Assembly (NCBI GenBank): GCA_002421785.1
Contig: DIRZ01000003.1
Coordinates: forward strand, 150,001 to 182,000
Length of the DNA stretch: 32,000 nucleotides
Direction of reading: 5' to 3'
Origin: Candidatus Saccharimonadota bacterium
GTDB lineage: Bacteria; Patescibacteriota; Saccharimonadia; Saccharimonadales; Saccharimonadaceae
In this document: positions 1 through 32,000 of the stretch, piece by piece
Position numbering within the stretch: the stretch's first letter is position 1
Layout of the letters: each line of letters opens with the position of its first letter
Program-made: the position numbers and the translations under genes
The notes under the pieces: model-generated
The model's input: only the letters and a program-made list of their open reading frames with translations
What the model was told of the DNA's origin: nothing
Database searches by the model: none

Positions 1-111
1 TAGCCACTCCTCTCATTTGTAGGTACGAGGTGTTCTATTTATATCATAGTTTTACGTAATTATCAATATATGCCGCCTCTGTTGCGCTCTTTACACCTAC
101 TGTCCGCATTG

Positions 112-117
112 TATACT
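112..117 (+). promoter_or_regulatory. -10 box TATACT, 6 nt upstream of ATG 124 (leaderless-type)
   Basis: The sequence reads cattgTATACTatagaaATG. The same -10/N6-9/ATG geometry recurs at many genes in this window. Confidence 0.45.
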
Positions 118-123
118 ATAGAA

Positions 124-630
124 ATGATGATAACTCCCGATAAACTTTCCGAACAATTGATGCAATACGCGGCACCTACTGTAGCAATGATGGTGGGGGT
201 TCCTGGCAGCGGTAAATCATACCTCGCCCAGCAGCTTGGTGAACAGCTGCAGTGGCCCGTGCTCTCCAGCGACGGCATGCGCTTTGAGCTAACGGGTGAC
301 GAGAACGATTTATCGCGTGACAGCGAGGTGCGGCCGTTGCTATTCAAGAGAGCCGAGCAGCTTATCGCTCGCGATAGCTCGTTCATTGTCGACGCCACTC
401 ACAACAGGCAAACACTGCGTCAAGGTGATGTTGGCTACTACCGGATACTCGGTGCACGTAGCGTCGCGGGTATTTACGTCGATACACCCCTACCCATATG
501 TATTGAGCGCAACGCCACTCGTAGTCGTATTGTACCGACGTTTATTATAGAAGAATTTTGGAATAATCTGAGCCAGAATCCCCCAAGTAAAGATGACGGC
601 TTCGACGCTGTATACACGGTTGCGCCGTAG
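124..630 (+). CDS. P-loop kinase, AAA_33 / polynucleotide-kinase-like ATP-binding protein
   Basis: Lies in ORF track 70..630. Walker A GVPGSGKS is near the N-terminus, followed by SSD..R and VDATHN segments typical of AAA_33-type kinases. I moved the start to ATG 124 because of the TATACT-N6 signal. ATG 70 is the alternative. Confidence 0.7.
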   Translation: MMITPDKLSEQLMQYAAPTVAMMVGVPGSGKSYLAQQLGEQLQWPVLSSDGMRFELTGDENDLSRDSEVRPLLFKRAEQLIARDSSFIVDATHNRQTLRQGDVGYYRILGARSVAGIYVDTPLPICIERNATRSRIVPTFIIEEFWNNLSQNPPSKDDGFDAVYTVAP

Positions 631-633
631 CCT

Positions 634-2566
<1,933 letters not shown>

Positions 2567-2572
2567 GACTTT

Positions 2573-2581
2573 AGTATAACA
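2573..2581 (-). promoter_or_regulatory. extended -10 TGtTATACT, 6 nt upstream of yhhQ ATG 2566
   Basis: The minus strand reads gacagTGtTATACTaaagtcATG. Confidence 0.45.
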
Positions 2582-2713
2582 CTGTCTTGCTATGGCCCGG
2601 GTTTGACGCAAATTGGCATTTGCAGCATAATACTGTCCACGTTGTTCCCTATCGTAGGAGTGGAAGTACCCCTCGGACGCCCGCATTGCGCTGCCGCCGC
2701 AGAAGCGGGTTTA

Positions 2714-3217
2714 TTATAAAGCAGACTCGGCGTCGATTAACGCAAGCTGGTTGACAACATACGCTTTCGTATCTTCGTATGACTTACCCAGCACGACTGC
2801 AAATTCGTTATAAAGAGTCTTCTCAGCAATACGAAAATATTGTTTGTCCTTTTCGTTCCGCTGCTGGCCACGATTCAGCTTTTCTTCGCCGCGCAAATAC
2901 GCCGTCTTAATAATGCAAATTAGATCTTCGTGATTCTTGCTTTCGAGTAAGGCTTTGTAAGTATGCTCTAGCGTTCGGTTCTCGGCTGTCGCACATTCGA
3001 TATCCGGCATCCTGCGAATAAGTCGTTCAACTTCGTTGCGACTCATCACTGGCCTCGCAAGGTCCTCAATTGTCGCCACGGGTGTATGAATGGTCATAGA
3101 ATCATCATAAACAGGCACCAACTTGTAGTAGTCCTCGCCGCCGCGATAATCGCGAACGAGCTCTTTGACTTTGCACACATTACCCCTGTAAACTATCGTT
3201 TGCCCCGATTTAACCAT
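2714..3217 (-). CDS. CarD/CdnL family transcriptional regulator
   Basis: The N-terminus MVKSGQTIVYRGNVCKVKELV...YYKLVPV resembles the CarD_CdnL_TRCF RNAP-interacting domain, followed by a helical C-terminal domain. ATG 3217 is preceded by GAAAGGACAAGGGG (SD). The ORF-track start at 3286 is the alternative. Confidence 0.8.
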   Translation of the reverse strand: MVKSGQTIVYRGNVCKVKELVRDYRGGEDYYKLVPVYDDSMTIHTPVATIEDLARPVMSRNEVERLIRRMPDIECATAENRTLEHTYKALLESKNHEDLICIIKTAYLRGEEKLNRGQQRNEKDKQYFRIAEKTLYNEFAVVLGKSYEDTKAYVVNQLALIDAESAL

Positions 3218-3297
3218 ACCCCTTGTCCTTTCTACTAAAAATGAGCTGTTTGGCCGCAAAGGTAAGAACCTTTTGGAACTGCTCATAGACTATCTAT

Positions 3298-3306
3298 AGT
3301 ATACCA
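3298..3306 (-). promoter_or_regulatory. extended -10 TGgTATACT upstream of the CarD-like gene
   Basis: The minus strand reads gattgTGgTATACTatagatagtctATG. It lies 11 nt from ATG 3286 and about 80 nt from ATG 3217. Confidence 0.4.
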
Positions 3307-3322
3307 CAATCCCCTCAGTAGC

Positions 3323-4069
3323 TCACGGGGAAGCAGTTGGTAGCGCCTGCTCTGAACAATCAGCGAGCACGCGGCGCATGGCCGACTTCTCCGCTTCGGT
3401 CACCCATAACGAATATTTCGCCTTCACAGCAATCTGGCGAGCAACATACTGGCACCGGAATGCTTTATTAGCCGGGAGCCATGTCGCCGCATCACCATCA
3501 CCTTTTGCTTGATTGGCTGCCCCCTCGACCGCTAGCAGCTCCAACGGATCATTTGCAAACGCAATCCGCTGCTCAAGCGTCAGTTGCTGAGCGCCAGTCT
3601 GCCAGGCGTTGCTCAGCGCGACCACATGGTCAATTTGCACCAGGTCGCTCGTGTTAGCCCCACGAGTAAAACTAATCGTCGTTCCCGTGTAGGGGTCGGC
3701 CAATACACCAGTCGTCACCTTGCAGCTACTATTCACCGTTACCTCCACAAGATCGCGATGAAGAATAATATTGCGGGTATCACAGCCACCCGTCAGCAAC
3801 CATCCATCGCCGAACATCGCGCGATTATACCCAGTTTTGGGTGCGCGACCCTTAATAGGGAGTGTATTCAGAATGTCGATAGCCAGCTGGGGGGAGTCCG
3901 TCGATGCGGATGCCGTCGCGGCGACCGAAGTTTGCTTTGCCTCAGCCGGCGTGGTGGGCTGAGGTGAGCGAGACGTGTCAGGGACATGGGCCGATTGGCT
4001 CTGAAAAACCATCACAACTACCGCTACTGCGATGAGTAGTATACCCGTTATTCTTCGCCTCCGCTGCAT
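3323..4069 (-). CDS. membrane-anchored/secreted DUF1524 (HNH-type, GmrSD C-terminal-like) nuclease
   Basis: 248 aa. An N-terminal TM helix ITGILLIAVAVVVMVF is followed by a low-complexity linker. Nuclease motifs follow: GGCDTRN, QIDHVVALSNAWQTGA and EGAANQAKGDGDAATWLP. Confidence 0.75.
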   Translation of the reverse strand: MQRRRRITGILLIAVAVVVMVFQSQSAHVPDTSRSPQPTTPAEAKQTSVAATASASTDSPQLAIDILNTLPIKGRAPKTGYNRAMFGDGWLLTGGCDTRNIILHRDLVEVTVNSSCKVTTGVLADPYTGTTISFTRGANTSDLVQIDHVVALSNAWQTGAQQLTLEQRIAFANDPLELLAVEGAANQAKGDGDAATWLPANKAFRCQYVARQIAVKAKYSLWVTEAEKSAMRRVLADCSEQALPTASP

Positions 4070-4075
4070 ATTGCT

Positions 4076-4081
4076 AGTATA
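4076..4081 (-). promoter_or_regulatory. -10 TATACT, 6 nt upstream of nuclease ATG 4069 (leaderless-type)
   Basis: The minus strand reads cGGTATACTAGCaATATGC. This is 17/18 identical to the trmH-like promoter/start module at 12726-12743. Confidence 0.5.
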
Positions 4082-4123
4082 CCGTACATGGACCCTCCCG
4101 TAACATCACAGGGTCGCTTACTT

Positions 4124-4132
4124 TGCTATAAT
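4124..4132 (+). promoter_or_regulatory. extended -10 TGcTATAAT, 6 nt upstream of pepN ATG 4139
   Basis: The sequence reads cttTGcTATAATggggtaATG. A second candidate, TGcTAGTAT (4072-4080), lies 7 nt before ATG 4088. Confidence 0.5.
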
Positions 4133-4138
4133 GGGGTA

Positions 4139-6655
4139 ATGCAAGTTACTCGCCTCTACCCACATTTCCAACCCTCAAATTATGATTTATTTTGGGATCT
4201 ATCCGACATCTCGAATCGACGTATTCGAGGCGCTGCAACCATCGCAGGCATAGCAAGCGGCACCGACGAACTGCGGCTTCATGCCAAGGAACTAGATATC
4301 ATATCAGTCACATTAAATGATATACCCGTCGCCGACTTCCGTACTGAGGGCGACGAGCTCGTGATATCAGCACGAGTGAACGGCGCGACGACCGTGCACA
4401 TCGATTTTAGCCTGACAGTCACCGACGCGATGCATGGCATATACCCATGCTACTACACGCTCGATGGCATACGTCACGAACTGTACGCCACTCAATTCGA
4501 AAGCCACCATGCACGCGAAGCATTCCCCTGTATTGATGAACCAGAAGCGAAGGCAACCTATACCGTCAGCCTCAAAACCACTGATGGCTTGCAGGTGCTC
4601 GGCAACATGCCCGTGGCATCAACGCAGCTACTGGGTGCAAGCCGTACGACAACCTTTGTTGCCACACCACGTATGAGCAGCTATCTCGTCGCATTTGTTG
4701 TTGGCGATTTGCAACGCGCAACCACCACGACGCAAAGTGGTGTGGAAGTGAATGTCTATGCGACCAAAGCACATCCCGCCGTTGCCCTCAATTGGGCGCT
4801 CGAGCACGCAGCCCAGACGATTGACTACTTCGATGATTATTTCGGCGTTCCTTACCCGCTCCCTAAAAGCGATCATGTTGCCCTGCCGGACTTTAGTAGC
4901 GGCGCCATGGAAAACTGGGGGCTCATTACCTACCGTGAAATTGCGCTGCTCGCCGATCCTACTACCGTAAGCATCGGGAACAAGCAGTATGTTGCTGAAG
5001 TCGTCGCGCACGAACTCAGCCACCAATGGTTTGGCAACCTGGTAACCATGAAGTGGTGGGACAACCTTTGGCTCAACGAAAGTTTTGCAACAATCATGGA
5101 GTATCTGGCACCTAATAATTTTCACCCAGACTGGGACTTATGGTTTGAGTTTAGTACAAACGAGGGCGTTATGGCACTTCGACGCGACTGCATTGATGGC
5201 GTCCAACCGGTGCAGGTCGCGGTCAACCATCCAGATGAAATTAACTCATTGTTTGACGGCGCCATCGTGTACGCCAAGGGTGGACGATTAATGCGTATGA
5301 TGCAGACCTGGATTGGCGAAACCGCCTTCCGCAAAGGCCTAAAAGACTACTTTAGCTCGCACCAATACAGCAACACCACTGGCGATGATCTATGGGATGC
5401 TCTTTCTGCCGCGAGCGGTAAGGACGTCGGCGCCCTCATGAACACATGGATCTCACAAAGTGGTTACCCGGTCGTTCATGCCGCACTGGCAAACGGACAA
5501 CTTACCCTGCGTCAAGAGCAGTTCTTCGTTGGTCCCCACGAACCGTCCAGCAAGCTGTGGCCAATCCCGCTGCGCGCAAACCAAGCCGACCTACCCGAAC
5601 TGCTCGACACTGCATCTCTCACAGTATCTTTTACTAGCACAGACGCGCTTCATCTCAACGCAGACGACAGTGGGCACTACATTGTTAACTACGATGATGA
5701 GCTACGTTCACGAATCATCGCTGAGCTCAAAGCGGGCAACGTAAGCAATATCCAGCGCGCTCAATTCCTGCACGAACAAATGATGCTGGCGCGCGGTGGG
5801 TATACGAGTAGCGCCCAACTCATTGAACTACTCGATGCATACCGCGATGAAAGCAACGAAAAAGTTTGGGGGATGATTTCACTTGCCATTGCCGATTTAA
5901 AGCGATTTGTCGAAACGAACGATGCCGCCGAAGTGAAACTGCGGCGCTTCGTCGGCTCGCTTGCCGAAAAACAATTTACCCGCCTTGGATGGGAAAAGCT
6001 TGATGGCGAAAGCGAAGATGACACACAGCTTCGTGGCACCATCGTCGGCTGTATGCTCTATAGCGAGCGACCAGAAATCATTGCGCACGCCATCGAATTG
6101 TACTCTCACAATACTCTTGAGCAACTCGACCCAGAACTTCGCAGTCTTATTATGGGCGCCGCCGTTCGCCACGGATCAGACGCCACGGTCGTTGATACGC
6201 TGATTACAACGTATCAGACTACCAGCGCTACCGATATTCAAAGCGATATCACCAGCGCGGTCACCTCAAGCAAAGACCCGGGCGTGTTGCAACGACTGAT
6301 CACCATGTTGACCGATACTAAAATAATTCGCTCACAGGATACCGTCAGGTGGTATGTCAACCTACTCCGTAACCGCGAGGGGCGCAGTGCCGCCTGGCAA
6401 TGGCTACGCGACAACTGGGCATGGATCGAAACGACGTTCGCAAGTGACAAAAGCCACGATTACTTCCCTCGATATTCTGCGAATATTCTTGGTACGCAGC
6501 GTCAACTGCAAGAATATAAAGACTTTTTTACGCCTCTTCGTGACAACCCATCGCTTACCCGAGCCATCGACATGGGCATCCTGGACCTCGAGGGCAGAAT
6601 TGCGATTATCGAACGCGACACGCCTGCGGTCATCGCCGCTCTAAACAAGTTCTAG
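4139..6655 (+). CDS. pepN: aminopeptidase N (M1 family zinc metallopeptidase)
   Basis: Carries the GAMENWG exopeptidase motif and the HELSHQWFGNLVTMKWWDNLWLNESFA zinc site (HEXXH-X18-E), with a long ERAP1-like C-terminal domain. The ORF-track start at 4088 is the alternative. Confidence 0.92.
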   Translation: MQVTRLYPHFQPSNYDLFWDLSDISNRRIRGAATIAGIASGTDELRLHAKELDIISVTLNDIPVADFRTEGDELVISARVNGATTVHIDFSLTVTDAMHGIYPCYYTLDGIRHELYATQFESHHAREAFPCIDEPEAKATYTVSLKTTDGLQVLGNMPVASTQLLGASRTTTFVATPRMSSYLVAFVVGDLQRATTTTQSGVEVNVYATKAHPAVALNWALEHAAQTIDYFDDYFGVPYPLPKSDHVALPDFSSGAMENWGLITYREIALLADPTTVSIGNKQYVAEVVAHELSHQWFGNLVTMKWWDNLWLNESFATIMEYLAPNNFHPDWDLWFEFSTNEGVMALRRDCIDGVQPVQVAVNHPDEINSLFDGAIVYAKGGRLMRMMQTWIGETAFRKGLKDYFSSHQYSNTTGDDLWDALSAASGKDVGALMNTWISQSGYPVVHAALANGQLTLRQEQFFVGPHEPSSKLWPIPLRANQADLPELLDTASLTVSFTSTDALHLNADDSGHYIVNYDDELRSRIIAELKAGNVSNIQRAQFLHEQMMLARGGYTSSAQLIELLDAYRDESNEKVWGMISLAIADLKRFVETNDAAEVKLRRFVGSLAEKQFTRLGWEKLDGESEDDTQLRGTIVGCMLYSERPEIIAHAIELYSHNTLEQLDPELRSLIMGAAVRHGSDATVVDTLITTYQTTSATDIQSDITSAVTSSKDPGVLQRLITMLTDTKIIRSQDTVRWYVNLLRNREGRSAAWQWLRDNWAWIETTFASDKSHDYFPRYSANILGTQRQLQEYKDFFTPLRDNPSLTRAIDMGILDLEGRIAIIERDTPAVIAALNKF

Positions 6656-7603
6656 GTAGTCCACGAGCTCAGGTGTATCACCCGTCGTCGCCACAACGGA
6701 AAGCCGCATGTCGTATCCGGGATGTTTCATAGCGTACAATTCCGCAGCAAACGTCATTTGCTTCAATTTAGTTGGGGTAACTGCCGCAAACCCATCGCCG
6801 CTCGCGTTATTCCGACGGTGTTTTACTTCCGTAAAATAGAGGGTATTATCAAGCATAGAAATAATGTCAATCTCGCACCACTTAGTGCGCCAGTTTCGCT
6901 CCAAGATTGTGTGCCCTCTCCGTTTCAGTTCTTCCGTGGCAACGTTTTCGCTGGCGTCGCCCACAGCTTTTGTTGTTCTCCGGTCGACAATCTGGCCATC
7001 TTCTCCCACCGTGACTACCGGTTGAGCCTCTGGGAGATTCGTGCGATACTTCTTCAAGGGCGCAAAACTCAACCGATGGAGTGGCGTGACGCCCAATCGC
7101 TCAATTGCTAGGCGATGCGCTGCCACTCCGTACCCGGCATGACGGGAAAATCCATAGCCCGGATATGCATCATCCTGTTCGCTCATATATGTATCGCGCG
7201 CCACCTTTGCGACGATGCTCGCCGCGCTGACGCTTGGCACGAGCAAATCGGCTTTCGCAAGTGTCGTCACATACTTTTCCAGTGGAGTGCCAGCTAGCAA
7301 GTTAATCGTACCGTCAATAATAATTTCATGGTATGGTACTGTGATTTGTTTCACAGCCCGCCGCGTCGCAAGCCGTAATGCCTCGCTCATGCCAACCTCA
7401 TCGAGTTCCTCGGCGCTAACCCACCCAAGTGCAACCGCGCTTGCCCGGGAATTGATTTCAGGCACCAGTCGTTCGCGTTGCCTTTTTGTCAACTTCTTGC
7501 TATCGGTCAGTCCGTCTACAGTTGCGCCGTTCAGAACAACCGCGCCCACAACAAGCGGCCCCGCCCAAGGCCCACGGCCAACTTCATCTATCCCAAGTAT
7601 CAT
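6641..7603 (-). CDS. rnhB: ribonuclease HII fused to a C-terminal YraN/UPF0102-like (PD-(D/E)xK) domain
   Basis: The N-terminal part is RNase HII (ILGIDEVGRGPWAGPLVVGAVVL, DSKKLT, ASIVAKV.RD). The C-terminal ~100 aa is YraN-like (ATEELKRRGHTILERNWRTKWCEIDIIS...LYFTEVKHRR...AVTPTKLKQM). I chose ATG 7603 (TACACT-N6). The track start at 7627 is the alternative. Confidence 0.85.
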   Translation of the reverse strand: MILGIDEVGRGPWAGPLVVGAVVLNGATVDGLTDSKKLTKRQRERLVPEINSRASAVALGWVSAEELDEVGMSEALRLATRRAVKQITVPYHEIIIDGTINLLAGTPLEKYVTTLAKADLLVPSVSAASIVAKVARDTYMSEQDDAYPGYGFSRHAGYGVAAHRLAIERLGVTPLHRLSFAPLKKYRTNLPEAQPVVTVGEDGQIVDRRTTKAVGDASENVATEELKRRGHTILERNWRTKWCEIDIISMLDNTLYFTEVKHRRNNASGDGFAAVTPTKLKQMTFAAELYAMKHPGYDMRLSVVATTGDTPELVDYLELV

Positions 7604-7609
7604 GCTTCT

Positions 7610-7615
7610 AGTGTA
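7610..7615 (-). promoter_or_regulatory. -10 TACACT, 6 nt upstream of rnhB ATG 7603
   Basis: The minus strand reads ctgTACACTagaagcATG. Confidence 0.4.
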
Positions 7616-7620
7616 CAGTA

Positions 7621-7649
7621 TTGACATTGTGCTTATTTATTGCTATAAT
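7621..7649 (+). promoter_or_regulatory. consensus sigma70-type promoter TTGACA-17-TATAAT (with TGc extension)
   Basis: TTGACA lies at 7621-7626 and TATAAT at 7644-7649, separated by a 17-nt spacer. The SD GGCAGGAG (7680-7686) and ATG 7689 follow. Confidence 0.7.
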
Positions 7650-7688
7650 ATATATATTGGTTCTCCACTCTAGTGAAAGGCAGGAGCC

Positions 7689-7970
7689 ATGTCCGACTCA
7701 CTCTCGTTGACTGAAATGATCGAGGTCGCCAAACTGGCGACCACTACCGCGCTCAGCACCAAGCACACCGGTGACGGACGCGTGATCGTCCACCTCCGGA
7801 CCACCAACGGACGCCAGGTGGGCAGTGCGTCCTCGGTCCTGTCGCTCGCCGGCTGCAAGGAGGTCATCGACGCGTTCGATCCCGATGGCTCTATCCGAGC
7901 GAACGCCCGGGCGGCCCGGGAACGTCGAGGCCTGCGCACCCCGACCGACATCGCACTCTACCGCACGTGA
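7689..7970 (+). CDS. hypothetical 93-aa protein encoded in a GC-rich (about 65%) cassette
   Basis: It has its own consensus promoter, an AGGAG SD 3 nt from the ATG, and a strong terminator directly after the stop. Third codon positions are almost all G/C in this frame. I recognised no family. Confidence 0.65.
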   Translation: MSDSLSLTEMIEVAKLATTTALSTKHTGDGRVIVHLRTTNGRQVGSASSVLSLAGCKEVIDAFDPDGSIRANARAARERRGLRTPTDIALYRT

Positions 7971-7975
7971 GTACT

Positions 7976-8021
7976 GGGGTGCGTTCAGGCCAACAGGTCT
8001 GAACGCACCCCACTTTTATTT
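7976..8021 (+). terminator. rho-independent terminator of the 93-aa gene
   Basis: GGGGTGCGTTCAGGCC-AACA-GGTCTGAACGCACCCC forms a 16-bp stem with one G-U pair, followed by ACTTTTATTT. Confidence 0.85.
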
Positions 8022-8025
8022 ACCT

Positions 8026-8055
8026 AAAAATATCCCCGGATTCGGGGATATTTTA
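8026..8055 (-). terminator. terminator of rplS (hairpin usable in both directions)
   Basis: AAAATATCCCC-GGATTC-GGGGATATTTT forms an 11-bp stem with A/T runs on both sides. It begins 15 nt after the rplS stop. Confidence 0.75.
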
Positions 8056-8069
8056 GTGAGTTCAAGTGA

Positions 8070-8594
8070 TTAGCTGTTTTGTGCGTGACGTGCTTCGACT
8101 TCAGCGGCCTGCGCATCAAGCTTTGCCTGCTCGGCATCTTTTTCGGCTTGGCGTGCAGCTGCTTCAGCGGCTTTCTCTTCTTTGATACGTGCTTCGTCTT
8201 CGGCAACGTGAGCGTCTTTGATCGCATTCACTGCTTCACGGTCAAACTGCACCGCTGTCAAACGTGCGCTCTTACCGCTGCGCTGGCGCAGGTAGCTAAG
8301 GAAGTTACGGCGAACTTTGCTGCGGCGAACAATTTCAACCTTCTCAACAAGGGGGCTATGAAGCAAGAAGCTTTTTTCAACACCAACACCGCTGGTAATT
8401 TTACGCACGGTGATACGGTTTGTGTGCTGACCCTTGTTATCGGTGCGGATGACGACACCTTCAAAAATCTGGATACGCTCTTTAGCACCTTCTTTAATCT
8501 TTTGGTGAACACGAACGGTGTCACCGCTACGTGCGTCAACGACTTGCTTCTTTTTCTGCTCGTCGTTTACTTTTTGAATCAATGCAAAACTCAT
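8070..8594 (-). CDS. rplS: 50S ribosomal protein L19 with a ~60-aa Ala/Glu/Lys/Gln-rich C-terminal extension
   Basis: The L19 core is GDTVRVHQKIKEGAKERIQIFEGVVIR...ITVRKI.SGVGVEKSFLLHSP.VEKVEIVRRSKVRRNFLSYLR. The tail is DAHVAEDEARIKEEKAAEAAARQAEKDAEQAKLDAQAAEVEARHAQNS. Confidence 0.95.
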   Translation of the reverse strand: MSFALIQKVNDEQKKKQVVDARSGDTVRVHQKIKEGAKERIQIFEGVVIRTDNKGQHTNRITVRKITSGVGVEKSFLLHSPLVEKVEIVRRSKVRRNFLSYLRQRSGKSARLTAVQFDREAVNAIKDAHVAEDEARIKEEKAAEAAARQAEKDAEQAKLDAQAAEVEARHAQNS

Positions 8595-8635
8595 CTGTTA
8601 CTCGCTTATCACTTAATATTACAATTCAACTATCA

Positions 8636-8663
8636 ACTATAGCATAGATTGTGGAATTTTCAA
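8636..8663 (-). promoter_or_regulatory. candidate rplS promoter TTGAAA-16-TGcTATAGT
   Basis: The minus strand reads TTGAAAattccacaatctaTGcTATAGT, giving a leader of about 35 nt to ATG 8594. Confidence 0.5.
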
Positions 8664-8727
8664 AGGGTTACCCTGCTTTTCGTCATTTTTGACTCATCAG
8701 CATAGTACATACAACTATGGAAGCAGG

Positions 8728-9364
8728 AACAAAGAGAACCCGTGGTGGCACCAAGCTCGGACAAACCAGTAACGGCGTGCCCAAGTTGACCGACGGCCTC
8801 CTTGTCACACAGCTCCTGAGGACGGTGATGATTGTTGTGATGCATCACGCGCCATACGCACGCCTATCCGAATAGACAAGGGTTATCGCGATGGGTACTG
8901 GCGACAACTCATAACTGCACGTAGCAGTTGCTCACAATCCTAGCGGACTGCGGGCATCTTGTACCGGACACTTGTCGTACGGGGTCTTTGCAGCCTCTTG
9001 CGGCGCTAGGTATGCACGCGGGCAGGGCAACATAACACATGCAGCCCACCATGCCACTTTGTGTCCTTTTGCCGCTCCGGCTTGCAGCCAGCGTTTGCTC
9101 GTCGTCACCTTGCATTGCGCTTGTGGAAGCGAACTCACCCGTAGGGAGTTCGAAGACGATGAAGTGTACACTCCGAGCATCAATTGTCCATCATACCTTT
9201 CGGCATGAGACAATCGGCTGGTTTTTGATGGACGCGCTGTCCTCTTCCTCAACTCAGCCACATGGGGCGTACACACTGGACTGACCGTCCGAGTATGCTG
9301 AGCGAGCACAGCCACCTGAATAGAATCCGGTAGGCATGCTCGCTCAGCAGGGGTTCTCTTTGTT
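8728..9364. ncRNA. candidate large structured non-coding RNA or element of unknown class (strand unresolved, slight lean to minus)
   Basis: There is no credible ORF. A perfect 14-bp long-range pair (8728-8741 with 9351-9364) closes the domain. A 13-bp hairpin forms at 9296-9308/9337-9349, with 7-bp helices at 8774-8780/8858-8864 and 8939-8945/9004-9010. Further hairpins lie at 8913-8929, 9130-9152, 9183-9214, 9230-9242 and 9278-9290. I found no match to RNase P, tmRNA, SRP or group II signatures. Confidence 0.55.
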
Positions 9365-9415
9365 AAATTGCAATTAAATACAGGGGTCACTGCCCCTGCC
9401 TTAATCGCCGAAGAT

Positions 9416-9444
9416 AGTATACGATATTGTGTCATTTTGGTCAA
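9416..9444 (-). promoter_or_regulatory. near-consensus promoter TTGACC-17-TATACT pointing into the ORF-free element
   Basis: On the minus strand, TTGACC is the reverse complement of 9439-9444 and TATACT of 9416-9421, with a 17-nt spacer. The next minus-strand CDS (rplS) is about 800 nt away and has its own promoter. Confidence 0.5.
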
Positions 9445-9473
9445 TAATTAATCGTCAACTCGCCCGCGTCGTT

Positions 9474-9479
9474 TATACT
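9474..9479 (+). promoter_or_regulatory. -10 TATACT, 6 nt upstream of malic enzyme ATG 9486 (leaderless-type)
   Basis: The sequence reads cgtcgttTATACTaggcatATG. Confidence 0.45.
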
Positions 9480-9485
9480 AGGCAT

Positions 9486-10619
9486 ATGGATTACAACGAA
9501 CTTGCCCTTACCCTCCACAAACAATACAAAGGAAAAATCACAACCACCCTTCGCGACACTTCGGACCTTGATCGTACAAAGCTAAGCGCCTATTACAGCC
9601 CTGGCGTAGGTGCTGTCAGCCAAGCGATTGCTACCGACCCCTCACAACTCCCTACCTACACATGGACAAACAACCTCGTTGCCGTTATTAGTGACGGCTC
9701 CGCAATCCTTGGCCTAGGCGACCTCGGGCCACGCGCCGCCATGCCAGTCATGGAGGGTAAAGCACTCTTGTTCAAGCACTTTGCAAACATCGACAGCGTT
9801 CCCATTGTGCTCGACGTGCATACGCCCGATGAAATCGTTGCCACCGTCAAAGCCATGGCGCCGAGCTTCGGGGCGATTAATCTTGAAGACATCGCCGCAC
9901 CGAAGTGCTTCGAAATCGAAGAGCGACTTAAGACGGAGTGCGACATTCCTGTTTTCCATGATGACCAACATGGCACAGCGGTGGTCACGCTCGCAGGCCT
10001 CATAAATGCCACAAAAGTTGTTGGTAAACAGCTCAGCAGCTGCAAAGTCGTACTCATTGGTGCTGGCGCTGCTGGCACTGCAATCGCCAAGCTCCTTCGC
10101 CAATACGGAATCGGCACACTGTATGCAGTTGATAGCCGCGGTATAATCAGCAACGACCGAACCGATTTGAATGCAGAAAAAACCGCGCTGATGGACTATC
10201 TTGATACGAACGTTTCGGGAACACTCGATGACGCCATCACCGGTGCGGACATCTTCATCGGCGTTAGCAAGCCTGGACTCTTAACACCAGAAATGATTGC
10301 AAAAATGAATGCCGACCCCATCGTCTTTGCCCTAGCTAACCCAACGCCCGAAATCATGCCCGACCTCGCCAAACAAGCTGGCGTCGCTGTAATGGCAACG
10401 GGACGGAGCGATTTCCCAAATCAAGTAAACAACGCAATTGCCTTTCCTGGCATATTCCGCGGCGCGCTTGATAATGGCATTAAGAAGATTACCGATGAGC
10501 ATAAGCTAGCAACTGCCATCGCTATCGCTGGACTTGTTGCCGAACCAACAGCAGACGAAGTTATCCCTGCGGTCTTCGATGAACGGCTTGTGCCGACCAT
10601 CGCGGCAGTGATCGTGTAG
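9486..10619 (+). CDS. NAD(P)-dependent malic enzyme (short, ~377 aa type)
   Basis: Carries VISDGSAILGLGDLGPRAAMPVMEGKALLFK, GAINLEDI, the Rossmann motif VLIGAGAAGTAIAKLL, and FALANPTPEI. I chose ATG 9486. The track ORF starts at GTG 9429. Confidence 0.9.
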   Translation: MDYNELALTLHKQYKGKITTTLRDTSDLDRTKLSAYYSPGVGAVSQAIATDPSQLPTYTWTNNLVAVISDGSAILGLGDLGPRAAMPVMEGKALLFKHFANIDSVPIVLDVHTPDEIVATVKAMAPSFGAINLEDIAAPKCFEIEERLKTECDIPVFHDDQHGTAVVTLAGLINATKVVGKQLSSCKVVLIGAGAAGTAIAKLLRQYGIGTLYAVDSRGIISNDRTDLNAEKTALMDYLDTNVSGTLDDAITGADIFIGVSKPGLLTPEMIAKMNADPIVFALANPTPEIMPDLAKQAGVAVMATGRSDFPNQVNNAIAFPGIFRGALDNGIKKITDEHKLATAIAIAGLVAEPTADEVIPAVFDERLVPTIAAVIV

Positions 10620-10649
10620 CCTATGCTTGCACGCTCCGCTATCGTACCG

Positions 10650-10655
10650 TAGAGT
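10650..10655 (+). promoter_or_regulatory. -10-like TAGAGT, 7 nt upstream of ATG 10663
   Basis: The sequence reads ccgTAGAGTaagctccATG. Confidence 0.3.
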
Positions 10656-10662
10656 AAGCTCC

Positions 10663-11067
10663 ATGGCACTCTTCGATGCTTACCACGTGTATTCGGTAAA
10701 CCCACGCACTGCTGCATTTGATTGTAGGGTTGGTGCGGACGTTCTGCCAACGAATCCACTCATGAAGCCTACCGACTACAAATGGCCTTTTTGGGTATCA
10801 GGGCTCAATATTCAAGACCTAGCGGTATTTGCTAGTGTTATTGACGAAGACGGAAGCCAAGAATATGGCTACCTTGTAACCAAAACTGGCGAAGTATCAG
10901 AGCTCGTTCAGCCTTTTGTGCTCGAGGTAGATCAATCATTGATTACCCCCGAACTAGCTCGTCGATTCGCAACAGTCAGCTACGAAGAAATTGCGTCGCT
11001 TGGAATCGAGCGCGTCGTCGAGCTCACCCGTCGACAATTTCCAAATGCCGTACCGCTCTTTGATTAA
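10663..11067 (+). CDS. hypothetical protein (134 aa)
   Basis: Lies in ORF track 10627..11067, which starts at TTG. I preferred the ATG at 10663. I recognised no family motif. It is compact, and its stop overlaps the pilB-like stop. Confidence 0.55.
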   Translation: MALFDAYHVYSVNPRTAAFDCRVGADVLPTNPLMKPTDYKWPFWVSGLNIQDLAVFASVIDEDGSQEYGYLVTKTGEVSELVQPFVLEVDQSLITPELARRFATVSYEEIASLGIERVVELTRRQFPNAVPLFD

Positions 11068-12686
11068 ATCACTCGACCGATTTCATCAAGCGTCGTCTCT
11101 CCACGCAGTGCAGCTAGCACGCCAGCTTGCTCGAGAGTCAACATTCCTTGCTGCTTCGCAACTTTTTCAATGGCTTCCGGGTGAACATCATCGATATCAC
11201 CGCGAATAAACTTCTGAATTTCTTCTGTTACGACCATCTGCTCCATGATAACGATTCGGCCCTTGTAGCCGAAGGGTTCATCGTCACTGGGTACAGGCCG
11301 CCAAAGACGGAACGTATCAAGATCGGGACACTCAACGTCATCAGGAACATCTTCAAGAACTCGCTTCACGTAGTTACGCGTCGCTTCGTCGGGCTCGTAT
11401 TCCTCTTTTGTACTATCGACGAGTCGTCGCACTAGCCGTTGTGCAATGACAAGGCGTACAGCCGAGCTAAAAATCGGATTAACCCCAATCATATCAATCA
11501 TGCGGCTAAACGCTGCACTCGTGCTGTTCGCATGGAAGCTACTTAGCACCAGGTGGCCCGTAATTGACGCTTGAATGGCAGTGCGGGCAGTGTCTGTATC
11601 GCGAATCTCACCGACCATCACCACGTCAGGGTCAAGACGGAGCACACTACGAAGGCCATCGGCGAAGCTTTGACCAGCAGTACTATTAACCGGAATCTGG
11701 GAAATCCCTGTTAGCCCGTACTCAATCGGATCTTCGAGCGTGATGAGCTTACGGTCCGACGTATTCAGGGCGTTTAACATACTATACAAGGTAGTAGACT
11801 TGCCGCTTCCCGTCGGGCCAACCATCAGTACGAGCCCGCGTGGATGATGAACAATTTCATCAATCTCCCGACGTTCTCGTTCGTGAATTCCTAGTAAATC
11901 AAGTTTTAGCAGCGATTCATCGAAATTAAACAAGCGAAGCACCGCGTCCTGGCCATAAAGCGTCGGAACTGTTTCGACGCGCAAATTCAGCAAATGCGTG
12001 GCACCGTCGCGCGTTACTTCACGCTGCATGTGACCAGACTGACTTTCATTCGATGCACTACTCACTCCTGCACGGCTGGCGAGCTCGCCCATAATGATTC
12101 GATACTTATCGCGGTCAAGATGCGCGACAGCGTGTAGTGCGCCGTCAACGCGCATACGAATTCGAATATTATTTCGCTCGTTTTCAACATGAATGTCGCT
12201 TGCGCCCAGCCTATCAGCCTGATCGATAATAAAGTCAAAAAGCGCCTCGCTACTCACACTGTTCAGCGTACTGCTCACCTGGGTAATCGTGTCACTGTCG
12301 CCCTCCTGTGCAATTTCTATGTCGTCATACACGACCTGCTTCGGGGGATCGTAGCGGTTCATAAAGGCACGATATCCACTTTGGCTAATCAGGAGAAACT
12401 GAGTGCTTCGGCCGTTATCATTATACTCACGGGTAATCCGTTGAATGACCGACTGTGGCGTCTGTGCCGTCACGCCAAACTGGAACGTCGTTTCACTGTT
12501 GCCCTTCACGAGCGGAACGATTTTGTCACGATGCATAGACAACACGTCCAAAACGCCGTCTGCAAGTGGCAAATCAGCTTCGATTTCGCGAGTATCAAGA
12601 TACTGCAGCCCCAAAATAGCAGCTCGTTGCTGCGTAGAATGTTCGTCCTGTTCCCTACGACGCCGTTGGACTTCTTCTTCGTTCAT
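11064..12686 (-). CDS. pilB: type IV pilus / type II secretion ATPase, GspE/PilB family
   Basis: Walker A is VGPTGSGKSTTLYSML and Walker B is DPDVVMVGEIRD. The His box is TGHLVLSSFHAN. An N-terminal T2SSE_N-like domain is present. The track start is TTG 12704. I preferred ATG 12686 (MNEEEV...). Confidence 0.9.
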   Translation of the reverse strand: MNEEEVQRRRREQDEHSTQQRAAILGLQYLDTREIEADLPLADGVLDVLSMHRDKIVPLVKGNSETTFQFGVTAQTPQSVIQRITREYNDNGRSTQFLLISQSGYRAFMNRYDPPKQVVYDDIEIAQEGDSDTITQVSSTLNSVSSEALFDFIIDQADRLGASDIHVENERNNIRIRMRVDGALHAVAHLDRDKYRIIMGELASRAGVSSASNESQSGHMQREVTRDGATHLLNLRVETVPTLYGQDAVLRLFNFDESLLKLDLLGIHERERREIDEIVHHPRGLVLMVGPTGSGKSTTLYSMLNALNTSDRKLITLEDPIEYGLTGISQIPVNSTAGQSFADGLRSVLRLDPDVVMVGEIRDTDTARTAIQASITGHLVLSSFHANSTSAAFSRMIDMIGVNPIFSSAVRLVIAQRLVRRLVDSTKEEYEPDEATRNYVKRVLEDVPDDVECPDLDTFRLWRPVPSDDEPFGYKGRIVIMEQMVVTEEIQKFIRGDIDDVHPEAIEKVAKQQGMLTLEQAGVLAALRGETTLDEIGRVI

Positions 12687-12694
12687 CTGACCAT

Positions 12695-12700
12695 AGTGTA
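12695..12700 (-). promoter_or_regulatory. -10 TACACT, 8 nt upstream of pilB ATG 12686
   Basis: The minus strand reads ttgtTACACTatggtcagATG. Confidence 0.35.
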
Positions 12701-12724
12701 ACAAAAAGCTTATGTAAATAACAG

Positions 12725-12733
12725 TGGTATACT
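12725..12733 (+). promoter_or_regulatory. extended -10 TGgTATACT, 6 nt upstream of ATG 12740 (leaderless-type)
   Basis: The sequence reads acagTGgTATACTagcgatATG. Confidence 0.5.
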
Positions 12734-12739
12734 AGCGAT

Positions 12740-13225
12740 ATGCCCGAAATCATTGTTATCGCGCACAATATCCGCAGCACACACAACGTGGGGAGCATTT
12801 TTCGTACCTGCGAGGGCTTTGGCGTGAATCGTCTACTTCTTACCGGCTATACGCCCTATCCGCTACTCAAAAATGATAGTCGACTTCCCCATATATCAGA
12901 GAAACTCACTGCTCAAATCCACAAAACCGCCCTGGGAGCGGAGACGATGGTTCCCTTCGAATACCACGAAGAACCCAATCTCGTGGCGATAGCCCGCGAC
13001 GGATATGAAATTGTCGCACTCGAACAGGCGCCAACAAGCATCAGCCTTCGGGACTACCATGCACCGCAAAAGCTGGCACTTCTTTTGGGTGAAGAAGTTC
13101 ATGGCATCACGAATGAGCTACTGAAGCAGTGTACAACCATCCTTGAAATACCCATGGTCGGAACCAAGGAATCATTCAATGTTAGTGTTGCGACGGGTAT
13201 CGCCCTCTACGCGCTATCAGCCTAG
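12740..13225 (+). CDS. SpoU/TrmH family RNA 2'-O-methyltransferase
   Basis: 161 aa with the SPOUT motifs NVGSIFRTCEGFGV, LLLGEEVHGI and IPMVGTKESFNVSVATGIALY. Confidence 0.85.
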   Translation: MPEIIVIAHNIRSTHNVGSIFRTCEGFGVNRLLLTGYTPYPLLKNDSRLPHISEKLTAQIHKTALGAETMVPFEYHEEPNLVAIARDGYEIVALEQAPTSISLRDYHAPQKLALLLGEEVHGITNELLKQCTTILEIPMVGTKESFNVSVATGIALYALSA

Positions 13226-14170
13226 CAACGTATCGTCAACGTGGAGCGCTTCTGATCTAGCCCTCCAGCCTTCGTACTCGTGGACGCGCGATTCTAAGAT
13301 TGCTGCTGCGTCCTGCTGGGCACTGTCATCACCGAGCAGTGCGTCAGCGAGGGTTTGTCCACCCAGCGCTTCATATCGACGCCCCGTCATCTCATACACC
13401 GATTGCGCTGGCCAGCTCGCATCGATGATGCGCGCTACCGCGTCTTCATGCCTCGTTGTCGCAAACAGTGTCACAAGCTCCTTAGCCCGCTGTTCGTTCT
13501 GCTCAACATACGATAGAGGCTCATCGCCCAGTAGTAGCGCGACTGTGTCGAGGTATTCATAAACAGCTTCGTCAGTGAGTGGATCAACCTCATTTTTCCC
13601 ATTTCCTTCATACCCGGTCTCTGCATAGTCCGCAACCCATACGTTATTTCGCACAGTTATGTTATCGGGTGCCATCGATGATCCGTACATGCAAATACTT
13701 TCCGAAAATACATGGCCGTCGCAATCATAGTGAAAAGTAACGTCCATCTGCCTCGCGACGTCATTCGAACCCTCATATAGCTTATATGGTCGCGGGTAGG
13801 CAATCTCCGTTCGATCAGTGTCTGTGTATCGAATTTTTTCATAATCCCAGCCCCATGCTCGGATTGATACACCAACTAGTGCCGAATGGTCCTTCCGGAG
13901 GTCAAGTACTGGGTAGTGTTCGCCGTTGGAAGGTATCGCAAGTTGTTCGTCGGCACGGGCCAGCACACTCCCGATGCGAGACGCGGCAACATTACTATAT
14001 ATCGCATCCACATCACCCTCGACCACCATATCAACATAAGTTAGGCCGTAGTCGGGATCACGATGCTCGAGGATTGCATCGGTGAGTGCAAAAAAGTCAG
14101 CCTGCGCCGGCGAGAGCTCATGGTCATAGCAATCTTCTGCGGGGGTAATTATTCGTTTTGGTCGTTCCAT
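13217..14170 (-). CDS. hypothetical acidic protein (317 aa), C-terminus resembling DUF2384 (Xre/MbcA/ParS antitoxin C-terminal domain)
   Basis: It has a canonical promoter and a GGAG SD. The C-terminal segment YEALGGQTLADALLGDDSAQQDAAAILESRVHEYEG resembles the aLgG.tP..ll....g...v...L.ri..G pattern of DUF2384. I did not recognise the N-terminal ~230 aa. Confidence 0.6.
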   Translation of the reverse strand: MERPKRIITPAEDCYDHELSPAQADFFALTDAILEHRDPDYGLTYVDMVVEGDVDAIYSNVAASRIGSVLARADEQLAIPSNGEHYPVLDLRKDHSALVGVSIRAWGWDYEKIRYTDTDRTEIAYPRPYKLYEGSNDVARQMDVTFHYDCDGHVFSESICMYGSSMAPDNITVRNNVWVADYAETGYEGNGKNEVDPLTDEAVYEYLDTVALLLGDEPLSYVEQNEQRAKELVTLFATTRHEDAVARIIDASWPAQSVYEMTGRRYEALGGQTLADALLGDDSAQQDAAAILESRVHEYEGWRARSEALHVDDTLLG

Positions 14171-14192
14171 ATATCACTCCGTTTATGAAGCA

Positions 14193-14221
14193 ATATTAGC
14201 AATGTTTATAGTTAGTGTCAA
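14193..14221 (-). promoter_or_regulatory. sigma70-type promoter TTGACA-17-TAATAT
   Basis: The minus strand reads TTGACActaactataaacattgcTAATAT, followed by GGAG 6 nt before ATG 14170. Confidence 0.6.
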
Positions 14222-14232
14222 TATCACATTTA

Positions 14233-17200
14233 CTATTTAACGATGACTTTGTCTGCACCCAGAAGTTCATTGAGGCGCGCCAGAAGTTCATGCTCTGCAT
14301 CCACGCGGAATGGAAGACGAATCGCGTTACCCTTATCAGCGCCGAGCACCATGATGATATCATTCTGGCCGGGGTACAGGCTGCATGCCTGCTTGAGCGC
14401 CAACAGCGCAGTGTGATCATTCGGATTCGCAACATGCACGTACACCGTTTTTAGCTGCAACTCGGGTGGTGGTATGGCTTCAGGCATTTTAGCGCTCATC
14501 GCGCCTGGACGTTTGGTGCTTCGCTTTCTAAATGACGTAACAGCACCAGGGCCTGTCGGCGCAGACATCTTCCGGCCATGGCTTTCATAGTCGGCCAGTT
14601 CTTTGTCCGTGACAATACTGATTTCATCGGCAATCATCTTTGCCTCATCTCCCATGTTACCCTCGCGGTCACGGGCGCTAATTTTACCCGTCACCTTCAA
14701 CACAACATCCGCACGCAAGTTGTCCCCCAGTTGCTCATAGAGCTTTGGAAAAACAATCACCTCACCGTCACCCGTCTTGTCCTCCAGCCCCACGAATGCC
14801 ATCTTGCTACCGCTCTTGGTGACAATACTTCTCAGCGTTGTCACTAGCCCACCAATCGTCACAAGCTGTCCATCAATCTTTGGAGTCACACTATGAAGCG
14901 GTATTGTCTGTTCTTCAAAGAACGCATCGAAGTTGTCGAGCGGATGCGCGCTAATGTACAACCCAAGCAATTCACGTTCCCACATAAGCTGTTCTTTTTC
15001 TGTGTAGCGAACCGGTGCTGTCTTTAGTTCAATACTCGGCATCAAGCCGCTCCCGCCGCCCAGGTCACCGAATAAATCCGTTTGACCACTCAGCGCTTCC
15101 TTTTGTAATTTGCTCGCGAAGGCCAAGATGTCTTCGAGGTTAAACAGGAGGTCACTTCGCGTGCCGAATCCGTCAAATGCGCCAGTTTTAATGAGTGCCT
15201 CGTAAGCCTTCTTATTCACGCGACTCGTACTGACACGCTTGGCAAAATCTTCGATGCTCGTAAACTTACCTTCGTCCCTTGCCCTTAGTATTTCTTCAAC
15301 CGCAGCAACCCCGACCCCCTTGACTGCAGCCATGCCGAATCGAATTTTGCGCTCATTTGGAACCACCGCAAACTCCACGAATGATTCGTTCACGTCTGGA
15401 TTCAATACGGTCATGCCCATATGCTTACACTCGGTCATTTCAATCGCAAGACGGTCAATGTCGTCCTGATCGCTCGTCATGACAGCAGCCATAAAGGCAT
15501 CCGGATAGTGCGCTTTTAGGTACGCAGTCCAGTACGCGATTAAGCCGTAGCACGCCGCATGGCTTTTGTTAAAACAGTAGTTTGCGAACTCCTCTAGCTG
15601 TGCCCAAAATGTCTCGGCCTGCTCCTCGGTTGCGCCGCCAACTTCCATGGCACCCTTTACAAAATCAACCTTTACCTTGCGCATCAGGTCAATTTTCTTC
15701 TTACCGACCGCCTTACGAAGCGTGTCCGCCTGACCACCGGTAAACCCACACCATTCCTTGCTGATCTGCATGAACTGTTCTTGGTACACAAGGATTCCGT
15801 AGGTACTTTTCAGCGAATTTTCCATACCTGAATGCAAGTAAGTAATCGCCTCTTCGCCGTGTTTTCGTTTAATAAAACTATCAATAAACTGCATTGGGCC
15901 CGGGCGATAAAGCGCCACCATGGCGATAATATCATCGAACACGCTCGGCTTCAGCTCACGCAAATAACGCTTCATACCCGCTGATTCTAGCTGAAAAACG
16001 CCTGTGGTGTCGCCGCGCTGGAATAGCTCGTATGTCTTCGCGTCATCAAGCGGAATTTCTGACAAATCGATCGTGTTTTTATATACTTTACGAATAATGC
16101 GGAGGGCATTATTGATAATCGTCAGGTTAGACAAGCCGAGAAAGTCCATTTTAAGGAGCCCGAGCTCTTCAACCGGCCCCATCGGATATTGCGTAGCAAC
16201 AACGCCTTTTTGTGCCATTTCAAGCGGAACGTAGTTCACGATGTCGTCTGGAGCAATCACCACACCGGCCGCGTGCACGCCATGACTACGAATCGTACCT
16301 TCCAGCCTTACCGCATAGTCAAATACTTCCTTTGCCACAGGATTCTCGTCGTACTCACGTTTTAAGTCGGGATCGTCTTTGATACTGCTGCTCAGGGGGA
16401 TATGACGGCCCTGAACGGGCGGCGGAATCATTTTGCTAAAGCGATCAGCTTCGGCGTACGGCACTTCGAGCACCCTTGCCACGTCACGCACCGCTGCACG
16501 AGCGGCCATTTTGCCAAAAGTGACAATATTTGCAACGCGCGCATCACCATATTTATTCGCACAATACGCAATCACCTCATCGCGGCGAGTGTCCTGAATA
16601 TCAATATCAATATCAGGCATGCTAATACGATCGGGGTTCAAAAATCGCTCAAAAAGCAGGTCGTATTTTAGCGGGTCAAGATCGGTAATGTTGAGCGCGT
16701 AGGCGATAATACTTCCCGCCGCTGAACCACGACCAGGACCAAAAATGATACCCTGCGACTTGCCCCAGTTGATAAAATCCTGCACAATCAAGAAATAGCC
16801 GTTGTATCCCATGCGGTTCACGACCTCTAGCTCCATCTCAACGCGCTCATTCACCGCGCTACTCAGAAGTTTTTTTAGCTCATCGATACTTAAAGTGCTG
16901 GTTTTTTCTACCAACAATCCTTCGTATCGCCGAGCCAATCCCTGGTATACCAGTCTGTCTAGATAGGAACCTTCTGTTTCACCATTCGGGACGGGGTACT
17001 TCGGAATAAGGATTTTTCCAAGTTCAATATTAACCTGGCAGCTATCGGCGATCTTTTTGGTGTTGGTTATGGCCTCAGGGTGCGTCGTTCCCCACCGGGA
17101 GATAATATCCTTAGGGTCGGTCACGTGAAGCTCAAACTCTTTGAGGCTCATACGCTTAGGATCACTCAGGAATGAACCCGTACCAACACACAGCAGAATC

Positions 17201-17922
17201 TCATGCGCCTCCTGATCATCGTGCGTCAAATAATGCCCATCACACGTTACGACCATCGGGATGCCCAACTCATCATGAAGGCGCATCAGCCCGTCGTTAA
17301 TCTTCAGCTGAACGTCCCACGTAAATGGCGCGTCAGGATGGCCGTGATCTTGCAACTCTAAGTAATAATTTTCTTTAAAAATAGAGTGATACCACTGAGC
17401 AATACGCTTGGCCTCTTCGTAGTTGTCGGCTCGTAAGTTTTCGCCAATTTCCCCACTTGCGCAGCCGCTCAAGGCTATAACGCCTTCACTATATTTTTCC
17501 AGTATTTCGTGGTCCATGCGCGGTTTATAGTACACACCCTCAAGGTTGGCGGTCGTCGACAACCGCATCAGATTTCGATAGCCGGCGTCGTTTTTTGCGA
17601 GCAACGTTAAGTGGTAGCGTGCTTTGTCTTTTGTGGGGTCGCGGTCGTGACGAGAGCGGGCTGCAACATATGCTTCTATGCCCAGTATAGGTTTTATTTC
17701 ACCGTCGACAGCGGCTTTATAGAATTCAAGCACGCCACTCATCGTTCCGTGATCGGTTACGGCAGTGGCAGTCATGCCGTATTCTTTGACCTTATCAACA
17801 AGTGCGTTAATCTTTGTTAAACCGTCCAGCAATGAGTGGTGTGTATGGTTGTGCAAGTGAACAAAATCGCTTGGAACAAGCGAAACTGGTAGCGCAGCCG
17901 TAGAACCCTTTGTACTCCCCAT
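14233..17922 (-). CDS. dnaE: DNA polymerase III alpha subunit
   Basis: 1229 aa. The PHP domain (FVHLHNHTHHSLLDG) is followed by polymerase core segments (GPGRGSAAGS, PDIDIDI) and an OB-fold/C-terminal region. Confidence 0.95.
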   Translation of the reverse strand: MGSTKGSTAALPVSLVPSDFVHLHNHTHHSLLDGLTKINALVDKVKEYGMTATAVTDHGTMSGVLEFYKAAVDGEIKPILGIEAYVAARSRHDRDPTKDKARYHLTLLAKNDAGYRNLMRLSTTANLEGVYYKPRMDHEILEKYSEGVIALSGCASGEIGENLRADNYEEAKRIAQWYHSIFKENYYLELQDHGHPDAPFTWDVQLKINDGLMRLHDELGIPMVVTCDGHYLTHDDQEAHEILLCVGTGSFLSDPKRMSLKEFELHVTDPKDIISRWGTTHPEAITNTKKIADSCQVNIELGKILIPKYPVPNGETEGSYLDRLVYQGLARRYEGLLVEKTSTLSIDELKKLLSSAVNERVEMELEVVNRMGYNGYFLIVQDFINWGKSQGIIFGPGRGSAAGSIIAYALNITDLDPLKYDLLFERFLNPDRISMPDIDIDIQDTRRDEVIAYCANKYGDARVANIVTFGKMAARAAVRDVARVLEVPYAEADRFSKMIPPPVQGRHIPLSSSIKDDPDLKREYDENPVAKEVFDYAVRLEGTIRSHGVHAAGVVIAPDDIVNYVPLEMAQKGVVATQYPMGPVEELGLLKMDFLGLSNLTIINNALRIIRKVYKNTIDLSEIPLDDAKTYELFQRGDTTGVFQLESAGMKRYLRELKPSVFDDIIAMVALYRPGPMQFIDSFIKRKHGEEAITYLHSGMENSLKSTYGILVYQEQFMQISKEWCGFTGGQADTLRKAVGKKKIDLMRKVKVDFVKGAMEVGGATEEQAETFWAQLEEFANYCFNKSHAACYGLIAYWTAYLKAHYPDAFMAAVMTSDQDDIDRLAIEMTECKHMGMTVLNPDVNESFVEFAVVPNERKIRFGMAAVKGVGVAAVEEILRARDEGKFTSIEDFAKRVSTSRVNKKAYEALIKTGAFDGFGTRSDLLFNLEDILAFASKLQKEALSGQTDLFGDLGGGSGLMPSIELKTAPVRYTEKEQLMWERELLGLYISAHPLDNFDAFFEEQTIPLHSVTPKIDGQLVTIGGLVTTLRSIVTKSGSKMAFVGLEDKTGDGEVIVFPKLYEQLGDNLRADVVLKVTGKISARDREGNMGDEAKMIADEISIVTDKELADYESHGRKMSAPTGPGAVTSFRKRSTKRPGAMSAKMPEAIPPPELQLKTVYVHVANPNDHTALLALKQACSLYPGQNDIIMVLGADKGNAIRLPFRVDAEHELLARLNELLGADKVIVK

Positions 17923-17931
17923 GTATACTCT

Positions 17932-17937
17932 ATTATA
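17932..17937 (-). promoter_or_regulatory. -10 TATAAT, 9 nt upstream of dnaE ATG
   Basis: The minus strand reads aggtTATAATagagtatacATG. Confidence 0.4.
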
Positions 17938-17996
17938 ACCTAAGCAACTATGCCGAATCGTAGTAATTTACACGTTCGGACGAATGCAGTTACGGG

Positions 17997-18275
17997 TTAT
18001 TGCATCAACTCAACAACGCTCTCAACAAATCCCGCAACGCCCGGAATTAACTGCCCCGTTGCATTTAATAACCAAATTACTAATGCAACGACCACCGTAC
18101 CGCCGAGCACAGACCCAAAGCCAAAGAACACACCTCGGAAGAAATTCATTTTGTATATCACATACCGGTTGCGATTAAAGTCGTTGAAAAGGTCTTCAAG
18201 AACCGCCTCGCGGGCGCCCTTTTCATTACCATTCACTATCTGTTGCTTTAATTTTTGCCAAAACTTCAGTCGCAT
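17997..18275 (-). CDS. small membrane protein, DUF5665-like
   Basis: 92 aa. The segment FFRGVFFGFGSVLGGTVVVALVIWLL resembles the DUF5665 family as I remember it. It has one or two TM helices. Confidence 0.6.
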   Translation of the reverse strand: MRLKFWQKLKQQIVNGNEKGAREAVLEDLFNDFNRNRYVIYKMNFFRGVFFGFGSVLGGTVVVALVIWLLNATGQLIPGVAGFVESVVELMQ

Positions 18276-18337
18276 GCGTCATATCCCTTACGTTTATACA
18301 CTTAGTGTGCCATGATGGCAGGTTTCATACAAGTAGC

Positions 18338-18365
18338 AAAAAGCAGCCACGTTCGGCTGCTTTTT
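18338..18365 (-). terminator. rho-independent terminator after the YtxH-like gene (bidirectional hairpin)
   Basis: AAAAAGCAGCC-ACGTTC-GGCTGCTTTTT forms an 11-bp stem flanked by A and T runs. Confidence 0.8.
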
Positions 18366-18380
18366 ATTAGCTATAGTAGT

Positions 18381-18701
18381 CTACTTCTTTTTTTCTTCTT
18401 CTGCCATCAGTTCAGCTTTGGCGCTGCTGACGGCACGCTCTGCGCGGCTACGATAATCATCGACGGTCTTTTTACCATCTTTCACGGCGCCATCGACTTG
18501 CTTGCGAGTGTCATTATATACCCTCTCACCCTTGGCTTTTAGGTCTGCGGCTTTTTTATCGACATCAGCTTTTAGTTCATCTGCTTTTGCTTTCAGGTCA
18601 GCACGTGTGTCTTTGCCAGATTTTGGAGCGGTCAATAGACCAGCTACGAGTCCCGCCGTTGCACCAATAAGCGCTCCGAGTGCAAATTTACCTTTACTCA
18701 T
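18381..18701 (-). CDS. YtxH domain-containing protein
   Basis: The N-terminus GALIGATAGLVAGLLTAPKSGKDTRADLK is the typical YtxH signature, followed by a Lys/Ala/Asp-rich helical tail. Confidence 0.8.
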   Translation of the reverse strand: MSKGKFALGALIGATAGLVAGLLTAPKSGKDTRADLKAKADELKADVDKKAADLKAKGERVYNDTRKQVDGAVKDGKKTVDDYRSRAERAVSSAKAELMAEEEKKK

Positions 18702-18713
18702 TGTGATTCCTCC

Positions 18714-18953
18714 TTACTTTTTACGATTCGTAATAAATGATTTGACAAGCTGTGCGATTGCAATCGGTGACGTGAAGGTCGCCGCGTTACTCGCTACGCT
18801 TTCAAATTTGAGGGCCGTTCGCTCTGCTGTGGCGGTGACGGATTTGATTTGCCTGGTAACTTTTATCAATAGAACCGTCAGCACGATGGCCAGCGCCAAG
18901 AAAAGTGCCAGGAATATTGATAGAATTATTACGAGGACCATTGCCCATTCCAT
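18714..18953 (-). CDS. DUF948-like small membrane protein
   Basis: 79 aa with an N-terminal TM helix followed by a helical segment. It lies 12 nt upstream of the YtxH gene, which is the usual DUF948-YtxH pairing. The SD AAAGGAG lies upstream. Confidence 0.65.
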   Translation of the reverse strand: MEWAMVLVIILSIFLALFLALAIVLTVLLIKVTRQIKSVTATAERTALKFESVASNAATFTSPIAIAQLVKSFITNRKK

Positions 18954-19037
18954 ATTGGCTTACGCTCCTTTTACCTGCCCCGTATATAAGGGGCACTATT
19001 GTTAGTATACACGCTTCACCTACCCTTACGTGTGATA

Positions 19038-19943
19038 TTATTCACCAAGTTCAGTAACTCGTTGTTTAATGTACGCCGCAAGTGGTCCTCCAAGTTCGTT
19101 GTGCATTAGCCCAAAATCGATAACCGTTTTTAAATATTCGAGTTTATCGCCGGTATCGTAATACTTTCCGTTCTTTATTTTGATGGCATGGTGCGGATAG
19201 CCGTCGTCAATCATTTGCTGCACAATCGGCTGCAACTTCAGCTCGTCCGACTCGTCATGAGCGGCCGCAGCTCTATCGATATAGCTAAATATCTTGCCCG
19301 TAAACAGGTAGCTACTAACTGAAGCAAGGTCGGAAGGGGCATTCGCCTTACCGGGACGTTCGATAATCGTGGACATTTTTAGTACGCCCGGGCCAACCTC
19401 TTCACCCGCGACGATACCATATCGATCATACTCGTCGTCTGTTAGTACGGTTTTGCATGTAAAGATTGGCGTGTCATATGTCTCATAGGCAGAAATCATC
19501 TGGCTGAATCGAGATGGTGAAGCTTTGATGAAATCATCCGCAAACGCATAAATAAATGGCTCGTCCTCACCAATAAGGTGCGACGCGCAGAGGATTGGAG
19601 TTGCGTTGCCATAAGGTCCTTTTTGACGAATATAGATAAAGTTCGCAAGATTCGCGAGATCGTTTACCATTTCAATCATTGGCTCCTTCTTAGCCCCGCC
19701 GGCACGTAGGTTTGCAAGTAAATCCTCGTTCGGCATGTCAAAATGATCTTCAATTGATCGCTTGTTACTGCTTCCGATAATGATAATGTCTTTTATACCC
19801 GCTGCAACAAGTTCTTCAACCACATACTGGATGATAGGCTTGTCGATAATCGGCATCATTTCTTTAGGCATGGCTTTTGTTTGCGGCAAAAAGCGCGTGC
19901 CAAATCCGGCAGCCGCAATAATTGCTTTGGTTGGTTTTTGCAT
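19038..19943 (-). CDS. galU: UTP--glucose-1-phosphate uridylyltransferase
   Basis: Carries the AAGFGTRFLPQTKAMPKEMMPIIDKP signature. The strong SD AAAGGAGGG precedes the ATG. Confidence 0.9.
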   Translation of the reverse strand: MQKPTKAIIAAAGFGTRFLPQTKAMPKEMMPIIDKPIIQYVVEELVAAGIKDIIIIGSSNKRSIEDHFDMPNEDLLANLRAGGAKKEPMIEMVNDLANLANFIYIRQKGPYGNATPILCASHLIGEDEPFIYAFADDFIKASPSRFSQMISAYETYDTPIFTCKTVLTDDEYDRYGIVAGEEVGPGVLKMSTIIERPGKANAPSDLASVSSYLFTGKIFSYIDRAAAAHDESDELKLQPIVQQMIDDGYPHHAIKIKNGKYYDTGDKLEYLKTVIDFGLMHNELGGPLAAYIKQRVTELGE

Positions 19944-19947
19944 GTTG

Positions 19948-20499
19948 TTAGCCCTCCTTTAGGCTCCGTAGTTTATCATAGGCCAGGAATAATACTTCGG
20001 TGTCTGTCATGGAAGCAGATTTTGCGAGCCTGAACAGCTCATCAACGGAAACCTCGACGGCTTCTATGAATTCCGTGCTATCAAGTTGCTGCCCATCGCT
20101 CGACTTAGTGCAATTATACGCGATGTAGTATTGATGAATAGAATTCGTATACGCATCCTTGTGAATCGTCCCAAGCCACTCTACGCGGCCCGCAGTGTAG
20201 CCGGTCTCTTCGCGCAGCTCTCGAACCGCCGCCTGTTCGCTCGTTTCACCCGGCTCACGCCCACCGCCAGGTATTTCGTACATTATCTTTTCTGGGCCAG
20301 GACGAAACTGTTTTGCAAGCACAACCTTACTATCAGGAGTAATTGCCAACACAGCCTGGCTCGACGCGCCTTCCACCTCTTTCGTCACAAATTCTCGGCG
20401 TGAACCATCTGGCAAGATAAAGTTTTTGCGCACCATCGTGCGATATTTGCCGACTGGAATGATTTCCGTCGGCTCTACCCTCACCCAATCCAATTTCAT
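19948..20499 (-). CDS. NUDIX hydrolase (ADP-ribose pyrophosphatase-like)
   Basis: Carries the Nudix box GGGREPGETSEQAAVRELREETGY. Confidence 0.85.
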   Translation of the reverse strand: MKLDWVRVEPTEIIPVGKYRTMVRKNFILPDGSRREFVTKEVEGASSQAVLAITPDSKVVLAKQFRPGPEKIMYEIPGGGREPGETSEQAAVRELREETGYTAGRVEWLGTIHKDAYTNSIHQYYIAYNCTKSSDGQQLDSTEFIEAVEVSVDELFRLAKSASMTDTEVLFLAYDKLRSLKEG

Positions 20500-20500
20500 G

Positions 20501-21961
20501 TTATAACCTCTCGCGAATTAGCTTCTGTGCGAGCGCAGGATTGGCTTTGCCTTGTGACTTTTTCATCACCTGTCCAACTAGGTATCCGATGGCTTTTTCC
20601 TTGCCAGCACGTATGTCGGCAAGACTCGATGCGCTTGCAGGATCAGCAAGTACTTCATCTACTACAGCAGCAATCGCACCTTCATCGCTTACCTGGATCA
20701 AGTTTTTTGCCTCTGCAATAGCACGGGGGTTAACCGCTCCACCAAGTAGCTCTACGAAAATATCCTTTGCTGCAGTGCTACTTAACTCAGCAGCTTCTGT
20801 CATTGTTGCGAGTTCAGTTAAATCATCAATGGATACGTATGGAGCACTCACATCGACGGGCGTCGCATCGTCGTCGCTTGCCATTTGGCCCAGTGCGCTC
20901 GCGAACCAGTGAGCCACCCGTTTCGCAACGGAATCCCCCGACTTTTCCTGTAGTTCGGTAATAAGGCGAGCGTAGTTCTGATTAGCCAGCAGAGAGTTGA
21001 TGACAGATTTGTCCAACCCCAGCTGCATCCATCGCACACGATATTCGCTCGGCAGCATAGGCACCTCAGCCTGGATGGCAGCTATCTCTTCATCGCTCAG
21101 AACAATAGGAGGAATGTCCGCATCTGGCATGTATCGATAATCCTGGGCATCTTCTTTGCTACGTTGACTCGTCGTAATCTGCTTGTCGTCGTTCCATCCG
21201 CGCGTTTCCTGCACCACGCGTTCGCCCTTTTCGAGTAACTCAACTTGGCGACGGAACTCGTACTCAGCGGCACGCTCGACGCTACGGAAACTATTCAGGT
21301 TTTTCACTTCTGCACGCTTACCGAGTTCTGTGGCGCCTTTTGGCGCAATACTAATATTTACGTCAAACCGCATGTTTCCATGATAAAGATCGCCGTGAGT
21401 AACGCCTGCATATGTCATGAGCCGGTACAGCTCGGTGGCGTATGCCTTGGCTTCAGCAGCACTATGAATGTCTGGCTCTGATACGATTTCGATCAATGGA
21501 GTGCCGGCGCGGTTGAGGTCAACAAGGCTGTAACCGTTGTAGTGGCTCAGCTTGCCCGCGTCCTCTTCCATGTGGGCATGGTGAATCCGAACCCGAACAG
21601 TAGTTCCATCTTCAAGGGGCGCATCAATGTAACCCGCAAGAATAATAGGCTGATACATCTGAGTCGTCTGGTAGCCCTTAGGCAAATCTGGGTAAAAATA
21701 ATGTTTTCGGTCAAAGCGGCTCACGCGGGCGATCGGCGCATTCAATGCCTTGCCAGCCCGAATAGCCAGGTCGACAGCTCGTCGATTTAGTACTGGAAGC
21801 ATGCCGGGCAGACCAAAATCGATTGGGTGCACGACCGCGTTTGGTTCTTTATCACGCGCATCGTTGTCTGCTGGACTAAATAATTTCGTTGCCGTCGCTA
21901 ACTGAACATGACATTCAATGCCAATGGTCATTTCGTATTTAGCTAATTGTTCATCAGTCAT
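20501..21961 (-). CDS. gatB: Asp/Glu-tRNA(Asn/Gln) amidotransferase subunit B
   Basis: 486 aa with IGIECHVQL, GLPGMLPVLN, MEEDAGK and a C-terminal GatB_Yqey domain. Confidence 0.95.
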   Translation of the reverse strand: MTDEQLAKYEMTIGIECHVQLATATKLFSPADNDARDKEPNAVVHPIDFGLPGMLPVLNRRAVDLAIRAGKALNAPIARVSRFDRKHYFYPDLPKGYQTTQMYQPIILAGYIDAPLEDGTTVRVRIHHAHMEEDAGKLSHYNGYSLVDLNRAGTPLIEIVSEPDIHSAAEAKAYATELYRLMTYAGVTHGDLYHGNMRFDVNISIAPKGATELGKRAEVKNLNSFRSVERAAEYEFRRQVELLEKGERVVQETRGWNDDKQITTSQRSKEDAQDYRYMPDADIPPIVLSDEEIAAIQAEVPMLPSEYRVRWMQLGLDKSVINSLLANQNYARLITELQEKSGDSVAKRVAHWFASALGQMASDDDATPVDVSAPYVSIDDLTELATMTEAAELSSTAAKDIFVELLGGAVNPRAIAEAKNLIQVSDEGAIAAVVDEVLADPASASSLADIRAGKEKAIGYLVGQVMKKSQGKANPALAQKLIRERL

Positions 21962-22383
21962 TATATCGCTCCCAAATCTTTCAGTGCCTGCTTAAATGCA
22001 CTCAGTGTACGCAGTGTCGTGTTGTAATCAACTGTCATATCAGGTTCGTGCGCCAGGCGATTACGTATTTTGTGGGCACCCCATACGTGATCAATGTTCC
22101 GCCATACCTTATTTGCCGATTTCATACGCTCGCCCATCGTCTTACCACGGTATCGCCGTTCACGGAGCGCTTGATCAAGCAGTTTGTCCGCATTCATAAT
22201 CGCCATTTGCCAACTTGCAGCATTATCGCGTGAGACGCCATTTTCTATAGCCAACCAACTAGCTTGGTATTTCTGCACATGGAGACGCGAACTACTCTTT
22301 GAAGCAACTGACAGATACATGACTCCTACCACAGCCGCAAGCAGTACGGCAACGAGAATAAACACGCCCTCTGGACTATCCAT
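21961..22383 (-). CDS. small membrane-anchored protein with an Rx4H (HEPN/DUF4145-like) motif, embedded in gatCAB
   Basis: Its start ATGGATAG overlaps the gatA stop, and its stop TAATG overlaps the gatB start. It has the TM helix VFILVAVLLAAVVGVMYLSV and the C-terminal helical motif AHKIRNRLAHE. Confidence 0.7.
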   Translation of the reverse strand: MDSPEGVFILVAVLLAAVVGVMYLSVASKSSSRLHVQKYQASWLAIENGVSRDNAASWQMAIMNADKLLDQALRERRYRGKTMGERMKSANKVWRNIDHVWGAHKIRNRLAHEPDMTVDYNTTLRTLSAFKQALKDLGAI

Positions 22384-23785
22384 TTGCTCGCTCCACCTGG
22401 CCAGCCAGTGCAATGAGTGCGGCATCAGACTTCATCGGGCCGATTAATTGCACGCCAATTGGCAAGCCACCCTTATTCGCCCCTGCCGGCACATTCATTG
22501 CCGGAATTCCCGCTAAGCTTGCCGGAACAGTCATGACATCTGCGAGATACATCTTGACCGGATCGCTAACATTATCGCCAATGCCAAATGCGGGCGTTGG
22601 TGCTGTCGGGGTCAGCAAAAAATCATAGCTTTCAAACAACGCATTAAACTCCTGGATGAGCAGTGTCCGCGCTTTTTGTGCCTGTAAGTAGTAGGCATCG
22701 AAAAATCCACTGCTAAGCACATAGCTACCGATCATGATGCGTCGCTTGTTTTCCGTTACAAACCCCTCGTCGCGTGACTTGCCATACAGCTCCGCGAGTG
22801 TTTGTACACCCTCAGCGCGGCGACCGTAGCGGACACCATCATACCTCGCGAGGTTACTACACACCTCAGCCGGGACGATAATATAATACATCGCAAGCGC
22901 GAGTGGCGCTGTTGGCATGCTGACTTCGTCGACAGTATGACCAAGCGCGCGTAGCCGTGCGACGTAATCCTGTGTTGCCTTGCGGACATCTGCGTCTACA
23001 TCGTCATTCATTGTTTCTTTAATAATACCTATTTTGAGCCCAGGCTTAACCTCCGTCGTCGGTACAAAATAATCAGGCAGCGTCGTCATATCTTTGCTAT
23101 CCTGGCCAGCCATAACGCTCGTTACTAATGCAATATCTTCGGCAGATTTCGCAAAACAGCCCATCACGTCGGTACTGCTCGCCATCGCGACAACACCATA
23201 TCGACTACTCATGCCGTACGTAGGCTTGATACCGAACACACCGTTAAAGCTCGCTGGTTGACGAATTGAACCACCCGTATCGCTTCCGAGTGCAAACGGA
23301 ACAATATCTAGTGCGGTAACAACCGCCGAGCCACCACTACTTCCACCAGCGACTTTTGTCTGATCATAAGCATTGGTTGTAACACCGAATGCGGAGTTTT
23401 CCGTTGATCCCCCATGTGCAAATGCATCAAGATTCGACTTGCCAATACAAATTGCACCAGCAGCTTCCAGTTTTTCAACAACAGTTGCCTGGAGTGGCGT
23501 GTCGAAGTTTTCCAAAATTTTGCTCGCAGCAGTTGATGGGGCGCCAAATGCCAAATAATTGTCTTTGACGACAAATGGTACGCCGGCAAGCACGCCGACC
23601 TGCTGGCCGTTTTGTACGGCACTATCGATTTCAGCAGCACGCGCAAGTGCACGGTCAGCGGTTAAATTTAACAAAGCGTTATACTCGGCGGCCGCAGTGG
23701 CACGTTCAAGCGCAGCGAGGACTTGCTGCCTGGCACTCGTCTCACCACTTTTAACCTTCGTAACGATATCTAAAATCACTGACAT
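22376..23785 (-). CDS. gatA: Asp/Glu-tRNA(Asn/Gln) amidotransferase subunit A
   Basis: Carries the amidase signature GGSSGGSAVV and GSDTGGSIRQPA. Confidence 0.95.
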   Translation of the reverse strand: MSVILDIVTKVKSGETSARQQVLAALERATAAAEYNALLNLTADRALARAAEIDSAVQNGQQVGVLAGVPFVVKDNYLAFGAPSTAASKILENFDTPLQATVVEKLEAAGAICIGKSNLDAFAHGGSTENSAFGVTTNAYDQTKVAGGSSGGSAVVTALDIVPFALGSDTGGSIRQPASFNGVFGIKPTYGMSSRYGVVAMASSTDVMGCFAKSAEDIALVTSVMAGQDSKDMTTLPDYFVPTTEVKPGLKIGIIKETMNDDVDADVRKATQDYVARLRALGHTVDEVSMPTAPLALAMYYIIVPAEVCSNLARYDGVRYGRRAEGVQTLAELYGKSRDEGFVTENKRRIMIGSYVLSSGFFDAYYLQAQKARTLLIQEFNALFESYDFLLTPTAPTPAFGIGDNVSDPVKMYLADVMTVPASLAGIPAMNVPAGANKGGLPIGVQLIGPMKSDAALIALAGQVERANG

Positions 23786-24075
23786 TACAAGACCTGCGGA
23801 ACTTTCACGGCGTTTTCGGCAGCATCAGGTGCGAGACCCAACAGTTTCTCGCGCGTTACATCAGTTTGTTGAACTACATCATCACGCCATACGTTTTCCA
23901 AACCGGTCACTTGGTACGTTGGCTCTATGCCACTCGTATCAAGTACTCCCAGCTGATCAATATAGTTCAAAATATTGCCTAAATCCGTTTGAAGATTAGT
24001 GACTTCATCATCAGATAGCTGCAAATTACTTAATTGTGCGAGGTGTCGCACATCGTCGGTGGTTATTGTGCTCAT
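23785..24075 (-). CDS. gatC: Asp/Glu-tRNA(Asn/Gln) amidotransferase subunit C
   Basis: 96 aa, reading DDVRHLAQLSNLQLSDDEV... Its stop overlaps the gatA start (TAATG). Confidence 0.9.
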   Translation of the reverse strand: MSTITTDDVRHLAQLSNLQLSDDEVTNLQTDLGNILNYIDQLGVLDTSGIEPTYQVTGLENVWRDDVVQQTDVTREKLLGLAPDAAENAVKVPQVL

Positions 24076-24083
24076 TAGGATTA

Positions 24084-24089
24084 ATTATA
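24084..24089 (-). promoter_or_regulatory. -10 TATAAT, 8 nt upstream of gatC ATG (leaderless-type operon promoter)
   Basis: The minus strand reads ggacTATAATtaatcctaATG. Confidence 0.45.
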
Positions 24090-24163
24090 GTCCAAATTTT
24101 ACCTGAACGCTAGGGGCGCGAATAAATACCGCCGATAAGCTTTGTAATATACCGCTTATGCCT

Positions 24164-24169
24164 CATAAT
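24164..24169 (+). promoter_or_regulatory. -10-like CATAAT, 8 nt upstream of ATG 24178
   Basis: The sequence reads cctCATAATggaagcagATG. A second TAATAT lies at 24145-24150. Confidence 0.3.
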
Positions 24170-24177
24170 GGAAGCAG

Positions 24178-25947
24178 ATGAGTCATCAGGTTAAAAAAAG
24201 GTTGGGCGTAACGCTTCATGCTGGCGGAGCTGAGTTTCGCGTGTGGGCGCCCTTCGCCAAAAGCGTTGCTATCGAGGGAACCTTTACGCCCAACGGTGCG
24301 ATAGCATTGAATAGCGAAAACGATGGGTACTGGGCTGCTCAAATCCCTGATGTCGAACCAGGACAGAATTATAAATATGTTATCGAAACATCTGATGGCC
24401 GCACGCTCCGCAAAAACGACCCTCGAGCTCGTGCTATCACCAGTAGCGACAACGGGTTCTCTGTGGTCGTCGACAATACGTTCGACTGGGGCGACGATGT
24501 CTTTATGCCAATCCCACGGGAACAGCAAGTTATTTACGAACTCCACGTCGGAACATTTAACCGCCTTGACGCCAGCACGCCCGGCACCTTTGACACGGCG
24601 ATAGAAAAGCTCGACTATCTTCGCGATCTGGGCATAAACATGGTGGAACTCATGCCCGTTACAAGCATGGCATACAGTAACGGTTGGGGCTATGCGCCAA
24701 ACTATATTTATAGCGTCGAAAGCATGCTGGGTGGTCGTCACGGACTAATGCAGTTTGTACGCGCATGTCACGAGCGTGGCATCGGGGTCATCCTTGACGT
24801 CGTCTATAACCACTTCTACGGAGACACAGACCTATGGCAGTTTGACGGCTGGAGCGAGAACGGACGTGGTGGTATTTACTTCTATAATGATTACCGTGGC
24901 GATACTCCCTGGGGTGGGCGGCCCGACTATGGCCGGCCAGAAGTCCGGCAGTTTATCCTGGACAATGTCACGATGTGGCTGAACGAATACCGCATAGACG
25001 GCCTGCGTATTGACTCAACAATTTACATGAGAAACACGGAAGGCTTTCCAAATGACCCCGAGCACGACCTTCCTGAAGCATGGGAGTTGCTGCAAAACAT
25101 TACCCAGGTTGCTCACAAAATTAATCCCGGTGCAGTGATTATTGCTGAAGACTTTTCGTGTACAGATTACATCACAAAGCCTACACATGAAAGCGGAGCG
25201 GGCTTCGATAGCCAGTGGCAGCTTGGCTTCCCCCACGCACTACGAAGTGCCCTTGGCATTGTTTACGGCTATCCCCAAACATTGTCAGACCTTAATCGTG
25301 AGCTATTGCAGCATTATAACAACAATGCCTACGAACGCGTCATATTTAGCGACTCACATGATACAGCGGCCAATGGCTCGGTTCGACTAAACCAGGCAGC
25401 AGGCCATGCCGATGCGAGCAGCCTCAATGCACGTCAAGAGGCGCTACTTGCAGATGCTATCACACTCACGAGTGCTGGCGTGCCTATGTTGCTTCAGGGC
25501 GCTGAGTTCGTTCAAGAAGGCGCTTTCAACGATTGGCAGGAGCTCAAGTGGGAGAATGCGGACAAATACTCAGGTTTAATTACCGCACACCGTCACCTTA
25601 TCGACTTGCGGCTCAACCGCTATGGAAACACACACGGCTTGTTCGGCCAGAATACAGCGATATTCCATCAGGACAACGACAACTTCGTACTTGGGTACCA
25701 TCGCTGGGACCAGGGAGGCCCCCGCGATGACGTCCTTGTCGTGGTCAACTTCAGCAGTACAGAGTTGCACAATTACCAGGTACTACTGCCACGACCAGGT
25801 ACGTGGATTGTGCGCTTTAATAGTAGCTGGCATGGCTATAGTGACGATTTTAAAGAGCTAACCTACGACTCAGTAATAGCCATAGAGAATGAGATGACCA
25901 CCCTTGCACTTCCCGCCTACGGCGTTGTGATTCTGTCGCAGGATTAG
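24178..25947 (+). CDS. GH13 alpha-amylase-family enzyme with N-terminal CBM48/E-set domain (TreZ / branching-enzyme-like)
   Basis: GAEFRVWAP...YKYVI marks the CBM48 domain. IYELHVGTFN...GTFDTAIEKLDYLRDLGINMVELMPV follows. The GH13 regions are GVILDVVYNH, DGLRIDS, IIAEDF and FSDSHD. Confidence 0.85.
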   Translation: MSHQVKKRLGVTLHAGGAEFRVWAPFAKSVAIEGTFTPNGAIALNSENDGYWAAQIPDVEPGQNYKYVIETSDGRTLRKNDPRARAITSSDNGFSVVVDNTFDWGDDVFMPIPREQQVIYELHVGTFNRLDASTPGTFDTAIEKLDYLRDLGINMVELMPVTSMAYSNGWGYAPNYIYSVESMLGGRHGLMQFVRACHERGIGVILDVVYNHFYGDTDLWQFDGWSENGRGGIYFYNDYRGDTPWGGRPDYGRPEVRQFILDNVTMWLNEYRIDGLRIDSTIYMRNTEGFPNDPEHDLPEAWELLQNITQVAHKINPGAVIIAEDFSCTDYITKPTHESGAGFDSQWQLGFPHALRSALGIVYGYPQTLSDLNRELLQHYNNNAYERVIFSDSHDTAANGSVRLNQAAGHADASSLNARQEALLADAITLTSAGVPMLLQGAEFVQEGAFNDWQELKWENADKYSGLITAHRHLIDLRLNRYGNTHGLFGQNTAIFHQDNDNFVLGYHRWDQGGPRDDVLVVVNFSSTELHNYQVLLPRPGTWIVRFNSSWHGYSDDFKELTYDSVIAIENEMTTLALPAYGVVILSQD

Positions 25948-25960
25948 GCCTAATAAAATA

Positions 25961-25995
25961 GCCCCGTATCCACGCATTGCTGCGTAAATCGGGGC
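25961..25995 (-). terminator. terminator of the 26009..26716 gene
   Basis: An outer GCCCCG/CGGGGC stem encloses an inner ACGCA-TTGC-TGCGT hairpin. On the minus strand it is followed by TATTTTATTAG. Confidence 0.6.
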
Positions 25996-26008
25996 AGGAT
26001 GTTGTCCG

Positions 26009-26716
26009 CTAGGATACACTTTCATGACGGTATTCGCTACCGTCTAGGTATCTTGCGTAACTGAGGGTCGGTGTTCCACACGACGCGAGCTCAAGCACAT
26101 GATGCGCATGCCCAAGTCCGTCTGGCGACGTACCTTCACCGGTAGGAGCCTTCGCACCTCCATAGAACAAATGCACCTCGGTCCCGCCAGTCGGCTGTGG
26201 AACGGAATACATCAGTACGTCGCCGGGGTCATACAAGAACGAACTCGGAACGCCCGCCTGACGAGCGTACTCGTTCTTTGTGGCGACCATGTCGGGTGAC
26301 GCTTCCGCAGCCAATCGCATCAGCCAGTGATGTCTCGCAACCACGAAGTCGTGATTGAGCTGGTAAAGTCCGATCAACCGAGCTAGAGATTCAGCACGGG
26401 CGTTGATGGCGGCAATTTCTTCCCTGACGCGATCTCGTTCTTGGCGAGCCTCGCCAGCAACACGGCCATAGTAGTTCCTTCTTCGGACCTTTTGTTGTCC
26501 CTTCTGTTGTCGGTTTTTGGCGAAAGCGGCACTTGCATGTGCCTGCTGGAGATCGTGCAGCTCCTGGGCTTCTCGCGCCTGTTGATGCAACAACCTTTCT
26601 CTTTCCATCAACGCAGGAATCTCTACACGAACCGCCGCGACACGCCGCCGAGCACCATCACGCGCACGACGCGCGGAATCGTACTCTGCTTCACGCCGAG
26701 CCAGCTCTGAAGACAT
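26009..26716 (-). CDS. hypothetical protein: Arg/Glu/Gln-rich coiled-coil N-terminus plus an unrecognised C-terminal domain
   Basis: 235 aa with its own AT-rich upstream region, a GAGGA SD and a terminator. GC is locally up to ~68% in 60-nt hand counts. I recognised no family. Confidence 0.6.
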   Translation of the reverse strand: MSSELARREAEYDSARRARDGARRRVAAVRVEIPALMERERLLHQQAREAQELHDLQQAHASAAFAKNRQQKGQQKVRRRNYYGRVAGEARQERDRVREEIAAINARAESLARLIGLYQLNHDFVVARHHWLMRLAAEASPDMVATKNEYARQAGVPSSFLYDPGDVLMYSVPQPTGGTEVHLFYGGAKAPTGEGTSPDGLGHAHHVLELASCGTPTLSYARYLDGSEYRHESVS

Positions 26717-26776
26717 TCACATCACCATCCTCGGAATAGTAGGATCTTACAGTGCCAAACGGTACTATAATTTATA

Positions 26777-26808
26777 TATTTTACAATATAAAATCTATTT
26801 TTACAATA
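26777..26808. repeat. direct repeat TATTTTACAATA / TATTTTTACAATA, starts 19 nt apart, in an AT-rich intergenic region
   Basis: The copies lie at 26777-26788 and 26796-26808, upstream of the 26716 start on the minus strand. This may be an operator or UP-like element. Confidence 0.4.
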
Positions 26809-26814
26809 GCGTGC

Positions 26815-27642
26815 TTAATACTGCAAATCAGCAACGACAGGACGGTGATCTGAACCGACGTCACGAAGCACCCTATAGCCAATGACCTTGAATTGCTTGC
26901 TTCCAAATATCCAATCGATTTTTGCGAGTCGCAATGCGGGGGCCCACTCCAGTCCTGCCTGTTTGGCGCTAATGGTCCGACGGTGTTTGGTATCGAGATC
27001 ACGCAGTTTCGTGTCATTCAACATTGTATTTATTGTTGTTCCATATCCCATTTCATGAACACGTCCCGCCACACTTCGAAGCTGCTCATGCCTTACGAGT
27101 GAAGCCAGTCGGCCAGCAATCGACGACCTGGCGAATCGCGCAAATAATGATTTCTCATGCATTGCATTAAAATCGCCCATCACTAATGTCGGCGCGCTGA
27201 TATCACTATTAACACTAGAAATAACGGCAACAATTTGTTTCAAACGCGTATCCTCAGCCCTATCGTCGAGATGTACACCGATGACCCTGATCTGCTCCCC
27301 CGCTTCATCGCGCGCATGAAGCTCAATATATGGCCTACCGGTTTCTGGAAGCGCATGCCGCAGGGCAGAAGTTACCGGCAGTCGACTAAGAATCGCCATC
27401 CCCACTCCCGGTGATCGCTCGTCATCATAGGCAGCGAGCGAAATCTCATACCCCAGTGAGCGTATTGCGAGAAGTATTTCTTCGTGAGCGGTAGCGATAT
27501 TGCCGAACTCCGGAACGACAACAAAGTCTGCTTTTAGCTTCCGAAGGACGGCAAGTGCGTCATGTGGGAGAGCTCGCCTGGTTTTACTACCCTCTACAAA
27601 CATTCCCTCAGCGTTCCACGTCACAACCCTCAGCTTTGTCAT
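26815..27642 (-). CDS. endonuclease/exonuclease/phosphatase (EEP) family protein
   Basis: Carries [20 protein letters not shown] and [11 protein letters not shown]. Its ATG overlaps the uvrB stop (ATGA). Confidence 0.85.
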
Positions 27643-29612
27643 TTCATCTTACCTTTAATCTCTGCTATCAAGTCACGCAGCTCTGCAGCGCGCTCGAACT
27701 CCAAGTTAGCACTTGCCAGTTTCATTTGACCTTCAAGGTCCTTCGCAAGGCTAGCGTATTCATCCTTCGGTATCTTGTTGAGATTAATCTTTGCAGAAGT
27801 ATCCTCTTTCTGAGGGATAATAGCCCTCAGACCCTCGTCAATCGCCTTATCAACTCCGCGTGGCGTGATACTGTGCTCCTCGTTATAGCGCTGCTGAATC
27901 TCGCGACGACGATTCGTCTCATCAATGGCGATTTGCATACTCCGAGTCACTGTATCGGCGTACATAATGACGCTTCCGTCTACATGCCGAGCGGCGCGGC
28001 CAATCGTTTGAATCAACGCCCCTGCGCTCCTCAGAAACCCTTCTTTATCAGCGTCAATAATCGCTACTAAACTCACCTCGGGGAGATCGAGACCTTCACG
28101 AAGCAAATTAATTCCTACCAGCACGTCGTAAACACCCATGCGCAAATCGCGCAAAATATCGCCCCGCTCAAGCGTATCAACTTCACTGTGAATGTAGGCA
28201 GTTTTCATGCCAAGCTCGACGAAGTGCGCGCTGAGATCTTCGGCCATTCTCTTCGTTAATGTCGTTACCAGCACGCGCTGATGCTTAGCGATTCTGTCGC
28301 GAATTTCCGCAATCAAATCATCAATCTGACCCTCAATAGGCCGAATTTGGATTTCAGGATCAAGCAAACCGGTAGGACGAATAATTTGCTGGGCAGGCGC
28401 AGGCGTATGTGATAGTTCATATTCTCCTGGGGTAGCAGAAACATATACCGCTTGGTGTATGTGTTTGTCAAATTCATCGAAACGGAGCGGCCGGTTGTCA
28501 AGGGCGCTTGGCAAACGAAACCCATAGTCAACCAAAATTTCCTTACGCGCACGGTCGCCATTGTACATCCCTCGCACCTGCGGCAACGTTTGATGACTCT
28601 CGTCCACGAACAGCAAAAAGTCGTCTGGGAAATAGTCAAGCAGCGTCGCGGGCTGCTCGCCTGGCTCACGGTTTGTAAGGTAACGACTATAGTTCTCTAT
28701 ACCTTTTACAAACCCAGTTTCTTCAAGCATTTCCAGGTCAAACTTTGTACGTTGAGCCAATCTTTGAGCTTCCAGATACTTATCGTTCTTCTCGAAATAG
28801 GCCATACGCTCATCAAATTCTTTTTTTATGCCATCGATGGCGCGCAGCACTTTGTCTTTTGGCGTCACGTAGTGACTTGAAGGAAAAATATTGATAGACG
28901 TCGGTTCGCTTAATATTTCGCCCGTGAGAGGGTCGATATTCGTGATGCGGTCAACGTCATCACCGAAGAACTCAATACGAAATGCGCTGTCGCTGCCTGC
29001 GGGATAAACATCAACGACGTCACCTCGCACACGGAATGTTCCTCGATGAAAATCGATGTCATTACGTTGATACTGGATATCGGTCAACTGACGCACAAAC
29101 TTGTCTTGAACGCGGCGCTCGCCACGTTCAATTTTAATCGACATCTCTGAATAATCATCTGGCGAGCCAATGCCATAGATACAGCTGACACTCGCCACGA
29201 TAATCACATCGCGGCGCGTTAACAACGCACTTGTCGCCGCATGACGCAGTCGGTCAATCTCCTCGTTAATCGCGCTATCTTTTTCGATATACGTATCACT
29301 ACTGGCAATATAAGCCTCAGGCTGATAATAATCAAAGTAACTTACAAAATAATGAACTTCGTTGTCTGGAAAGAATTGCTTGAACTCGCTAAATAATTGG
29401 GCGGCGAGTGTCTTGTTATGCGCCATAACGAGCGTCGGAACGTTACGACTAGCAATAATATTTGCCATCGTAAACGTCTTTCCGCTTCCTGTTACTCCCA
29501 GTAATGTTTGCTCACGCTCACCGGCATTAAGCCCCTCAACAAGCTGGGCAATGGCCGTAGGCTGATCGCCCGTTGGCTGATACTTAGAAGTAAGGCGAAA
29601 TGTGTTCACCAT
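27639..29612 (-). CDS. uvrB: excinuclease ABC subunit B
   Basis: Begins [17 protein letters not shown], with Walker [13 protein letters not shown], helicase motifs and a C-terminal UVR domain. I chose ATG 29612. The track start is TTG 29648. Confidence 0.95.
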
Positions 29613-29650
29613 TTCATTATACCTTGCGATTAGCAAGGCGTACAGCAAGC

Positions 29651-30277
29651 TTAGCCGCGGCGATTACTTGTAGGTTCAGTGTCTGATTCGCGCAGTGTGT
29701 CACGTTCAATGCTCATGTCATGAAAATCGGCATATTTTTTATCAAGCGCCTCCACAACTTTCGCGACAAGTCGTTTTGGGTCCGTATCATAAATGACATC
29801 TTTGCCACCCGGTGCTTCTATGTGCTTCAGAAGCGTCGCAGTATAATCCGCTAGCCCGCCGCTTCCAAGTAAAACGCCGCATACTTTCCGGCTCTCTAGG
29901 GCTGTGGCAAGCTCATGAAGGCTCCCCATTCGGCCTCCAACGGTAATGACAGCGTCAGCGCTTCGAACTAAGTGCACATCTCGACCGACATACTCCATAC
30001 CGGTAAAGTTAATGTAGTCGAATTCTTTAGTAGGCAAGCGGTACGTTGATACATGCTCCCTAAACGAACTTGCGGGGCTGAATCCAATCGATGAGCCTTT
30101 GCTATTTTTTACACTTACAAATCCCATCGCCGCGTAATGTGGTAAGCCGACCGTTGCACCTGTAAGAAGCGTCTTGCCTGCCTTAGCAATTTCGACCCCA
30201 AGCGCAAACGCATGCTCGTGCGATCCATTCACTGTTTCGCCCGCAGCTGCTCCGCTGACGCATATTTGATATCTCAT
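29651..30277 (-). CDS. LOG / TIGR00725-like Rossmann-fold nucleotide-binding protein
   Basis: ICVSGAA...[10 protein letters not shown]...[19 protein letters not shown] matches the LOG-superfamily pattern. The SD GAGGAG precedes the ATG, and the ATGA overlaps the upstream gene. Confidence 0.75.
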
Positions 30278-31770
30278 ATATGTAACTCCTCTGCCTTATA
30301 CCATTCCGGCGCTTCTGATAGGTATCCTTCTATATCTTCTTTGCCGAGTAAACCTGCTTGAGCGCCAAGTTTCTGTACCACGCTCATACTGTTTATCGGT
30401 GCCCACGTAAGTGCTGTCGCTACGGTTTCGCCCAGTGCCAGCGCGGCCACAATCGTACTTGCAAATGCGTCCCCGGCCCCAGTTCGATCGATCGGCGGCG
30501 CGGGGTCAGGATAATTTGGCACTTTGTATAACCTGCCGTCATACGACGCATAGGAGCCTTCTGGTCCATCGGTAATAACGACCACTTCTGGACCTACTGC
30601 GTGCAGCGCGTCAGCCAGGGCGCGCACGTCATCATAGGATTGGCCGGTTACATCTACCGCTTCTTCACGGTTCATCACAACGATATGCGATCTCTCATAA
30701 ACGCGTTTTAGCTTATCGACTCCCCATTTAAAGTGGAATGTTCCTGGTTGAAATGCAAGTTTGACTTCTGGATGCACTTCGAGAAATGCGAGCATGTCTT
30801 CGTGAAGCTGCCAACTGTCCGCGCTAATTAGCGATAGGTATATCCAGTCAGGCTTGGTAGCAGGTTCAATCCAACGATAATCATACGCTTCATTTTTCAC
30901 AAGAATTGTGCGGTCTGCTCCATATCGTAAAACGTAGTAAGTATTGCTAGGCGTATCCGGCTGCTTAACAACCGGTGTCACGTCAACCTGCTCGCTGGTA
31001 AGATAGCTAATGGAGTCATCGGCGACCTTGTCTGTCCCAAGCCAACTCATCATGCCAACCCGCAGCCCTAAGCGGGCACATGACACACCAGCATTAGGCG
31101 ACGGCCCCACGCTCGTAACAGTATCAACACGTTCATACGGTGGCTTACTGCCGAATGGAACACTCAGTCTTTTACTGCCGTCTGCATCAGTATCGATTCG
31201 TGCTTCGCTTTCCAGTAGCTTAATGAATACATCAGTAAAAATGTCACCCACGCATAGAACATATGGCCGCAGGTCGCTCGTGTTAACTTGGAGCTTTTTT
31301 TCGTGATACTCATCAAGACTACAACGATCGAGCCCCGCTTCGCTGACAACTTCGTCAATCACGCCCTCATCATCACCATCTGCAGCAACGTATCGGGCGG
31401 TCAGTCCGTGCTGAATTTGGCATCGCATATGAGCAACAGTTCGCGAATCATAGGGTCGGGTCACGTTTTCTTTTACATCGTCATGGTTAAATGAAATGAT
31501 ACGACCACCAAACGAAAGACCAACGTCATCGGTATGGCTGAACAACACACCATTATCCGCCTGCGCTTCCAAGGCATGATACAGCTCTTGTTCAGTTGTG
31601 TCTGCTGGATTCAGGCCAATTTGACGCATCACATCATGCGCACGTGCAGTGATGTCACCGATATAGGCAACATCGATACCCTGATTCCGCGTCATAGACT
31701 CAAGCTGTCGCATCGCCGCACTAAACATCGGCTCTTTTGCGTTGAGTAACTGCTGAAGATACCTTGCCAC
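30274..31770 (-). CDS. PfkB-family carbohydrate/nucleoside kinase with an unrecognised ~165-aa N-terminal domain
   Basis: The C-terminal ~320 aa is PfkB (VLCVGDIFTDVF..., DRTGAGDAFAS). GTG 31770 is preceded by GGGAGG. I did not recognise the N-terminal 165 aa. Confidence 0.8.
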   Translation of the reverse strand: MARYLQQLLNAKEPMFSAAMRQLESMTRNQGIDVAYIGDITARAHDVMRQIGLNPADTTEQELYHALEAQADNGVLFSHTDDVGLSFGGRIISFNHDDVKENVTRPYDSRTVAHMRCQIQHGLTARYVAADGDDEGVIDEVVSEAGLDRCSLDEYHEKKLQVNTSDLRPYVLCVGDIFTDVFIKLLESEARIDTDADGSKRLSVPFGSKPPYERVDTVTSVGPSPNAGVSCARLGLRVGMMSWLGTDKVADDSISYLTSEQVDVTPVVKQPDTPSNTYYVLRYGADRTILVKNEAYDYRWIEPATKPDWIYLSLISADSWQLHEDMLAFLEVHPEVKLAFQPGTFHFKWGVDKLKRVYERSHIVVMNREEAVDVTGQSYDDVRALADALHAVGPEVVVITDGPEGSYASYDGRLYKVPNYPDPAPPIDRTGAGDAFASTIVAALALGETVATALTWAPINSMSVVQKLGAQAGLLGKEDIEGYLSEAPEWYKAEELHI

Positions 31771-31771
31771 T

Positions 31772-32000
31772 TTATGCCTCCCTCGCGTTAACCGGTCGTT
31801 CGTGAATCGGCATTTCGTGCAGCTTCACACCACGATGAAGAATACCGTCCTTTGCGCCAATTTTTGTGACCACGCTCGTGCTGTTCGCACTCGCGAATAT
31901 GATGGACTCTTTGAGCGATTTGCCCTGTGACCACTGACTCAAAAAACCGCTGGCAAAAGCGTCGCCAGCCCCAGTCCGATCAATCACCGGAACATCTTCA
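31772..32000 (-). CDS. PfkB-family kinase, C-terminal part only (gene continues past the window end)
   Basis: Carries IDRTGAGDAFASGF and ANSTSVVTKIGA. The frame stays open to nt 32000, so the apparent M at 31987 is an internal GTG. Confidence 0.8.
   Translation of the reverse strand, partial: EDVPVIDRTGAGDAFASGFLSQWSQGKSLKESIIFASANSTSVVTKIGAKDGILHRGVKLHEMPIHERPVNAREA

Follow-up and report, generated by a model that had tools for sequence, protein, structure and literature searches.

Organization of the Locus

A small open reading frame (ORF) lies at 7689–7970 on the + strand of the 32,000-nucleotide stretch of DNA analyzed here (the window) and encodes a protein of 93 amino acids. Its neighbors in the window are core genes. 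The downstream neighbor, rnhB (6641–7603, − strand), codes for a fusion of RNase HII with a UPF0102/YraN-like nuclease domain (Pfam RNase_HII, 8e-37; UPF0102, 3e-20). The ATG at 7603 serves as its start, as was preferred originally; this is confirmed by the N-terminus MILGIDEVGRG, which is conserved in relatives. The upstream neighbor, rplS (8070–8594, − strand), is convergent with the small gene. It codes for ribosomal protein L19 (Pfam Ribosomal_L19, 7.6e-38 over residues 5–113 of 174) extended at its C-terminus by about 60 amino acids rich in Ala, Glu, and Lys. The small gene is antiparallel to both neighbors, as the original prediction had it. In 21 of 75 related genomes, rplS and rnhB are directly adjacent (67–180 bp). 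ARAGORN found no tRNA in the window. The cassette has neither an integrase nor flanking repeats, and the only repeats are two terminator hairpins.

The small gene is preceded by an outward sigma70 promoter (7621–7649, + strand), which consists of TTGACA (7621–7626), a 17-nt spacer, and TG-c-TATAAT (7641–7649). It scores 12/12, has an extended −10 element, and is the sole match in the 32 kb at one mismatch or fewer (chance expectation 0.03). Its −35 element overlaps an upstream in-frame ATG of the rnhB ORF (7625–7627). Both the promoter and this overlap had been predicted and are confirmed. The promoter is conserved at all loci of the small-protein family described below, and in other Saccharibacteria lineages with different cargo it keeps a constant distance of about 21 nt to the ATG of rnhB. 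High expression of the small gene is plausible given this conserved promoter. The promoter itself is rich in A/T, looks native in style, and occurs in other lineages as well.

We infer the transcription start from the position of the −10 element. The predicted 5′ UTR (7656–7688, + strand) contains the Shine–Dalgarno (SD) region and a weak hairpin in which this region is paired. The AGGAG originally proposed as the SD is present (7682–7686), but its spacing to the ATG is only 2 nt; GAAAGG (7675–7680), 8 nt 5′ of the ATG, has the more canonical spacing. The hairpin (−10.4 kcal mol−1, z = −1.15) is not significant and is not kept in distant members. Its role as an SD-sequestering regulator was rejected.

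An intrinsic terminator follows the gene (7975–8022, + strand), with a GC-rich stem, a 4-nt loop, and a T-run. The arms (7975–7991 and 7996–8012) form 17 pairs; the predicted terminator was thus correct, but not its 16-bp stem. Pairing in the stem is preserved in relatives by compensatory changes (e.g., GGGGTGCGTTCAGGCC versus AGGGTGCACACAGACC). The small gene, with its own consensus promoter and terminator, is indeed the self-contained single-gene unit that had been described. The rplS terminator (8027–8054), a perfect 12-bp hairpin that is also conserved in relatives, could work in both directions because it is flanked by an A-run and a T-run.

On the other side, a putative −10 box for rnhB (TACACT, 7610–7615, − strand) lies 6 nt before its ATG. 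Among 75 Saccharibacteria loci, most have a TACAAT-like box at the same distance, and loci whose gap is empty are no exception. This short distance implies a leaderless transcript, and the rnhB mRNA is probably of this kind.

Base Composition and Codon Choice

The G+C content of the coding sequence is 65.6 % (185/282; 184 had been counted before), and that of the window is 50.5 %. All three codon positions are rich in G/C (GC1/2/3 of 0.61/0.55/about 0.82). The other 23 genes of the window, which served as the comparison set, have GC3 values of 0.45–0.60. We modeled the expected GC3 from the amino acids of the small protein and the codon usage of the window. The expected value is 0.526 ± 0.051 versus 0.817 observed, and none of 20,000 simulations reached 0.817. 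Among 282-nt segments of the window, the small gene also has the highest GC peak, which exceeds the mean by about 4 SD. The G/C-biased third positions and the high-GC style of codon usage noted originally are real.

The small gene uses CTC/CTG, GTC, GCG/GCC, CGC/CGG, and GGC, with G/C-ending codons in all four-fold families. In contrast, rplS favors GGT, CGT, GTT, CTT, and GCA. Since the codons of the small gene differ from the optimal set of rplS, translational codon adaptation was ruled out as the cause of the high GC3.

Coding Status and Protein Evolution

The small gene is protein-coding. The nine close copies contain no indels, and the variable sites at codon positions 1/2/3 number 22/23/43. 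The sense frame alone is open in 13/13 copies checked, and the other frames are interrupted in several members. An overlapping antisense gene (7670–7951, − strand) was rejected; this frame contains stops in three copies (L002, L003, and L008). There is no second conserved frame in the cassette, and only a single ORF lies between the promoter and the terminator. A type II toxin–antitoxin pair, with a second co-transcribed small gene, was not found at the cassette.

The pooled pN/pS of the small gene is 0.32, versus 0.14 for rnhB and 0.02 for rplS. The dN/dS between copies is 0.1–0.6. The pN/pS peaks at residues 44–59 (0.56) and 74–93 (0.35) and is below 1 everywhere. The small protein thus evolves faster than its neighbors, yet under purifying selection.

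A Small-Protein Family at a Fixed Site

A search of 5.8 billion clusters and 1.84 billion representatives yielded around 16 clusters that make up a family of small proteins, which appears to be previously undescribed. We name it here by its motifs, TK-x-TGDG and FDPDGSIR. The members are 80–93 amino acids long (alignment A3) and are encoded between rnhB(−) and rplS(−), behind the outward consensus promoter. Long extra matches in the search are repeat proteins that share short motifs. The inability of the original prediction to assign a family is borne out; Pfam, NCBIfam, PHROGs, PADLOC, and a PDB sequence search gave no known family for the window protein. None of the 16 members has a match in Pfam or in PADLOC-DB (anti-phage defence).

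There are 15 informative contigs, comprising nine close copies and six distant lineages. In all 15, the small gene lies between Saccharibacteria rnhB(−) and rplS(−) in the same orientation. The small proteins of the six distant lineages are only approximately 30–45 % identical, and their RnhB proteins are 66–77 % identical. One homologue carries the name Candidatus Saccharibacteria, and the others were placed by their Saccharibacteria-type flanking genes. No actinobacterial homologue was found among the 5.8 billion clusters and 1.84 billion representatives. Searches by tblastn gave no homologue in 50,697 phage records and no meaningful match in plasmids. A metagenome scan with the family profile returned one locus only, which was previously known. 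An HMM search of six-frame translations was also applied to this junction in 75 genomes, and it recovered no distant member of the family from what occupies the gap there.

The small gene is probably a long-term resident of the rnhB–rplS junction in part of the Saccharimonadales and not a recent import, and the family is probably restricted to Saccharibacteria. It had been described originally as recently acquired, possibly from an actinobacterial host. The gene occupies the same site in nine close copies and six distant lineages, and no homologue was identified outside Saccharibacteria. The locus is thus conserved and the homologues are not from high-GC taxa, which goes largely against that proposal. 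The distribution of the family on an RnhB single-domain tree is patchy, and the tree is too weakly resolved to separate loss from transfer. The small gene might also have moved between Saccharibacteria into the same slot.

Recombination and the Probable Upkeep of High GC

The alleles of the small gene are mosaic and discordant with their flanks. The four-gamete test is failed by 1514 of 2926 site pairs, and a PHI-like permutation test gives p < 0.0005. Between the window and L003, pS is 0.011 in rnhB, 0.123 in rplS, and 0.373 in the small gene. The alleles thus appear to be mosaics formed by homologous recombination. Most homologue contigs come from short, low-coverage metagenome assemblies, so part of the mosaicism could be assembly chimerism.

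GC3 is 0.69–0.84 in every family lineage examined, and the flanks have a GC content of approximately 50 %. Synonymous sites are saturated at such distances and GC3 is still high, which argues that the GC-richness is maintained and does not reflect a fresh import. Recombination alone is insufficient as the cause, since the rnhB and rplS flanks are equally mosaic but not GC3-rich. The high GC is probably upheld over long times by a fixation bias towards G/C, which could be GC-biased gene conversion (gBGC) or some form of selection. Among third-position singletons there are 11 S>W changes versus 0 W>S changes, and all W>S variants are shared. Slow amelioration would likewise produce an excess of S>W singletons if a GC-rich gene had been imported long ago.

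In part, the small gene resembles cases of bacterial gBGC (Lassalle et al. 2015, PMC4450053). It recombines, its GC3 is raised independently of the optimal codons and contrary to them, and low-frequency S>W variants are in excess. However, the published genome-wide effects amount to a few GC3 points, far below the approximately 29 points (about +0.29 in GC3) seen here. The effect is also limited to 282 nt, and the recombining flanks are unaffected.

A further explanation is that a GC-rich gene was transferred to the ancestor of the clade and then descended vertically, so that its GC content is a slowly decaying relic. The high GC3 in all lineages examined, the direction of the singletons, and the elevated GC1 and GC2 of the window copy would all fit. 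However, at 30–45 % protein identity the synonymous sites have turned over repeatedly and GC3 has stayed at 0.69–0.84. Even among the closest copies pS is already 0.2–0.4, and no donor family is detectable. We consider such an ancient transfer improbable.

Predicted Structure and Possible Function

The AlphaFold2 (AF2) model, calculated from 16 sequences, is confident (pLDDT 92.3, pTM 0.83), and 5/5 models agree. The predicted topology is α1-β1-β2-β3-α2-α3-β4, with an Arg-rich helix α3. The protein has no signal peptide and no transmembrane (TM) segment. A Foldseek comparison had been proposed with the original prediction; the AF2 fold matches no known family, and nothing in the PDB or BFVD is significant (best PDB E = 0.07). 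The HPF, RaiA, and dsRBD matches have TM scores of approximately 0.35.

HPF/RaiA (PF02482; β-α-β-β-β-α) and the related Rv1738 are likewise small α/β proteins in which helices pack against an antiparallel sheet of three strands. Structures of this type recur among the top Foldseek matches (8uu7_w, 8uu4_w, 6gzq_V2, 5ngm_Av, 3tqm, and 4wsp), and the small gene adjoins a ribosomal protein gene. None of these matches is significant (E ≥ 0.07, TM 0.33–0.38, rmsd approximately 12 Å). In contrast to HPF/RaiA, the small protein starts with a helix and has the additional α3 and β4; the 16 members give no Pfam match and the A3 profile no PDB sequence match. The core α1-β1-β2-β3-α2 is shared with dsRBD-like domains, such as the dsRBD of DCL4, and with HicA toxins. 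The match to DCL4 (9kby_A) is weak (E 0.09–0.25, TM 0.36), and there is no sequence-profile match. Unlike HicA of HicAB systems, the small protein has no HicB partner gene and no conserved catalytic His context.

The dsRBD/HPF-like core, the Arg-rich α3, and the gene neighborhood led us to a guess, itself doubtful, that the protein might be an abundant binding protein of the cytoplasm with RNA or the ribosome as its target. As no fold match is significant, this guess draws on topology only.

The variation of the protein could also be explained if it were a strain-variable interaction or immunity-type factor, with a target in a host, a phage, or a competitor, under diversifying or balancing selection and with exchange of alleles. 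The mosaic alleles discordant with the flanks, the fast evolution relative to the neighbors, and the clustering of variation at residues 44–59 and 74–93 are consistent with this. So is the presence of unrelated small genes in the same slot elsewhere, which include lipoprotein-like and TM peptides. However, pN/pS remains below 1 throughout, PADLOC, PHROG, and Pfam give no match, and a signal peptide, a TM segment, and a partner gene are all absent. On this evidence such a factor is rather unlikely.

Recent Import and RNA Products as Unlikely Alternatives

A recent horizontal gain from a high-GC donor, perhaps the actinobacterial host of an epibiotic Saccharibacterium, is highly improbable. It would account for the GC content of 65.6 %, the GC3 of 0.82, the G/C-ending codons as in Actinobacteria, the GC-shifted amino-acid composition (GC2 0.55), and the self-contained promoter–ORF–terminator unit. 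However, the database searches gave no homologue outside Saccharibacteria, positional orthologues occur in lineages down to 66 % RnhB identity, the phage and plasmid searches were without meaningful match, the AT-rich promoter of native style is shared with other lineages, and signatures of mobility are absent.

The architecture is the same as that of phage “morons” and other autonomous single-gene cassettes, which also have their own strong promoter, one small ORF, and their own terminator, deviate in composition from their flanks, and are inserted between two co-directional genes. The small gene differs from these in having no prophage or mobile context and no homologue in the phage records. 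It lies at a core-genome site and has been retained across deep divergence.

The whole transcript has a fold z of −4.6, which is attributed to the terminator; the coding sequence alone (z = −0.8) has no excess of RNA structure. Rfam 15 at the gathering score gave no match for the window and none for 14 related loci. At E ≤ 1 the cassette gave noise only (Actino-pnp, 20 bits versus 48; Ms1, 17 bits versus 162). A known ncRNA or a structured RNA in the coding sequence was rejected on these grounds. That the product is a GC-rich structured ncRNA or an antisense regulator of rplS/rnhB read-through, with an incidental ORF, is scarcely credible: a strong promoter with a terminator, a GC-rich transcript of which several frames hold long ORFs, and the fold of the whole transcript would suit it, but substitutions are concentrated at third positions (pN/pS 0.32), the sense frame alone is always open, and distant members keep the protein motifs, with a confident fold, and not the nucleotides.

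The Junction as a Possible Expression Slot

At least 11 other species-level lineages carry a TTGACA-type −35 element approximately 21–25 nt from the rnhB ATG. The cargo behind it consists of unrelated small ORFs. Some code for soluble proteins, others for TM peptides or a lipoprotein-like peptide, and some are singleton ORFans. In L009, 28 of the 29 promoter positions agree with the promoter of a genome that carries the family, but the cargo is completely different; no homologues of this cargo were found, which makes it a singleton ORFan. Consensus promoters are also associated with small orphan ORFs of high GC3 at further sites of the genomes (odds ratio of approximately 19, uncorrected for phylogeny). 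We tentatively suggest, as a possibility that is on balance unlikely, that the outward promoter next to the start of rnhB constitutes an ancient, conserved “expression slot” of Saccharibacteria in which cargo was repeatedly replaced or arose de novo. A conserved stretch in the gap of oral TM7 genomes was considered as an ncRNA; it is actually the antisense of a co-directional gene for a 165-amino-acid membrane protein.

Taxonomically restricted orphan genes of small size that occupy variable intergenic hot spots share several features with the small gene, namely a narrow distribution, small size, the lack of a known domain, and fast evolution. The rnhB–rplS junction likewise has different occupants in different lineages. 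In general, orphan genes of bacteria are rich in A/T and expressed weakly. The small gene differs from typical orphans in being GC-rich, in its consensus promoter and confident predicted fold, and in its persistence across deep divergence.

Proposed Mechanism and Significance

In the model we propose, the small gene would be transcribed away from rnhB from the consensus extended −10 promoter, which would stand back-to-back with the promoter of a leaderless rnhB. Transcription would end at the strong terminator of the small gene, ahead of the convergent rplS. The cassette encodes a small soluble protein of 93 amino acids, from a Saccharibacteria family that appears not to have been described before. 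A fixation bias towards G/C, rather than host-like ancestry or codon adaptation, would sustain the high GC over the long term.

A GC3 of 0.82 where the genome has 50 % GC, codons in the style of high-GC organisms, and a self-contained cassette are together a textbook sign of foreign origin, which can nevertheless belong to an old resident gene, as at this locus. Composition-based calls of horizontal gene transfer and inferences of host donors for episymbionts therefore need comparative checks at the level of the locus. The finding raises the question of what holds a gene of 282 nt approximately 30 GC3 points above its genome for so long in evolution, be it gene conversion, selection at the mRNA level, or another process. 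It also adds a new small-protein family from an uncultured lineage, with a confident predicted fold and probably high expression, as its promoter suggests. The locus suggests that a conserved slot with divergent promoters, which hosts lineage-specific small genes, lies next to rnhB, itself probably leaderless. If the slot interpretation is true, mid-GC Saccharibacteria would possess a class of GC-rich small genes with strong promoters and fast turnover, and the small gene would be the longest-lived member of that class.

A GC-rich gene with its own promoter and terminator

The small gene (7689-7970, plus strand) encodes 93 amino acids, and 185 of its 282 nucleotides are G or C (65.6%). GC at the three codon positions is 0.61, 0.55 and 0.81. 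The window mean is 50.5%, and third-position GC (GC3) is 0.45-0.60 in the 23 other genes of the window. With a 282-nt sliding window, GC peaks at the small gene at 0.674, about 4 SD over the window mean. When the synonymous codons of its amino-acid sequence were resampled from the window's own usage, the expected GC3 was 0.526 ± 0.051; the observed 0.817 was reached in 0 of 20,000 simulations.

The promoter (7621-7649, plus strand; TTGACA-17-TGcTATAAT) scores 12/12 and is the sole such site in the 32 kb, where 0.03 would be expected by chance. Its terminator has a 17-bp stem at 7975-8012 (plus strand) followed by a T-run. Past it, at 8027-8054, a separate 12-bp hairpin terminates the convergent rplS. 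The original prediction of a GC-rich single-gene cassette is thus borne out, as is its antiparallel arrangement, with the ORF on the plus strand and both rnhB and rplS on the minus strand. The AGGAG proposed as the Shine-Dalgarno sequence is present, but a mere 2 nt separate it from the ATG; the spacing of GAAAGG, at 8 nt upstream, is more typical.

Coding status and predicted fold

The small gene is protein-coding. Nine close copies recovered with their DNA share 75-95% protein identity. These contain no indels or stops, their variable sites are distributed 22/23/43 over the codon positions, and pairwise dN/dS is 0.1-0.6. Pooled pN/pS is 0.32; the rnhB N-terminus gives 0.14 and rplS 0.02. Only the sense frame is open in all 13 distinct copies. 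An antisense ORF of 93 codons was rejected as a gene, being broken in three of the close-copy loci (L002, L003 and L008). RNA structure within the coding sequence was likewise rejected (z = -0.8 against shuffled controls, no excess); the z of -4.6 for the whole-transcript fold is due to the terminator, and Rfam gave no match for the cassette.

AlphaFold2, run on a 16-sequence alignment, returned a model with pLDDT 92.3 and pTM 0.83, on which five of five models agree. The predicted topology is alpha1(7-15)-beta1(19-26)-beta2(32-40)-beta3(43-51)-alpha2(53-63)-alpha3(68-79)-beta4(89-91).

Distribution and age of the family

Six relatives emerged from a word-indexed search of 5.8 billion clusters, among them a protein of Candidatus Saccharibacteria bacterium 32-49-10. 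A few further small proteins (81-93 aa) carrying the motifs TK-x-TGDG and FDPDGSIR came from an exhaustive HMMER profile search over 1.84 billion representatives, and a second profile search raised the family to about 16 clusters. Long matches to the profile in multiple stretches were discarded as repeat proteins that fit the short motifs.

In every contig that could be read, the gene lies between rnhB and rplS (both minus) in the same orientation. These contigs comprise the close copies L001-L008 and six distant lineages (L089-93, L094, L095, L096, L098 and L099); two short contigs extend to one flanking gene only. The distant lineages are 66-77% identical to the window in RnhB and, where covered, 78-87% in RplS, and about 30-45% in the small protein. 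All family loci have a consensus-type promoter, a GC-rich terminator and a GC3 of 0.69-0.84, with flanks at about 0.50. Since synonymous sites are saturated at the divergence of the distant lineages, and pS is already 0.2-0.4 among the closest copies, the GC-richness is a maintained state.

The small gene is therefore not a recent import. Its shared locus, orientation and GC3 in six distant lineages do not support the proposed recent acquisition from a host, and no relative from a high-GC donor group turned up among the clusters searched: the family contigs that could be read show the rnhB-rplS context, and the named relative is from Saccharibacteria. No phage match and no meaningful plasmid match was found for the gene, nor any tRNA or flanking repeats. 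The gene encodes a small protein not described before, is restricted to its lineage, and has long resided in a slot with a conserved promoter.

The rnhB-rplS junction as a proposed promoter slot

Scanning species-representative genomes for RplS gave 80 Saccharibacteria loci, 75 of which also include rnhB. A family member was detected in none of the 75, whether with tblastn or with the family HMM run on all six translated frames. The distance between rplS and rnhB falls into two ranges, 67-180 bp (21 loci) and 300-1735 bp (all others). A -10 box resembling TACAAT/TACACT precedes the rnhB ATG by 6 nt in the window (7604-7615, minus strand) and in most of the 75 loci (within L009-L088), including those with empty gaps. 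Its position suggests that rnhB may be translated from a leaderless mRNA.

Facing outward, a TTGACA-like -35 lies 4-5 nt beyond this box, about 21-25 nt from the rnhB ATG, with its own -10 box 16-17 nt downstream. Besides the family loci, at least 11 other lineages have this outward promoter (L011, L028, L029, L051, L052, L059, L061, L071, L073, L087 and, slightly shifted, L010). Outside the family, unrelated small ORFs follow it. They include an 81-aa helical protein (L028; GC3 0.74), a protein of about 100 aa (L010; GC3 0.65-0.70), a 50-aa lipoprotein-like peptide (L052), a 46-aa peptide (L051; GC3 0.74), a 57-aa acidic protein (L059) and a 101-aa protein (L087). A similar promoter in L064 lies farther from rnhB (offset 44), ahead of a 67-aa transmembrane (TM) peptide. 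The promoter of L009, a Ca. Saccharimonas aalborgensis MAG, shares 28 of 29 positions with the promoter of the family-bearing L089, and its cargo is a completely different 85-aa ORFan (GC3 0.83; a singleton in the 5.8-billion-cluster database). The junction promoter therefore appears to be resident and its cargo exchangeable.

In the L009 gap (1185-1824), about 137 nt of GC-rich inserted sequence also separate the rnhB start from the outward promoter. In oral and related TM7 lineages the gap contains instead a co-directional gene for a 165-aa membrane protein (L086 4592-5089, plus strand; equivalents in L072, L080-L085, L068, L088, L064/65 and L026). An apparent conserved element in this gap was an antisense translation of that gene. 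In one group of gut and oral MAGs (L030-L043) the insert is much larger, with a gap of 1.57-1.73 kb and several ORFs, including a co-directional 161-aa and a Cys-rich 116-aa one.

Recombination and maintenance of GC

The small-gene alleles are mosaics. The four-gamete test is failed by 1514 of 2926 site pairs (PHI-like permutation p < 0.0005), and the informative sites form blocks with conflicting groupings. Between the window and L003, pS is 0.011 in rnhB, 0.123 in rplS and 0.373 in the small gene; between the window and L001 this order is reversed. Allele-sharing partners shift along the cassette (window 7844-7863 and 7910-8024 against L001-L008), with the groupings {L002, L004, L005} in the promoter, {window, L004, L005} at codons 52-59 and {L003, L004, L005} at the 3' end and terminator. 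These shifts point to several recombination breakpoints within 470 nt, with assembly chimerism in low-coverage contigs as a possible alternative.

Third-position singletons comprise 11 changes from G/C to A/T and 0 in the reverse direction, and of the 8 variants from A/T to G/C, all are shared. This is the pattern of AT-biased mutation countered by a fixation bias toward G/C. It is consistent with GC-biased gene conversion, for which a link to recombining bacterial genes, independent of codon selection, has been described (PMC4450053). The effect in the small gene far exceeds published ones, and its recombining flanks do not show it. Gene conversion, mRNA-level selection and slow amelioration of an ancient import are therefore all possible causes. 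Arg, Ala, Thr and Gly are abundant in the small protein and Lys is scarce; taken with the high GC of second positions, this composition indicates pressure at all codon positions. Translational selection was rejected: the G/C-ending codons used throughout (CTC/CTG, GTC, GCG/GCC, CGC/CGG, GGC, TCG) differ from the expected optimal set in rplS (NAC, GGT, CGT, GTT, CTT, GCA, AGC).

Function of the small protein

Sequence libraries gave no match for the small protein, and Foldseek gave nothing significant (best E = 0.07 in the PDB; in BFVD, 3e-3 to a 383-aa crAss001 protein at rmsd 7 Å). HPF/RaiA/Rv1738 chains and a dsRBD recur among the top Foldseek matches. They resemble the alpha-beta-beta-beta-alpha core, but at a TM-score of only about 0.35 this proves nothing. 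The small protein lacks both a TM segment and a signal peptide and is mildly basic, with an Arg-rich alpha3 that is absent from shorter family members. Conservation is strongest in two loops, TGDG and FDPDGSIR, a hint of a binding surface. Our committed guess, itself unlikely, is that this small cytoplasmic protein is abundant and binds RNA or the ribosome. A role in strain-variable interactions or in immunity, also rather improbable, is about as likely, and the remaining probability is spread over other functions.

Neighboring genes

The minus-strand rplS encodes a 174-aa L19 protein, whose L19 domain (residues 5-113) is followed by a long, Ala-, Glu- and Lys-rich C-terminal tail of about 60 aa. 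DNA coding for the tail (8070-8250, minus strand) contains a degenerate 41-nt direct repeat, and tail length is conserved across Saccharibacteria loci. The minus-strand rnhB (6641-7603) encodes a fusion of RNase HII to a UPF0102 (YraN-like) nuclease domain, kept in all Saccharibacteria loci retrieved; at its 3' end the gene shares 15 nt (6641-6655) with the convergent M1-peptidase gene. Elsewhere the window consists of ordinary Saccharibacteria core genes: TGT, Vut_1, GmrSD_C, M1 peptidase, malic enzyme, T2SSE, SpoU, GatA/B and UvrB, plus a 1229-aa ORF syntenic with the DNA polymerase III alpha gene of L089. The GmrSD_C-domain protein (3323-4069, minus strand), of the type IV restriction endonuclease C-terminal domain family, lies between the Vut_1 transporter and the M1 peptidase and is also syntenic in the distant relative L089.

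Other promoted GC-rich small ORFs

The 16-kb L089 locus, from a genome of about 51% GC, has two more small orphan genes for multi-TM membrane proteins of 108 and 115 aa (1381-1707 and 13154-13501, both minus), with GC3 of 0.77 against about 0.5. Both have a perfect TTGACA-17-TGnTATAAT promoter, with the -35 at 1851 and 13604. Neither matches Pfam, and the 115-aa protein has no plasmid match. Across all loci, with mechanical ORF calls, a consensus promoter lies within 200 nt of 8 of 29 GC3-rich ORFs (GC3 at least 0.15 above the local median) versus 14 of 710 others (odds ratio about 19, Fisher p = 4e-7, kinship ignored); 4 of the 8 are family members, and the enrichment counts as a lead rather than a result. 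Consensus promoters also precede TM proteins of 105-130 aa (GC3 0.70-0.80) about 2.2 kb from rplS in L014-L023, and a 146-aa ORF (GC3 0.84) in L078 (minus strand; promoter at 1738 on the reverse-complemented locus), where the locus is 49% GC.

The small gene is a caution for composition-based calls of horizontal transfer. It is also a lead toward what may be a class of small orphan genes in Saccharibacteria that combine high GC with strong promoters.

Follow-up and report, generated by a model that had tools for sequence, protein, structure and literature searches.

The window analysed here, a 32-kb stretch of DNA from Ca. Saccharimonas (Saccharibacteria/TM7), contains one long region without a credible gene. 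This region, positions 8595-9486, is its longest ORF-free stretch, as a sequence-only reading had stated, and the only two other gaps of at least 200 nt between long ORFs are filled by a 93-aa ORF (7628-8078) and by gatC (23786-24177). It is flanked by rplS on one side and by the malic-enzyme gene on the other, the neighbouring genes encoding L19, malic enzyme, RNase HII and aminopeptidase N. The element that lies here (Table 1) is present in one copy in the window. The position of its putative promoter is kept in other lineages, U and T (TTGACT, 17 nt, TATGAT in L012 and L145), and from this position the RNA would start near 9409. The gene rplS has its own promoter at 8663-8636 (TTGAAA, 16 nt, TG-TATAGT).

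Table 1. Features of the element between the malic-enzyme gene and rplS, in window positions
Feature	Positions	Strand	Description
Sigma-70-type promoter	9416-9444	-	TTGACC, 17 nt, TATACT; 10/12 matches in scan
P0, 5'-terminal hairpin	9370-9408	-	From MFE folds; AU-rich outer stem around GCAGGGG/CCCCUGU
P1, 5' strand	9351-9364	-	AACAAAGAGAACCC; exact 14-bp complement of 8728-8741
P2, long hairpin	9296-9349	-	13-bp base conserved, tip variable
P3, small hairpin	9278-9290	-	GGAC-N5-GUCC; 4/4 pairs kept in all lineages
P4 domain	9216-9259	-	GGCUG...CAGCC around invariant GAGUUGAG.A.GAGGA, with an inner hairpin
P5	9183-9214	-	5 bp, 2-nt bulge (UG) on the 3' strand, 7 bp, GAAA loop
P6 hairpin	9124-9152	-	CGAACUC/GAGUUCG, directly followed by invariant GCUUCCA
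Variable middle region	8909-9123	-	Includes the block that diverges most within the locus (about 8913-9026)
PE hairpin	8876-8908	-	GUUGUCGC...GCGAUAAC and conserved AACCCU; helix 18 of A4
Conserved 3' domain	8742-8823	-	GUCCUCAGGAGC, GGUCAAC, GGGCACGCCG, GGUGCCACCA; blocks invariant in five lineages
P1, 3' strand	8728-8741	-	GGGUUCUCUUUGUU; adjoins hammerhead stem III, no spacer
Type III hammerhead ribozyme	8672-8727	-	Predicted cut 3' of C8720

Full-length homologues were found in this slot alone, in five lineages of Ca. Saccharimonas (W, which is that of the window, V, U, U' and T); none of them keeps an ORF, and the aligned units are 721-753 nt long. Between W and V, indels of 1, 2, 1, 1, 5, 1 and 1 nt break every frame, a 170-aa ORF is disrupted in V, and the substitutions fall on the three codon positions as 37/20/29, with no third-position excess. 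A search of all frames of the element against Pfam gave no match past the cut-off. With frame-breaking indels, no shared ORF and no Pfam match, the element behaves neither as a protein gene nor as a recent pseudogene. A conserved mini-ORF after the GAGGA block was rejected, because a start codon is absent in every lineage.

Rfam 15 (4227 families) gave no match at the gathering score in the 32-kb window, and at E<=10 the interval 8500-9550 returned a sub-threshold hammerhead only, the other matches (miRNA, snoRNA, lncRNA) being noise. The bodies of the V, U, U' and T homologues had no Rfam match at E<=1 (E<=0.1 for L012), and the models of ROOL, GOLLD, OLE, raiA and HEARO did not match the body at E<=10. 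The sequence-only reading had seen no signature of RNase P, tmRNA, SRP or group II RNAs and the searches were likewise empty: neither Rfam nor ARAGORN matched RNase P RNA, tmRNA, SRP RNA or 6S RNA, and the ARAGORN scan for tRNA and tmRNA returned nothing. A group II intron was rejected (no model match at E<=10, no AGC triad in P5 and a P5 loop that is not conserved), and so was a retron non-coding RNA, for which P1 terminal repeats are present but no reverse transcriptase occurs among the neighbours in the Pfam annotation. A tRNA-like reading of GGUGCCACCA was also rejected.

Comparison of the lineages gives evidence for an RNA fold. Plain MAFFT alignments are unreliable in variable regions, and in a homologue set of five lineages from one genus-level clade each covarying event is counted few times; within these limits, 44 of the 232 pairs of alignment A3 are altered on both sides, compared with 15.6 +/- 3.1 in shuffles (none of 500 reaches 44) and 4-12 in slid controls. 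Alignment A4 (10 rows, 4 from one lineage) has 148 pairs with 96.1% of cells paired, 37 of them altered on both sides versus 4-10 in slid controls, and a covariation score of 0.300 versus 0.045-0.069. Identity of the core blocks between W and U or T is 0.58-0.80, that of rplS third codon positions 0.49-0.56. The sequence-only reading had proposed a candidate large structured RNA of unknown class and had named a lack of compensatory changes in relatives as grounds to abandon the proposal; such changes are found in the five lineages, the element is non-coding and its body has no Rfam match, and the proposal therefore holds.

That reading had considered the evidence on strand mixed, while the comparison points to the minus strand: the alignment contains 215 G.U cells versus 17 A.C cells, and 96.1% of cells pair when the RNA is read from the minus strand, 82.7% when it is read from the plus strand. 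By these measures, the element is encoded as a minus-strand RNA. Fold z-scores against shuffles are -8.4 for the minus and -10.5 for the plus strand (by part, -5 to -8 for the 5' third and -2.4 to -4.6 for P5-P6). Since by z-score the strands fold equally well, and inverted repeats are symmetric in DNA, the locus could be thought to act as DNA, as a palindrome cluster for recombination or replication, and not as RNA. We consider this extremely improbable: the excess of G.U over A.C, the many pairs that alternate between G-C and G-U, the conserved promoter on the same strand and a strand-specific hammerhead core, meaningless in DNA, all argue against it.

The helices differ in how they are conserved. 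P0 resembles a terminator (core 9380-9399, terminator-like in our scan), and in the U and T lineages its outer stem differs in sequence, with U6 after it. A terminator-like P0 just past the start could mean an early stop of most transcripts. The two longest perfect pairings noticed in the sequence-only reading, the 14-bp pair 8728-8741/9351-9364 (P1) and the 13-bp hairpin 9296-9308/9337-9349 (base of P2), are exact and find support in the four other lineages, and the arithmetic of its chance estimate, about 0.003 for such perfect complements, is right. In P1 an A-U pair becomes G-C in 5 of 10 sequences (A4, pair 54/743), and in U and T one base is deleted on both strands (GCAAAGAGACCC/GGGUCUCUUUGC). 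P2 has 10 invariant pairs followed by changes of C-G to G-C or A-U and of A-U to C-G, and 5 pairs of its tip helix are altered on both sides. In P3, G-C interchanges with G-U (A4, helix 6); this is one of the twin GGAC hairpins of that reading (9278-9290), kept in all lineages, whereas the other (9230-9242) occurs only in some of them. The helices 8 and 9 of the P4 domain are 95-100% paired in A4, with a lineage-dependent inner hairpin.

The flanks of P5, UGUCUCA and UGAUGGACA, are invariant, and the helix itself is 98% paired with 3 pairs altered on both sides (A4, helix 10), through changes of U-A to G-U or A-U, of G-U to C-G and of A-U to U-G or C-G. P5 is similar to domain V of group II introns in having a lower and an upper helix separated by a 2-nt bulge on the 3' strand, and a loop that in the window is GAAA; however, it has no AGC triad, its helices are of 5+7 bp whereas those of domain V have proportions of about 9+5, its loop is non-GNRA in the U and T lineages and no model matches, and this identity was rejected. 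P6 is fully exchanged for other complements, GAUUGCC/GGCAAUU in U and AAUCGC/GCGAUU in T, as read by eye. On the MAFFT alignment its pairs score poorly in U and T (2/7), which we attribute to misalignment. The comparison with four lineages supports the hairpins 9118-9131, 9130-9152 and bulged 9183-9214 of the sequence-only reading. Four other pairings that it had listed are not maintained: the helix 8774-8780/8858-8864 exists in the window but keeps 3-4 of 7 pairs in relatives, 8939-8945/9004-9010 keeps 0-3 of 7, covariation favouring a local hairpin, the suggested pseudoknot 8962-8968/9326-9332 keeps 4 of 7, and the helix 8956-8964/8977-8985 is present in the window and not retained in relatives. 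The hairpin 9077-9091 is present in the window but only in some lineages.

Towards the 3' end, the PE helix has 8 pairs, 6 of them invariant, and is 96% paired, with an identity of 0.71 to U and T. The helices 20-23 of the 3' domain are 97-100% paired (A4), and the domain shares an identity of 0.91 with V and of 0.71-0.72 with U and T, compared with a neutral proxy of 0.49-0.56.

Directly after P1 stands a hammerhead motif, which in order reads CCUGCUU-C, the predicted cut, CAUAGU-UGUAUGU-ACUAUG, CUGAUGA, GUCA-AAAA-UGAC, GAAA and AGCAGG. The core is complete (CUGAUGA, GAAA, and an A15.1-U16.1 pair followed by a non-G cleavage nucleotide), and stems I, II and III have 6, 4 and 7 bp, the first two closed by loops and the third open. 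Against Rfam RF00008 it scores 24.4 bits (E 0.015), and 22.8-32.1 bits across the five lineages, all below the gathering score of 48.5, with 38.2 bits for a related copy in L089; the Rfam local alignments omit stem III, and stem II with its loop is of minimal size. Comparable motifs were found in none of 300 shuffles of the window. The hammerhead is present in all five lineages, and each of its stems is altered on both sides (A4, helices 24-26). Its core is identical across lineages except for a variant in L002, CCGAUGA, which should weaken cleavage. The RNA thus appears, from this motif, to cut its own 3' end. Because a type III hammerhead lies at 8727-8672, the minus strand and the predicted 3' end of the RNA are fixed. 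The sequence-only reading missed both this hammerhead and the promoter (9444-9416); it had recognised a stem abutting P1, which is real and kept, but its coordinates are 8672-8678/8721-8727 and not 8674-8680, and it corresponds to hammerhead stem III.

The middle third has weak structure in the window and can scarcely be aligned across lineages. Between the window and V, the middle block has an identity of 0.48-0.50, compared with 0.8-1.0 for the flanks and 0.88 for the third codon positions of rplS. The fold z-score of the middle region is +0.3 in the window (214 nt) and -1.4 to -2.4 in the other lineages, and local hairpins covary (helix 19 of A3, 6 pairs altered on both sides). A diversity-generating retroelement acting on the variable block was rejected, since, as judged by eye, adenines are not the only bases that change.

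The slot next to rplS is itself variable. It is empty in L143, and in L092, L093-95, L099, L101 and L142 it contains unrelated small ORFs, which are GC-rich; one of them has a related leader and one the same ribozyme. A covariance model of the leader matches the P1 5' strand and P2 ahead of a 67-aa ORF of Ca. S. aalborgensis, with a modest 24.1 bits (E 2.4e-4), and nhmmer with the leader profile did not recover this leader. The small ORFs of sister genomes are unrelated cargo of a variable slot and not an intact form of the element. The sequence-only reading had named dispersed copies or an intact gene in related genomes as signs of another origin: the element is single-copy here, while some sister genomes do have intact small ORFs in the slot. 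Because no model matched and the slot between rplS and the malic-enzyme gene is empty or filled by ORFs in sister genomes, the element probably does not belong to the housekeeping RNAs, and it is most likely part of the variable genome.

These observations also bear on the possibility that the locus is a former small protein gene, where only the leader (P0-P3) and the frame of P1 and hammerhead are functional and the interior is degenerating filler. The intact ORFs of sister genomes and the leader match in S. aalborgensis would fit such a history, as would a middle region that is the most divergent of the locus and in the window folds no better than shuffles. However, P4, P5, GCUUCCA, PE and the 80-nt 3' domain are near-invariant in five lineages, more than rplS third codon positions; the pairing of P5, and by eye that of P6, survives through compensatory changes; the units have similar lengths although no lineage holds an ORF; and there is no Pfam trace in any frame. 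A streamlined genome of about 1 Mb would also be expected to drop 450 nt of filler. We therefore hold this history to be unlikely.

The position upstream of rplS suggests a second possibility, that of a cis-acting leader or insulator, in which the hammerhead would set the 5' end of the rplS mRNA or uncouple upstream transcription and the body would control L19. Wherever the RNA occurs it lies directly upstream of rplS on the same strand, and between hammerhead and rplS there is only a weak terminator-like hairpin. On the other side, rplS retains its own promoter, and its 5' region is the same in genomes with an empty slot or with an ORF in it, so that the RNA is dispensable for rplS. We know of no ribosomal-protein leader that approaches a body of about 640 nt, and we give this role a small chance.

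We consider a circular or mobile RNA less probable still. P1 could join the ends of the cut RNA for ligation, giving a circle like those of retrozymes and viroid-like RNAs, or the unit could move through an RNA intermediate; the hammerhead adjoins the terminal closing helix, the unit looks inserted relative to the empty site and the cargo of the slot is swapped between close relatives. There is, however, one ribozyme, with no second self-cleaver found on either strand (E<=10 and motif scan), and therefore no 5'-OH end would be supplied. No direct repeats were found beside the unit, it is single-copy in the window, no reverse transcriptase is adjacent and the fold branches instead of forming a rod. 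The core pattern CCTCAGGAGC-N19-24-GGTCAAC-NN-GGGC was absent from viral contigs and occurred once in the metagenome collection, in a contig identical to L012, and BLAST of the element against phage and plasmid collections gave no match. The hammerhead stem II pattern matched 40 viral contigs, in the ribozyme part alone. Retrozymes and viroid-like circular RNAs resemble the element in a type III hammerhead beside an end-to-end pairing and in a size of 0.6-0.7 kb, but differ from an RNA of one ribozyme and one polarity, without repeats, with a branched fold and encoded in DNA at a single chromosomal site. Membership in this group was rejected on the single hammerhead, present on the minus strand only.

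The 3' module shares with other RF00008 type III hammerheads the CUGAUGA and GAAA elements, the UC cleavage dinucleotide, covarying stems I-III, of which stem III is open, and a basal G-C pair in stem II. It differs in its compactness (stem II GUCN-AAAA-NGAC, short loop I), in its sub-gathering score and in being fused, with no spacer, to the helix that closes a large RNA. The same subtype ends the ORF units of L101 and of oral TM7 loci downstream of RAGATH-10 (RF03147), an 82-nt three-hairpin motif closed by CCUCAUCU/GGAUGAGG over a ribosome-binding site. The RAGATH-10 and hammerhead units of oral Saccharibacteria (L074, L085, L083) are, like the element, independent units with a structured 5' leader, a helix between leader and 3' end and this hammerhead subtype at the 3' end. 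They carry, however, a small variable ORF of about 130 aa with RAGATH-10 over its ribosome-binding site, neither of which the element has, its interior being conserved non-coding structure; RAGATH-10 has no match in the window at E<=10, while L074 and L085 score 85-89 bits. Our search of the literature on RAGATH-10 and on hammerheads in Saccharibacteria found nothing relevant. With ROOL, GOLLD, OLE, raiA and HEARO the element has in common a length of several hundred nt, many conserved helices and invariant junction sequences, and with ROOL and GOLLD a patchy distribution; unlike all of them, its known range is a single Saccharimonas clade, and we know of no description of a cis hammerhead at the 3' end of any of those RNAs.

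We propose that the sigma-70 promoter (9444-9416) would initiate a minus-strand RNA near 9409, with the stable hairpin P0 as the first element at its 5' end. The 14-bp P1 would clamp the 5' and 3' parts around a multi-helix body of 637 nt, and the type III hammerhead directly after P1 would cleave the nascent transcript 3' of C8720. This would free a non-coding RNA of about 690 nt, with an 8-nt tail beside P1 and, as expected for such a cut, a 2',3'-cyclic phosphate, and would at the same time detach it from transcription continuing into rplS. The mature RNA would consist of a conserved core (P1-P6, PE and the 3' domain) and a fast-changing middle region. We consider it probable that the minus strand carries here a self-contained accessory transcription unit, which encodes a new large RNA with a ribozyme-made 3' end and a length of about 690 nt; this RNA would most likely act in trans as a stable structured RNA.

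Only a few classes of bacterial RNA longer than 500 nt are known to have a conserved architecture, and every one of them has led to new biology; we know of none of this size reported from Saccharibacteria, whose reduced genomes have little room for non-essential sequence. In close strains, the slot beside rplS is empty, filled by a GC-rich ORF or filled by the RNA, which points to a hot spot for accessory content among episymbiotic bacteria. To our knowledge, the biological role of bacterial hammerheads is largely unknown. Here the hammerhead ends stand-alone units beside an end-joining helix, with an RNA cargo in this element and ORF cargos in relatives, suggesting that it may take the place of intrinsic termination and leave the RNA with a protected cyclic-phosphate end. 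More tentatively, it is possible that this large RNA represents a new class, carried by Saccharibacteria as a swappable "RNA gene cassette", with a hammerhead-made 3' end, ends joined by a terminal helix, and a conserved core combined with a block that is the most divergent part between near-identical strains. If this were true, the divergent block would be in keeping with a function in conflict or recognition, in which phages or the actinobacterial host could for example be the other party, and bacterial hammerheads would have a defined job, that of making the 3' ends of independent transcription units.

The window derives from a Saccharibacteria (TM7) genome near Candidatus Saccharimonas aalborgensis. 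Of the 80 best genomic matches to its L19 protein, nearly all are Saccharibacteria or Patescibacteria assemblies, and L19 shares 86% identity with its S. aalborgensis counterpart. The 892-nt gap between rplS and the malic-enzyme gene is the longest stretch of the window lacking a credible gene; just two other gaps between long ORFs measure at least 200 nt, and these are occupied by a 93-aa ORF and gatC. A sequence-only reading had proposed here a candidate large structured RNA of unknown class. The two long perfect helices on which it drew are indeed exact complements, and the sequence folds much better than its shuffles on both strands (z = -8.4 and -10.5). The locus is best read as a self-contained accessory gene that specifies a large structured RNA, with a predicted product of ~690 nt and a 637-nt domain enclosed by the closing helix P1.

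Features of the RNA unit and its neighbours (window coordinates; P0 to P6 and PE are helices of the RNA)
Feature	Position	Strand	Detail
Malic-enzyme gene	ATG at 9487	plus	
Promoter of the RNA unit	9444-9416	minus	TTGACC, 17 nt, TATACT; 10/12 matches; predicted start near 9409
P0	9408-9370	minus	5' hairpin, terminator-like
P1, 5' strand	9364-9351	minus	
P2, P3, P4, P5, P6	9349-9124	minus	with invariant GCUUCCA
Variable middle	9123-8909	minus	
PE hairpin	8908-8876	minus	
Conserved 3' domain	8823-8742	minus	
P1, 3' strand	8741-8728	minus	
Hammerhead	8727-8672	minus	Rfam scan and motif scan
rplS promoter	8663-8636	minus	rplS's own; TTGAAA, 16 nt, TG-TATAGT
rplS	8594-8070	minus	
rnhB-rplS cassette promoter	7622-7650	plus	TTGACA, 17 nt, TATAAT (perfect)
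rnhB-rplS cassette ORF	7689-7970	plus	93 aa; 64-68% GC (genome ~50% GC)
rnhB-rplS cassette terminator	7972-8020		strong
Second hairpin after terminator	about 8028-8056		probably ends rplS

A permissive Rfam scan gave a single match of interest, to Hammerhead_3 (minus strand 8720-8679; 24.4 bits, E 0.015). In full the segment reads CCUGCUU-C / CAUAGU-UGUAUGU-ACUAUG CUGAUGA GUCA-AAAA-UGAC GAAA AGCAGG, which, judged by its sequence, amounts to a full type III hammerhead: its stems measure 6, 4 and 7 bp, and cleavage is predicted 3' of C8720. The sequence-only reading overlooked the ribozyme, and the 7-bp stem that it placed against the closing helix is real, being hammerhead stem III, but its true position is 8672-8678/8721-8727. 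By motif scan the window holds exactly one such ribozyme, and 300 dinucleotide shuffles hold none. The Rfam score ranges from 22.8 to 32.1 bits across lineages, always below the gathering score of 48.5, so the case for membership is made by the core together with the helices and their covariation rather than by the threshold. One locus (L002, 2867-2924) carries a natural variant of the core with CCGAUGA for CUGAUGA (U4 to C); either an inactive allele or an error in assembly may account for it. Hammerheads with this same minimal stem II, GUCN-AAAA-NGAC, are also present on 40 IMG/VR viral contigs (L102-L141), some with 2-3 copies.

The exact L19 protein was found on many metagenome contigs, ten of which were fetched. 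Two of these (L001 and L005) match the window with 100% identity over the element; the other eight belong to lineage V, in which the element is ~84% identical to that of the window's lineage, W, although L19 is identical. Full-length but more distant homologues, each located upstream of rplS, come from the Ca. Saccharimonas lineages U (L012, identical to L091), U' (L096-98 and L147) and T (L145/146). All homologues share P0, P1, the hammerhead and a promoter that stays in register. Core blocks invariant in the five lineages are GGCUGAGUUGAG.A.GAGGA, UGUCUCA and UGAUGGACA, and GCUUCCA, with further invariant blocks GUUGUCGC, GUCCUCAGGAGC, GGUCAA, CGCCG and GGUGCC.CCA. Other segments are unalignable among them. 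Core-block identity between W and U or T is 0.58-0.80, compared with 0.49-0.56 at rplS third codon positions, used as a neutral yardstick. On the minus strand the GAGGA of P4 (9230-9240) is complementary to UCCUC of the 3' domain (8817-8822). Both sides are invariant, and the two could form a tertiary contact or mimic the pairing of a ribosome-binding site with 16S rRNA.

Structure was evaluated on MAFFT alignments made from sequence only and covering five lineages of one clade. RNAalifold placed 232 pairs in the consensus of the first (A3, 10 sequences), where 94% of cells pair. Both partners had changed at 44 of these pairs; shuffled controls gave 15.6 +/- 3.1, with none of 500 attaining 44, and sliding the partners gave 4-12. 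The stricter consensus of the second (A4, five lineages) has 148 pairs, 96.1% paired, of which 37 changed on both sides (slid controls 4-10), and its covariation score is 0.300 (slid controls 0.045-0.069). P1 shows an A-U to G-C change and a one-base deletion matched on both strands, and P5 shows U-A to G-U or A-U and G-U to C-G. P6 scores poorly on the MAFFT alignment in U and T; by eye, from folds and sequences, it appears to have been rebuilt lineage by lineage from different complementary sequences. These comparisons indicate that the RNA structure is under selection. Among the helices first proposed, P1, the 13-bp hairpin, the hairpins at 9118-9131, 9130-9152 and 9183-9214, the GGAC hairpin at 9278-9290 and stem III are kept in relatives. 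Not retained there are 8774-8780/8858-8864, 8956-8964/8977-8985, the supposed pseudoknot 8962-8968/9326-9332, and 8939-8945/9004-9010, where a local hairpin covaries instead; the hairpins at 9077-9091 and 9230-9242 are lineage-specific, being present in some lineages. G.U cells number 215 versus 17 A.C cells, a count that is biased towards the strand used for structure prediction and that agrees with the ribozyme and the promoter. Strand-specific features exclude a DNA-level element, the last by weight of four rival explanations.

Most of the thermodynamic fold signal comes from the 5' third and from P5-P6, and the middle 214 nt of the window's element fold no better than shuffles. Within this region the block at ~8913-9026 is the most divergent in a 6.5-kb W-V comparison, with an identity of 0.48-0.50 where rplS third positions give 0.88 and the L19 proteins are identical. 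Its changes are not adenine-specific, and they reflect either allele exchange or very fast evolution. The element is non-coding: W-V indels measure 1, 2, 1, 1, 5, 1 and 1 nt, substitutions per codon position are 37/20/29, no frame rises above the Pfam cut-off, and a 170-aa ORF, found in W alone, begins upstream of the predicted transcription start.

The same slot is empty in L143 (120-nt gap) and elsewhere holds an ORF of 128 aa (L092), 67 aa (S. aalborgensis, L093-95; CP005957 and CP065015, locus 1040-1600), 51 aa (L099), 222 aa (L142) or ~53 aa, the last with the same hammerhead subtype as the window (L101). Because slot content varies, the RNA is not housekeeping. None of five ORFs scanned (L092, L093, L099, L142 and the oral-unit L074) rises above the Pfam cut-off. 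The L093 and L142 ORFs stand out by a visibly high GC content and by codon usage that differs from that of the host genome. With actinobacteria as the hosts of Saccharibacteria, the small ORFs of this slot may be horizontal acquisitions. In several units a purine-rich ribosome-binding-site stretch pairs with the 3' untranslated region in a helix of 12-13 bp (GACAAGGAGAGAG/CUCUCUCCUUGUC in L093, GACAAGAAGGGG/CCCCUUCUUGUC in L092). R1, a covariance model built on the 5' part of the RNA unit in the window, recognises the P1 strand and P2 before the S. aalborgensis ORF (24.1 bits, rough E 2.4e-4), a leader that nhmmer alone did not find, and also matches L011 (E 1.6e-3). The frame seems common to RNA-cargo and ORF-cargo units. 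The weightiest rival, a decayed ORF cassette retaining its frame alone, is weakened by blocks outside the frame that are conserved and covarying. A cis element for rplS, second by weight, is likewise weakened, since rplS has its own promoter and the slot is dispensable. Against a circular or mobile RNA, the third, stand the single ribozyme, the single copy and the lack of repeats.

In oral Saccharibacteria, units on the minus strand (L074 ~5065-5700, L085 ~5064-5650, L083 ~5952-6510) contain a small variable ORF whose ribosome-binding site is covered by RAGATH-10 (RF03147, 85-89 bits); their transcripts end in the window's type III hammerhead subtype, and their 5' and 3' ends are brought together by a long-range helix, UUGACAAG.../...CUUGUCA. 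The arrangement points to RAGATH-10 as the 5' leader of mRNAs terminated by a hammerhead. A second stand-alone cassette, on the plus strand, lies in the rnhB-rplS slot of the window (7622-8056). Its ORF has no Pfam match, and related strains have there an ORF of 93, 94, 101, 138, 174 or 185 aa, or none.

For the accessory RNA gene, the 3' end would be made by the cis hammerhead adjoining the end-joining helix P1. By established hammerhead chemistry, the released RNA would carry a 2',3'-cyclic phosphate and the downstream fragment a 5'-OH; P0, P1 and the cyclic-phosphate end would stabilise the RNA. The nearest precedent found for a helix-framed, hammerhead-ended large RNA or small ORF lies in the separate Rfam entries RAGATH-10 and Hammerhead_3; we found no described system, and no literature on hammerheads in Saccharibacteria. 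The ribozyme adds a new member to a known family. None of the 4227 Rfam families matches the RNA body, which is unclassified, and there is a substantial chance that it represents a new RNA class.
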